A stretch of DNA of 64,000 nt from Lepidodermella squamata (lineage: Eukaryota; Animalia; Gastrotricha): assembly GCA_047495785.1 (NCBI GenBank), contig JBLDXI010000032.1, forward strand, positions 2,666,001 to 2,730,000. Reading direction: 5' to 3'. The translations under genes and the position numbers were made by a program. Positions 1-64,000 of the stretch are shown here, piece by piece. Under the pieces are notes generated by a model. It saw nothing but the letters and a program-made list of their open reading frames with translations, was not told the DNA's origin and did no database searches. Each line of letters starts with the position of its first letter. Positions within the stretch are counted from its first letter, which is position 1.

Positions 1-3000
1 GCCGAACAGCTAAAATCGGCTGCCAAGCTGTTAACGCTATCCAGATTAATTTCATCTGCAACGACAAGCACGTCGGCCCGAATGAAATTAAAACCATCGA
101 AGTCGAGGATGAAAAAACCGGACTTCGCGTTATGGAGGTTTGTTGCGATCAATTTTGAAAAAACCCAGCTTAATATTATTTTTTAATCGTAGAGTTACAT
201 TGTTCGTGATCGTGAGATGTTGGAAGAGCGCCTACAAGCGCAGTTGAGTTCCAGCACTCACGCGCCTTCGTCTTCGACCAGCCAAACCGCACTTGGCCCT
301 TACTGGTGCCAGTGCTTAGTTTGGAGCCTCAATGCCAACCCTCAGACCGGTCAACCCGACAGCCTGTACAGCCGGCGAGCTGTCGTTCATCTAGCGTGTA
401 AGTTCATTTTTCATGTCATCTGGCCCGCACTTCCTTATCTTAGATTGTCCGATTATTCCTCAAGTTAGTGTCAAAGCTTATAAAAATATTGCGCAAGCCC
501 TGTCACCATGTGTCGTGCTATTAAGGCAGATGCGCCCTAGCATTACTATATTGCGTGCGCGCGGCATTGGCGGAAAGGAAGGAAATTTGAGCCACTATAG
601 GCGCCTTTGCCAGATATCGCGTTTCACACCTTGGGCGCACACAGGCCACTGGCCGGTCAACTGGTTTATAGGTTAATTAGCCGGGCGCTTTCAAAGCGGC
701 GAACATGCATGCAACCGCCGCTGCCGCCATGTAATTGACCTAATAATCCTTTTTAATTTCATGCTTTTCAGACCTGAGAAAGAAGTTTGAACGCGAACCT
801 GTGCCGCAAAGAAGCGCCGTCGGCGGTGCGGTCTCATTCACCTGCTCGCCGCCCGAGGCCCTGCCAGAGCCTACGCTGCTGTGGTTTCGCGACAACCGCC
901 CAATCGAAGGCGATGGCCGTCGCATCATCGTCGACCAAAAACTTCGTCAATTGAGTATTTTAGAGGTTAGTTGAAAAAATTAAATCGATAAAAAATAATT
1001 AGGAAAAATTAAGAAACATTTATTTAAAATTTTTTTTTTGCTTTTAGGTGCGGCCTGAAGACCATGCGAATTACACATGCGTGGTTGAAAATGTGGCGGG
1101 TAAACGAATTTCGCCTCCCGCGCTGCTCGCAGTTACCCAAGACGGCGGCTGGTCAACCTGGTCGTCGTGGTCTCGTTGCGTACCAGACAGCGATCAGGTC
1201 GTTATCGATACCGAAAAATCAGCCGACTGCCAGTTGACCGGGCACCAGCGCCGGTTGCGAACCTGCTCGAACCCGGAACCGAAGCATGGCGGCAAGGCGT
1301 GTTCAGGCGACGAATTCGAGACTCAGTCGTGCTCGTTGCCATGCAGCGCCGCCACCCCGGCTAATACCCTGGCCGAAAAGGTCACTGTGAAGCAGGCGAA
1401 CAGTCAAGGGTGGTCGGCGTGGTCTGAATGGTCGGAATGCTCGCCAGCCCCGGAGTGTCGCCGAACGCGGCGGAGAACTTGCCTGTTAACCGACGCGTCT
1501 TCAGTCGGCTGCTCCGGGCTGAACAGCCAATCGATCTCGTGCGCGCCGAGTCAATGCGGCGTGCCTAGGTTGAACGTCAATTTCGACTCGACGACGCATT
1601 CGCTGATCGGCAGCCAGACCGTCGAACCCAGCGCGCAGCATTGGCACCCGGCTGAAACCGCTTTACTCGTCACAATCCCACTCTGCGGGGTGTTACTCAT
1701 AGTTTTACTCGCCCTAGTCGCTGTTTGGATTAAGCGGCGTTGGCAACGGCGTCGCCAGTTGAATGTGGTACTAGCCAGTACTGATTTCGTCTCCGGGTCT
1801 CGAGGGCTGAAATTCTTCGCGGGCAGTGGCAGCAATTCAATCGCGAGTAAGCACAGTGCCGCGTTTTGTTACACCGGCGTGCCAGGCCCGGCCTCCTCGT
1901 CATCAGGCGTTTCATCATCAGCCGAAGCCGTTCCGTTACGGCTAGCGAACACCTCGACCAGCTCAACAACAGAGGCCCCGGGCCGCCGGGTTGGTACTGA
2001 AGTTTTCATTGAAAACGGCAATTGCTACCCGAAATCGCGAGTGTCCTATGTCCCGCAGTCTGAGCCGCTCAGTCGCCGGTCGCCGCCTCGTAACCAGCCG
2101 GGTCTCATCGTGGTACCGAACAGCCATTTCGCGCCGGCTAGTAGTAAGGTGTCTAAACGCAACTATCAACACGACGCTGTGCCGCTGATCAACTCGTCTG
2201 AAATCGACAGCCCACCGTCGACGTCAACCAGCCCTGGTACGGCCTCGTTGAATCTGCGTAGTAACAACACGAGTCACATCACCCAGAATCACCACGGCTT
2301 TGTCACCCCGCCGCCTTATACCCCACCCGCCGCTTTCCCGGCCGAGTTCCCGAAACAGGGCGATGACCACCGGGTCGCCTGGTCGCAGGTCGCCCAGAAT
2401 CGCGACTCTGAAATCGCGCTACCCAGCCCGGTTAATTGCCGCCTTTTCGTACCAGCCGGGTTCTGCTACAACCAGTTGGGTGAGGCGTATCTAACCGCCC
2501 TGGTCGATTCGAATGAAGACACCTACCCTCGTCTTGAAGGCAGTCAGACCCTTCTATCGCCAGTTATCGAATGGGGCGTAGTTGCTGATCAACAAACGAT
2601 TATCGATGGGCAAAAGCCGGCGGTTTTGAGTTTCCCCCACTCAGCCGTTGCGACCAGTCTAGCGAATTGGGACATTGAACTGCTATTCAGCCCTGGTTCA
2701 GGCTGGCAAACGGTGGCTCGCGAGGACCAATCGAACTGCAACAGCCAGGAAACGCGTTTCCATCTGTCCGCGAATCGAGTTTTCGTCTTTACAAGGCAAA
2801 CAGGCCGTTTCACCCTGGTGGGCAGGCCTAGGCTAGCGAACCCGGCCGTTCAACCCGCGGCTAAACGGCTGAGTTTCGCCGCTTTTGTCCCGCGAAATCT
2901 ACTCTCCGGTTCACCGAACGACTGGCCGACTGAGGTTAACGTGTTGCTTTACGCGTTGAACGATAATGGAGTCGATCTGGCCGAGGCTGTTAGGGTGGAG

Positions 3001-3465
3001 CAGGAACTTGGGCTTACCTTGATAGCGCCGGAAGTTGTCGATTTAGGCTGCTCGGGTGACGATGGTCTGCCGGTTCTGAACTTCACCCACCCTGATTCGT
3101 CGGCTCACAACGACGCGAGTTGTTTAAGCGTTGAGGTGAACGAAGTTGCGACGCCGTGGTTTCTACGCGGCAGTGCAAAGCAGACCATGCCTCACAGCCA
3201 CGTTTGGTCGGCGACCTCCCGCTCGTTGATGCATTGTTCATTCACGTTTTCGCGTCGATCAAACTGCGGCAATAACTCGCCATTGAGTTGTAGCCTAGTT
3301 ATTCGCCAGTTGTCATCGGCTGTTGTCGTTAGAATCGACTGCACGCCTACAACGCCGTCGATGGCCTCGTCTTCGGTCAACCTCGAACCTCACATTGCCA
3401 TGCATACGTCTCACTGCGATGAGGGCGATGTCATTCTCTGCCGGCCTCAGTTCGCTTCGAAGTGA
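1..3465 (+). CDS. unc-5: UNC-5 netrin receptor, 5'-partial; exons <1-137, 193-397, 772-965, 1048-3465
   Basis: Spliced translation gives Ig1 (IGCQAVNAIQINFICND...GLRVME...YWCQC), Ig2 (YLRKKFEREP...FTCSPPEALPEPTLLWFRD...NYTCVVENVAGKR), two TSP1 repeats (WSTWSSWSRC; WSAWSEWSEC), a TM helix (LLVTIPLCGVLLIVLLALVAVWI), ZU5 (QTLLSPVIEWG...KPAVLSFPHSA) and UPA. GT-AG sites keep frame. Confidence 0.92.
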
Positions 3466-4128
3466 AACAAATCTACCTGATCCAATAAATCGTGCCAAGT
3501 CTTTCAAGGTCCTCGAAAAATAACGCAATGGTTATAGCACTTTTCGGAATGCAGTCTGATCAGTCGTTTTATCGGCTTTTTTATATGAATGCTTCGAGTT
3601 TTTGTCGTTTCTCTCTATCTCTACCTCTCCATCACCGTCTCTCAATTTTGAAAGTTTTAAAATAATGGTGCACTACAATCGTGTTTCTCAACTACTGCCG
3701 CGACCTGTTGGAAATGTCTGAATTTATCGCACAATTTTGATTCCACGCAATGGCTTGTTCTGCTTGATTGAATCTTACCCCTCATTGTCGCTTGTCTTTT
3801 CTAAAAAATTATGATGCGATGCAGCAGTTGCATGGTACCAAAAAGGACTAATTTATATATTATAGTATGCTATATTGTTATAAATAATATTGTGTAAAAA
3901 AGCAAAGCGGAAAAATAAAATTGCGATTTTCGGACTCATGCTTTGTTCTGTTCCTTGTTTTACGAAAATTTGATCAACTATTCTGAATCCTGAGTAGCTG
4001 ATGATAAGTGTCGTGGCATTCCCCAATTGGAAGCTGTCCAGCGCCTGAAATACAAACCGCCCTAGCTATAGATATATCTTCAACATTCGCAGAATCAGGA
4101 TTCAGAGTTGAAATTCTTCACGGGCGTA

Positions 4129-4749
4129 CTCGTCAAATGGGGTGACTTTTCCAGTCGGGGTCACTATGCCACGGAAAAATGGGGCGACTCTCGCATGGCC
4201 ATATCTCAGAGGTATCAAGATAAAAACCCCTTGAGTGGGATACCATTGAAAAGCCCAAGCAAAGAGCAACTGGAATGCCTTGAACATACTTCAGCCCGTC
4301 ACAGTACCTGGTGATTAAACACAGGTAAAGTTGAGCGAAAAAATAGAGTTTTCGGCAGAATTTAGATGACTCTAAAGTCGACCAGGAGTGATCAAAATGA
4401 AAAATTCTTGTCATTATCGAGCAATCTCCGACACAAGCTATCCAGCGGTACCCCACTTGAGAGGTATCCGCCTTTCCACCTGCGGTTTGAGTTAGGGCAA
4501 AGTCACCCCATCTGCATCTAAACCGTATGCGGGGTCACTTTGCCAGCTTCAAACGTCAGTTTGTAAATTGGATACTGTTGAAACAGCAACACAACGTATA
4601 TAATTGAATTCTCCATCATCAGGGCTTTCTATTGACGTCGTACTTGATATGTATCATGCCTGAGAAAATGGCATCGTGCGTGATCTAAACTCAATCGCAA
4701 AAACCTATGGCAATGTCACTCCATTGGCTAAAGTCACCCCATTTGACGG
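4129..4749. mobile_element. Non-autonomous Tc1/mariner-pogo-like MITE (~620 bp)
   Basis: TIRs TA|C(T)CGTCAAATGGGGTGACTTT at 4127-4149 and AAAGTCACCCCATTTGACGG|TA at 4730-4751; flanking TA; internal copies of the GGGGTCACT/AGTCACCCC motif; no recognisable transposase ORF. Confidence 0.8.
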
Positions 4750-5050
4750 TATATTTGTGGGAACAGCAAACTCGGGGTACTATTGACCTCATTTTCTTGC
4801 GGCTAAATTAGGACCCAATTCTCAGCGGCTTTAGTAGCAACATTATTTGAAGGCTTTTGAACTCAGTTACAGCTGTTTGTGGTATTATGGGTAGATCTCA
4901 TTTACCAAGGATGAACAACTCATGCGCGCCACAACAGTTTTTATTTTGTTCTATGTTTTTGCTGTTTTACTATTTTTCAAACGAATAAACGTAAAGATAC
5001 ATCATATATACTTTTTATCAAATTATTTTTCGAAAAGATAGAATTTCAAA

Positions 5051-5512
5051 TCACAAAGTAGGGTTATCCAGAGATTCTGGGTGGCCAAAGTCTTCATCAA
5101 CAAGATACTCCAGATCGTCACTATTATGCCACTTGTCAACAAACGGGTTGAAAGCCTGATACAAAATAACGTCGATAACCTGGAGCATTTCAAATTTTTC
5201 AAAAATAAGAATGCAGATATACACAATTTTCGAACTTACGATCATAAAAACAGTCAGGACAGAAATTATTGCCTGAAGAAAGTCGTTATTCCAAGCGTGA
5301 AAAATCGCAAGGGAAATCGCTGAACTCATTGAAGCTACTTCACCGGCTGATATAAGTCGATAGGAATTTTTCGAGGAAACACCAGCTTCCCGCATCAAGT
5401 GACGAAGGTTGATCAGAAAAGAACCAACTAGAACGGTTGATTCAGTCGCATTAAATTCAAACGTTTCAGCATGTTCAGAGACAATCAAATAGTATATCAA
5501 ATATCTGATAAT
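5051..5512 (-). CDS. Orphan multi-pass membrane protein, family A copy 1 (5' exon not resolved; intron 5180-5239)
   Basis: Hydrophobic segments; motifs LVGSFLINLRHL, ISAGEV and VIDVILYQ are shared with the paralog at 6622-7245, including an intron at the same position. Confidence 0.6.
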   Translation of the reverse strand: MIRYLIYYLIVSEHAETFEFNATESTVLVGSFLINLRHLMREAGVSSKNSYRLISAGEVASMSSAISLAIFHAWNNDFLQAIISVLTVFMIVSSKIVYICILIFEKFEMLQVIDVILYQAFNPFVDKWHNSDDLEYLVDEDFGHPESLDNPTL

Positions 5513-5947
5513 CTGGCAAGGTAAAAACATATGAAATTTTCAGGTGGAGATTTTTGCGAAAATTTTTACCAAAAACAGGATTTGAATAACCAGTAAACCA
5601 TACACTCGATGGGTGACTTTTCCCGAGGCTAAAAAGCAGTATTTTAAATTAAAGGGTTCAGTAAAGGGTTAAGATTTTCTCAAAATCTGGAATTAGAGTC
5701 TTACTTTGAATCTCTCGTAACAAGGCTTAGTTTGGTCAGCTAACAAAAAAAATTGAGATTCAAAGTATCAAACTCGAAATTCGACATTTTGAGAAAACTT
5801 AGAACTGGAGCCTCAAATCTAGTGCTGGAACCTCCAAGTAACTTTTCTAGTTTCCTCACCTTGACTTTTATTTTTGTCTGAACATATCGATAGGATGAAT
5901 TCGCGCCAAAATAAGACAACTTCAACGACCTGAATATTAATATTTTA

Positions 5948-6442
5948 TCAAAGCGAAATTCTACCGATCAAACTCACTGCAATTCCCACAGATATATTCA
6001 CAGAAACTGCAACGACTAAGCAGTCGAAAACCGGCCTGGAATTGTACAAATAAACGATCCCGGCAACAGCGCCAATCGGTAATTCAATCCACGAAACACC
6101 AACGGGAAAAATCCATTTGACAAAAAAATGCCAGAAGCAACAGCACTGCGCGGATTCGAATAGCAGAATGACTTTTAAGGCGGCCATCTGCGAATGCAAG
6201 TAAGCGGCTGAAATGGCGAGCGAAGACACGCGTGTAACCCAAGGCCCAGGGTCGTAGGTTGACGCAAATTGATGTTCAATCGCAACTTTTTTACCTGAAA
6301 TATTTCGCGTAATCGACGCATTTACTCCATGAGATTCGAGGTTGTCATGGCAAGGGAAATTATAGGAGTACCAATTACAAGACAGGCCAACAGCGAATGG
6401 TATTGCAAGCAAAGCAAGGTGCAACCAGTCTTTAGCTTTCAT
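5948..6442 (-). CDS. Orphan ~4-TM membrane protein with Cys cluster, family B copy 1 (single exon)
   Basis: 164-aa ORF with an AG acceptor just before the ATG; clear paralog of 10271-10822 (MKAxxWxH...SCNW...PC...AAYLHSQxAxLKxILLFE..CCCxWHxFVKW). Confidence 0.7.
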   Translation of the reverse strand: MKAKDWLHLALLAIPFAVGLSCNWYSYNFPCHDNLESHGVNASITRNISGKKVAIEHQFASTYDPGPWVTRVSSLAISAAYLHSQMAALKVILLFESAQCCCFWHFFVKWIFPVGVSWIELPIGAVAGIVYLYNSRPVFDCLVVAVSVNISVGIAVSLIGRISL

Positions 6443-6621
6443 GGCATAATTCTAAATTAAAAAAATCAGAGATTGCATACAACATAATTTTATTGCGAAA
6501 GAATAAAATTGAGCAGAGTGAAAACGAGTAAAATCTGATAGAAAATCGAGAAAATTGAGGTGAAACCGGATTTGAGATTGATTGAGAAGTTAGAATAATG
6601 TCTGTCTTTCATAATTCGAGT

Positions 6622-7245
6622 TCAAAGTGATGACGAATCAGCCTTCGGCTCTCCATCCACGTGTTCGATGATAATAATCTGGTCCTCTTGCTTGACCGGT
6701 GGGATGCAGATCTGATAGTACAGCACATCGATTCCCTGTAAAATCTCAGTTGAAATTCAGAAATTTCCATTTCACTGTAAAATCTTACGACGGCGAAAAA
6801 AATTAATCCAGACACGATTCCATCTGGCTCATGGTGCAAGGCGAAAACCACCGTTGAAACTAAGGCACCTGAAGCCACCAGAATTTGCCCTGCGGAAACT
6901 CCCTAAAAACGGGAAAGCTCATCATAATTTATCGGAAAAATGGGGATTTTTTTTTACCAAATATGCGTATTTCGAATCAACCTCGATTCCAAGCAGAAAA
7001 TGGCGGACGTTGACGAGGAAAGAACCGAGTAGGATGTTTGTCTCCAATAAATTCGATAGGGCAGTTTCTTCACGCTCAATTGCGGTGAGGCCGAGCATAA
7101 TTTGACGCACAAGCTGAGCAAAAATGAATTATGAAAAAAATCGCATTTTCTCTATATATTTCTCAACTTACGAAAAATGCAATTTGACATAGAAGTAAGC
7201 CCCAAAATCGTTTGAACGGCTTGATTTCTATGCATTTTTTAATTC
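6622..7245 (-). CDS. Orphan multi-pass membrane protein, family A copy 2 (spliced, 5' end uncertain)
   Basis: Manual splicing of short GT-AG introns gives ...FWGLLLCQIAFF|LVRQIML...LLGSFLVNVRHFL...YAYL|GVSAGQI...FFAV|GIDVLYYQICIPPVKQED..., which aligns with 5051-5512. Confidence 0.6.
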
Positions 7246-7899
7246 TAAGTTTAATAACATTGTTGATAATACGACTTTATCCTTTACCTTTAGGTTCCTT
7301 ACGGCAACAACACTTGCACAACGCGACCCAGAACAGCACAACTTCAACAAACTAATTTCACAACAAATTCAACAATTATTTTTACATTTCGCTTTTTTCC
7401 TGCATATTTTTTCTGTTTTGTTTTCATCTTTGAAAAATACCTAACATCAAAATAATGTTTAGGGCGCAACTCTATGTGTTTTATTGAAATGAAAAAGATT
7501 AAAATGACAATAGTATAAATTATCATTATTATTATCACAGCACGCGATCTACGCATCGCGCGCTATCTATATTTGCGCCTGGGCGCCGTAAAACCTTTGT
7601 GACAATATAGTCCTTCGCAACAATCGCAAAAGGTGCCTATTTAAGCCGACCGAATGTTCCGTCACCGAATAATATTATCAACCAAATGCCTGAACTCATG
7701 ATTGTCGCCATTATATATTATCTCTGTCTAAACCTATTACCAACCTCAACCTGCTATTCATTAACATTATATTACTGTAAATTAGGTTGTTTTATGTTAC
7801 GGGCTTCAACAACAAACAAGTCGTAAAGCAATCAGTTGTCTCTTATTCCGTTCGACACGCGCTACATAATGTAGGCGTGAATTTTTACCCCGAAATCAG

Positions 7900-8544
7900 A
7901 GCGATAAATGGCTCATCGACGGCAACTGACTTCGTGACCAAATACAACTCTGACAAATTCTTAATTCTCAATTCTCTGCAGAGAGGTCAAGCCCGCCATC
8001 GAGCAATGGAGATGGCGAACTCAACTGTTCTTCGAGCTGCTGCCTAAAAAGAATCGTTCGACACACAACTGGCGTAACCTAGTTCATCCATTATTGCCAA
8101 GGATCCAAAGCAGCGGCGCTAATCACAAGCGCGCCCAGGCGGCGTTATCTCAGTAATCATACAGCTGCTGATGATTCGATTGATTGAAGTACAAATACCA
8201 ACTGTTCCCACAGTGTCAACGTTCGCTTTGCAATTAGTAAACTATTCCTCGCGCAACGAGCTATTCCAAACTTACAACGTTTCAAATGGGCCGTGTCAAA
8301 CACATCTCTGTCTCTGCTATGGTATCACAAATTACAAAATTCAACCCCAGATTCGATGCGCTCTGCAAATTCGGCTGCTTCTCTTCTAGCGGCGATAAAG
8401 AGAAGACGAAAGCCCGATTTCTCGCACACTACCAACAAGCGCTGGACGCTGAAGCGGCCTTCAAAATTAATATAGAAAATGCAGCGATAAATGGCTCCTC
8501 AACGGCAACTGACTTTGTGACCAAACACAACCCTGACAAATTCT
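7900..8544 (+). repeat. ~62-bp imperfect direct repeat (7900-7961 and 8483-8544) within transposon debris
   Basis: AGCGATAAATGGCTC..CGGCAACTGACTT.GTGACCAAA.ACAAC.CTGACAAATTCT occurs twice; both copies translate as AINGSSTATDFVTK. Confidence 0.85.
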
Positions 8545-8900
8545 GCGAGGTTGTCAACGGCGTTAAGCAGGAGATCAATAAGCATTTGTTCGGCGTTGAC
8601 ACCTATCCGCCTTAAATGTACCGGAATTTTGCTGTATAAAATTGCGGGAAATATATACCGAAAATAGCATTGCCTTTTTTCTGCAACTAATTGAAGCAAC
8701 GGCTGACATTTTGGAACAAGAAAATTTCAGAATGTGTGAGCTTAAATTTCGATTTTATGCAAAAGAGAACCAAAATCCTGCCCTCGAGCCGTACATCTCA
8801 TGTGACGACCTGCGTCTCGCTTGGCTGGAAACCGAGTTCGTAAATCGACTCAGCCCCTTGCAAGTTCGAAATCTTGACACTAAGCAATTAAGTCACCCTG
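8150..8900 (+). mobile_element. Degenerate P-element/THAP9-like transposase fragments
   Basis: NPALEPYISCDDLRLAWLETEFVNRL resembles the PY...DD.RL.WLE..FL motif of invertebrate P-like transposases; frames are broken. Confidence 0.4.
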
Positions 8901-9828
8901 AAAGACGGCAGTCAGAGCAACTATAGCACCGCGTTCAATGAACCCACCTTCAAATGTTTCAGTCGACCGTCAACCAATTTTCCGAAAGCCTCCACTTTTA
9001 CCGCGGGGGCAGGCCAAGCTGGGATCGAACCTCACTGTAACAACCGTCGCTCGGATCACAATCGCATTTTTCATTTCTAAAGAAGGAATACCATTGCCGA
9101 ATCTGTCCGGATTTCCAAACTCACTCTTATCATCTACGTTCTATTCGCTACAGGAAAGTTCCTTTCTCGGCAGGTCAAAAAGGTTCTTTTGGTCGAAGTT
9201 CGACGTTTTCTATGCCGCATGATGCAGCAAAACTTCATGCCTCTAATGTGAATCCAACTCAGCTGTACAATCAATCTTCGCGGGTACGAAATAGGCCTTC
9301 TTGAATGGTTAATTTGGTATTGCAATACACTGGATGATAAACCTTCAGGCCGTTGGTAGATAAATCCATCGCATGGAAAGTTGCCCACATCACGCTCCAA
9401 GCTGCTCCAAGCCCCTGTGACCAAGAGCGAACAGGCAAAGAGCTGCTATTTACATGGAATCCAGCTGTGGGCATCTTATGACAGTGACTTAGATTAGCTA
9501 CAGTAGCCTGAGTTAAATGATGGGTAATAAACCAGGATATCGCAGAATTACCGCGGACAAGGAACACATCTCGACTCGTGGAATGGTGACGAGTTCTAAT
9601 TTAAATTCATTGACATGCTCAGAATCAGAGTTATTAAGTCAATGTGTTCATTGTTGAATGCAGTGATGACAGCCGTAATGCCGACGTAAGAGACTCGGAG
9701 ATGGCTACACGGTGGAATGGACCCAACACCACGTATGCGGAAGAAATAATCTCTGACGCGCTTGATTCGCATTTTGGCGAGCGTGGGAAAATTGGCATAT
9801 CGTGAAGTTTGATGAGCTTAACAAAAAC

Positions 9829-9863
9829 CTGATGATGGCACCCGCTTGTGCCGAAACGTTGTC
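9829..9863 (+). ncRNA. Minimal type I hammerhead ribozyme core, probable Penelope-like element remnant
   Basis: CTGATGA (9829-9835) + T + stem II GGCAC-ccgctt-GTGCC + GAAA (9853-9856) + CGTTGTC; stem I pairing is poor. Confidence 0.55.
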
Positions 9864-10270
9864 CTTCAAAAATTAACGAGTTCGTCTTTACGCGCTAATA
9901 TTTTTGCTTTACCAAAAATCCCTTGTTTTGATCGCTATTGCATGGAGAATTATGTTGTGAATTGTTAAAAGATAAATTCGCTCAATAATTCTTTCTAGGA
10001 TCTCGCGTACCTTTTTGAAAAAACCCATTGGAAGACACTTTAATTTCCGAAAAAAAATCGGAGGACTGGAAGCGAGTAAATTGGATGAGGTTGCTCATTG
10101 ATTTCCACTCGGTTTCCACTACGTGGGTGCAGGGGAACCAGGAGGGGGTCGACTCACGAAATATTTTCTTTTTTTCTCCTGCTTTTTTTTTATCCCCGAC
10201 TCAGCTTGGGTATATAACATCCTCAAGTATTAACTTGGTGATCCTTAAATGTGCCTTTTCAAAGCATTAA

Positions 10271-10822
10271 TCAAAATCTTACCGAACAAATGCCGGAAAC
10301 TGTGACAGAAATAGTCGCCAAAGGACATCCCATGCCCATGTAGATGAGAAGGAAGCTGATGCCTAAATAAAACGGCGATTCGAGGGTCATGTAAATCGGC
10401 AGAAGCCATTTCACGAAATAGTGCCAGCAACAGCAACACGCAGCGGCTTCAAACAGCAGAATCAGCTTCAGCATAGCAGTTTGCGAGTGCATGTACGCGG
10501 CTATCATCGCCAATTTCGGCCCGAGTTTTTCAGCCTTTTCAGACAAACTTTCCAGGTCTTCCAGCTCTTTGCTCAAATTGTTCATTTTTGCCTCATATTT
10601 CAGGTGGATTTCCGCTATTTCGCGAAGCCACGGCTGCGAGTCGTTATTCTTCAAAATAACAGCATAAAAAGGATCCTCGGTAGTAGTCGTGGTGCTAGGT
10701 TGAATGTTCTTTGGGCGAATCACGTCGTTACATGGCCACCAAAACATTGCCCAATTACAGGTGATGCTGACCAATACCGGTATAACAATCATGAAGGCAT
10801 GGACCCATTTTTCAGCCTTCAT
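10271..10822 (-). CDS. Orphan ~4-TM membrane protein with Cys cluster, family B copy 2 (single exon)
   Basis: ATG at 10822 (MKAEKWVH) follows a TTTTTCAG/TTTTTAG acceptor; paralog of 5948-6442 with a longer, coiled-coil-like loop; AACCCCWHYFVKW. Confidence 0.7.
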   Translation of the reverse strand: MKAEKWVHAFMIVIPVLVSITCNWAMFWWPCNDVIRPKNIQPSTTTTTEDPFYAVILKNNDSQPWLREIAEIHLKYEAKMNNLSKELEDLESLSEKAEKLGPKLAMIAAYMHSQTAMLKLILLFEAAACCCCWHYFVKWLLPIYMTLESPFYLGISFLLIYMGMGCPLATISVTVSGICSVRF

Positions 10823-11199
10823 GTTAATCAAAGCTAAAAACTGAAAAAATATCTAATTATTATCAAATTTTATTTCTCGACTCTCGACTTCTCAACAAAA
10901 TAAAAACAGCTGACTAAATGCTGGCGATTTACAAGCAAAATAATTCGTTGATAGTGTAATAAAAATACCCAAGGTATCGATCATTTTGTTTTGTTCTCAG
11001 TATAAAAAAGCAACAATTTTTACAGCACAACGCTTGAAATTATATATACTAATATAACGCACCTGGTTGAAAATAATAATTGACTAAACGGAGACGAAGA
11101 TATAAGTAAAACGGAAAATGAGAGCTTGTTGTTACAATAATAAAATGGCAGCGGTTAAGAAAAAATACCATATAGTCAATAACAATATTATTATGATTA

Positions 11200-14100
11200 T
11201 CAGACGCGCCTCGCGACACCGCAAGTTTCGGCGATCTGCGAATAGTCGTCGCCCAACTGGTTGAGTACGTGCAGGTTCAACGGCGCGTCCGTGTAGCCGG
11301 ACGATACCGTGATTGTATCGAGGCCGTCGTCGCCGTGCCACTGGGCGCCGGTGCCGCGGCCCGAACTCGGCGAGGTCATCATCGACAGGTCAGCGGCTCG
11401 TAACCGAGACGATAGAATACTGTCCAGTGTCAACTCGGTTTCGTATTCAGGGTCTGTTCAAGATGAATTAGATAGACAAGAAAATAAGGGAAATAGCGAG
11501 TCTTACATTGATTGTTCGGAGGATTCGGGGTGCCGAAAGCGGGTAGGTAGCCGGGTACGTACTTGACCGGTGAACCAGGTAAATCCGGGGATCCGACCTT
11601 CTTTTCGCGGCGCTTTTTGGTGATCAAGAAAAGCAGAACTGAAATGAGAATTTTTTATTAATTAGGAAATATTTGTGTAAATGGTCCTTACGAATCATTA
11701 GAATGATTAGCAGAACCACGGCGAATACAATGATGAGTATCCAGTACCATTCCAATTGAGTTGATGAAACAATACGATCACTGCTAAGAGAAAAATTAAG
11801 AAAATTATTTCGATTCTATATATCATTTGTGCTACCGATTCGCTAGCAACCCTCTTAAAACCTCGTAAATCGAATTTAAAAAATTTGAAAGGCACTCAGC
11901 AATCAACTTTCGTCCCGATTAATGAGATGATCAGAAAAATTCATTTTAGGTGAACATTTGAATGGGCGTGGCAAAAGTGTACATTGTTGGGTTCCAGCCG
12001 TAGATTTTTCCAACATGTGGCTTTTCGAGTTTCAAAAGCCCTCCTTAAAATCTCAATTAAGGCCTCCTGGTTACCTCTGCCATGATCAGTAAATGAAGCT
12101 TGCTCACACAAAGGAAGCGGAATCTTCGGCGCCGAAAATCGCGGATCGTCAGATTGTTCAGCGATCATCAGAAGTGGGCGATGAAAGGCGAAAAAGCAAC
12201 TCACGTCACTAAACTAATGTGCTTGGACTGCCAGCCGTTCTCGGCTGTCGAAACCGCAGGCTTACCGCGTTTGGTCAGACAAGCTTTTCCGAAGTATCAA
12301 ATCCCATTCTTGAACGTGAATAATTTCTAATTTCAATTTACCATTGCCATTAGTAATGAAGAGGATAACACTGTAATATTTCCTGAAGAAGGACCGTCTA
12401 AGCCCAACCTTCGTACTCCCGAATTCGAATTAAAAGCCGCTCTCTTGGCTTTGATTTCATCGAAAAGCTTCGTTCGGCTTTCAAAGGCAATCAAAGCACG
12501 AAGGGTTCGGCACCTTGTTGAAGTTATTGTTCTACGATATTATGTGGGACACTACGCCAGGTTATTTGCAGGGCATCTGCCTCGGAGTAATGAAGAAAAT
12601 TTGCCAGCTCATCCTCAAGTTCGAGACAGATAGTCAAGTATGGCTACATGGTTGCCGCTGAAACTTGCCACAATTCAAGCCGGTCTGCGGCCGTACACCA
12701 CGCAAGAAGACCGAGACATGTGGGACTCTCTTCGCGGTAAGTTCACGAAATGTCATAAAGCCTACCAAGCTAGTGGCTCGTCAGCTGTTGATAAGAAGAG
12801 CCGTTTTCCATACTACGAGGCGATGAGTTTCCTTGCCGACGTTACAAAAACAAGTTTGGAAATTTTGAAATCCCCTCGAAGCATCGCCGCCGTCAATCTC
12901 TGATTCTTCATCGAATCAATTCAAAACGAAGAAGCCGAGGTGGCTGTGCAAATGGCGAAGCACGAAAAGTAAGAAAAGTCACTCAATAAAATGAAGAAAA
13001 ATCAGTCACAATAAATGACGAGATCAAAGTTGTTGAGAAATGTTCTGTTGAAAACTTGCGCTCTATCGAATCATCTCGCGATCCACGCGTTAAAACATAA
13101 AAAGAAAAATCAGTTGATGCTAGATTTTCTTGGCAATATCTCAATCTGGGTGGGTTCAATTCATATTTGACGATCTGATAAACATGGACATAGACATGCG
13201 CGCTCAATCCTCCACCCCGCCCCTGCTTGATACGTCAGGTGATGACCGCATATCTGGGGAAATGCTACGGCTCAGGCCTCTCAACACAGAGCTCGGTAAA
13301 CATGTGAAGACGTTAAGCGAGAGTACGAGAGGAACACTCCATCGACAATTCTTTGGGCATGTACCAACTTAAGTATAGCTTCCGCTGCCATCCGGCCTCA
13401 ACCCATCGCTCAGGCGGTTTATTTATTATTTTTTTCATAATCTTTCGGTTACGCGACACTATCTGGCAGCGATGGGCTTTGATGCCACCATGCCGAATTG
13501 CATCGGGCGCACAGCGAAACAGTTCACCACTGATGAGGCTAACGAATCTAGGTTCGTTACGGACATTCGCTGGGTCGTCGAGGCGCGCAACGGTCACATT
13601 AAAAACTTCTCGATGTGGCGTCATGTTTTGCCTAAAATAGGTGCGTTGACCCCACACGTCGGAGACGACTTGCGTATCACCTGCGCGCTCATCAACGTTT
13701 ACTACATACTTACTTTTTTGGGTTATCCCTTTCTTTTTCTCACGTCTGATCATTGTTCGAGTCTGTTGCCGGGTTGGCCATAACTTTGCAGGGATGCATT
13801 GATACCCTGAAAAGTGGCGTTTGCTCGCCCCGCCATCCTTGATGCGTCAGGTGATGACCGCATAGCTGAGGAAATGCATCTCGTCAAGACGTTGAGCGCG
13901 AGTACGAGAGGAACACTTCGATGGCAGCCTATGGGAGGCGAGGACTGTATCGACGACTTTCCGCGACTAACAAGAGATGACTTGCTCGACATTACTTTAG
14001 GCATGTATCAACTTAAGTAGGCTCATTCCTGAACATTTATCGCCTACTGGCCAATATGAATATTTCGTTAGCAAGATCGAAAGGGACATATTAATGGTCG

Positions 14101-17100
14101 CGTTAATTTTGCTGTTAAAACCAGTCGCTACCAACGGCAACAAGAATGCCATTAAGCGGCGCAACGGTGACAACAATCATGCAGCCGCTCGGGCCAGGTG
14201 TACCCAATTGCCGCCGTTTCACTTTTTCGTCCATTCTTAATGCTTTAGAGCGCTCAAATCTTTCTGATAATGAAATTACCCACTTTGTATAATGACTGTT
14301 TGTTATATTACTGACTGAGTTGGCCGTAAACTGCTCGGTTATTAGTAAATGAGTGTACTTAATCGCACTAAGTGCTGACGCTGATGTGTAGTTGTCAGCA
14401 TGTATAACGATGGCTGGAATCTGGACTTTTCGAAATAATCACCGAGTTCAGCAACTTTCAAGGCAGCAAGAGCAGCATTGCTAAGCTGCGGGAGCGGTGC
14501 TCTAAGTTAGCCAAAGAACGAACAGATCGCGGCATGAAACCTTGAGTCTTCAGTCAAAGATTCCGATCAAATTACGCCCGGTTACGCAAGGTTCACGACC
14601 TTGTCTGTTGCCAAGCCGCGTACCTTCAAACACTATGACTGGTTCAAGCGGGTCATGAGCGACAAAGGCGCTGTCGATCCTGAATTTCATATCTCACTTG
14701 GCGAAGAAGGAATTGTTGTCCATTTTAAGTTGTTCTGCTCTGTCACCGTGTCCCTTGACTGGTTTTGCCTGAAACACACTATTTCGCTGAGACAACATGC
14801 TTCGCAGCCGAAATTTGCGAATTAGAACTACGAAGATCGCGAATCTAAAGTACGAAGCTTTTACAAAACTTCTGAGGCCGAAAACGCCTCTTCGAAGTAG
14901 TTAGTGAACGCACTGTTATAATTCAGCCAGAAGAGGCGATATCAAATTCAAAATTTAAGTATCGACATTTTAAATCTGTGATTTTCCTCATAAATCCCCA
15001 GTCTATCTGAAGTTAAAAACTTTACAATATTTTTGCCCAACTAATTGTACTAAGTAGCTAACAAATTCTGGCATAAAAATGGATTTTTAAAGTAAATTTT
15101 TAACTCACCTTATTACAAAAACGACGTTAGCTGTAGATCCGATATTCACCGGATCGCTACCAGACTGGTTGGTTGTGTATTGAGCAGCCAGCATCACGTT
15201 TTTGTTGATCAGTGAAACTGTCCCATCGGCTGAGGTAGGTCCGCTGTAGTAGAGCAGGTACGAGTTAGGCCGCAGTTCATCCCTAATCAGGCTGTAGAGC
15301 GTGGCCGAGGAGCCAACGAGAGACACCTGAACCAGATTATCGGCAGCACGCGCATCGAATGGGTCGAGTGCTCGGGTCTTTCGTGGGCGAAAGGCTGATC
15401 TTTGCGAGCTCAGCATTGCAGCGAATTGTGTCTAAAAAATACCACCAAATAATGGTTAACTTCCACAGAAAAAATGTCTCGTAATTTGGGAAAATTTTAG
15501 AATGCAAAAATTCTTGCAATACCAATTTAATTACTAGACCTCGGCTTATAGTACACGCAAAATCAAGTTGTTCCTTTTATGGAGGTTCACAGTGAAGCAG
15601 CCAAAATAAGACTAGAAAACAAAACGATCCTCATTTTAACCTTCATCCCTTCGCGTTACAGCGAAACGGGTCACAAATATGAACTCTGGGTCGATGTGTG
15701 CAAGTGGACGCGCCGAATGCATGGGTCTACATAAAGACGAATTCGCCATCGTCGACAAACAAGTTAGCGAAAAAGGCATTGTAACGCACGTCTTCCCGTA
15801 AACATCGCCGAGTGACATCCGCTGGAGATTCCTGGTCTCCTGGATGAAAGGGAGGTAACGCTCGTACGGGGCAAGGTTAAAACAAAATGTCTTTGGACTG
15901 GCAAAGACGAAGAGTCGTTTGAATACGTGTGAATACGAAGAAGAAGAAAAACAAGCCGAATACATTAGGTCCGTAGATATTAAGTCGATCGAGCAAATCG
16001 TCCGGATTTTGAGTCCCAACGGCGACATTGTCAACAGATTGCTTACTGTTATCCCTATAACGGGGAATGCAACTGGAGAAATAATCGCTCAAGCTGTTGG
16101 CGATTTCTTCCGAGAACAAAACTTGCTGAAGACCTGGAGGAAGTGCACAGTAGTCTGTTATTTCACAGCGATGTTCGCTGGCTTTCACGTGGAAAAACCG
16201 TGGATCGCTTCCTTGAACTGCTCGAAACGATTCTGATATTTGCGCAAGAGGAGAACATTGCGTTTGATCAGCGACTTCTAATTTCAAAATTCAAAGTCGA
16301 ACTCGCATTCGTTTCGGACGTCCTGGATGAGCTGAACAGTCTAAACAGTAAAATGCAAAAACCAAATTCGTCGATTTTTGAAATCAGAGCGCTAGTTCAG
16401 GATTTCACAGCCTTGCTCGATGATTGGCTGACGTTTGTTGAAGAAGCCGACTTTGACCTTTTCAGTAAAACCGTTTCGGCTCTTCAGGAGAAGGATTATC
16501 CGTCTGAAGATTTGTCAAATTTTGCGACGGAATACCGCGAAGGGTTCAGCGGCTACTTCACGAAGTTGGATGACATTGACTGTTTGAAGTTTGCAATCGG
16601 CCCATTCTGCGATCGCATTCCTGATGTGTCTCGTGTACAAGCGTATTTCGGCCTTAAACATCGACTCGAAGGAAGTGAAGCGCGCTCTTGTAAGAATGCG
16701 TCATAATTCTGCGCCTAAAGCTGTTTGGAAGGAAAAAGTGTCCATCCGACACTTTTGGCGAGATCGATTGATCGAGCCGGATCATGCCCATCTGGCAAAA
16801 GCGGCGCTCCTAACCTTCATCATTCAACCTTCAACAGTGGACGTGGAGCGGGCGTTTTCAGCAATGAGTTTAACGAAGACCACCGAAGGAGTAAGCGACC
16901 ACCTTGGTATCGGCATGGTGATTGAAATGGAAGCAAAGACACCAACTGTCGACAACGTACAGCATCAAGAAGTAAAAATGGACTTTAAGCACATGAACGT
17001 CAATCGACTTCTGAATGCTCTGCGAAAACGTCTCGTCAAAGCCGGCACTCGCAACGATTGCAGACTCCGACCACAGACTCTTTTGTTTTCGGGCTTGGAC

Positions 17101-20100
17101 CACACTGCTCTTGCGTTGTTTTTTCTCGGTGTGGCATTATATGATACGTTGTGATTTTGATACTCCCAACTGCCTCGTGTCTTTTCTTATGTGCTCGATA
17201 AATTATACGTGCCATTATACTTCGTGCCATTATTACTAGATCAACAACACGATTCAGTAGACCAAGATATCTAAGCCAAGGTAGAGGCAAAACGAGCGTT
17301 GAAGCCGGAGGTGGCGTCTGTGATATACCAAATAAAAGTCGAGCGTCCAAAGCCGGAAACAAACGTGAGAAAATCGGCAACCAAACGACTCGAGACGAAG
17401 CAAGTCGGGAAGGATCAGACGAACCGCCTTATGCCGCGTCGCCGACAGGACCACAGAGTGCGACTTCTGCAGAGGGCGATAACCACAAAATTAACACGAA
17501 AGTCGGAGATAGCCACCCTAATGTATGGCGGTTCTCCAGTGCCATGCTTGAACTTGGAAATGACGCAATCTTGACCAGATCGCTACTAACAAGAATCAGA
17601 GGATCTACGCTCGAATCACTCAGCGCATCGGCAAATTTTGGGACGATATTGATCGAAACGAACTTGGTGTAATTGAATTCCAAAAAGAATTCGAAGCAAA
17701 AAGAAGACCTGCTCGACTTTGTTAACCCGGAAGTCGCGACTTATACGATGTTGGCGAGGAAAACTAAAGGGCGAAAATTTAGAGCTCCGGCCATTTTCTA
17801 AGAATGACTAGTGATGCGTTATTTGCGTATGAAATGGTCGCCATTTCTGAAAATAGTATTGTGTAACGCCATGTAGGGTTTACCGCTCAACTGAACCCAC
17901 TGCCCAGACTTGCCTCCATTGACTCTAACTCTGCTCAATCTTAGAACATATAAATCCAGTCTCTTCCCTATAGCTTACATGTAAATGCAACATAGTTTCC
18001 TCATTTTTTCTCAAAAATCTTTAAAAGAATTGCAAAAATCTGAACGAAAAAATGAACATACCAGAGTAAAATTGACGAGTAAAGTTTTAGGCGTGACGAC
18101 AACGGGCACTGGAACTCGCAAGACCTGATTGCCGAGCGCATCTTCCTCATAGATATTAACCGGCAATGGTGTCATCACGAACAAGTCCGGAATTTTCGGC
18201 TTCGACACAAAATTGTTGTTCACCGTAATTCGCGTCGTGCCGTTATTCCAAAACCGCCCATTGAACACCGACATTTCGAGCGGGAATTCAACCCTCGGCG
18301 TCGCTGTGTCATTCGCAAAAATTATCGGCTGTAACAGGTAGATGTAGCCGTTATTAGGATCAACCGAAAACGTCCCAGTCGCGTCGGTGACGAAATAATA
18401 ACTGCTTGTATCAACAACAGACGGCGTTAGACCAGGTTTGACCGGCGCAATTCTACACCGAGCACTGATCGGCTTCAAAATTTCGTGAGACTGCGGCACG
18501 CCATCCGGGCAGAACAGGCTAACATCCGGCTCAGTCCTCGGCTGCGCGTCAATCGTGATTTTCGGCGTTCGAGCGTCCTGGTCGTTGATGAGGGTCTTCC
18601 TACACTCCTGGCCGGACCATTGCGAATCTTCGATAACAATCGAACACTGGCCGCTTGAGCCATAGTCGAAAGCCTCAGCCACCTTAATAAAACCGACACC
18701 AATTGACCGGCCATCGATTTGCTCCTTCAGAAACTCGAATTTCAGCTTCTTGTTATCGCCACCTAATGAGCTGGGGCATGAAACGAAAGCCGAGCAGCTC
18801 AACCCGCCGTTCTCCTCGAGATCTGCGTCGAAAAGCTTGACAGCCATCAGCGGAGTGTTGACTGTCACGTCGTCAGGAATATGAAAATTTTCGGTGTAGT
18901 AATCTCGCGGTGAATTTTGGTTCTTGTCATTCACGCGTACTGCAAAGCCGAATTGAGCGTCGATGCCTAAACTCGGCTTGTTCACATTGATTCGAACGTG
19001 CAATTGGCGGTCTTCGCTGTAATCGAGATGTACGGTTGGCTTGCGAGAAATCAACTTGACAGCAATTTCTCCGTTGCTAGGATAACACGACAGTTCGGCA
19101 TCAGTGTCGGATAATTTGTCGATTAACGCGCACGTCACATCGTTGGCTTCTAGGGTCAACCTTGGATTAGCGAAATGAACTCGAACTGTTGCTAATTCGA
19201 CGGTTTTCGAGAGAGGGTTGTCGAAGACGTATAGCGATTTTGAGATGGAAAATCGGGGTGTGACTGAATTAGCGGCGGTTGGGTCGAGGAGATTCACGCG
19301 AATGTTGACGGTAGCTGGCACTTGAGTAACGGCTAATAGATTTCGAGAGGAGTAAGATCGTAGCTGTCGCGAAATGGTTGCCAACACTTTGAAATCGTAC
19401 GAAGTCTGCACAAAAATTAGATTTTTAACAAAATTTCGAGTAAAATTCTAGTAAATCCAAAAAATTCTAGGCGTAAGGAACGAACCACCGCGCAAACTAA
19501 TCCCGGGCACATAAATTCAAGCGATCATTAAAATCTATAATTTTTGTTGAGAACTGACGCAAATAACAACACTGGCGCCGAAAGTGCATGTAAATAAAAA
19601 ACGTGTGGATTATGTTCCAGAATTAGCATTCTGTCAATGTTCAAAACTTGACATTTGTCCAAATGGCACCTGGCCACAAATGCTGACTGGCATTTATTCG
19701 AATCGAAAAACCTAGATGAGACCGGATCTGAAGCTTACGCTTTGTTTTTCTGTGATCGGTTATGCGGAGAAGCGAAAAGCGATGATTGACCAAGCAGTAA
19801 CGCTTGTTGAAATGAAGTTGCAGGCTACGAAAATCTTGAGTGCTCTGATTTGGGATTGAATTCCATTGCTGTTTTCGGCTGTTCAGTCCACTTATATGAT
19901 CTTTTCTTGGAAACGCTGTCTTAACCAAATAGAAGTTATTTATTGCCAACATCAAGCCCATTAAAACGCCTTCCGAGTAGCCAAGGTACAAAACGAGCTC
20001 CTGAAAATAACAAGCGTCCTCACCAGAGAATCGATTCATACTACCAAGCTCGCAAAATTGACGGCTATTTCGTTCGAACATTCACCGTTTTGAAAGAACG

Positions 20101-23100
20101 TCATTCGGATCAATTCGTAAAACTAACTCGAATGAGCCCTCAAAATTGCGATTTATTAGTCGCGAAAGTTTGCCATTACCCAAGTCCTACTCGTCGGTTA
20201 GGGCGGCCACCTAGTTCTGTTTTTTAAATATTAGGGTATGTTCTCAATAATTCTCATGGCGGTGGCCGACGCTAAGTATCGTTTCGTCATGGTTGACATC
20301 GGCGCGCCGGGGCACTGTCTGACTTGACCGTCTGCGTTCGAAGCGGAATACCCGAAAGGATGTCCGTCTTTTTTCCGGACGAAGAACTTCTCTTACCAGA
20401 GTCGAACCTAAACAGAAGCTACTACATAGTGGCCGACGCCGCATTTGGCTTGTTCAAGCTACCGCTTGGCATTAAAAGTGTGCGAATTTGAAGCGTCGAA
20501 AGTTTGAGATGGATGGGTACCTTCTGAGACTCGGAAAAATACGAACAAGAAAACCAGCTGAACGGGACCAAAACGAAGACGAATTACATGGTATTTGGTA
20601 TGGAGCCCGAATCGGATGAAGTATTGTTGTTCAACAATGAGCAGCTCGAAAAGGTAAGGAAGTTCAAATACCTTGGAATCTGGTTCTCCGAAGATCTGCC
20701 CTTCAAGGAAGCCATCAAGCACTGCCACCTAAAGTTAATGCGACAACCACCATCACTCATGAAGGTTAACGCCATATCCGTACCGACCAACCCAGGTGAG
20801 CATTTGGCGCCAGCTCAAACCATCAACCACGTGGCTACGGCGGAAACACGGCCATCGAGCCGTCTACTGGCGAAGGAAATTTGGATGCCGTCTGGCGACC
20901 AGGAACGGAAGATCGCAGCGATTCGGTTGACGGCAGCATGTTGAACGCCGCTAACTTGACGCAGCAGATGATGAAGAACAAGATAGACAGGGCAGAGAAA
21001 GAGTTGGGCAACCTTGGATTGGCGGGTCTCACTCATCCGACCATCTGCATACGAAGTGCGAAAAGTATTGTGCGAAACAGATATAGCTGGACGGCGCGCC
21101 TGGAACTGCATGCGGCCGTTCGGAGGCAAAAATCCTTTGCCTTAATTAACCTCGAGATTTTCTACAATGTATGACGCTCTACTAACCGCAAAAGTGGTCG
21201 TTTATCGCGAATCTGGTCAATCTCTGACGATGATAGTTCGTCGACTGGGCATTCCCAGGAGCTCAGTTCAATCTGTCTAGACAATCGTTATATCTCTAAA
21301 ACTGACGGCCAATAGCGCAATATTTGACGCGTAAGAGTGAGATTCGTGGGTTAGGCATTATAGCAAAAAATCATATTCTAAAAACGGCTTGAAACTCGAA
21401 AAACCACACGCCGGTGAAATCTAGTGCTGGAGCCTCACATTTGGCATTGGAACCCTAAATTTAGGGTGTCCACTTGGACCACTCAAATTTACTAGGGTTC
21501 ATACTTGAGTTGAAGTTTGGATAAAATTCGTAAATTGGAATGAAAAATTTACCGCGCTTGATTTCAGAGGACCGTTCACGAAAATTCGTCCATCATTGTC
21601 AATTTTGAACGGAAAAGTGCCGCCTCCGTTGCCATTGGTCGTCATATCTTGCAGTGAGTAATTGATCGGAACCTCCAAATTCTTCTTCAAATCCAACTTG
21701 TGCCGAACCCAATCAACAGCTAAAACCTGCGCAATCGCCGTATCCTTGTCAGAATAATTCGACTGGATCGAAAGTTGCAAGCTCTGCGACGAGACCGGCA
21801 TGTAGGGTGAAATAAAGGTCGGCTGTTTAGACACGCCATCAAGTGAAGCCAGATTCAACCGAATCGTACATGACCCGATTTTCGCATTGGTCTCCATCCC
21901 AGATTGCCGGTCGATTATGTTCATTTTAACGAGAACATAGCCCTTCGGACCAGCGGCTGATGCCCAATCCTCGAGCAGTTTCGTCGACAAGACCTGCTTT
22001 TGCGTCAACCGAAATTCGTTCTTCAGGCCGCTCGATTTTTCGAAATGCAAAACATCGCGAAGTCTCGTGTTTATCAACGTTTCTTTCGGCGAAAGAATTT
22101 CAAATGAATGATCGAATAGATCATCGCCGTCTTCATCGTGTCCATACAAGACGATTTGGTAGCAATCGATCCCCGAACATGCCGAAGCCAGATTCGAGTC
22201 GGATGCTACCTTCAACGACTTGTCATTTCTGTCATAACAGCCCTCTTCGAAAATCGGATTATAGCGATTCTCAGCCAGCGCTTTGACGTTCAAAATCATC
22301 GAAACTGATAACGGACTGCTGCATAACTCTATGCAGAGCTTGATTTCCAATTCGTAATCTTTATCAGTGTCGGTTAAGGTGACTTTTTTCGGGTCGATAT
22401 AAAGGATTTTCTCATTATCGTCCAACCGGAATAAATCGCTAGGGTAGGAGGAGCTGTACGATAGCTGAAACCAACTTCGCTGTGGCATCACCTGATTCAA
22501 CTGAGCCGCGGGTTCGTAAATTTTGACGGATTTATCGTTTGACAAAAAAGTCAGCCGTCGAATTCGAACTTCGTCGCGAGATCGCACGAAGTCGATTCTC
22601 GGCTCAGGGCAGTCGTAAACAGCAACCGTGATGCCGGCATTGATAGGTAAAGTTGCAGCTTTTTTCCCGCCAACGATCAATTTATAGCCAATGCTATTCG
22701 AATTCGGCTCGCCGTAAACAAGTTCCAGCGATGAATAACGGACTCCGTAACGGGTCAAATTTGTTGACAAATCAGAGCTAAAAAATTAATTAAAATTATT
22801 TCACCTAAAAATGCTGCCTGCAAAACTCACCCGAATTCCAAATCATACATGAGATTGAACTCTGAATATGATAGTCTCAATTTGCCACGAGAACAATCTC
22901 TAGGTAACTTGCACGGCGGACTTTGATCACAGCATAGTGGTAGCTGGGCGTCTTTTGGTTGCTCAACTAATGCGTGAAAGAAGCGGAAATTACTCCAATT
23001 TACGATAATTCGGCTCTTACCTGTAATTTTCGGAGGATAATAAGCTCCATTTCGATAGGCGACTGAGATGTAATGGTAAGCCGATTCAAAGTAATATGAG

Positions 23101-23327
23101 TTGTCGGCATTTTTCAATATCTATGTAGAGTTAAGCCACCTCAATTTTTCAAGTTTTCATTTTATAAATAAACTCACCCTAATATTATAATTTTTATTCG
23201 AGAACTTCTTTATCAAATCCTCGCAAACTTGGTTGCGAGAGATACTCGAACCACATTCAGTTCGATTTGACAGGAACGCGAATAGCAAAAGCAGATATAT
23301 CAGATCACAATGAGTTAAATAAGTCAT
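11200..23327 (-). CDS. Divergent classical-type cadherin; approximate exons 23327-23179, 23120-22832, 22775-21553, 19405-18063, 15431-15109, 11783-11693, 11638-11507, 11453-11200
   Basis: Signal peptide MTYLTHCDLIYLLLLFAFLSNRTEC. Cadherin-like motifs ENRYNPIF, HDEDGDD, AQVLAVD, VNDKNQNSPR, FDADLEENG, FSVDPNNGYIYL. TM WYWILIIVFAVVLLIILMILLLFLI followed by KKRR. C-tail ILSSRLRAAD...LNQLGDDYSQIA resembles the beta-catenin-binding domain. Confidence 0.75.
12180..12315 (+). mobile_element. hAT transposase fragment (intronic)
   Basis: MCLDCQPFSAVETAGLPRLVRQAFPKYQIP matches the hAT/ZBED1-type 'D.QPFS.VE..GF..L....P.Y.IP' motif. Confidence 0.7.
12500..12903 (+). mobile_element. MADF/Myb-like accessory gene fragment of a PIF/Harbinger-type transposon
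   Basis: WDSLRGKFTK...SGSSA...FPYYEAMSFL is the typical C-terminal MADF signature. Confidence 0.6.
13210..14250 (+). mobile_element. Harbinger/ISL2EU-like DDE transposase remnants, partly duplicated
   Basis: KQFTTDEANESRFVTDIRWVVEARNGHIK, LRITCALIN and DFPRLTRDDLLDITLGMYQLK; 13217-13376 is an internally deleted copy of 13828-14019. Confidence 0.7.
15640..16880 (+). mobile_element. Degenerate hAT Buster/SPIN-family transposase (ZBED8/GTF2IRD2-like)
   Basis: ATGEIIAQAVGDFF, HSSLLFHSDVRWLSRGKTVDRFLEL, LNSLNSKMQ, and the hAT C-terminal dimerisation motif PSTVDVERAFSAMSLTKT; frameshifted. Confidence 0.85.
17465..17720 (+). mobile_element. MULE/Mutator transposase C-terminal fragment
   Basis: Off-track frame reads EGDNHKINTKVGDSHPNVWRF, followed by QRIGKFWDDIDRNELGVIEF, matching the MULE 'EG.HN.LN..V...HPNIW.F' motif. 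Confidence 0.55.
19960..20460 (+). mobile_element. PIF/Harbinger (HARBI1-like) nuclease fragments
   Basis: FVKLTRMSPQNCDLLV, SIILMAVADAKYRFVMVDIGAPG (~20263-20311) and YYIVADAAFGL (~20420-20452). Confidence 0.8.
20480..21170 (+). mobile_element. Non-LTR (LINE) reverse transcriptase C-terminal fragment
   Basis: LLFNNEQLEKVRKFKYLGIWFSEDL, the classic RT 'YLG' region; fragmented. Confidence 0.7.
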
Positions 23328-24075
23328 CTAAGAAAAACCGAAATACCTAATAAGTGTGAGAAAATAACTTATAGCACTATCATAGTGACTGCATTGCGTA
23401 TAGGCTCTCACGGGCTAATTGTGCGATGTATTGAAATCAAACTTTACGCTTCGTTTGTAAAACAACGCCCGTATACATGTATAGTATAGTTGGCACGAAA
23501 TTAGCAGTCCAGTTTCACGGCCTGTGATAAGAACTCGCACGAAATATAACCAGTCGTAGAAATAATAATAAATAGTAATACCATTATCATCAAACTAGGT
23601 ATTTTCACTCGCTCCACACCGCAGCTGACGCCCCCTCGTTTCAGATTACTACTACAACGCTTCACAAAAATAAACTACTACCGCAGGTTTTTTCGGGGTG
23701 GCTACCTGTATAACACCGCTCGTCATTCAACATACACACGCACACTACTGAATACAAATGCAAATTCTTCCGGGCTGAATTCCGAAATCTCGCATTCTAA
23801 TAACACCAATTTAATAGCACATGTGTGCATAAAAAACCTTGTTACCGAGAGCAGCTATCATCGCAACGTCTGGCCAATTTTACGCTACCGACTTCGTTAT
23901 TATAAATAGTATCTACCTACCTGCTGGTAACAGATGTGTAGACAGATTTGAAGGGGAAATTTTACATCGTCATTATCTACCAGAGTAAAAATGTAATCCA
24001 CTGAGTAAAAACGGTCAACAAGTTTATTCATATCTTGAATAAAAAACGCGGTATAAATAAAAGGGATCAAAGGGA

Positions 24076-25580
24076 TCAAGCCAACGATAAACGATGTTGG
24101 CCAGCTTGAGGTTGCTGAGTGGTGGGACGTCGCGTGGATGCGCATACTTGACACGTAACGGCGAGGAAATTCAGAGCAAGACTTGTCGAATCTGTTGACT
24201 GCGAGCGCCAGTTCATGTGGACAGCCCCGCATCGACGAATTGATGCGGCGGTCATGCACAGTTTGGTGCAAACAGCGCATATGCATTGGTTTTCCAGCTG
24301 TGACACGATAACCTCAGGAATGTGTCGCCAATAAAACGGTAGTCTGTAATTACAGTAATAAAATTCATGATTCACCGGAAAAACAGTACTCACAAATTCT
24401 TAACGGTAGATCGAGCCGAAAATTCGAATAACGACGGTATGATTCGACCAAAAACCATAGGCTCAGCCGTGATTTTTCGCATAGTTTCCAAAGATGTGCC
24501 AGATTCTTCACTCGGATTAGAATTCAGCCCACTGATATCGAAATCAGCGTACAATTTGGTTAACTTGTTCACCCAAATTGTATTCAACGGATTTTTTGAG
24601 ATGTCAAGCGTGATAATCGAAGGAGGCACCGCATTAATCACCCTGATCTGGTTGTTGTTCAAAATCAGCGTGCGAACCGATTTTAAATTCATAGCAGATA
24701 TTGGTAACGAGATCAATTGGTTGAATGAAAGGTCGAGGCTTGTCAACTTGTTAGCGCGAGAAAAAATCTCCGCACTGATCGTTTCAATTCTATTCTTGGA
24801 CAATTTCAAAGTTGTCAGATTAGGTATTGATACCAGTTCACGAGGAAATTCGGATAAATTGCAATCCATCAATTCCAATGCAGTCAAACTAGCCAGTTGA
24901 TCAGACCGCGCGAAAGAAATGATGCGGCATTTTTCACACGAAAGTGATAAAACGTAGGTAACTCCTTCGCTCAATCTCTTCAGCACTTTTCCATGAATAA
25001 CTTCAGACTTCTTCAGAACAGAGGTTGCAATAGTTTGCCGACGTTTTGCCGGAACTGCGGGCTGTTCAGCAGGAGGTTGCATAGCATTCGACACAGCTCT
25101 TTTACCATTGCAGTTTTTCACTTTTGAGGCGGGAATTAGCCCTTGCTTTTCTTCAGGAACTGCGTTTTCTTTATCGCATGGATTAATTTTGCCCTTAGTA
25201 GGCAGTTGGCCAATTATGCACAAGTCAGAATTACCATTTTTCGGTGTAGACAAAGATCTCAAGTACTTGATGGCCTTCACGAAACGTTTCAATCCATTGG
25301 TGTCCTTTGCTTGAAGCATTATATCTTGAGCAGCTTTCTTAAAACGCAGAGTGGCTTTGCCTTCTTCGATGAATCGGTCGAAAATCGATGACAAATCTGT
25401 CACATTATAGCTTAAAATCAATTTGGAGACAAATTGCAGCTGAAGTAACCCGGTCTTGGTTAAGGTAAGAACGCCATATTTAGATTTGTCCTTGATCATA
25501 CCAAGCGTGCTTTTGTTATCCGATATCACTATTGAGCATGCTACGGTGATTTCCCCAGAGCATGATGTAATATTAGACAT
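24076..25580 (-). CDS. LRR1: Leucine-rich repeat protein 1 (CRL2 substrate receptor); exons 25580-~24394 and ~24343-24076
   Basis: N-terminal PIF1-like domain (IFDRFIEEGKATLRFK...DIML), LRRs (LTTLKLSKNRI, LTSLDLSFNQL, VRTLILNNNQI), BC/VHL box (IPSLFEFSARSTV) and a Cys-rich tail (CICAVCTKLC...CQVC). Confidence 0.82.
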
Positions 25581-26757
25581 CCTAAAAAATCAAGTAAGTA
25601 TACGGTTTCAAACTTCAAAGGCAATCTGGCTTTCACCTTGCAAACAAATAAGGAACGTCACATAGGATACTCAATTCGATCTACGAAAACATTTAAGCAG
25701 CTACTAGCTGTAGAATCAAACGACTGATGGCAGTTAATAGTTAACAAGAGAAGAGTATACCTAATCAAAGTCAAAGTATCACCAAATCCTCTTGCAGCGT
25801 ATCAGCAGTCAAAGACTTGAACATTAAACGAATGGACTCTCAATCCGAAATCTCATAATATATTAGGGTGAATGTAGTGGATACTACAAGAATTTGAAAA
25901 TGATTAAAGAAACTTGGCGAAATTACCTTATCCGGTAATTTAGGATTTAGGACCAGGTTGAGAAACGCCAACTCTTAGTCAGTATTAAAATTTAAAATGA
26001 GTAAGACCGATAACCACCAGCCAACACGGTGGTCACGCAACAACTCAAGCTACAACCGTTCCTTTCAAAAAAACAGCATGGAAATGCATTCAAAACTTAC
26101 TGCTGGCACATACTTGAGCCTAAAGCAGAGGCAGCCATGGCACAAGCATGAGGTCCGGAACCATCTCAGCCATCAGCCGGAATCGTTCACACGTTCAGTT
26201 ATTGATAACGTGCTTTTCAATTCGATTGGGAATTTGAATTTCGCGGGTTGTTTTGTAGTTTTCTATTTATCATTTAATTAAACTGAAAAATCTTACTTAA
26301 AATAAGATGTGAAATTATTGTTCAAGGAGACAATTTCAAATTTTAATACCGCGGAAATCTGGTCTTGCGCGGATTTCCGTGCCAAAAAGCAGGGCGTTGA
26401 GTGTGCAAGAACTCGGTGCAACCGGAATCTGTTCTCTGCAGTTTGCAATTTGCATTTGTGCGAGAGGAAGCCAGCTGCCCGGAAAAGGATTCACGCACCA
26501 TGAACAGAGTGATTGTGAATTTGGTTTAGGGTTTAGATAACTCGATATGCGTGGTGCGTGGTGGGTGCATTTTGTTTTCTCCAATTCTATTAATCGCGCA
26601 CGACCCTATGATTTCTAGTTTTATATACCCGGCGCCCGGCGATACAGTTTAAATTATCTCGACTTATGCGTCTACCGTTCCTTCCGCCATGAAGCTGTTA
26701 GTTATGGTTTTGAGTGTTGATCAACAACCAACCACCAACCACTTGTTAGTTGTCAGC

Positions 26758-27109
26758 CAGTGGCGGAGATACGGGGGTGATTAGGGGTGCACGTGCACCC
26801 CCGGTCTTCACCCCCCAAAATGGACCTCGATGGCGCCCTTACCGAGATACCCACAGGGGGGACCCTTAGGCGCGGCCAGCCTGGCGCCTTTTTCAGGAAC
26901 CAAAGGGGGGACCCATAAGTTGTTGGTCTTTTTCCACTAATCTACATTCGTTTCAATGATCGATTTTTTGCTTTTGCCTATTGATGTTGCGTGAGACCAG
27001 CACCACTTTACTTTTCGGTTTTCGGCGCTCGGCGCCTTAGCAGAGACTACCTAACTCGGACCTCATTGGCGCCTTGCACCCCCGGCAAAATTTCATATCT
27101 CCGCCGCTG
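26758..27109. mobile_element. Non-autonomous hAT MITE (352 bp)
   Basis: 14-bp TIRs CAGTGGCGGAGATA / TATCTCCGCCGCTG (1 mismatch) with a perfect 8-bp TSD TTGTCAGC at 26750-26757 and 27110-27117. Confidence 0.92.
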
Positions 27110-29094
27110 TTGTCAGCATATCCAACTTTGCTATATGCTAGCTAGCCTATCGCAGGACGTAGGACGTTGAGCTACTAATTACTAATCACTGGCGATTGGT
27201 CGCTGAGTGGGCTGGGCGTAGCTTGGCGTAGCTAGATGCTCAAAGTTAATGTCAAATAAGCTTATTTGCCTGACGCATGTAGCTAACTGCTCTCTGCTTG
27301 CTTTTGGCTCACGGGGAGTCTGATTTGACGGGGACGCATGCGTTCCATGCTTTATGCCGATCCTGTATCGCTGCAAAGAAACATCGAGGATAATTTACCT
27401 AAGACCTTAGACTCGGACACTTATTTTGCAAAGTTTACTTGAATGAGATTGCACATAACCATGCAATTGAAGCCATGCTTGCGATTTTTTAATTTCCAAA
27501 ATTTTATTTGCTCGGGTTGAAAGTCATTTTTAACTTTTTTCCCGTTTGAAATGCTTCCTGCTACAATACCTGAGATGATTTATTTGTTAAGAGCTCAAGT
27601 CCGAGTTCGAACGCTCAGAACAATAGTTATTCATGCAATTCACAGGAGCCGGCAGAAAAATCGTGGTCAGTTCGGTCCGTTTCAGATTCCGATGTGATAG
27701 CGCGGATTAGTGTGCATTTGATTGTCGAGCAAACCTTTGATGAAATGTAGAATCACATTTTCCAAGTCTCTCTAAACTTGCGATTATTTTATAATTTTAT
27801 AAGACATGGCGATGAGAGGTTGTGGCGTCTGGTTGCTTACTAGGGGGGCTCTGCGAGTGGTTCACATTTTTCAGCTCGGAAAATCAACTTAATGACGCTC
27901 GGAAATCAACGCTATTGCATAAAATATCTTCACTATTCGTTGCTATTCCTTGATTCCGTTTTACTCTTCCAGCTTATTTGTCTTTGACTGGCTGCACTTA
28001 TTAATGACATGCGGTTTCAATTGCGGCGTGACTTCACCCCTGAGGCATTTATTCTGGAGTATTTCCGTCATACTTGGTGCTATTTTTATTTTCTTAAGCA
28101 AACTATTGGCAAAATACTGGGATCGTTGTTTACAAATGCGCGTAGGAACGATGAGTATTTTGCACTAGGGTAATCGCTTTTGCCGAAATAAACTTTTACC
28201 GCTTGGTGTCATTAGCCGGTCCGATCGGCCAAAATATTTATGTTTTTATTTTGTTTGAATAATAATTGTATTTTGTGTCTTACAAGCGCCGCCTTTCCCA
28301 CAGCTTATTTTCATTAAATTCACGCTCGCATATGTTCATTGTATGTGTGGCAAATTACATTTTTTGCGGCACTTTGGGTAATAAATAGAGTTGCGCCCCC
28401 GTTTTACAAAATATTATCGGTGATTATGCAAATTTCGGACTTCTTTCTAGAGGCGCGCGCTGTTGCGAAGTTCTTCCGTTTCATAAAACTATTTGTTCGG
28501 CTGCTTTTATTGCAGCCTTCTACTATTTCCTGCGCCGTCGTAGAAAATCTATCGTCCAGTGTCGAGTGTTTGTGACCGGCGCGTTGCAAAAGAAGAAGGC
28601 CCTGTAATTAAATATTGATGGACAGAAAGAAGGCTCGCGCTCGATCAATAGATGTAAAGCGCTTTGTGTTTAATTAAGACCCGATTGACCGGCCCTTCTC
28701 TCGGCGCGCTCGAAATTATTATTATCTATAAGCAGCAGTGGGGAGGCGCGCTTTTGAGACAATGAATCGATTGATCAAATGTTGTATTTAAAATTTGTTT
28801 TGTTGCTCACTAGGTGTTTTATTCATACATGCTGAATGCTGCATGAGACATCAAATTACCCCGCGACGTCTTTTTCGCGTTCGTCATTGTTGTTTTATTT
28901 GTCCAGATTCGATTTCGTGGCTTCCTATACTTCACATGACGACAATTGCTGGCGTCTTCTTCAAGTGAATTATTGAACATTTCGATTGTGTCTTGCCGGT
29001 CTTCTCGCGTCGCGTAATCTCGCAAAACGTCAAGTAGTCCACTAAAACTGCTTGTAAACAACAAAAACGATGCTCATTTGCTCGTGTTGAAATT

Positions 29095-32000
29095 ATGGCG
29101 CTAAATCTGGCCTGGATTTTGCGGCTAAGGTGGCGCTTGATCTGCATGGTCCGCCGGCAACCGCTTTGGTCTCTCGTTTCAATCGTCATAGGAGTCTGCG
29201 TTTTTACGGTTTTTCTACCAATTCTGTGGTCGGCTCGGTTATTCCAAGGGCGACATCAAGATTCGGCCGCTTTGAACAACGCATTTAGCAACCTGCCGCC
29301 TAACAAAACACCGTCGGCTTCTTCATCGAAAACCGGGTTTGTTTTACATTAGATAACCGTGTACCTTATAGTGTTAATTGCTGACTCGCGTTGTTTCACC
29401 TGAGGCCACACTGTTTTGTCGGCATGGGTTTACTTACAAATTGGTTTCATTGTTATCTGCCGGCCATCTGTTTATACAGTTTTGCGTGCGTGGCTAGCGA
29501 GCTAGCTATATCGATTGTGTTTAGCGCTTATCATTAACGCCTCGCCCGATGCTAACGCAGAGCGCATTATCAATAATATTATTTGTTTACTTCCAAGTTC
29601 ATCTAAGGCAATTATTACATTTTCGCTGCCCGAGAATCAAGTGAATAGTTTGATAGTGAGATAAGAAGATCTAGCCATTTGCGATGCAGAACAATTGTTG
29701 GTGCATTCGCGTAAGCTATGACTCATTTGATTAAGAGAATAGCCAAGAATAACAATCTGGGAAACGAAATTTGGGACAGGACAATTTTTCACTGTCGGCT
29801 TCAGATGGGTGCCAGCGTTCGACTCATCGCTGTCTATTTCAGCCGTTTAGCTGTCAAAGTGAAAAATTCGTCCAAAATTTAAAAAAAAATTGAAAATAGA
29901 AGAAAGCTCTGCCGTTTTTTCGAATTGAAAAAAATCATGAAAAAGTGATATTTTATGGTTGATGTTTTTATTGAGTGATTTTAAATGCCGACAGTTCGTC
30001 CCCGTTTTAAAATTGTAAATACCTCTGAAATTACCTAGACTTCATCCCCACAAAATTTACTTGAGAAACTGTGTTGAATTTCCAATTTTGTATTTTCCCT
30101 ATTTAAAAAAATATTTATTAACCGAATTTGTTAGTCATTTTTTTACATCAGATGCCTGGAATGTATCTTGGATGCAAACGTCTCTAATATTTGTTTCAAT
30201 TATATTTTAGGCGTCCTCAGTTGGCGTTTCAGTGCGACAACCCACCGTTAACCCTGCCAGGGTCACGTTCACCGCCTACCTCGACGACATCGACAGCTAA
30301 TCTAGTTGCGAATATTCAGAAATTCAAGCTGAAACCGCACAGCAAAGTGTTGTTACTTTTGCAGTCATCGCAGTACTCGCAACTCGCGACCGACCTTGTC
30401 GTCACCTTTGAATGGGCCAAAGTGCCTTACCGCGCCGAGCTAATCAAACACAGCCTGCCGTATCTCACGCGATCTGATCTCGGTAAATACGCCCTGGTCG
30501 TTTTCGAAAACGCGTCGTCCTACTTCGAAATGGACCTGTGGAATCGCCAACTTTTACACACTTATTGCCGCCAATTCGGCGTAGGAATTGCGGCGTTTGT
30601 ATCAGATCTACCCGGCGCGAATAATTATTACAAGTTCAAACACTCGCCTGATAGCAGTGATTATGTCGAGATTGAAAAATTGCAAAATTCTCCCCTAAGT
30701 GTGATATTGACGAATAACTCGGATGTGCTTCGAATATCGCGGCCAGGCCTTGTTTGGCAATTCGACGAAAAGCGACCAAGATTCAGTGAAACGTGGAATT
30801 ATTTCCGATTTTCTAACCAGTCTGCCTTTCGAATTTTGGCATCGGCAGCGCCTGAAGACCGTGGGCCTGCCGTGCCGATTGCGATTGAAGACCTCGGCCT
30901 GGTCGACGGCGTTCACCGGGTGCTATTCGGCCATCCCACCCTCTCGTTTTGGCTCAATCGCGTCCTTTTTCTCGACAGTCTTTCTCTGTTGCTATCGCCT
31001 TACGCAGCTCTCATCCCGCTCGAACGCTACCTCCAGGTTGACATTGACGACATTTTTGTCGGCTCGGTCGGCAAACGGATGACTGTTAGTGACGTGCATG
31101 AGTTGGTGGCGTTTCAACGTCGACTCCAGTCGAAGATCTCGCTTAATTTCAAGCTGAATCTCGGCTATTCCGGTGGCTATTTTCTGCACGGCGACGAAGA
31201 GGAAGATGCGGCCGATCGACTGCTGATCTCACTCGGCGCAAACTTTAACTGGTTCCATCACAGGTTAGCAGAAGGGATACATTGATAATTTATATAGACA
31301 TTTTAAAATTTTAATCAATACATAATTGATTTCAAATATGATTCGATTTTAAAAATCTAAAAATATACTGTAGCCCTAAGTGAGAGGGGAAGCGATGTCT
31401 TATCTCAAGCGGTAAAAAATGCTGAGCTCTACAACCTGTCAAGAAGAATAAAAAATCCGGAGAATTTCGTAGCTGGGGTAGCAGTGGCAGCTGGATTGGG
31501 AAAACCAGGTAAGGGTGGGGAATCCTTTACTCTTCCGCGTAAACAAGCTTTGAAACATGTGGCTTCTTCATTTAATCTTGACCAAATTATATTCTCACTA
31601 ATTCACTGAAAAGTATTATCAATTCAAACCTCCATTTTTGGCTTGTCTTACTGTCTTACCACTTGTCTCTCAAAACATCAGCACGCAAATTATTATTGCA
31701 AAAACCATGACTGGTAACAAAGCGACTAACCATCGTTTGATTGGTCGCTCCAAACATGTGGCGAATTGCCCAGAAATTTTTATGAATCTTCATATTGAAC
31801 CTAGATGGGCAGTCATAATACTCTCATATAATAATCTCATAGCAAACCAATTCAAATGAATAGTCATACTACTTGAGATTGTGAATGTCCTTGCTACTGA
31901 CCGTAATTTTAGCCTGTCTAGTGACGAAACGCGGGAACCTGTCTTGCCGCAAGCACCGAAACAAGAAATCGAGAGTCGCAAACTCGTTGTCGAGACGCTG

Positions 32001-35000
32001 GCAAAGTTTGATGATGGTAATACTATCACCGAGGTCGGTGGTAAATTCAAATCTGAAGCTTACGCTTTGAAAAAATAGTAGTTTTTCAAATACCCGAATA
32101 CCCCTCTGCAAGTCAGGGCCTCTCTTTTATTTGCAACGGTTAGGAGTGTTGGCAGGGCAGCACCACCAGCTGGCCACTGCACAATGATGTTGTGGTCTGT
32201 GGCGAAGTGATGCTGCAATATAACGACCCACACCACGAACCAAAAAGACGACATCTCATGCGTCGGCCGCTGTATGCACGCATGGGCGATCATTAGCTTG
32301 GCGGTCTTATCATCGACCTGCAAAGTCTGAGCTAGCTGGTGGGCGATCGGTATATGTGGGAATCCGGGAAGTAGCCAGTGGATTTGGAGGGCCCATAGTT
32401 GGAGTAGCGCCAACTCGGAAAATACATTCAGCGATCGGCGGAGGCTCAAGAGCTGATTATCGTACTGGCTCGGCGATAACCGAAGTAGTGGGATAACTGC
32501 GGGTACAGGAGCTATGTTCTTTGTTGATGGATCGGTGACAATAAGAACAAAGATCTCGCGCGAAAGTCTGATGTCCTCATCACAGGAGATTTCCACGAGC
32601 CCCGAAATCAATAAGAAATCAATAAGACCGAGATCTCGATTGAGACATCTTCTGGTATAGAAAAACGTCAAAATTTATCGAGAAAACATGCTGCGTGCCG
32701 AAAAGTCGCCATTGAAACAGTGCACAATAAAGGGCCGTTTGGTGATGGTGAGACTAGCCTAGGCTATTCTAGGCTATCTTGAAGCCAGGTCAGCGTCTAA
32801 GAGAGAAATCCAGATAGTGCAGGAGGCTATGTTGGCCTCCGTAGCTAAACGAAGAACAGTGAAACTAACAGCATCGCCATCGAATGTGAAACCATCGCCA
32901 CTGTGAAAGCTGGCAGTGCTGACAGTCGGGTTCTCGCTTGTAGGCGATTGTCCGGATTCATCATTGTCGCAGTCGGGGTGAAAGCGCTGATGGCATTGAA
33001 CACATTGAACCAGGGAAGATTCAATAACAACTTCAAGGCAAATGCAACAATGAGGCAGAGATTCTTCCATACCGAATTCAAATACAAAAAAGTTAAACAA
33101 AGATTGCAGAGCGAATGGCCAATGATATAATTTTGGCGATATTTAAGCTATACTTTACTTCCCGCCATGTTTTCGCGGCAAATTGCGTTGTCGTAAAAGG
33201 CCACTAGTGCTATTTTAGAGCTGTTATGTTGAGCAAAATACTAATAGTAACCGTACAAGGATTTTGACTGGTTATATGCGTTACGTTCTTCCGTGATATC
33301 GCGGATATTTTGTGGGCCATTTTAGTGAACAATTGTAAAATTTAGTATCGACGCTCAAATGTTTGAGCCTGACCTCAATTTTAGCGTACACAATGATTGA
33401 GTAATTCAATTTTTATTTTTAGTTGGCTTCATCGGAGGCCGCATTTGCAGAGCTATGACAAGATTGCTGAGGACATTCTGCTGAACATTGATTTTGCCCG
33501 TCGGCACTCGCTGCCACTCGACCGAAGCTATTCAATCGCCCCGTTCCATTCTGGCGTGTATCCGGTACACGAACCGCTCTTCTCCGCCTGGCACGATGTT
33601 CTAGGCGTTGTTGCTACAGCGACTGAACACTTCCCACACTCTAGGCCGTTGTGGAAACGGCGCGGGTTCATCCACTCGAGTAGTGGTATTAAAGTTCTAC
33701 CGCGGTTGCCTATTGGACTATTCACTCACACGAATTACTTCGACGAGTTTCCAGGCGGTGGAAAAAATGCTTTGGATTCGCAAATTCAAGGCGGTCTCTT
33801 ATTCAATACTTTCCTATTTAATCCGGTAAGCTTTCAAATAATGCCTAATTTTCTGAATCGAAATAAATTAAGGCGGATTTTTTTAATTACTGCTGTAACA
33901 TTGACCTAAAGTTGACTTAAATTGCTAATTTTAAGGTATTTTAAGGTGGACTTTTATTCGATTAATTACCTATTTTTAATGTTTTTTCTCCAGGTTGCTG
34001 TTTTCATGACTCATCAGTCCAATTACGCTCTTGATCGGCTGGCTGTCTACGCTGTTGAATCATTGGTCAATTTTGTTCAGTGCTACACGAGGCTGTCAAT
34101 TCGCTATCTACCGCCGTCTCACCTCGCAAATGTCTACTTTGCTCTATATCCGAACGACACAGACCCCGTGTGGACGAACCCTTGCGATGACCGAAATCAT
34201 TTGGCACTATGGTCGCCAAACAAAACATGCACGCAACTGCCGGATTTGTTGATTGTCGGCCCGCAGAAAACCGGATCGACAGCCCTAGCTCAATTCTTAG
34301 CGCTCCACCCTAAAACTGTCGTGAATTCACCGACGAAGCACGGCTTTGAAGAGATTCAGTTCTTCAACGATGCTCGTTACTATTTGCGAGGGTTAGACTG
34401 GTATCTATCGCTATTTCCTAGCCTACCGCCGCAAAATTTGGACGAAAGTATGCAACTGAGCCTGCCGGCTAATCGGTCAGAATTCGTGTTTTTCGAAAAA
34501 AGCGCGACATATTTCGACAACGAAGTTGCCGTAACTAGAATTCGAGCGTTATTACCCCGCGCGAAGATTATCGTGTTAATCGAAGACCCGGCTAAACGAG
34601 CGTATTCTTGGTACCAGCATCAGAAGGCTCGTGGCAATCTATTAGCCCAAAATGCGACTTTCTACGAGGTTTTGACGTTGAATTCGAAAAATGTGAATGG
34701 GACGTTGCTGAAATCGCTGCGCGGCCGGTGTCTTCACCCGGGCCATTACGCGCAGCACATTGATAAGTGGCTCATGTCATACTCGGCGACGAATATGTAC
34801 TTTGTCGACAGTGCCCAATTGACCAATGACGCGCCTTCGGTTTTGAATGAAGTTCAAAAATTCCTGAAAATCGAACCAGCCGTTGACTACTACCAGTTGC
34901 TGCGGTTAGATCGCAATAAAGGCTTCTACTGTGAAATTGATGCGAAAAACGCGAGTCGCGTGCACTGCCTCGGCAAATCGAAGGGCCGGAAGTACCCGCC

Positions 35001-35187
35001 GATGGACGAAGCGTCGCGGCAGTTTTTGTCCAGCTACTACCGGCCGCATAATCTGCGCCTGCTGACTGTCATGCGACATCTCGGCTATAGAATCCCGGCG
35101 TGGCTGAAGGCGGAATTTGCGGCTCCGAATGGCCGGGTCCTCAACAACGCTGCGCCCGAGCTGGAACCCGCCTCGGCCGCTGCTTGA
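29095..35187 (+). CDS. NDST: Bifunctional heparan sulfate N-deacetylase/N-sulfotransferase; exons 29095-29336, 30211-31263, 33423-33825, 33994-35187
   Basis: Type II TM anchor; deacetylase motifs VDIDDIFVG, WFHHSWLH (spliced) and APFHSGVYPVH; FMTHQSNY; sulfotransferase IVGPQKTGSTAL, FEKSATYFD, RAYSWYQH, CLGKSKGRKYP. Confidence 0.95.
31380..33200. mobile_element. Decayed TE-like insertion in NDST intron 2, with a PHD-like Cys/His fragment on minus (~32950-33060)
   Basis: CCICLEVVIESSLVQCVQCHQRFHPDC (partial PHD finger); several broken coding-like stretches; family not identified. Confidence 0.4.
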
Positions 35188-35951
35188 TCGATCTTTTTAT
35201 ACACCGTTTGAAATTGAAAGCTGCAATAATTGTGTTATAAAAGCGAAAATCATTTTATTGTAAAGAAATTTAGTCTCCATCTCGTGTCTGCTCCAAGAAT
35301 CGCTCACCTGTTTTTTTACACATCATATAATGGGCGTCTTAATAATAGCTAATTATTACGTTCTCTCTTTTTTGTTGATTTAAGTGATGACGCAATCTAC
35401 TATTTTTATATTTAAGGAAGCAATTATTTCAAGGCGTGTTTGACAGCGCTGGTCGGAGATACCAATAATTACGCAAGGTGCTTTGTTTTTACTGCGAGGA
35501 AATGAGGTTTGAAATAAAAAAGTGAAATCCTACGAAATACACGTCTTTTTTGATGAGAAAAACGGGTCTACATTTGAGAGCAACATTTCAAAACTCAGGT
35601 GCCTGTGCGAGATGCTAGCGGATTTTCGCGCGTATACGATATCAGCGCGTGTAACCGGCTGACCTTTGAATTAATTAAAAGTCTTGTAAATTAATTGAGA
35701 CGGTGCATTGCGCTGTCGTCGGGCTGTTAAAACATTTCACCTTTTGTTTGCCATCATAAGCATATATAATTTCCTTGAGGTGAAAAAAGTTGTCCCGAGC
35801 TCCACATATTGGGGTGATTTCCGGTATGATAGATTTATTTACCTGGCTGATTTGTTGACTTTCCTAGTTTGATTAGTAGTTAGCAGTTAATTTTTTTATT
35901 TTAAGGTGGAGACGTCATAATTAGGCATTTTTAGCGGAAATCTTTGCCGCC

Positions 35952-37416
35952 ATGGCAGTCCGCTCATGGTTTATTATGCTTGGAATTTTGGTAGCTGGTG
36001 TCTACGCCCTGGATGACTACAAAAATGCTTGTTCTTCGGAGAACACGCCGTTTCCGAGGCAGATTGAAGTCGATCCAAAACCTAAAAAATACCAGAATAT
36101 CGAGCATGGAATGCAGCTATTTCTTGACTATGAAATACCGGTATAATTTCGGTATTGAAATTGGTAGATATACCTATTTTTCCCAATTTAGTGCGATGGG
36201 TTTATCACGGAATTTCGGTTCTTGTCGAGTGAAACTGTGGTAATCTCTCGATATTTTCACTAATTTTCAAAATTATTTGATGATCATTTCTATAAAAGAT
36301 TTGGGGATTGCACTTGGCAGTGTTTCGGCCGGCATTTGTCGATTCTTATCGTTTCACACAAGACTACTACGTCAACGGTTATTCTACAAATGTACCTGGT
36401 GACACCTGGGTAGTTGCTCGGCCAAGGGAGGTGATAATCGTGAGAAAGGGTGACGTCATAGGTAATTTTGGTCATTTGTAATTCATGTCGTTTTAAGGCC
36501 CATTTTTATGTCAGGATTGTTCTATGATGTTTTCAATGCAACCGTCGATCAAGGGAGAGCGTCCGTTCGATCGCTATCTCGAAATCCGGATGAGCCTATT
36601 TACGGCATGCTGCCAAGAAATAAATCTATCCCACTCCGTTCGAAAACAAACTGCCTCGTTTTCATGCGCGACTCGAGCGGAATGATTGCCAATCAAAGTA
36701 TGATTGTTTCGTTTTCCAACTGAACTTGCTGTAATCTCTCTCTAAATTTATAGCGCTCGTCACAGCTACGGAGGGCCAGTTTACGTATCGCGAACCCGCC
36801 CTGTACGTTATGATCTCAAGCATAGCAAGTTAGTTTGAGTAGAGTCATGTTATGTGCAGATTTGAATATTTTTATATCAGATTCTGGATCTTTCTCGTCA
36901 CGTACTATTCACCGGCTTCTCGGGGTGAAAAACGATCCACCGATTGGCGACAATAAATCAAATGATTTTGCGTCAAAGGCAGCAACTAAAACACCGAAAT
37001 TCAGCGACCAAGGCCTGCAGTTCCGAGATTTGAGTAAATAATTCAGATAATGCTGTACTTTGAATTTACACGCCAGTTTTTTAGAATGCAACCTCCTGCC
37101 AAACATGCAAATGCAGGAGTATTGCCAGCACCGATTATCACTGCGTTATTATTTCGATATTCGAGACAGAAAATGCAAGCATTTCATCGGATGTGATACC
37201 AGCGTTCGACCAGGGCAGACCACAATGGCCTACGATAGCAACGTCAATTCTTATTACACCGAACTGTCGTGGAACAACAATTTCGCGACTAAACCGACGT
37301 GTGAACGCATTTGCGGCGATGCGCGTTACCTGCGTCGCGGAACTTCGAGCAGCAAAGCTACTACACATCGGACGACTACGATGAAGCGGCTGTTTACAGC
37401 TATTCCAATTGGATGA
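35952..37416 (+). CDS. Secreted protein: unrecognised N-terminal domain + C-terminal Kunitz/BPTI-like domain (paralog 1, about 7 exons)
   Basis: Signal peptide MAVRSWFIMLGILVAGVYA; spliced IPCDGFITEFRF...GLHLAVFR...VRKGDVIGLFYD...VRSLS...EPALY; Kunitz-like CNLLP...C...RYYFD...C..F.GC...NNF...C...C. Confidence 0.7.
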
Positions 37417-38061
37417 TCACTAGCTATTACGTTTTTTTATGCCATTTTATGCTATTTAGCCTTATAACTCTTCCTTATATTGATCGCTGATGATATTGAA
37501 TTTCTAGATAAATAAGGTTGACGCAAATTTCCGGTTCAATTTTGTTTTAATTCTTCAATATTCGTGGTTATAGCAATTGGTTTATTATGGGGCAATTTTC
37601 GCCACTGGCAATTTAATTATCTGAAATTTGAATTTTTTAAATTTCTTGGAAACATATCACCCTTTCCAAAGTTTTGCCGAACCTTTCTTTGTCTTTTCCC
37701 TTCACGGTCTCAAAACATTTCACGGCTTTAGAATATGCTAGAACGCATGTATAATGGAGTGTAAATTTAAATTATCCAAGGACGTGATGTTCCATACCCA
37801 ACGGATCTTGAACGATGAGATTAAAAAATGGCTGCGCGGGGTTTTCTTAAGACCGCGCTTAGCGACGTGCTAGTTTGGCCCCACTCGAGCTAACAATAAC
37901 GTTCGCCGTAACAAAGGTGATGTTTTTAACGCACTCCAGCTAAATTAATCACCCGGCGATGAAAAATATCCGCTTAGCAAATTTTCCCTTGTTATTCCTT
38001 CAACTGCCGTTTCCTCTCACTCCTCAAATTTTCGCGCTTTTTACACGCTGCCTAATATAAA

Positions 38062-39010
38062 ATGGCAAACGCCGCAATTTTCCTGGCTCTAGTTTCACTG
38101 CAAGTTGCATGGGCCGCGGAAGATGCGAAATGCCCGGTTGGTGGCATGTCTTTTCCGGAACATTTCGAGGCAGAAATAACAGAGGATGCTAACCTTGATG
38201 TTCCCGCTCAACTGAGATTTCCATTCTTGGAAGGTGGATTGCAAGTATGTGAGATAATTTCGTTAAATTGCGGCAATTCACGATTCTTTCTAGATTTTTC
38301 TTCACCTAAGAATTCCGTGCAGTGGCCAGATTTCCGAGTACAAGTTTTGGACAGCGAAAAATGTGATAAATGGCCTACATTTAGCTGTTTTCCGAATTAA
38401 CGAAACTGACACCTCGGCTCAACTAATCTCCGACTTTTACATAAATGCCCAGACGACTAGACTAGCGCAGGGCGAGGAGGGCTGGATCAGCTCGCGACCG
38501 AATTCGCCTATCCAAGTCAAACAGGGCGATGTAATCGGCATGTTCTACGACCAACTAGGCGGCGAGACCAGCATTCGATCCCTTTCGCTATCTGTCGATG
38601 ATGTGGAAAATTCTTTTGACACCCTGGTCTACCTGACGTCGGCGAAAGACTTGGTCGACGGGTCGAAGGGCCATGTTTGGCTGGAAGAAGGCATCAAAGT
38701 CAACCGAGTTCCGGCCTTGTACCTAAAGCTCGAAGGCACGAAACCGAAGCAGAACCGCCCCGCCGCCATTCACGTGAAACACATCCCTCAATCTGTAACG
38801 GTTCAATGCGAGCAGCGCCCGTCCCAGTACCACTTATCCGGGCTGGTTTGCGATGGCGAGGTTACCCTGCGATATTTCTACCACGAGAAGACCGGATTTT
38901 GCCGCGAATTCATCCATTGTTCGATTCCTCAGGCGTCGGAAATCGCCGGGTTTTTGACGTACAAAGACTGTATGGTGACGTGCCGACGGAGTCAAAATGG
39001 AGTTGCCTGA
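38062..39010 (+). CDS. Secreted protein: unrecognised N-terminal domain + Kunitz/BPTI-like domain (paralog 2; intron ~38245-38293)
   Basis: Signal peptide MANAAIFLALVSLQVAWA; IPCSGQISEYKF...GLHLAVFR...VKQGDVIGMFYD...IRSLS...VPALY; six-Cys Kunitz-like tail (RYFYHEKTGFCREF.HC...FLTYKDCMVTC). Confidence 0.75.
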
Positions 39011-39198
39011 AATGTGAAGCATTATTATTACACGTGTCCGAATAATGAAAGAATTAGTGAAAATAAATTGTACGCACTCAATAACCTCGTAAAAATGGCC
39101 ACGCGATGGTTGTATCGCGTGCCGATTCTTTTTCAATATTTTGAAATTTTAAACCAGTCGCAGTTTGACATTTTCAACATTTACAGCAAATACAAGAA

Positions 39199-39788
39199 AT
39201 GAAGTCTCTGAAATATCTGATTTTATCTGTTTCAATCGCTTTGATCAGCCAATTCACAGCAGCTAGTAGCAGCGAGTTCACGTGCTACGTTTGCGAGAGT
39301 GAATTTCACAACACAACACAAGATTACGAGAGCGACAAATGCGTCTCGCCGATCGGTAAAATCGAACCGGCGCCGTGCCCACCGATGAAAGGCGGCGCTA
39401 ATGAAAAGTACGGCTGTTTGAAGATTTACACCGTTACGGATGCGCGGACTGAATTCAATCCTCATAAAAATTCGAACAGGTTTAGTACATGGCCGCTCGA
39501 AAATTAATTTATCAGTTCGGTCGAATGTTTTATTAGATACCTGCGAAAAATGTCTCGGCAGTGCGCTTCTTTTGTGGACCCAGTTGTCAAATGCAGCACA
39601 CAACATGGAGCTAACAGTCAAACTCTATCTTGGTATTTTATTTTTATTTTTTATAATATTTATTTTATTAATTTTTATCTATTAGCTTTTGCGACTCTCG
39701 TGACTGCAACTCCTCACCAGGCCGTAAAGGAGCTAATTCTATCCTGACTTTGGCGTTGCCAACATTGGCGCTATTCAGATTCCATTGA
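39199..39788 (+). CDS. Ly6/uPAR three-finger (quiver/sleepless-like) GPI-anchored protein, 3 exons
   Basis: Signal peptide, then CYVC...C...C...CLK...RQC...C...CFCDSRDCN and a hydrophobic C-terminus (ILTLALPTLALFRFH). Confidence 0.82.
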
Positions 39789-40074
39789 TTATCCGTCTTG
39801 GAGACTGAGCTAAATTATCCAAAATATATGAATTCGATGAATAAATATTTTAAGAGTTCGAGAGGTTCCATTCTGTCCATTCTGTCCGGTGTTTTTGTGT
39901 TCTTCACGAAAAGCTATTATCAACAATTATCAGTTGAGAAAATGTTTACGTCAAATTTGCTATCTTGCAAATGATAAAATTTGGTGAGGTCGCGGAGCTA
40001 GCGTAATCTTTTACCAGAGCCTACTTTTTTGGAGGTTAATTCGCGAAAACAGGCCCCAAGTTTCAATCTGTACC

Positions 40075-42029
40075 ATGAAGAGTCAACTTTATTTAATTTT
40101 CGTCATTTTTGCCCTACTCGCCCAAACCAAAGGTCTGCTAGAAATTATCGCTGATTTTCGGCTGATTTCGTTTTGAAAATAGGCAACAGTGACGAGGTCG
40201 ATGAGGGCTTCAGTGAAGCAGAGTCTTGCAATGAGCAACAGTATTCGGCTAATAGGCGGGAACACGTCGTAAGCTTTAAATATAAATACCAAAAACTAAA
40301 CGATTTCTATTACCTATCTAATTAATCTACAGCTGATGTATGACGCCCACTTTCGAGACACTGTTTACAACTTGGCTATCCCAGTTGACGGCCTTATTAA
40401 AGCTATCATTGATTCAGCTCCTTTTCAGCGGCTTCAAAGCATTCGACAAATGGCTATGGTCGCCAAGGTATATCCCACAGCTAAGCATACGCGTTTTGAA
40501 CACTCTATTGGGTTAGTAAAATTTTAACCGAAAATCCGTCTTAATATTGGATTGAATTGGTAGAACTTACTACTTGGCCAATCAGTTCATTATCAAGCTT
40601 CGCGAAACTTTACCCGAGCATGAGCGGTTCGAGGTGATATCCGAGCGAGACAAAACCGCAGTTGAAATCGCCGCGTTGTGTCACGATTTGGGCCATGGAC
40701 CTTTCTCTCATCTTTTCGAAGACGTCCTTAAAGCTAAAAACAACACATGGAATGTAAATCAAATAATATAGTTATAACAAGATTAATTTTCCCCCATAAC
40801 TTCAGCATGAGGCAGGATCCGAGGCAATGTTGCGCAGGGTGCTTGCATATGAGACAGTTCGTGAATGGCTAGCTAGGGAACCTCTTTTCCTGAAAACAGA
40901 TGCTGAAGTTGAAGATTACCTCATTTTCATCCGGCAACTGATTCGCGGGAAGCCGAGGAAACATGCCGCCTATTTTGCCGAAAAGCCCTTCCTCCTTGAA
41001 ATAGTTTCGAACCACCAAAATGGTCTAGATGTAGATAAAATCGACTATTTGAAACGCGACTTGCAATTCAGCCGCGGAATCACCGGCATCGTTGATCATC
41101 GCCGCATTTTCATTAACGCGAGGCTGATCAAGGATGACGAAGGGCATTATCAAATGGCCTTCCGAACTAAGGTTGCCGAGGAACTGGCCGATGTCTTCCA
41201 ATGGCGATACTACCTTCACCGCTACGTTTGCTTCCACCCAACCGTTCGTCTCTTGGAGCAAATGTATAAAAGCCATAGCTTTTATGGCTTCTTTAATAAT
41301 TTTGGTTATTTTTATAGGATGATTGATTTGTTTTTCGCTTCGGAAGAACTTGTCGCTAAAACTATGTCCTGGCCCTCGGATTGGATGAGCACGTTCGGAA
41401 CTGGGTCAGATTCAGTGGATAAGCTGATGAAGCTCGACGACGAGACATTCTTCTCGATAATCAAGCTCTTTGCCCCGGCAAATCACCCAGCGGCTAAATT
41501 GTATCACCGGCTCGAGCATCGATTGCTATACAAAAAATCATGCACAATGACGCTATACTCGCCAAAGGATGATGACCAGTTTTACAAGGCCAATTTTAAA
41601 GCTGAGGCTGACAAAAGTGAAATCGAAAGCCGCAAATATGTCATTGTGGTATGCGAATCAAAAACAGAAATGTAAATTCAGGAACTTTTTATTTTTAAAT
41701 TTTTTCAGGTTACCAGATTTCGATTTGGCAGCGAACCATCGGCGACAGCTCGCGAATTCAGATTGTTTTTGAAAGAGGAAAATCCGAAGATCTACCTTCC
41801 CCAAGAAGAGGTCAGTTGCCTTCGAAAATGTTGGAGTACGTATTTTGGAAAATCCTTTTTTCAGGATCTTTTCTACCAGCGCTACTCCAGCTTGAAGAAA
41901 ATCGATCAATACGCTCAAATTTACGTATTTTGGCGCGGTGATCTCGATGACCCACAGAAAGAAACCTTGGAGGACATTGTTTGCCCAGGTTTCGCGCGTA
42001 AAAATGACGCTGTCATGGAACAGTACTAA
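40075..42029 (+). CDS. SAMHD1: SAMHD1-like HD-domain dNTP triphosphohydrolase with predicted N-terminal signal peptide; exons 40075-40132, 40183-40268, 40333-40511, 40564-40753, 40806-41263, 41318-41648, 41709-42029
   Basis: [58 protein letters not shown]. The two upstream exons splice in frame and encode [20 protein letters not shown]|NSDE. Confidence 0.88.
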
Positions 42030-42391
42030 CACTGAATGAATTATGTGATGTTCAAATTTGATTGTGAACAGGAAACGATTTTACCTACCTAGTCATTTTT
42101 TACTCGAACAAAAATTAATTATAAAAATATTCCAAGAAAAGATTATGCGAGTTTGCTCAAATATTGAAGTTTACGGCCATCGGCGACAAGGTCGAGCATA
42201 GGCATGACAGCATTGCAATCGCGTGATTTTCTCAAGTATTTGTTGCATTACAATTTCTAAAAAGAGAGAACCCGCCAGTCAAATTGCTTTGAAGGTTCGG
42301 CACATAGATTTTCCCCGATTTCTCTGCTCGTGTAGTGTGCAAGGCCACAGACCGAGCACCTAAACAAAAAGGCCAGATCCATGTAGAGAAA

Positions 42392-42427
42392 GCGGGTTTA
42401 CGCGTCCAAGTCGGCGTGTAAACCCGC
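42392..42427. repeat. GC-rich inverted repeat (hairpin)
   Basis: GCGGGTTTACGCGTC-caagtc-GGCGTGTAAACCCGC: 15-bp stem with two G-U-type pairs. Confidence 0.6.
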
Positions 42428-42724
42428 CAAATCACCGAAAACCGCCTTTGCGTGTATACGCGCACATAGACACGCGCATCCGTGGGCGCTGGAGGGTTAA
42501 AGTATATTTCGGCACAGCATATAAGCATAATACGGGTTCGGTGTACTGTTTTGAAGCGTGAGTTCTTCCTCGACGTGAATGAATTATCCGTAAATCATAT
42601 TATGAAATAAGAAGTAGTATTGGGTCAAGCGTATCCCTTCGAAAATTATAGCTTCCGTCGACAAGGATTCGGCGTCAAAATTACCTGCTTTGACACTCTG
42701 AATATGACATCCACATTCTCCATA

Positions 42725-43405
42725 CTGTAGTGTGGGGTAACTTGACCGGAAAAGTCTATTCACCATCGATATCACAGCTAAATCAAATCTTTCCCCCGCG
42801 TTTTGAGTCGATCTATTGCACTTGGGCTACATTGTGCACTTTTCCGAATTTTAAAATTGTTGACGATTCAAAATCGATAATCGATAATAACTGATCGATT
42901 TTGATCGTTGAAACTTTGGCATTGAAAATCTCGGCATTGAGAAAGTTTCAGACGGCGCTGTTTTCAGATTCGGAATCCTCTCGTTGAGATCTTTCAAAAT
43001 ACACCTCAAACTTGAAAATCTGTTGGCGGAAACACGAGCAGTGAGCACTTGAAGTTTGTGGGGTAACTTGGCCGATAACGTGCGAAATGCGCACTAAAAT
43101 TTGGCCTGGACACGAAAGGGCGCGTTGAATCACATCGCCCTAGTTTCTGCCAGATGGTTCATCGCCAAGTGAAATAGCCATGCGGCCAAGTTACCCCGCG
43201 CTCCGGCCAAGTTGCCCCACTTAGACCCGATGCTTCAAACCCTGATAAAACCGACCAGGTGCATCGGTTTTTGACGGGGCTTGCGGCTATCGCTAGATGA
43301 TCAAACGAGGAATCTGCTGATATTAAATTTGCGGGGGGTTTACGATAGTAGCTCGTTTTAAGACGCCGAAAACTGTTTTTCCGGCCAAGTAACCCCACAC
43401 TACGG
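42725..43405. mobile_element. Non-autonomous Tc1/mariner-pogo-like MITE (~680 bp)
   Basis: TA|CTGTAGTGTGGGGTAACTTGACC ... GGCCAAGTAACCCCACACTACGG|TA; internal repeats of the GGGGTAACTTGGCC motif at ~43060, 43184 and 43205. Confidence 0.85.
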
Positions 43406-44361
43406 TATAAGGAATTTGCTGTTGGAAATCACTCTTTTTCGATCAAATATCATTATATTACAATGATCAAGACCATTCATGCTGATCATGAACCACGGCC
43501 TCGTTCGTAATTTCATTCAAATCAATATTTTGTGGTCAGCTATTGTTTAAATCATCTTGAATGAGAATTGAAAAACAAACTTCAACGGCAGTTAAAATGA
43601 ATGGCAGGAAATCGATTTCCTTGTTGTTATTTGCTTAAAACACCTCTGACGGCTGATTCTGTGATGAGGATTTAGCTTCTATAATTAATTTTATCGATAG
43701 GGATTTTTTTCATTTTTCGTAGCCTGTTGTTTTTAGATTGAGATGCGCTTGTATCGCCTGAGAAATCGAGTTACCTTGTCTGAGAAGTTTCGCGGTGGAA
43801 TTGATATTAAAATCATCCCAACAAATGTTTTCCCGCATATTTCAGCAATTTTAGAACGCACTACATCAAGTTTATATCATTTTTATTTTCAATATTCACG
43901 ACATATTCAAGCAAGCGAAGTGATAGAATTTTGTGCATATTCCGCGAATAAATTACATTACACGAAGTGATGTCACGAAAAGTTCAGCAAAAATACAATC
44001 ACAATTTCGAAAATCAATTGGTAAAATTTGAATATACTATTTATTATAGATCATCATTCTATATAATGATTAGAAGCAAGAAAAACACGGGACCAAGAAC
44101 ACAAAAAATATGTACGCATTTTAGTCTTCGTCAATTCAATAATGACTGAGGCAGTACTATTCTCATCAAAATGAGATTTGTCACTCGAGACAACGTCTAA
44201 AGCTCCGTTTCTCCTACTCAACTTGAGCGTGACGAAAAAGTAAATGTAAAATTATTATGGTAAAGAATCAAGTATTAACTCGGTTGTTCGATGACTACAA
44301 TCATACGTGATTTTCAACAAAATTCAACATAACATCAAACAAGGCAGGTTCTTTGAATAAT

Positions 44362-45313
44362 TTAATCAGCTTTCTTAGCTTCCAGGCCGCGTTTCTTCGG
44401 CGAGATGTACGTGCCGATGAAGTAGTGGATGAACAGGACGAAATAGCTGAAATAAACGACGAAAGTCCGGTGAACCTGGAAAAGTGTTTCGGTGCCGCAT
44501 GATTCGCCCTTAATCGCCATTTTATAATAGACGGTTCCTGTTATAACGCAGGCAAGGATCATCTGAATTATCTGCATGGTTGTGATTGAAATATTGACGA
44601 TTTTCGGGCATCGGTAACCAGCAGCGCGAGTCATCTAAAATTCGAAAAAATATCGTTTAATTTAAGGAGAAATTTTGGATTTCCAAAACTTACATAATAA
44701 GTATACATGAAGGCGTGGACGGTATAATTCATAGTCCTGGAAAAGTGATAAAATTATTTCAAGTTAAAGGTAATTAGTTAGGGCAAATTTACATATAAAA
44801 AAGGCCAGAACCGACCCAAGACGGGTAAGAATAAAAGACGAAAACAACGACAGAGGCGTGGTGATACCAGTGCAGCAAAATTAGCTCTTGTTTACGTAAA
44901 ACAATGAAGATCGTATCGATGAGTTCAGGAATTTTGCTGAGTAGAAACATCGAGCCCCAGAAAGAAACAACTTCGTGTTGATACAAACTCTCGTCACAGA
45001 TCGTAAACATGGCGCCGTGTTGAGCAAGCATTCGATACATGTAAGGCACGGTGCGGAAAGAGGCGATTATGCTAAAAACGGCTGTGATAAAATTCCAGAA
45101 TGTCAACGGGCCGCGTAGGCTGAATCGCGGCCGATCACGCATGATCCACTTGATTGAGAAAATCACGATCACGTAGACTATTGCGATCACCCAACTGAGC
45201 CAAATATTGCTCTGAGCCCATTTCCTAAAACCAGCTGCGTCATGATTTCGCTCGAAGTCAAATCCTTTATGACCGGATAGGATGTCGTACAAAGACCGGT
45301 TAGTTGAAGTCAT
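44362..45313 (-). CDS. ELOVL6: Very-long-chain fatty acid elongase (ELOVL6/3-like), 3 exons
   Basis: FLLSKIPELIDTIFIVLRKQELILLHWYHH; MNYTVHAFMYTYY; ITTMQIIQM; YFSYFVLFIHYF; C-terminal KKAD ER-retrieval signal. Confidence 0.9.
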
Positions 45314-45569
45314 TATAGTTAATGATCTAAGATTACAAAAATGGTAGGTTAAAGCATTTTTCTGTTTGTTACTAAAACCGATAACAGAATAAAAAATGAG
45401 CACAATATTCTTCACATTTTTCACCTCTATCTCTCTCACCAGTTTCAGTTAACAAACATCACTGATCTCACTTCATCACTAGCTTCATTAGTTCATCTCA
45501 ACGCTCTCTTCTGCCAGCGACTAGGCGTCAACAATAGGCGAGCGAAAGAGGTACACATTATGCATTTGT

Positions 45570-46005
45570 TTAGACTAGCAGGCGTTCGATCGACTGACGA
45601 ATGTTCTGGATCAGAGGGTTCAGCTGAGAACCTTTGTTAGTTGTGATCGAGCACGAAATAACCGGACGTGAGACGCCGCAAGCGCGACCGAGAGCTTCCT
45701 TTGATCGGACGAATACGTAGGGCACGTTCTAGACAAAAAACAAAAGTAGATCAATTAACTGAAAGCTCAGATTGTATTACCTTGTCCTCGCACAACAACG
45801 GCAAATGCATGACGATTTCAATCGGTTCAGTATCAGCAGCCAGAATGATCAGCTCGGACAAGTTTCGGTTCAGAGTCTTGGTTGCCTCGTTAGCACCCTT
45901 GCGGAGCTGGTTGTAGTGCATAGCCTGCTGTACCATGTCCAAAATCTTCTTGGTCAGCTCAGGATCGGCCAGAGGATAGGCCTTGGGGTTAACTTCATCG
46001 GCCAT
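45570..46005 (-). CDS. SNU13: 15.5K/NHP2L1 kink-turn binding protein; exons 46005-45781, 45728-45570
   Basis: [10 protein letters not shown]...[15 protein letters not shown]...[21 protein letters not shown]|[24 protein letters not shown]...IERLLV. Confidence 0.96.
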
Positions 46006-46156
46006 TTTGAGTTAACAAATTGAAATCAACAAAAAACACTAAAATAAAGAAATGAATCAATATAAGTCACATTTAAATCTGACAAATACAATAATTTCGT
46101 TAGAAACAGTTAGACAAGAATTACTTTCAACACAAAAAAATAGAAAAGGCATTCGT

Positions 46157-47206
46157 TCAATGTTCATCAGTACCATTTGACGTCGGAACGCCAGTTTCCG
46201 CTACACCGTTCTCGATCAAACCTTCGACATCGGAGCCAGATTTCGGTGAAGATGAAACATCTGAGTAAGAGGAGGCACCATCGCTGTCTAGCTCATCGTC
46301 GTCTCCGCCGATAGCCTTCCAGAAAGCAGTGACAACCTTCTCGGCATAGGCGTGTCGGTCTTCTCCCTCCGGCATCGCTTGACAACGCTCCTTCATTGTA
46401 GCAAGACGAGAAAATAAAGATTCAAATTGTTCAGTGTCATCTGCGATCCTATTTTGAGCTGAGCTGGATTGCACATCACCTCCGCTTGGCGCAGCTGTGT
46501 CATTGAGAGACGATGAAGATGAGCTGCACGAGGATGAGAGGCGTTGGAACTGGTGACCGGCAGCATTGCTCCGATCTTCAACAAATGCTGCTGCCACACT
46601 GATAGCCGAGAGAATTCTACTGCAGCCATACTCCTCGGCTTCTCGTCCATCTTCACAAAATGACTCGCCGGGGCCATCTTCAGGTTCCATTTCTACGATT
46701 TCCACCTCGTTATGTACACACCACTTAGCGAAGTCGTTCTTTTGCTGGATTGAGCCAGATTCTAAGGCGCCAAAAGAAGGCACGCCTAGAAGAATGCGGC
46801 TCTCGGGAGACCATTTAGTTTTCAACGATTCGACAGATCGTTTGATCGCTGTCATCTCTTCCTCGCCTTCAACTTCGGCCTTCGAATGATAAGCAACAAT
46901 GAAAGAGCAGACTGGAGGAAGTATTGCATCGGAGGATAGCTGATAAGCAGTACGAAGACTGTTTTCAGAGAGAAGACTGTGTAAATTATCGGAAACTAGA
47001 AGACGCAGACGGACGAAGTGATATTTCGAATCGATTTCGATTTCGCTTGTCAAAATGGAACATATTGCACCATCAAAGGTCACTACGTCAGTTTCTTCTA
47101 CTTGCTTGTCACCGCTCAAATCTTTGATCAACGTTTGGAGAAATTCCCGATTTCGGCCATAAATTAAACAGCATGCATTTTTCGACTCCTTGGGCTTTGC
47201 TGCCAT
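46157..47206 (-). CDS. AAGAB: Alpha- and gamma-adaptin-binding protein p34
   Basis: IDSKYH, WCVHNEVEIVEM, EEYGCSRILSAI and C-terminal FESLFSRLATMKE...RHAYAEKVVTAFWKAIGGD. Confidence 0.85.
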   Translation of the reverse strand: MAAKPKESKNACCLIYGRNREFLQTLIKDLSGDKQVEETDVVTFDGAICSILTSEIEIDSKYHFVRLRLLVSDNLHSLLSENSLRTAYQLSSDAILPPVCSFIVAYHSKAEVEGEEEMTAIKRSVESLKTKWSPESRILLGVPSFGALESGSIQQKNDFAKWCVHNEVEIVEMEPEDGPGESFCEDGREAEEYGCSRILSAISVAAAFVEDRSNAAGHQFQRLSSSCSSSSSSLNDTAAPSGGDVQSSSAQNRIADDTEQFESLFSRLATMKERCQAMPEGEDRHAYAEKVVTAFWKAIGGDDDELDSDGASSYSDVSSSPKSGSDVEGLIENGVAETGVPTSNGTDEH

Positions 47207-47911
47207 ATCAATAAAATACCTCTACAAGGCATTTAGAAAGGCAAAAGATAGAGGAATAAGTATAGCTTAGTTGAGCAAGCGTAGGCTGACGCATAGTGTA
47301 TATTTGAAAAAGTGAGGTGGGCATTAGAATAAGGTCACTGACAAGTGACAAGGTAAGTTGGGTATCGAATTGAGGTCATCTCGCACCTCAAAGCGATCAC
47401 GCCAGCTGCGCGGTGGACGCGTTTCTAAACGCCGCATGCTTGCGGCAGCGCTGTCCTAAAAAATACTGCGGCTGAAAAACATTTATGAATTAACTATACC
47501 AAGTTTTTTCAAAATATCACTTCTGGAAAGATTAAGATTTACAAGGTTGAAATTTGTGCGGTAATGCAAAAGCATAACGCGCTATTTTTTTGAAAGGCTG
47601 ATTTTTTCAAGTTTTCAGCGGTTTTTCAGTCATGTGATCTGAGCTGTGCCGGCGCCAGAGAGCAGACTGCGGACTCCCAGGAATCTCGAGTCTTGGGCCT
47701 TACAATTTTTAGGTTACTTCAGACATAAATCCACAATAAATAGTGACTGCCAAGGCGCGCGCCTGGATAAATCTAGCAACGGAGTCTTCCGGTATCCTTT
47801 AAGTGTACCTACCGTATTTCGCATTACTCATGTCCTATTGCTTTGCGCATTTTTTATTTGGATGCCATTGTCGTTTCCTTGTGTCACTTTAGTCCATTGA
47901 ATAGACGAAAT

Positions 47912-49165
47912 ATGATTTCGCGACATGCGCTGTTACTTCGCAGCGGGTGCTTTCTGCGTTGCACAGTTGCATTTGAATCCGGAAATCTTAGACAGTTGCA
48001 TTCTGGAGTTGTTCTCAATGCGCAATCCGCGGAAAGCAGCAAAGATTCAAAGTCGGAATCTTCTTCAAAAGCTGTCAAAATCAGCAGAGCAATGAGAGAG
48101 TATGTTCGCAAGGCGGAAGAATACACAACTCTGATTGGCAACGAGCAAACTGACTTTGAATTGGGCAAGCGTCACTTATCAAACATTATGGGCTTTGAAG
48201 GTGAAGATATTTCTCAGCAACAAATCGACGCTGCGATTTCATATTTATTGCCATCCGGTTTGTTTGAGCCTCGTGCTCGTCCAATGATGAAGCCGCCAGA
48301 AGAAATATTTCCCAAACGCAAGCCGGCTCAGTTTGGCATTGACGGCAGACCTTACCACTTTTTATTCTACACTGGCAAACCCAACTTCTATGAATTGATG
48401 AATGAAGGCGCTATGGTATTGACTCGGTTGAGCGAAGTCTCTCGTAGAGCCCCGATAGCTCAAGGGGACGCTGAAAAACAGAAAAGAGGATTAGATTTAG
48501 CGGGTTGGTTTTCCATCTCTCGATTTCTTTCCTGTCAACAGATTTTCAATTTAGGTAGCGATTGGATTGACCTGCCATCTCTACGTTCGATGACTTTGGA
48601 AAATATTACTGAAGAGGATTATAAGGTTTTCGTCGGCTTGCTGTCTCGAATTGCTTCGCATCCTAATGGCGAAACAGCCCGCCAATTTCTGTTCCGATTC
48701 CGCCAACAGCTAACTGCAGAAAAAGCATCACAGCTCCGCCTACCAGTTTTTACTGATGCGGAAGGGAAGCAATATGTTGATAGTTTTGGAAGCCGCAAGT
48801 GGGCCCGCGCTGACGTTCGTTTATTTGCCGAAGGCACAGGCAAAGTGAAGATCAATGGGAAGTCACTGCTAGAATATTTCCCTGGGATATACGAACGTGA
48901 GCAAGTTTTGTTCCCCCTTCAGTTCACCGGATTGTTGGGAAAGGTTGATTTTGTCGCTTCGATCAACTCAGGAGCAAGTGGAAGCAATGCAGAAGCTGGA
49001 GCGTTGAGGCTAGCATTAGCCCGCTCGTTATGCAGCCTTTGCCCCGACGATGTTGTCGACTCATTGCGTTTAGCTGGTTTGCTCACTCGTGATAACCGTC
49101 GTAGGGAACGCAAGAAGCCTGGTCAAGTCGGTGCCCGCAGGAAATTTACCTGGGTCAAGCGTTAA
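47912..49165 (+). CDS. MRPS9: Mitochondrial ribosomal protein uS9m (51-nt intron 48504-48554)
   Basis: Transit-peptide-like N-terminus; FELGKRHLSNIMG, YLLPSGLFEPRARPMMKPPEEIFP, GLLTRDNRRRERKKPGQVGARRKFTWVKR. Confidence 0.95.
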   Translation: MISRHALLLRSGCFLRCTVAFESGNLRQLHSGVVLNAQSAESSKDSKSESSSKAVKISRAMREYVRKAEEYTTLIGNEQTDFELGKRHLSNIMGFEGEDISQQQIDAAISYLLPSGLFEPRARPMMKPPEEIFPKRKPAQFGIDGRPYHFLFYTGKPNFYELMNEGAMVLTRLSEVSRRAPIAQGDAEKQKRGLDLAGWFSISRFLSCQQIFNLGSDWIDLPSLRSMTLENITEEDYKVFVGLLSRIASHPNGETARQFLFRFRQQLTAEKASQLRLPVFTDAEGKQYVDSFGSRKWARADVRLFAEGTGKVKINGKSLLEYFPGIYEREQVLFPLQFTGLLGKVDFVASINSGASGSNAEAGALRLALARSLCSLCPDDVVDSLRLAGLLTRDNRRRERKKPGQVGARRKFTWVKR

Positions 49166-49287
49166 AAATGACCCTTATCGAATAAATTTTTGGAGTCTTG
49201 TTTTATATCTGATTATACTTAGCCTTGAACATTTGATTTTAATAGGTTTTTAAAACCTTGACTCTGCATATTGGTTCTTAAAACTAA

Positions 49288-51804
49288 ATGCTTAATCGAT
49301 TACTCGCGAGGATGGCATCATCTTCGACTACTTCTAACTTCACGAACCGCCTTGCGCATGAGAAGTCGGCTTATTTACTACAACACGCTAAGAACCCTGT
49401 CGATTGGTATCCATGGGGACAGGAAGCCTTCGAGAAGGCTAAACGGGAAAATAAGCCGATTTTTCTCTCAGTTGGCTATTCAACATGCCATTGGTGTAGG
49501 TCTATAGATACCAAATGCATATTGTAATTATTCAAGTTACCATTTTCAGGCCATGTTATGGAACACGAGTCATTTGAATCGCAAGAAATTGCTGATTATT
49601 TGAATGAAAATTACGTTGCCATCAAGATGGATCGCGAGGAGCGACCTGACATCGATAAGCAATACATGACCTACGTTCAGGCAATGTCTGGTCATGGCGG
49701 TTGGCCGATGTCAGTTTGGCTAACCCCTGATTTGAAGGGAATGATGGCTGGCACTTATTATCCTCCTGAGGACAACCCACATTACGGCCGCCCCGGTTTC
49801 AAAACAATTCTGAAGAAATTTGCTGAAATGGTAAGCTAACCTGAAATATGTAAATACCTTCAAATTTCATTAATTACAGTGGAAGTCAAATCGAGGTAAA
49901 CTCGAAGATCAGGCGCGCATGCTGACTGAAACTTTGGGATCATCTTCGCTGGAAATACTCGAGGGCGATCAGCTTCCATCTGATGACGCTCCGAAAAGAT
50001 TAGCCCGTGGTCTTGGCGGTCGATTTGATCGTAATTTTGGCGGTTTTTCGAAGGCCCCGAAATTTCCGCAGCCCGGCAATTTGAATTTCTTATTGCGATA
50101 TCACGAATGGAGCAAGTTGATCGGCGAAGTTGATAATGCCAGCGCTGCCTCGGTCTTTTTCACCCTTGAAATGATGGCCCGTGGCGGAATTTACGACCAT
50201 GTCGGTAAAGGCTTCGCTCGTTATTCCACCGACTCTGTATGGCACGTGCCTCATTTCGAAAAAGTGAGAAAATTGGAGAAATATTGAAATTTTATGATGG
50301 ATTTTACGAATTTCAGATGTTGTATGATCAAGGTCAACTAGCTGTCTGCTACAGTGAAGCTTTAGCGGTATGTCATTACCAGTTTTTGGTTTGATAGTGA
50401 ATCAAGGAAATCTCATAACAGATGACTAACAACCCACTATTCGCCCGAGTTCTTGATGGCATTGTAACATACATGCTTCGCGATCTTCGCCATCCATTAG
50501 GTGGATTCTACTCAGCCGAAGATGCTGATTCATACCCAGTGGGATCAGACGGTAAACCGGCGAAGAAGAAAGTTGAGGGTGCTTTCTACGTTTGGGAATA
50601 CGACGAAATTCAGACAATTTTCAAAGGTCTGACTGTTACCGGCGAATCAACTCCTCTTGCCGAGTTTTTCTCGAAAATTTTCGACGTCCGTGAGCATGGT
50701 AACGTCGATCCGGCGCAGGACCCGCACGATGAGCTGAAACACAAGAACGTGTTGATTCAACAAAAAGCGCTTGAAGATTTCGCGAAAGATTTCAAAATGA
50801 GCGAGCAGAAAATTTTAGCTGAAATCGACCGCTGCTGTGAAATTTTGGACAAAGAGCGTTCGAAACGACCGCGGCCTCATCGCGACGAAAAATTCGTCAC
50901 CTCATGGAACGGAATGGCGATTAGCGGCCTATCCCAGGCGGCTATGGCTACTCAAAGTAGTGAATTGGTTGAAGCAGCTGTTAAAACAGCCGAATTCATC
51001 CGCCAATACATGTATGTCGAGGCTGAGGGTAAATTGTGGCGAACAGCTTATGCTGAAAAAGCTGAAGATGGCTCGATGAAAATTACCCAAATTTCTGAAC
51101 CGATTCCTGGTGTTTGCATGGATTATTGCTGTTTGATCGCAGGTCTTATCGATTTATATGAAGCCTCTTTCGACAGCAACTGGCTGCTCTGGGCCGCTCA
51201 GTTGCAAGACGTTCAAAACAAGCTGTTTTGGGATAACTCCCCTGACCGCTTGTCGTACTTCGTCTCTGATAACCCTCAACTTCTATTCAAGCTGAAAGAC
51301 GAGCAAGACGGAGCTGAACCGGGTAGCAACTCGCTGTCTTGCATGAATTTGATTCGATTGGCCGAGTATTTGAGCCGCGACGATTTGCATCGAATGGCCG
51401 AGGGAATTCTGACGACTTATTCAGAGCTGATTTCTCAAATGCCTATCGCCGTTCCGCATTTGCTGAGTGCCTTTTTACGCTTCAAGACCGACGGTCATCG
51501 CTACGTCATCTTCGGAAATGGTGACGTAAGTTTGAAGCAATCCGCCTTAATTTTGTACTGAATAAATTATTTTGTTCTGTTTTAGTCGATAATGAAAGCA
51601 ATTAATTCGAAATTCGATCCTTTCAAGTCGATTTATCGCGCTGATGACGGATTTTTCGCTAAGCGACCGCCATGGCTCGACGAGCTGCGCCAGAAAATCG
51701 ACCCTAAATTCGTTGGCGTAGTTGCTACTGATCCGAAAGGTCGCTATAAACAACTTTCCAGTGAAACCGAAGCCATGCAATTCATGGAGAAATTCGATTT
51801 CTAA
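49288..51804 (+). CDS. SPATA20: SPATA20/SSP411 (thioredoxin-like + six-hairpin glycosidase-like), about 6 exons
   Basis: [33 protein letters not shown]|[70 protein letters not shown]. Confidence 0.95.
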
Positions 51805-51958
51805 CAAGAACATTATTTTTGATTAACCAACAAATAGGACTGATTTTTCGAACTGAACTTCACGTGCATCACAGGCTTTCTTTCTATTTACCTATTTTTT
51901 AAATAACCAATAATTTTCATTAATTATTGCATTATATAGTGGATTTATTAAGACAAAA

Positions 51959-54562
51959 ATGGGAAACAGTGACACGAAATTGAGTTTCAGAAAAAGTGTC
52001 ATAGAATTGACTACAAAGACTAAACCGGTCGATGCAAGCGATGAAGCGTTTTGGCAGCAATTTTGGACTACCCCAGTACCCAGTGTTCAAGACATGTTTG
52101 TCCTCATCCCACCCGCCGAAATTCGAGCATTACGCGAAGAATCACCTTCAAATCTAGCGACGCTGTGCTGTAAAGCAGTTCAGCGCCTAGTCCATGCAGC
52201 TGACGGCAATTGCGTAACGACAAATGACCAGCAAGCGGCGTTGAATGCGGTTCGTTTACTGACTCGAATTTTGCCGTATTTGTACGAAGATTCGGACTGG
52301 CGTGGGTTTTTCTGGTCGACAACCGGCGGGAGTACCGGGTCGACGGTCGACGGGAAAGCGGATGATCAAGTTTTGGCGAAATCGCTGCTAATGGCCATTT
52401 CAGACCTGTTATTCTGCCCGGATTTCACTGTTTCTACCCCGAAACGACCGGCTGGCGCACCGGAGGTTGCTGATGATATTCGCTCCCTCGACAGTTGCGA
52501 GTACATCTGGGTCGCCGGGGTTGGTTGCGTGCAGGCTCAACCTAGCACTAAGCAGCAGGAACAAAATCGAACTGAGTTATTACGACTTTTATTAGCTTGC
52601 TGTTCAGAGCCGGTCTATCTGACTGCCGGAGACCCTCGCGCACAGGACAACCCTTGGATTCGCTATTTCACCTCTAAAAGTAATCGGCATGTTTTGCCCC
52701 TATTCGCTTCGCTGTTGAACACCGTCATTACCTATGAGCCAGTTGGCTATATGCCGTATAACCACTGGCTGGTGACTGATCACCGCGAAATCCTGGTTGA
52801 AATGGCAATTCAAGTTCTGAGTGTTTGCCTCGACTATTCACTGCCGCCTGATGTTCCCGAGGCAAGTTCCGGGCCGAACCCGGTTGACTGCGACAATTTA
52901 TTCGTGCATTACCTGGCCCGGATCCATCGCGAGGAAGATTTTGAACTGATTATGAAGGGTTTAGTCCGGCTTTTGAACAACCCGCTAATGCAGACCTATT
53001 TACCCGGTTCTGCAAAGAGAATTCGTTTCCACCAGGAAATTTTGGTGTTATTCTGGAAGTTATGTGATGTCAACAAGAAATTCTTGTACCACACGTTGAA
53101 AACAAGTGAAGTGCTGAACATCTTCGTACCGGTGCTGTACTTTTTGAACGACGCAAGAGCTGATCAAACTCGCGTTGGACTGGTTCACGTTTGCGTTTTC
53201 ATTTTGTTGATGCTGTCGGGTGAGCGTAATTTCGGCGTCCGCCTTAACAAGCCTTACACGCAAAAATTAGCGATGGACATACCGATTTTCAGCGGAACTC
53301 ATGGCGATTTGCTGGTTGTCAGCCTTCATAAGGTTATTTCAGCCGGCCATTCGCGACTTCAGCCACTGTACGAATGTATGTTGACTGTTCTGGTCAATGT
53401 TTCGCCATATCTGAAGACACTGTCCATGGTATCAGCGAATAAATTGCTGCATTTATTCGAGTCATTTTCCTCGCCGTCATTTCTCTATTCGTCACCCACT
53501 GCCCATCGCTTAGTATTTTACCTGATGGAAATCTTCAACAATTTGGTGCAGTATCAATTCGATGGCAATGCAAATCTTGTCTACTCCATGATTAGAAAAC
53601 GACAGATTTTTCATAATTTGGCGAATCTCGCGGCGTCGCAGGATGGTATTAGCCGGGTTTTAGCTGGTCGAAGAGGCGGAGCGGCAATTCAGGCAACAAC
53701 TTCGCCAGCTATTGCAGCAGTTGCGGTCGCTGAGAGACCCCCTGGTACAGCAAGGCCGAGCGAAAGTGGCAGCGCAGGTCCCCATGTCGAACCTCCAGCT
53801 AGCCCGGCCTTACTACCGGGTACAGCTAACGAGCAAATCGTTGAAGGGGCCGTTGTTCCAACTGATGCTCCGTCAGGTTCGATCAAGGCGTCGCTAGCAT
53901 CCACGCCTCAGTTATTGACAATGACTGAGAAGCAGACGTTGGATGGTAGCCGGTCGTTGCCGCCCGATGCGGCGGCAGCTAACCAGCAGGTTGAACCACC
54001 TACGTCGCCAAGCCCGCATGGTAATAACGCGCCTCTCGTTAGGCACCCATCGACTGGATCGTTAGCTTCAAGCACCCATGGCGCTCTAAGCACCACCCAT
54101 TCGTTAGCCGGGCAATGGCAACCTACCCCAGAGTGGGTCCAGTCTTGGAAAAAGAAGCTCCCGCTGCAAACTGTCATGAGATTGCTTCAAGTTCTAGTAC
54201 CTCAAGTCGAGAAGATGTGCGTTGAAAAGTAAGTTGTTGTATTCCTTGGTTCATGATTTTCAATTTATATCCGGTGGATTTCAGGGGGTTGACTGATGAA
54301 ACCGAAATCATTCGCTTCCTGCAATCTGGAACGCTGGTCGGATTATTACCCGTACCCCACCCCATTCTCATTCGCAAGTACCAACCGAATGCTGGAACAT
54401 CCGTTTGGTTCAGGACCTACACCTGGTAAGAATTTTCGTAGCATCACATTTTCATTCTCAAAATTGCTGGTTTTTAGGGGCATAATTTATATCAGAAATA
54501 CGGACCCTCCAATATGGTACGATACGGACGTTAAAATGTTCGAAATTCAACGCATTTCATAA
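51959..54562 (+). CDS. HID1: HID1 dense-core vesicle/Golgi protein; exons 51959-~54228, ~54284-54425, ~54478-54562
   Basis: MGNSDTKLSFRK (myristoylation motif), ESPSNLATLC, LSGERNFGVRLNKPY, QYQFDGNANLVYSMIRKR, LPLQTVMRLLQVLVPQVEK, DPPIWYDTDVKMFEIQ. Confidence 0.96.
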
Positions 54563-56056
54563 TCGCTGAATTCGCTGAATAGCAACTGACTTCAACGGCA
54601 ACTGAACGATTGACATCAATATTATTTATGAGAATATATACAAATATTTCAGATTGTACTATTTTGATTGTTTGCTGCAATCTATGGTTCGTGACTTTTT
54701 GCTGGTTATGTGACATAATCATTCATTCTGGAAGCTTTGTATCATTATTATAAAATATCTGGTGGATCTCTCTTCTCCTTTTTCAGAGAGTGAAAATTGA
54801 TGGTGTCTTTTTGGTGTGGTTGTACTTATTTAATTGTGAATTTCGTAAGTTACTTCGACTATGGTGTGCATGAAACAAATAACGGCGTGATTATGTAAAA
54901 TTAATTATCAAAGCGTATAAATAAATGCATGAGGCTTTCCGACATAAACTGTGTTTGAATGAGACGCATCCCGAGTCTTAGATGGCAAAGTATCGCGGCG
55001 TTTGATTCGCAAGGAAAAACTTACTGCACTCTAAATTTGAGCTTGTTTTCGGGAGGATCACTGGGGTGAGCTATGAAGAACTTCATGATTCATAACGGTC
55101 GGTGATCGGTGATGGGCGAATACTCCCTTGCGATCTCCGTAAAATCTGAGTTGGCGGCTTCTATGGGCGTATGCGCGCTGGAATCGCAGAGACAGGATCA
55201 AACTCCAACGGAGCACCAAACTCCTTTTTGCTAAATAAGGGTAGCAAACGCGGCCGTTTTCAAGTCGAAGGCGTCAAAAGGCGTAAACGCCGTAATCATC
55301 ATCATCATCAGGCCCTGTCCTGCATTGCCACCGATTAGTTCCAATATTGATTTCTTTTCGCAATCAGATCGTAATACATTCAAATGCTTCTGATCAACGT
55401 GATATATAAATATCTTTTCAGACCACGTCCGATTAAAAACTAGCGACACGATATAGCGTTCTATCGAGCGCGAGGCTAACACGAAAATTCAAAGATACCG
55501 CGCAAACTCCAAGGACGCGCAAACCAAGGAGCTTGACAACTCAAATATACTGCGGCAAATATATTAAAATATTTGGAAAAATTACAATCTACAATTAAAT
55601 TATTATTCTTCACTTAACATGAAAATTGCGTGAAACATTCTGAAACGCTAAAAAAATTTTGCACGGAAAATCTGCGAAAGTTGTGGACGGAGCTTATTCT
55701 TCGGACTGCGCCGCGATTCTGTTTCCCCTGTATTTTTTGTGCCTTTCACAGCGAAGATGAACTGCTGTTAACATGAAAGGACAAGTATTGTGCATAATGT
55801 TTTTCATTTTTCATTTTTCAAAGATGTTCCGTAACCAAATTCCCGTCTTTTTAATCGATATTGTGGATGGTTGAGGTAATTATCTCAATGACTGCCCCTT
55901 GATTAACCTTCTATATTTGGTTTGAGTGCTACAACTCCATAATACGGGATAGCATGTAGCATGCCCCAGCAGGCATAAGCCAGACCAGAACAACTGACAA
56001 TTTTGGCGTCGTTCTTCCTAATTTGTCAGATCTGAGGCTCACTGATGGCTGAGGGT

Positions 56057-56121
56057 CAGTGGCGGAGATAAGAAATTTCGTCGGTGTGCAATTAAGGTCC
56101 GAGTTGGGTAGTCTCTGATAA
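56057..56121. mobile_element. Truncated terminal fragment of the hAT MITE family at 26758-27109
   Basis: CAGTGGCGGAGATAAGAAATTT...AGGTCCGAGTTGGGTAGTCTCTG matches the reverse complement of ~27040-27109. Confidence 0.75.
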
Positions 56122-56430
56122 AACCCCTTAAAATGTTGGGTACTTTGGAAAGGTTGCAGGTTGCACTGGAGAGGATGTTGAAGGAGTTATAATATGATGC
56201 CCGTTTCTGTTAGAGTTTCTGTTTGTTCCCGTGTTAAACTCAAGACTCAAATGTAAAATACTTATCCAAGGCGCCGTGCGCTGCTATTATCGTGCGGCGC
56301 TAAATCGCAGCGCAAAGCGAATAATCTTTAAATTCCTCTGACGAAGTGAACTGCTGTCTTCAAACGTTTTTAAACGATAATCACTTTCTCGTTCCTTGTT
56401 TAATGACTTTTTCATTTTAAATAGATCGAA

Positions 56431-57153
56431 ATGAGCGTTGCTTCGCTAAAACTAGCGATAGGCTTTTCGACATTTGTGTCGATATTTTTAATATTGTCTT
56501 TCGGTAGTCCCTACTGGCTGGAGTCCCGTTCCCGAGCAGTCAGCACATTTGTCAGGATCGGCCTGTTTGAAGTCTGCTTTGATGGATTTGTTCACCCTTC
56601 AGATGCAATGAACAAGGCTTATACGGGATGCTTTTGGATTTTCGCGAAGGATCTCTTCTGGATTCGATTCTGGCTGCTGCCCGGATGGTTTGTAACCACT
56701 CAAATCTTCTGTATTCTCTCGATAATGGGCGGTCTCGGCTCGTATCTTATTCAACTGTGGATGCTGCTGAAACGCTCTCATGAGATTCATCGAAATTACC
56801 ATATAGCTTCATTCAGCATGATGTTGATCTCAGGTGTATTCCAATTCACTGCGATTCTTGTCTTCGGTATGTATTTGTATTCAATCAGCTTGATTGTTTC
56901 ATCATTTCATTTTTTACTCTTAGGTATTGCTGCAAAATGGGACTGGAATTGGATGATAAATCCTGTTTATAACTTCCTATCTTGGTCTTATGGTTGTGCT
57001 ATAATGGCTTCCTTGTTTGCTTTCGTTGCTACTTTTATTATTCGTAAATTTTGGGTCAAATGCGAGTTGGAAAAGCCCAGGGTTTATGATTATGCTCCTC
57101 AGCACATGTATCACGGACAAATGGTTCAGCCTTCCAACGTCAAAACGCTGTAA
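56431..57153 (+). CDS. Invertebrate septate-junction claudin (pickel/kune-kune-like); 57-nt intron 56867-56923
   Basis: SPYWLES...GLFEVCF...GCFWIF...WLLPGW (W-GLW-C-C signature), four TMs, NFLSWSYGCA, C-terminal PDZ-type VKTL. Confidence 0.85.
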   Translation: MSVASLKLAIGFSTFVSIFLILSFGSPYWLESRSRAVSTFVRIGLFEVCFDGFVHPSDAMNKAYTGCFWIFAKDLFWIRFWLLPGWFVTTQIFCILSIMGGLGSYLIQLWMLLKRSHEIHRNYHIASFSMMLISGVFQFTAILVFGMYLYSISLIVSSFHFLLLGIAAKWDWNWMINPVYNFLSWSYGCAIMASLFAFVATFIIRKFWVKCELEKPRVYDYAPQHMYHGQMVQPSNVKTL

Positions 57154-57541
57154 AAGGCTATCTTTCTTCGCTAAAGGGTTGTGAATAGTTATGTTCGAGG
57201 TTGTGAATTTTCGAATTTTGTATCATCAAAGAGTACTTCCTTTAATTTCCTCCTTTAAACAGCTAAAATGATAATATTTGCTGAAAGCGGAATGCAAGCT
57301 TTTTTTTATAAGTTGTCTCGTACTTTCTCACGACGAAAGGTTGTTGAGCTTGCTTGTGCACTCTATTTCATATTTTACCTAGGGAAATTAATACTTAACG
57401 ACAATTATTGATATAAAATTTCTATACTTGTTCTGATTTCTCTTTTTTAGATGGAATTTTGATTTTTTTTGGTTTTGATTTCGTATCGAATTGGCCTGGT
57501 ATCGAAATGGCTGAGATTTTCGCGAAATGGACCCGTTTTGA

Positions 57542-62011
<4,470 letters not shown>

Positions 62012-63766
62012 CGAAATGCGTCTCGATTATAATTGTAAAACATGAAATTCAGAAAAAAATCGGTTTTGTAAGCCTTGCGACGCTATTTTTCGCCTATTTT
62101 GTGTCTCGAGGGGTAAAGAGCTCGGAAATAATTTGAAAGTATTAAAAAATCCTCCTGAAAAATGCGCGAGCTCTTTACCTGCGTCTTTTCTTCGCCCTCT
62201 TTTTGCGTTTTTGTTGTTGTTGGTGCTGCTGCTGCTCGATTGTTGCTGCTCAATCTGTAGTGTTTGTAAAAATCGACAACAATGAAGCGTACGTGTTAAC
62301 TTCTGAATTTCTTCCGACGTCCGAAAACCTTGCAAACAAAACATTATATCACCACCTGATGATACATAGCTGCCCGCCTGCGATTGTGCCGTGATTGTTT
62401 TGTTTCCGCTATTTTTGTTTAATCGAGACGATTCATCGACGCCGTTATAAATTGAAACAGGCATGCCTTGATTGAAGCGAGGTTGACGATTGAAGTGTTG
62501 GTGCTTGGTTGCAAATGCGACCGCTGTAAAAAACATGTAACCGATAATTTGTGTGAATTGATTGATTATGAAAGTGCCGTTTTGCTGCTTTTGTATCACA
62601 GTTTTTTGTCTCGAAACCACCTGCACCCGAAGAACAAAACAACATTGTAATAAATCGTGAAAAATCTTAGTGATCACTTCGGCTCTCGTTCCTGTGTTAA
62701 AATGATAATGATGGTAAAACCCAACTACGAGATTCTGTGTGCTGATTGGTTGATTGATTGATTGAAGAATATTTAGCCACCCGAGGCGAAAATCGCTCCA
62801 CCTTATAATTAACCTTTATATTTTTATGTAAGAAATCAGCGATCGGCGTGAAGTTTGATTAGCCGGTCCCCTTCTTCACCACCAAGTTTACATTATTACT
62901 AGAATATTTCGAGAGAACCATTGAGACCTTTTGTAATCGATGTGTAATATCATCGCATTGATAATTTGGCTACCACTACATGATAATTCGCTGCATGTTT
63001 CTTTTGTTTTGGATTGATTGATTGATTGATTGATATTCGCCTATCTTTTACCGAAGAAATGCTCTTGATTGGTTGTAGCCGCGCTCGCGATAAGCCTTTG
63101 AAACGGCTCGTTTTATTTATTCTTTCTTCATGTGTGTTATATTCATCGAACGCGTTTCCGCTCGTCATGATGAATCTTGAAACCTGAGACGATGAGAGTG
63201 AGAAACTTGAACTTGTACTTGAAAAGAAACAGCTGCAGTCATTCAGAGTGGTATATAAACCTAAAAAATTGATCGTGAATAATAACAATTACATTATTCA
63301 ATGCGTTTTCTTATCTCTAGTTGCATATACACTGACGGCGATGCTACTACTACTACTACAAAATTATTGAAAAATTCGTGAAAAAAGATTCAATTTGTCT
63401 CCTGAACTCACATTTTCGTACATTCGGCATCTCCGAATTCGCGATTCTGATGATGACTTTGAAATAACTTCCCCGTAAAAAAAAATCAAGATTTTTTGTC
63501 AGCTCCTACTACGCCTAATCTTCAATTATGTAGTACGATTCGCTGTACGCGTGTATTTTTTTTACTTCGCAGTGAACAATTGTACGCACCGAGCACACTG
63601 TGGCGACAGAGATAACTCTCGATTTATGAAACAAACATACAAACAAACGTGTCCTTGTATTGCAGTGAACGATGATTTGAACAAAAAAAGAAAGAAAGAA
63701 AGAAACATGTCCGAAAAAACCAAATTAAAGCGTGTCTTTTTGTATGTTATTAGTAATAATATAAAA

Positions 63767-64000
63767 ATGGAAGAAGACACCACTGAAAAGCAGAAGAGGC
63801 GGCGACCTGATTCGGCTCCTATTTCAGCAAAGCTTCGTCAGAAGTAAGTTGCGGGCAACAAATAAATCCGCGAAAAATCGAAAAATTAAGGCTGAGTTTT
63901 CATTTTTGCTCTCTAATTTTAGGTTCAGAGTAATTCGCAGTTTGGAGCCAATTTTTTCCGGAGCAGTTGTCCGTCTTACGCCCGATGGAAGATTCATGCT
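63767..64000 (+). CDS. TBL3: 5' end of TBL3/UTP13 WD40 U3 snoRNP protein; exons 63767-63843, 63923->64000
   Basis: Spliced translation MEEDTT...AKLRQKFRVIRSLEPIFSGAVVRLTPDGRFML resembles the Utp13/TBL3 N-terminus (LK..Y.....IEP.Y.GG.V....DG..L). Confidence 0.6.

Follow-up and report, generated by a model that had tools for sequence, protein, structure and literature searches.

A SAMHD1-like gene of Lepidodermella squamata, at 40075-42029 (+) of the 64,000-nt window (the whole stretch of DNA that was analysed), begins with a sequence that resembles a signal peptide. We consider it fairly probable, from sequence analysis, that a signal-bearing mRNA is translated from ATG 40075 to give a real secretory-pathway form of the enzyme, possibly beside a trans-spliced cytosolic isoform. 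A secretory SAMHD1-like enzyme is the best single reading because the support for the gene model is good and the N-terminus has the features of a cleavable signal peptide. SAMHD1 is otherwise an intracellular guardian of dNTP pools, with links to antiviral restriction, Aicardi-Goutieres syndrome and DNA repair.

By sequence reading and frame joining, the locus holds a single intact gene of eight exons with a 522-residue product, and all seven of its introns are GT-AG and 50-64 nt long. The sequence-only reading had placed a start codon in ACC-ATG context at 40075; it lies at that exact position, as ACC-ATG-A. The two introns proposed downstream of it (40133-40182, 50 nt, and 40269-40332, 64 nt) also have exact coordinates, are GT-AG and join the new N-terminus in frame to the HD domain, through a linker that was described as acidic and that has 8 acidic and 2 basic residues among 29. 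The ORF track did miss this 5' extension: it lacks the eight-exon model because the exons are short, and its 282-codon ORF runs on across intron 5 because that intron is in frame and stop-free. The parts of the gene are as follows.

Ends at 40036, +: acceptor-like site TTTTTTGGAG, followed by G, 38 nt before ATG 40075.
Ends at 40053, +: acceptor-like site GAAAACAG, followed by G, 21 nt before ATG 40075.
40037-40074, +: probable 5' UTR, with no upstream ATG after its acceptor-like sites.
40075-40132, +: exon 1, the start codon (A at -3) and the signal-peptide-like sequence, ending in phase 1 at the predicted cleavage site.
40133-40182, +: intron 1, 50 nt, phase 1, donor GTCTGC (weak), acceptor AAATAG, GC 0.36.
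40183-40268, +: exon 2, acidic linker with no in-frame ATG, marked by GC 0.52, by codon usage and by the blind intron finder at its boundary.
40269-40332, +: intron 2, 64 nt, phase 0, strong donor GTAAGC, acceptor CTACAG, GC about 0.22-0.23.
40333-40511, +: exon 3, start of the HD domain and alternative Met 40336 (C at -3), from sequence and alignment.
40564-40753, +: exon 4, HD motif, in which H148/D149 correspond to human H206/D207 (Pfam HD, E=1.5e-5).
40806-41263, +: exon 5, catalytic core with DVDKIDY (human D309/D311/K312/Y315), from PDB SAMHD1 matches.
41264-41317, +: intron 5, 54 nt, in frame and stop-free, GTATAA...TTATAG, GC 0.24.
41318-41648, 41709-41810 and 41865-42029 including the stop, +: exons 6-8, C-terminal lobe, with a weak HD_assoc_2 match.

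The gene is a real but divergent and unusual member of the SAMHD1 family of HD-domain phosphohydrolases, judging from its sequence matches. In addition to the Pfam HD domain found on the exon-4 piece (E=1.5e-5), 28 PDB matches were obtained, and 27 of these, at E 6e-11 to 3e-8, belong to SAMHD1 or its relatives, C. elegans ZK177.8 among them; one of the 27 is named merely 'HD domain-containing protein'. An exhaustive phmmer search of 1.8 billion representatives returned 1102 relatives, 76 of them at E<=1e-10. The best of these are 37-40% identical, and those examined read as vertebrate SAMHD1-like proteins, some of them tandem fusions. The same search returned no close relative, that is, none above ~48% identity, and this on partial stretches; a word-based search and a scan of JGI metagenome contigs found none either, and no transcript, orthologue or paralogue of the gene was found in the databases searched. 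As the sequence-only reading had noted, there is no SAM domain (no Pfam match, and 49 residues before the HD domain) and no basic cluster resembling an NLS. The SAM domain is dispensable and is absent from the C. elegans and fly orthologues, so its absence here is compatible with family membership.

In an alignment of 74 full-length family members, with a column called conserved at 85% or more, the protein agrees with the family at 63 of 73 conserved columns, among them all four metal ligands and the surrounding catalytic residues. With human numbering anchored on the 626-residue chain 7ujn, the ligands H105, H148, D149 and D248 correspond to human H167, H206, D207 and D311; the first metal His (in RFEHS) lies in exon 3, together with the F-R-D motif and the Asp and Gln of the A1 site. 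Also retained are human H210, H215, H233, K312, Y315, D319, R366 and H370, and the A1-site residues D137 and Q142. The enzyme is probably active, given this residue set. The mean identity to family members is 0.30, vs. a family median of 0.37, which places the protein among the most divergent members. Its substitutions include Y374 to Cys, in a column that is Tyr in 86% of the family, and L150 to Met, in a column that is Leu in 91%. R145 is Gln and G151 is Ala relative to human in the 74-member alignment, and in the PDB alignment Q375 is Phe and K377 is Pro, which with the Y374 change fall in exon 5. The residues matching human K116, V117 and N119 differ by eye. Tyr374 and Leu150 are the deoxyribose selectors of SAMHD1, while Asp137, Gln142 and Arg145 read the guanine at allosteric site 1 (PMC10485159). 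Strict dNTP specificity is doubtful because of the changes at Tyr374 and Leu150, but the protein still belongs to the fold family. That the gate Tyr, Arg145 and Lys377 are lost suggests a relaxed sugar specificity and an altered or lost nucleotide activation.

How far the two 5' exons could arise by chance was judged against the rest of the window, whose three genes upstream on the same strand all begin with clear signal peptides:

35952 onwards, and 38064-39010, +: two paralogues with a weak Kunitz-like C-terminus and signal peptides.
39199-39789, +: small Cys-rich protein with a hydrophobic tail and a signal peptide.

With zero to two introns allowed, ATG 40075 is the sole upstream ATG that extends the SAMHD1-like protein in frame by more than five residues, and the signal-like peptide is retained by every alternative splice from this ATG with a donor at 40133 or further downstream. 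Exons 1 and 2 add up to a multiple of three (58+86 nt). The GC content of exon 2 is 0.52, vs. 0.36 and 0.23 for the introns that flank it; values run from 0.23 to 0.37 across the introns of the gene, and the upstream intergenic sequence has 0.37. We scored coding potential by codon log-odds trained on 5771 codons from the window (coding mean 0.141, non-coding mean -0.09). In the required frame, the score of exon 2 is 0.228 per codon, which exceeds the coding mean and is attained by 3.7% of stop-free non-coding windows, and the frame compatible with exons 1 and 3 is the best-scoring of the six. Exon 1 has a non-coding-like score of -0.13, which is little informative for 19 hydrophobic codons. 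Intron 2 was recovered by an intron finder that ignored the hypothesis and looked for short AT-rich GT-AG segments with coding-like flanks; reading through this intron gives a non-coding-like sequence (codon score -0.27, GC 0.22).

Signal-like starts as strong as this one are found at 3 of 691 ATGs in sequence classified as non-coding, ATG 40075 included. As a null for the whole path, each AG in the window, on both strands, was joined to an upstream ATG via one or two GT-AG introns of 45-70 nt. A signal-like N-terminus can be obtained in this way at ~3% of AG sites, and the codon score of the 40075 path is matched at 28 of 6788; those of the 28 that were listed fall on real signal or anchor sequences in neighbouring genes, or in sequence under long ORFs. 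Where the upstream 300 nt are mostly non-coding, a single AG site in 1776 reaches the path score, and it corresponds to a genuine signal peptide, that of the gene at 35952. The context of the start points the same way: position -3 is A at ATG 40075 and a purine at all seven well-supported starts of the window, and is C at Met 40336. The distance from the stop of the upstream gene is 286 nt to ATG 40075 and 547 nt to Met 40336, the former being nearer to the 189 nt that lie between upstream genes B and C. The 5' extension is more than chance, and these statistics give good support to a gene model with two extra 5' exons.

The anatomy of the N-terminus, judged by our own heuristics, is that of a classical signal peptide, with a positively charged n-region (Lys2), an h-region within the usual 7-15 residues (here 12, uncharged and hydrophobic) and a polar c-region in which the residues at -3 and -1 are small (T-K-G at -3 to -1, before Asn21). 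These heuristics bear out the basic N-region, hydrophobic core and T-K-G end that the sequence-only reading had pointed to. The best 11-residue hydrophobic window has a mean Kyte-Doolittle value of 3.14, higher than in the three neighbouring signal peptides. A search for a second hydrophobic segment in the 522-residue model found none, so the N-terminus looks like a cleavable signal and not like an anchor. Intron 1, in phase 1, coincides with the predicted cleavage site; a phase-1 intron at this site is a common arrangement for signal exons. In the linker, a dibasic Arg-Arg stands four residues (EHVL) before Met 40336. Since the linker is acidic and ends with Arg-Arg near Met 40336, it could be a pro-piece. 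The mature protein would have five cysteines, an odd number, and one N-glycosylation sequon (NNT at Asn167), and thus bears no positive mark of an extracellular protein; its C-terminus carries no KDEL-type or other retention motif. A neighbouring gene also starts with MKS, and we asked whether the signal exon had been copied from it; the DNA similarity is no better than that of shuffled sequence.

Intron 1 is the weakest link of the gene model. Its donor, GTCTGC at 40133, had already been called weak, and it is indeed unlike the ~20 other donors compared in the SAMHD1-like and neighbouring genes, which are of the types GTAAG, GTAAA, GTAAT, GTATG, GTATA, GTTAG, GTGAG and GTCAG, with no GTCT among them. 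Donors were judged by this comparison and not by a splice-site weight matrix because the blind finder gave too few unambiguous introns. The acceptor of intron 1, GAAAATAG, is purine-rich and atypical as well.

The main competitor is an ordinary intracellular enzyme only, made when a leader is trans-spliced at acceptor 40332 and Met 40336 serves as the start; the two apparent exons before it would then be outron, and their signal-like ORF and splice sites fortuitous or non-functional. In most well-defined genes of the window, an acceptor precedes the ATG by 1-20 nt, which suggests spliced-leader trans-splicing, and Met 40336 lies 3 nt after such an acceptor. It also lies five residues before the F-x-D motif, and in about a dozen of the 74 family members the first residue is likewise 3-10 positions ahead of this motif. 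A start there would give the short N-terminus that many relatives without a SAM domain have. Trans-splicing at 40333 would yield an ordinary intracellular enzyme, which is what the family provides wherever it has been studied, and the weak first donor fits this too. On the other hand, several things would have to coincide for the short form alone: a consensus-like GTAAGC donor placed 64 nt before the acceptor, 86 nt that are coding-like and in frame, a rare signal-like ATG, and 58+86 nt divisible by three. The -3 position of Met 40336 is C. In trans-splicing, an outron normally becomes an intron when a good cis donor precedes the acceptor, and acceptor 40332 is paired with a GTAAGC donor. ATG 40075 too has acceptor-like sites upstream (21 and 38 nt). 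Taking both sides together, we regard a purely intracellular product as rather unlikely.

A reading that overlaps both this one and the secretory form has two products, the cis-spliced secretory form and a cytosolic or nuclear form started at Met 40336 after a leader is joined at 40333. The two start architectures are intact and each obeys local rules, and cis-splicing could be inefficient since the first donor is weak. However, the strong donor of intron 2 should favour cis-splicing whenever exon 2 is transcribed, and we hold such dual use to be improbable.

Exon 2 might instead be a genuine exon that stays untranslated in the 5' UTR, the leader or cap being joined at 40183 and translation beginning at Met 40336 after a 23-codon uORF. 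The stop of this uORF overlaps the main ATG (TGATG, 40334-40338), a known layout for re-initiation, and an exon-like composition alone is no proof of translation. If a leader were joined to exon 2, its first AUGs would be out of frame; because exon 2 has no in-frame ATG, a start codon could come from exon 1 alone if exon 2 is truly an exon. The codon score of exon 2 is 0.20-0.23 in the frame continuous with exons 1 and 3 but -0.07 in the uORF frame, and leaders are otherwise very short in this compact genome, all of which makes an untranslated exon 2 very unlikely.

Least probable of all, and hardly to be credited, is a separate gene for a 66-aa secreted peptide with an Arg-Arg site, made of exons 1 and 2 and read through to TAA 40323-40325 upstream of a trans-spliced SAMHD1-like gene: the read-through ORF is open to 40325, but its added part is intron-like (GC 0.22, codon score -0.27), its stop is 7 nt from the next acceptor and leaves no room for a 3' UTR, and the sole poly(A)-like hexamers (40279-40286) lie upstream of that stop.

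Returning to the secretory form, the prior for it is low, because a credible signal peptide was found in none of the 150 best family representatives and no secreted SAMHD1 was found in the literature searched. The characterised orthologues that the literature searches yielded, from human, mouse, C. elegans, fungi, trypanosomes and plants, are all described with an intracellular role, which agrees with the statement of the sequence-only reading that the family is intracellular and that export is not known to be among its described functions. That reading had also proposed to look for signal-bearing orthologues in related species; the 150 best representatives include none, and no near relative turned up in the databases searched. 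A few hydrophobic N-termini among the 150 look like mis-called or truncated models. The proposal that this copy was retargeted to the secretory pathway therefore stands in part: the gene model and the signal anatomy support it, and the family prior, the atypical donor and a start pattern that fits trans-splicing at 40333 weigh against it.

If the mRNA, or at least one isoform, is translated from ATG 40075, exon 1 would supply a cleavable signal peptide, cut after Gly20 at the phase-1 intron, and exon 2 a short acidic pro-region whose closing Arg-Arg stands shortly before the ancestral HD-domain start. The product would enter the ER co-translationally, lose its signal near residue 20 and possibly be trimmed at Arg-Arg to remove the acidic piece. 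With its metal and catalytic centre intact, it would then convert nucleoside triphosphates to nucleoside and triphosphate in a secretory, luminal or extracellular compartment, and a loss of activation would be in keeping with a compartment that lacks GTP or dNTP activators. We infer the splicing of introns 1 and 2, a working signal, the final location and the substrate. Secretion, with action on extracellular nucleotides, is a step beyond entry into the secretory pathway, and the enzyme may equally well reside in a lumen, a lysosome or a granule. As to origin, a former trans-splice acceptor 3 nt before the ancestral Met likely captured the upstream exons.

More tentatively, these substitutions and the N-terminus may together describe the first exported SAMHD1-family enzyme. 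It would be a pre-pro-protein that acts outside the cell or in a lumen as a one-step triphosphate-to-nucleoside hydrolase, accepts both ribo- and deoxyribonucleotides (Y374C, R145Q, K377P) and needs no nucleotide activators. If this is true, the HD fold can be put to new use as an ecto- or luminal nucleotidase, and nature offers a variant in which to ask what Tyr374 and the allosteric sites contribute. The gene would also show how, in a trans-splicing genome, upstream exons can be newly recruited by an acceptor that stands before an old start codon.

Apyrases/NTPDases, 5'-nucleotidases and ENPPs are secreted ecto-enzymes that hydrolyse nucleotides. By analogy, the gastrotrich enzyme, if exported, would likewise remove extracellular or luminal nucleoside triphosphates. 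Its fold and chemistry are unrelated to theirs, however, as an HD-domain triphosphohydrolase yields nucleoside and inorganic triphosphate in one step. With the SAMHD1 proteins of human, mouse and pig (PDB 7ujn, 4bzb, 5yhw and others) it shares the HD-domain fold family and the metal ligands, at a core identity of about 30-37%. In contrast to them, it lacks the SAM domain and the NLS and has a probable signal peptide and acidic pro-region instead, with Cys, Met and Phe at Tyr374, Leu150 and Gln375 and with Gln and Pro at the allosteric Arg145 and Lys377. C. elegans ZK177.8 (PDB 6pwy) and other invertebrate orthologues without a SAM domain consist, like the gastrotrich protein, of the HD domain only, with a short N-terminus. 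The SAMHD1 family is a dGTP-activated tetrameric dNTPase (PMC10485159). ZK177.8 keeps the ribose-gate Tyr325 and the allosteric residues, has no signal peptide and is not reported to be secreted (PMC10485159), whereas the gastrotrich protein has Cys at the gate and an N-terminus of secretory appearance.

This is a very compact genome, and no RNA genes were found within the 64-kb window. The window is animal DNA and carries NDST, a ZU5-UPA protein, LRR1 and HID1, the last of which shows no phylum signal, being about equally similar to proteins of echinoderms, molluscs, ticks and vertebrates. Proteins of this genome were not found in the collections searched. ENA contigs from a related species are collinear with 44365-54426 of the window; these contigs carry no syntenic SAMHD1-like gene and have sulfotransferase and trypsin-like genes upstream instead. 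The best match of HID1 is 77% identical and comes from ENA metagenome contigs, while its identity is otherwise ~54% to many phyla.

In the SAMHD1-like enzyme, all catalytic residues are retained (40333-41263, + strand). By human numbering, the ribose-gate residue Tyr374 is replaced by Cys, Leu150 by Met, Gln375 by Phe, Arg145 by Gln and Lys377 by Pro. These substitutions suggest altered sugar specificity and altered allosteric control.

Exon 2 contains two ATGs, at 40201 and 40231 (+), that are out of frame with the SAMHD1-like coding sequence. In an mRNA beginning with exon 2, they would start a 23-codon out-of-frame ORF (40201-40338), whose TGA stop overlaps the alternative start Met 40336 as TGATG. 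If exon 2 is the first exon of the mRNA, this overlap would constitute a termination-reinitiation layout.

Across the window, most gene starts carry a (T)nAG acceptor-like site 1-20 nt 5' of the ATG that lacks a paired donor; examples are the gene starts at 25580 (-), 39199, 47206 (-), 51959, 56431 and 61361. Such unpaired acceptors are consistent with widespread spliced-leader (SL) trans-splicing. Neither an SL RNA gene nor any other Rfam family was found within the 64-kb window.

Three genes with signal peptides lie upstream of the SAMHD1-like gene:

35952-37416, + strand, multi-exon gene, paralogue of the next, clear signal peptide MAVRSWFIMLGILVAGVYA
38064-39010, + strand, multi-exon gene, paralogue of the preceding, clear signal peptide MANAAIFLALVSLQVAWA
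39199-39789, + strand, small three-exon gene, signal peptide MKSLKYLILSVSIALISQFTA, Cys-rich body, hydrophobic C-terminal tail

The C-terminal part of both paralogues is Cys-rich, and its match to Kunitz/BPTI is weak and falls short of the threshold (E=0.0014). The small gene, followed by an AATAAA at 39840, resembles Ly6/uPAR-like or GPI-anchor-like proteins in layout, and a Pfam search of its product returned no match. No DNA similarity was found between its signal exon and exon 1 of the SAMHD1-like gene.

On the other side, 44365-54426 (loci L001-L006) is collinear with contigs of a related species in ENA metagenome assemblies (ERZ23486787, ERZ27333047 and others). The common genes encode ELO, L7Ae/SNU13, an adaptin-binding protein, mitochondrial S9, a SPATA20-like thioredoxin protein and HID1, the last 77% identical between the window and the related species. 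Synteny ends at ~44.3 kb, beyond which the related contig carries sulfotransferase and trypsin-like genes; the same place in the window holds ~2.3 kb without an evident gene, then the SAMHD1-like gene.

Within the latter, the 54-nt intron at 41264-41317 (+) is in frame and stop-free, so the mechanical ORF list contains a 282-codon ORF that includes 18 intron-encoded residues.

Follow-up and report, generated by a model that had tools for sequence, protein, structure and literature searches.

An expressed SAMHD1-family HD hydrolase gene with a signal-peptide-like first exon and a substituted sugar pocket

Analysis of the window (the whole 64,000-nucleotide stretch of DNA) located a SAMHD1-family HD hydrolase gene at positions 40075-42029 of the plus strand, with eight exons and a 522-aa product. 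The gene is expressed. At a rough probability of 0.55, we read its product as a functional, divergent HD-domain nucleoside-triphosphate triphosphohydrolase of the SAMHD1 family, from an unsampled fast-evolving bilaterian lineage. Judging by inspection of the N-terminus, the main transcript would route the enzyme into the secretory pathway, to be secreted or held in a luminal, granule or lysosome-type compartment. To our knowledge, members of the SAMHD1 family have been described solely as regulators of dNTP pools in the nucleus or cytosol. They are of importance in antiviral restriction, in Aicardi-Goutieres syndrome and in the metabolism of cancer drugs. If an expressed member truly has a secretion signal, triphosphohydrolase chemistry has been put to use in a new compartment.

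The interval 40333-41263, for which a sequence-only reading had proposed a secreted SAMHD1, corresponds to exons 3-5 of the eight. The features of the gene are as follows (residue numbers of the window protein).

Exon 1, 40075..40132, plus strand: start codon (A at -3) and signal-peptide-like N-terminus, then G; cDNA joint 40132->40183.
Exon 2, 40183..40268, plus strand: acidic linker; cDNA joint 40268->40333.
Exon 3, 40333..40511, plus strand: beginning of the HD core, with M50, DTVYN, D75/Q80/Q83, Q87-M88-A89 and R102/H105; located by phmmer.
Exon 4, 40564..40753, plus strand: HD motif H148, D149, H152, H157; matches SAMHD1 chains at E 1e-9 and Pfam HD; X1 cDNA joints.
Exon 5, 40806..41263, plus strand: H172, D246/D248/K249/Y252/D256, D268/R271/R291/K293, R305/H309 and C313-F314-H315-P316; located by phmmer.
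Exon 6, 41318..41648, plus strand: C-terminal lobe with R392/K396; cDNA joints 41263->41318 and 41648->41709.
Exon 7, 41709..41810, plus strand: X1 contig 6 covers 41480-41647 / 41708-41808 and continues to about 41865.
Exon 8 and stop codon, 41865..42029 (stop 42027-42029), plus strand: hydrophilic C-terminus ending in NDAVMEQY.

All seven introns are of the GT..AG type and 50-64 nt long, and every one of them appears as a joint in the cDNA contigs of run X1, a run that bears a SMART cDNA adapter. The joint of exons 1 and 2 (40132->40183) is covered in X1 with 74 letters on its shorter side. The order exon 1-2-3 was the sole 5' structure among the cDNA contigs, no loose end at 40333 was reported among them, and no RNA depth was present over 39912-40025. 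The reading frame is shifted by introns 3 and 4 and would end at a stop within intron 6; intron 7 (54 nt) is in frame. The gene is the single SAMHD1-like gene of the window, with no tandem paralogues there.

Comparison with the second haplotype, on which the selection estimate rests, revealed 18 differences, 17 of them synonymous. Among the listed exon differences 14 of 15 are synonymous, against 21% expected at random, and three further synonymous changes lie at two splice joints. The sole non-synonymous difference is L5I, which keeps hydrophobicity; together with one synonymous change it accounts for the variation of exon 1. Intron 5, by comparison, differs by 7 substitutions and 2 indels over its 54 nt. 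The gene is thus under purifying selection. The codons for Q83, M88, C313 and F314 are the same in both haplotypes (runs X1 and X2). A pseudogene or an artefact of the gene model was rejected on the basis of the cDNA joints and the 17 synonymous differences. To find an orthologue, 1.84 billion representatives were searched exhaustively with HMMER; no match exceeded 47% identity, and the protein itself was not among the matches. The HID1 gene (77% identity) revealed a relative of the host in ENA metagenomes; no SAMHD1-like gene is present on that relative's contigs L001-L004, where synteny breaks upstream. A scan of JGI metagenomes with exon 5 found nothing.

Membership of the family was established with exon translations and with the whole protein. 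In phmmer searches of PDB chains, the exon translations matched SAMHD1 of human, mouse, worm and fungus, with E values from 1e-9 to 1e-10 for the individual exons. Residues 17-59 of exon 3 align without gaps to human 127-169 (full-length human 7ujn), and residues 59-154 of exon 5 align to 293-386 of the same chain with no gaps or nearly so. BLASTP aligned the protein with more than 90 representative SAMHD1 homologues over 280-470 aa at 30-38% identity (E 1e-45 to 1e-55; longest alignment 468 aa). Pfam HD (PF01966) scored 25.8 bits at exon 4 against a cutoff of 22, and HD_assoc_2 was sub-threshold at exon 6. Such identity is normal for SAMHD1 compared across phyla; the C. elegans and mammalian enzymes are likewise 35% identical (PMC10485159). 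The neighbouring HID1 gene also lies on a long isolated bilaterian branch in its tree, which suggests that the divergence of sequence is lineage-wide. In the family tree the window protein has an end branch of 1.69 and belongs to no starred clade. Horizontal transfer, raised by a weak grouping with metagenomic sequences, was rejected, the gene having seven spliceosomal introns.

In a family alignment of 93 representatives the window protein has the consensus residue in 63 of the 72 columns that are at least 80% conserved. The nine exceptions are S76, Q83 (human R145), M88 (L150), A89 (G151), V132, A140, L278, M288 and C313 (Y374). As judged from the alignment, R145Q, L150M, G151A, Y374C and Q375F are the main non-conservative departures among the family-conserved columns.

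None of these departures touches the catalytic centre. The alignments confirmed the earlier assignment of R164, H167, H206, D207, H210, H215, H233, D311, Y315, R366 and H370 as intact. The metal-binding motif H167, H206, D207, D311 is kept as H105, H148, D149, D248. R164, H210, H215 and H233 (R102, H152, H157, H172) and K312, Y315, D319, R366 and H370 (K249, Y252, D256, R305, H309) stand in family-invariant columns. The equivalent of D309 is D246, and the residues that read the 3'-OH, Q149 and D319, are kept as Q87 and D256. In exon 3, DTVYN replaces DPIHG. With its metal centre and its triphosphate-binding and catalytic residues conserved, the enzyme would be expected to cut an NTP into nucleoside and triphosphate.

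The sugar pocket differs from that of most relatives. Both phmmer and the family alignment agreed with the sequence-only reading in assigning L150 to M88, Y374 to C313 and Q375 to F314, and the sequence strings quoted for these positions are present, as is AHFRD. Two further changes were found, G151->A89 beside L150M and K377->P316; the printed alignment with 9mr6 shows R->Q, L->M and G->A. Leucine occupies the L150 column in 82 of 93 relatives and methionine in 2, tyrosine the Y374 column in 82 of 93, and phenylalanine the Q375 column in 1 of 93. In place of the tight deoxyribose pocket of L150 and Y374 the window protein thus has M88 and C313. The M/C pair recurs in two other representatives, and every other family protein that has M or F at 150 (4 of 4) also has C at 374 (Fisher p = 2.4e-5, a value that carries no phylogenetic correction). 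A tree-aware test of this coupling, with two independent pairs on supported branches, had no power; by parsimony the C374 state involves about 8 changes on the tree. The four cases include a fish protein with a SAM domain (P0030) and the transcript-derived P0062/L005, which lacks a signal peptide. Since M150/C374 is found in proteins without a signal peptide, the pocket variant is not tied to secretion. M150/A151/C374/F375 looks like a coupled, compensatory repacking that recurs in the family rather than an opened ribose gate.

It had been argued that L150 and Y374 together form the pocket that excludes a 2'-OH. For L150 this holds: it is the residue with which the 2'R-OH of ribose clashes. 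It does not hold for Y374, which contacts the 2'S face (PMC5207538; bioRxiv 10.1101/296624). In C. elegans ZK177.8 a Thr, smaller than Leu, stands at the L150 position, yet the enzyme leaves rCTP unhydrolysed (PMC10485159). The human enzyme loses its activity on dGTP when L150 is changed to V or A, or Y374 to F, I or A (PMC5207538), so that single-residue logic predicts lost activity and no new specificity. Deoxy- or 2'-modified NTPs would therefore be the default expectation for the substrate, on sequence grounds.

At the allosteric site, R145 is indeed replaced by Q83, and the altered K116/N119 segment is real as well, with K116->A53 and N119->R56 (AHFRD) in the alignment. R or K occupies the R145 column in 86 of 93 relatives and Q in 1; K or R occupies the K116 column in 66 of 93. 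R145Q was rightly described as a loss-of-function allele, found in human Aicardi-Goutieres syndrome and CLL (PMC8843919, PMC8497992). Ten residues of the site are nevertheless kept (D137, Q142, V156, D330, R333, R352, K354, H376, R451, K455), which argues against the site having been discarded. In AL1, where D137, Q142 and R145 read the guanine and K116, R451 and K455 bind phosphate, D137/Q142 are D75/Q80 and R451/K455 are R392/K396; for the latter pair a weak local phmmer alignment agrees with the family alignment (R in 86 of 93). The AL2 residues of the window protein are D268/R271/R291/K293, and H376 is H315. A nucleotide is probably still bound at the subunit interface, with the reading of the base in AL1 altered by R145Q and K116A.

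In the mature mRNA the signal-peptide exon is spliced to the exons of the core enzyme, as the X1 cDNA joints demonstrated; this part of the sequence-only reading was borne out. By inspection, exon 1 encodes an n-region with Lys, an uninterrupted hydrophobic core of 12 residues and small residues at -3/-1. A hydropathy scan placed the hydrophobicity peak of the protein at residues 1-20 and found no further hydrophobic segment; no KDEL-type or GPI-type signal is present at the C-terminus. With an odd cysteine count (5) and only one N-glycosylation sequon, the mature protein is atypical for an extracellular protein. An allosterically assembled tetramer is also difficult to square with extracellular fluid, which is poor in nucleotides. 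No convincing signal peptide was seen among 150 homologues, and a literature search for secreted or signal-peptide SAMHD1 homologues found nothing relevant. Exons 1 and 2 stand where other family members have a SAM domain or an N-terminal tail, and the exon 2 linker has no Pfam match. The SAM domain is absent from the window protein, and outside vertebrates it does not define the family (PMC12042053, PMC10485159). M50 (ATG 40336-40338) precedes the conserved Asp equivalent to D120 by 7 residues, and SAM-less homologues, e.g. P0014 and P0016, begin at the equivalent point. The two short 5' exons would place an acidic linker, preceded by a cleavable signal peptide, before M50, the likely ancestral start.

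The same M50 raises the question of whether the gene encodes simply the ordinary intracellular dNTPase of the lineage, starting at M50 through an alternative 5' end, with exons 1-2 forming a minor or differently localised isoform; the hydrophobic N-terminus might otherwise serve as a membrane or organelle anchor. One route to such a start would be trans-splicing of a spliced leader to the acceptor of exon 3 at 40333, with the ATG 3 nt downstream. The window has only one SAMHD1-like gene, and an organism should retain a dNTPase inside its cells. However, the cDNA contigs show only the exon 1-2-3 structure, the first AUG is in good context, exon 1 has varied only by a synonymous change and a conservative one, and a hydrophobic core of 12 residues falls short of the length that a membrane anchor needs. 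We consider this explanation rather unlikely. If the enzyme does prove ordinary and dNTP-specific, the gene represents a modest case of exons gained at the N-terminus, from a phylum not sampled before. It is very doubtful that the protein is a catalytically impaired pseudo-enzyme with another role, e.g. in binding nucleotides or nucleic acids in a secretory compartment. R145Q, L150V/A and Y374F/I/A each abolish the human dNTPase activity (PMC8843919, PMC8497992, PMC5207538), so activity of the window protein is not guaranteed, and the degraded DPIHG motif points the same way. Against this, all metal, catalytic and triphosphate-binding residues are kept under strong purifying selection, which would be unexpected if catalysis were dispensable, and the recurrence of C374 suggests a viable state.

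A further alternative is a secreted enzyme that no longer has a ribose gate or requires GTP, and that would convert extracellular ATP or other rNTPs in one step to nucleoside and triphosphate, for nucleoside scavenging or for purinergic quenching. The signal peptide in the mRNA and the intact catalytic centre are compatible with it, and the rare substitutions do affect the sugar pocket and the arginine of AL1. Among extracellular NTPs only the rNTPs are abundant, so that a secreted or luminal dNTP-only enzyme would presumably have little obvious substrate, and the fungal SAMHD1 provides a case of hydrolysis uncoupled from allosteric activation (PMC12042053). Nevertheless, the step from these substitutions to an activator-independent, rNTP-accepting enzyme is not supported: L150 is the gate, Met with Ala adjoining makes it no smaller, Y374 lies on the 2'S side (PMC5207538; 10.1101/296624), and the allosteric residues are kept. 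The worm enzyme excludes rCTP even with Thr78 at the gate (PMC10485159), and the M150+C374 pair occurs in homologues without a signal peptide, one of them with a SAM domain. We therefore regard this enzyme as quite improbable, and conversion of extracellular ATP to adenosine appears unlikely in the light of published precedent. Very unlikely too is the broader proposal of a new class of ecto-nucleotidase, in which a SAMHD1-type triphosphohydrolase moved into the secretory pathway and active extracellularly or within a luminal or digestive compartment, with a repacked M150/C374 pocket and AL1 re-tuned or dispensable, would convert NTPs (possibly ATP or other rNTPs) to nucleoside and triphosphate in one step.

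As a probable, divergent SAMHD1-family triphosphohydrolase, the window enzyme provides a naturally occurring variation of the sugar pocket (L150/Y374) and of the activator site (R145), at which single changes kill the human activity, and the apparent coupling of M/F150 with C374 bears on how the deoxyribose pocket is built. It shares with human and mouse SAMHD1 (7ujn, 4bzb, 5ao1) the HD fold family, all metal, catalytic and triphosphate-binding residues, Q149 and D319, and most AL1/AL2 phosphate binders (D137, Q142, R333, R352, K354, H376, R451, K455). It differs from them, at about 30-38% identity, in having a signal peptide and an acidic linker and no SAM domain, and in R145Q, K116A, L150M, G151A, Y374C, Q375F and K377P. 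C. elegans ZK177.8 (6pwy) is likewise a SAM-less animal SAMHD1 with a substituted L150 position (Thr78), which shows that this position can vary (PMC10485159); unlike the window protein, it keeps Tyr at 374 and the D/Q/R triad of AL1, is activated by dGTP/GTP, rejects rCTP and has no signal peptide. The SAM-less SAMHD1 of the fungus Rhizophagus irregularis (9mr6), the best PDB match of exon 4, uncouples hydrolysis from strict allosteric activation and has a divergent AL2 (PMC12042053), whereas its residues at the three substituted positions are still R (R42), L and Y, and it is cytosolic, with no signal peptide.

C374 is common to the window protein and to a set of teleost 'SAMHD1-like' paralogues and transcript-derived homologues (P0030, P0041, P0050, P0082, P0122, P0062, P0007), for which no biochemical characterisation was found in the literature searched. 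P0030 and P0062 have M150+C374 as in the window protein, P0041 has C374+F375, and P0062 also has P377. These homologues keep R145 and have no signal peptide, and P0030 has a SAM domain; at 31-37% BLASTP identity to the window protein (P0062: 40% over 245 tree columns) they are not orthologues. With the ecto-nucleotidases (apyrase/CD39, CD73, ENPP) the analogy is functional only: the outcome, extracellular NTP converted to nucleoside, would be the same if the ecto-enzyme idea were right. Their folds and chemistry are unrelated: they take off phosphates one at a time or as PPi, whereas in the SAMHD1 reaction the triphosphate leaves intact.

The interval 40333-41263, described by the sequence-only reading as a secreted SAMHD1, proved to be the middle part of an eight-exon gene.

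Exons of the SAMHD1-like gene
40075-40132, + strand, exon 1
40183-40268, + strand, exon 2
40333-40511, + strand, exon 3
40564-40753, + strand, exon 4
40806-41263, + strand, exon 5
41318-41648, + strand, exon 6
41709-41810, + strand, exon 7
41865-42029, + strand, exon 8

The seven GT..AG introns are of 50-64 nt each and the product has 522 aa. Exactly these introns were absent from the SMART-adapter cDNA contigs of public run X1; in X2, a public DNA run, introns and exons were covered equally. Exons 1, 2 and 3 are joined in one X1 contig (shorter sides of 74 and 88 letters). RNA depth is zero across 39912-40025, which places the transcript start shortly before the 40075 ATG. This ATG has A at -3, and the transcribed part contains no earlier one.

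Exon translations matched the SAMHD1 chains of human, mouse, C. elegans (6pwy) and Rhizophagus (9mr6) with E values of 1e-9 to 1e-10 each, and exon 4 matched Pfam HD above the cutoff. The spliced protein is 30-38% identical over 280-470 residues to 150 representatives, which came from an exhaustive HMMER search covering 1.84 billion proteins. Residues were mapped by alignment to full-length human SAMHD1 (7ujn): residues 17-59 of exon 3 correspond to human 127-169 without gaps, and residues 59-154 of exon 5 to human 293-386 with two single-residue gaps printed. Identical to human are Q149, R164, H167, H206, D207, H210, H215, H233, D309, D311, K312, Y315, D319, R366, H370 and H376, including all catalytic and metal residues earlier listed as intact. 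Substitutions are R145 to Q83, L150 to M88, G151 to A89, Y374 to C313, Q375 to F314 and K377 to P316. The N-terminal register was set by a conserved Asp (D120 = D57) in the family alignment, where K116 is A53, N119 is R56 (the AHFRD segment, as previously read) and the DPIHG motif is eroded to DTVYN. Multiple alignment thus bore out every earlier assignment, R145Q, L150M, Y374C and Q375F among them, and added G151A.

Among 93 representatives spanning the core, the protein agrees with 63 of the 72 columns conserved in at least 80%. The nine mismatches are T138S, R145Q, L150M, G151A, I to V, C to A, V to L, I to M and Y374C; the non-conservative ones lie chiefly at the arginine of allosteric site AL1 and on both sugar-pocket walls (R145Q, L150M, G151A, Y374C), with C to A140 as the remaining one. 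Nine mismatches put the protein near the family's 75th percentile, so it is not generally decayed. A second haplotype, about 5% divergent, is represented by contigs in both runs. Of 15 listed exon differences, 14 are synonymous third-position changes (random expectation 21%) and the fifteenth, L5I, falls within the core of the signal peptide; another three synonymous changes, one in the H233 codon, come from the letters CG and CACGAA that lie between two splice joints. A further 32 differences in the 3.4 kb fall outside this listing. Within its 54 nt, intron 5 has 7 substitutions and 2 indels. Codons Q83, M88, C313 and F314 are unchanged in the divergent contigs. The gene is under purifying selection, and its product is confirmed as a genuine SAMHD1-family hydrolase that is expressed and maintained by selection. 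The two haplotypes (or subgenomes) were seen in 39000-42400, separated by about 5% at silent and intronic positions, with identical divergent variants in a 2015 cDNA run and a 2024 DNA run.

No orthologue was found in the HMMER search; the best match was 37-47% identical across the most conserved stretch of exon 5. Among named proteins, teleost SAMHD1-like paralogues and one insect SAMHD1 come closest, and the end branch (1.69 against a median of 0.55) is among the longest in the tree, with no supported placement. For comparison, C. elegans and mammalian SAMHD1 are 35% identical (PMC10485159). The neighbouring intronless HID1 gene is also long-branched, and the long SAMHD1 branch therefore probably reflects the lineage as a whole, not this gene in particular. 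HID1 is 77% (BLASTP) or 83% (tree alignment) identical to a protein on ENA metagenome contigs and about 54% identical to HID1 of named animals (echinoderm, tick, mollusc); the stem of the pair, 1.44 long, lies outside every group sampled. The host lineage is bilaterian and fast-evolving, and has no annotated relatives. MRPS9-HID1 synteny is shared by four loci on ENA metagenome scaffolds (L001-L004). No SAMHD1-like gene was found on the contigs of the HID1 relative or in the JGI metagenome scan.

Other genes in the window
1048-3462, ZU5-UPA protein, ordinary animal gene
24390-25577, - strand, LRR1-like, ordinary animal gene
30191-35187, + strand, NDST (heparan sulfate N-deacetylase/N-sulfotransferase) domains spread across two long ORFs
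38363-39010, + strand, ORF whose C-terminal end matches Kunitz/BPTI below threshold (E 0.0014; 19.2 bits, cutoff 21)
39199-39479, 39537-39632 and 39686-39783, + strand, Ly6/uPAR-like gene directly upstream of the SAMHD1-like gene, 151-aa Cys-rich protein
47843-49162, MRPS9, ordinary animal gene
51959-54229, + strand, HID1/dymeclin family (Pfam E 2.7e-212)

The N-terminus of the SAMHD1-like protein (20 letters, not shown) has a basic n-region, an uninterrupted run of 12 hydrophobic residues as its core, and small residues at positions -3 and -1, with candidate cleavage after T18 or G20; next comes a very acidic linker of 28 residues. The protein has no second segment hydrophobic enough to span a membrane, and no retention or GPI signal at its C-terminus. 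With these features we infer, on good grounds, that it would enter the secretory pathway. Of the 150 homologues, none showed a clean signal peptide in a simple scan; the two matches that it gave were apparent gene-model artefacts. No signal-peptide SAMHD1 was found in the searchable literature. M50 (ATG 40336-40338) lies seven residues ahead of the conserved Asp, at the start point of SAM-less homologues, and exons 1-2 would be an addition ahead of this presumably ancestral start. The upstream 151-aa protein likewise has a signal peptide and combines a CxxC...CN pattern with a C-terminal tail that is hydrophobic, features that make it Ly6/uPAR-like and probably GPI-anchored; both introns of its gene were confirmed by X1 cDNA contigs, and exon 1 gave no Pfam match. 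The Kunitz-like, Ly6-like and SAMHD1-like genes would be three adjoining genes for secretory-pathway proteins.

The protein stands out by a signal peptide unique among these homologues, a rare M150/A151/C374/F375 sugar pocket and an AL1 lacking R145 and K116. The most likely reading, to which we give a probability of about 0.55, is that of a secretory-pathway triphosphohydrolase. An ordinary intracellular dNTPase starting at M50 would agree with the start of SAM-less homologues, but no loose end at the exon-3 acceptor 40333 was reported in the X1 cDNA contigs, and we regard it as unlikely. That the protein is a pseudo-enzyme is more doubtful still. The earlier proposal of an activator-independent enzyme converting ATP to adenosine is possible, with a similarly low prior. 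Activator independence is poorly compatible with the allosteric pocket, which appears not to have been discarded: D137, Q142, V156, D330, R333, R352, K354, H376, R451 and K455 are retained, F157Y is the commonest state in the family, F337N, N358E and K377P fall in widely varying columns, and only R145Q and K116A are unusual. As to ribonucleotide acceptance, Met is similar in volume to Leu and the adjoining Gly is replaced by Ala, so no shrinkage is expected at the 2′R gate. It is L150 that clashes with a ribo (2′R) hydroxyl or fluorine; Y374, together with Y315, contacts the 2′S face (PMC5207538; bioRxiv 10.1101/296624). Human L150V/A and Y374F/I/A are inactive on dGTP (PMC5207538), and R145Q, rightly called a loss-of-function allele, leaves the human protein unable to oligomerise and inactive (PMC8843919, PMC8497992). 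Judged one residue at a time, the substitutions would therefore predict lost activity, not new specificity.

The pocket changes also occur in homologues with a SAM domain or without a signal peptide, which again weakens the case for ATP-to-adenosine conversion. C374 is present in 8 of the 93 representatives and M or F150 in four, all four with C374 (Fisher p 2.4e-5, relatedness ignored); parsimony on a weakly resolved tree gave about 8 changes of state at C374 and 5 at M/F150, and a tree-aware test had two independent pairs on supported branches to draw on, too few for any power. Among the carriers are P0030, a Scleropages protein that has a SAM domain, and P0062 (locus L005), which is transcript-derived and lacks a signal peptide. 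We read the combination as a coupled repacking of facing residues, apparently arisen repeatedly and unrelated to secretion; it is possibly a compensatory pair, of which the searched papers apparently give no description. C374 was seen in several teleost SAMHD1-like paralogues, and P0050 and P0122 are also among the homologues carrying it.

Known enzymes bear on both parts of the ATP-to-adenosine proposal. C. elegans ZK177.8 has a smaller Thr at the L150 position and hydrolyses ara-CTP, yet rejects rCTP, its pocket being kept tight by the backbone (PMC10485159), which leaves the step from substitutions to rNTP acceptance weak. Outside vertebrates, SAMHD1s generally have no SAM domain and a poorly conserved AL2, so part of what had been observed is the normal non-vertebrate state; a fungal SAMHD1 bypasses strict activation (PMC12042053).
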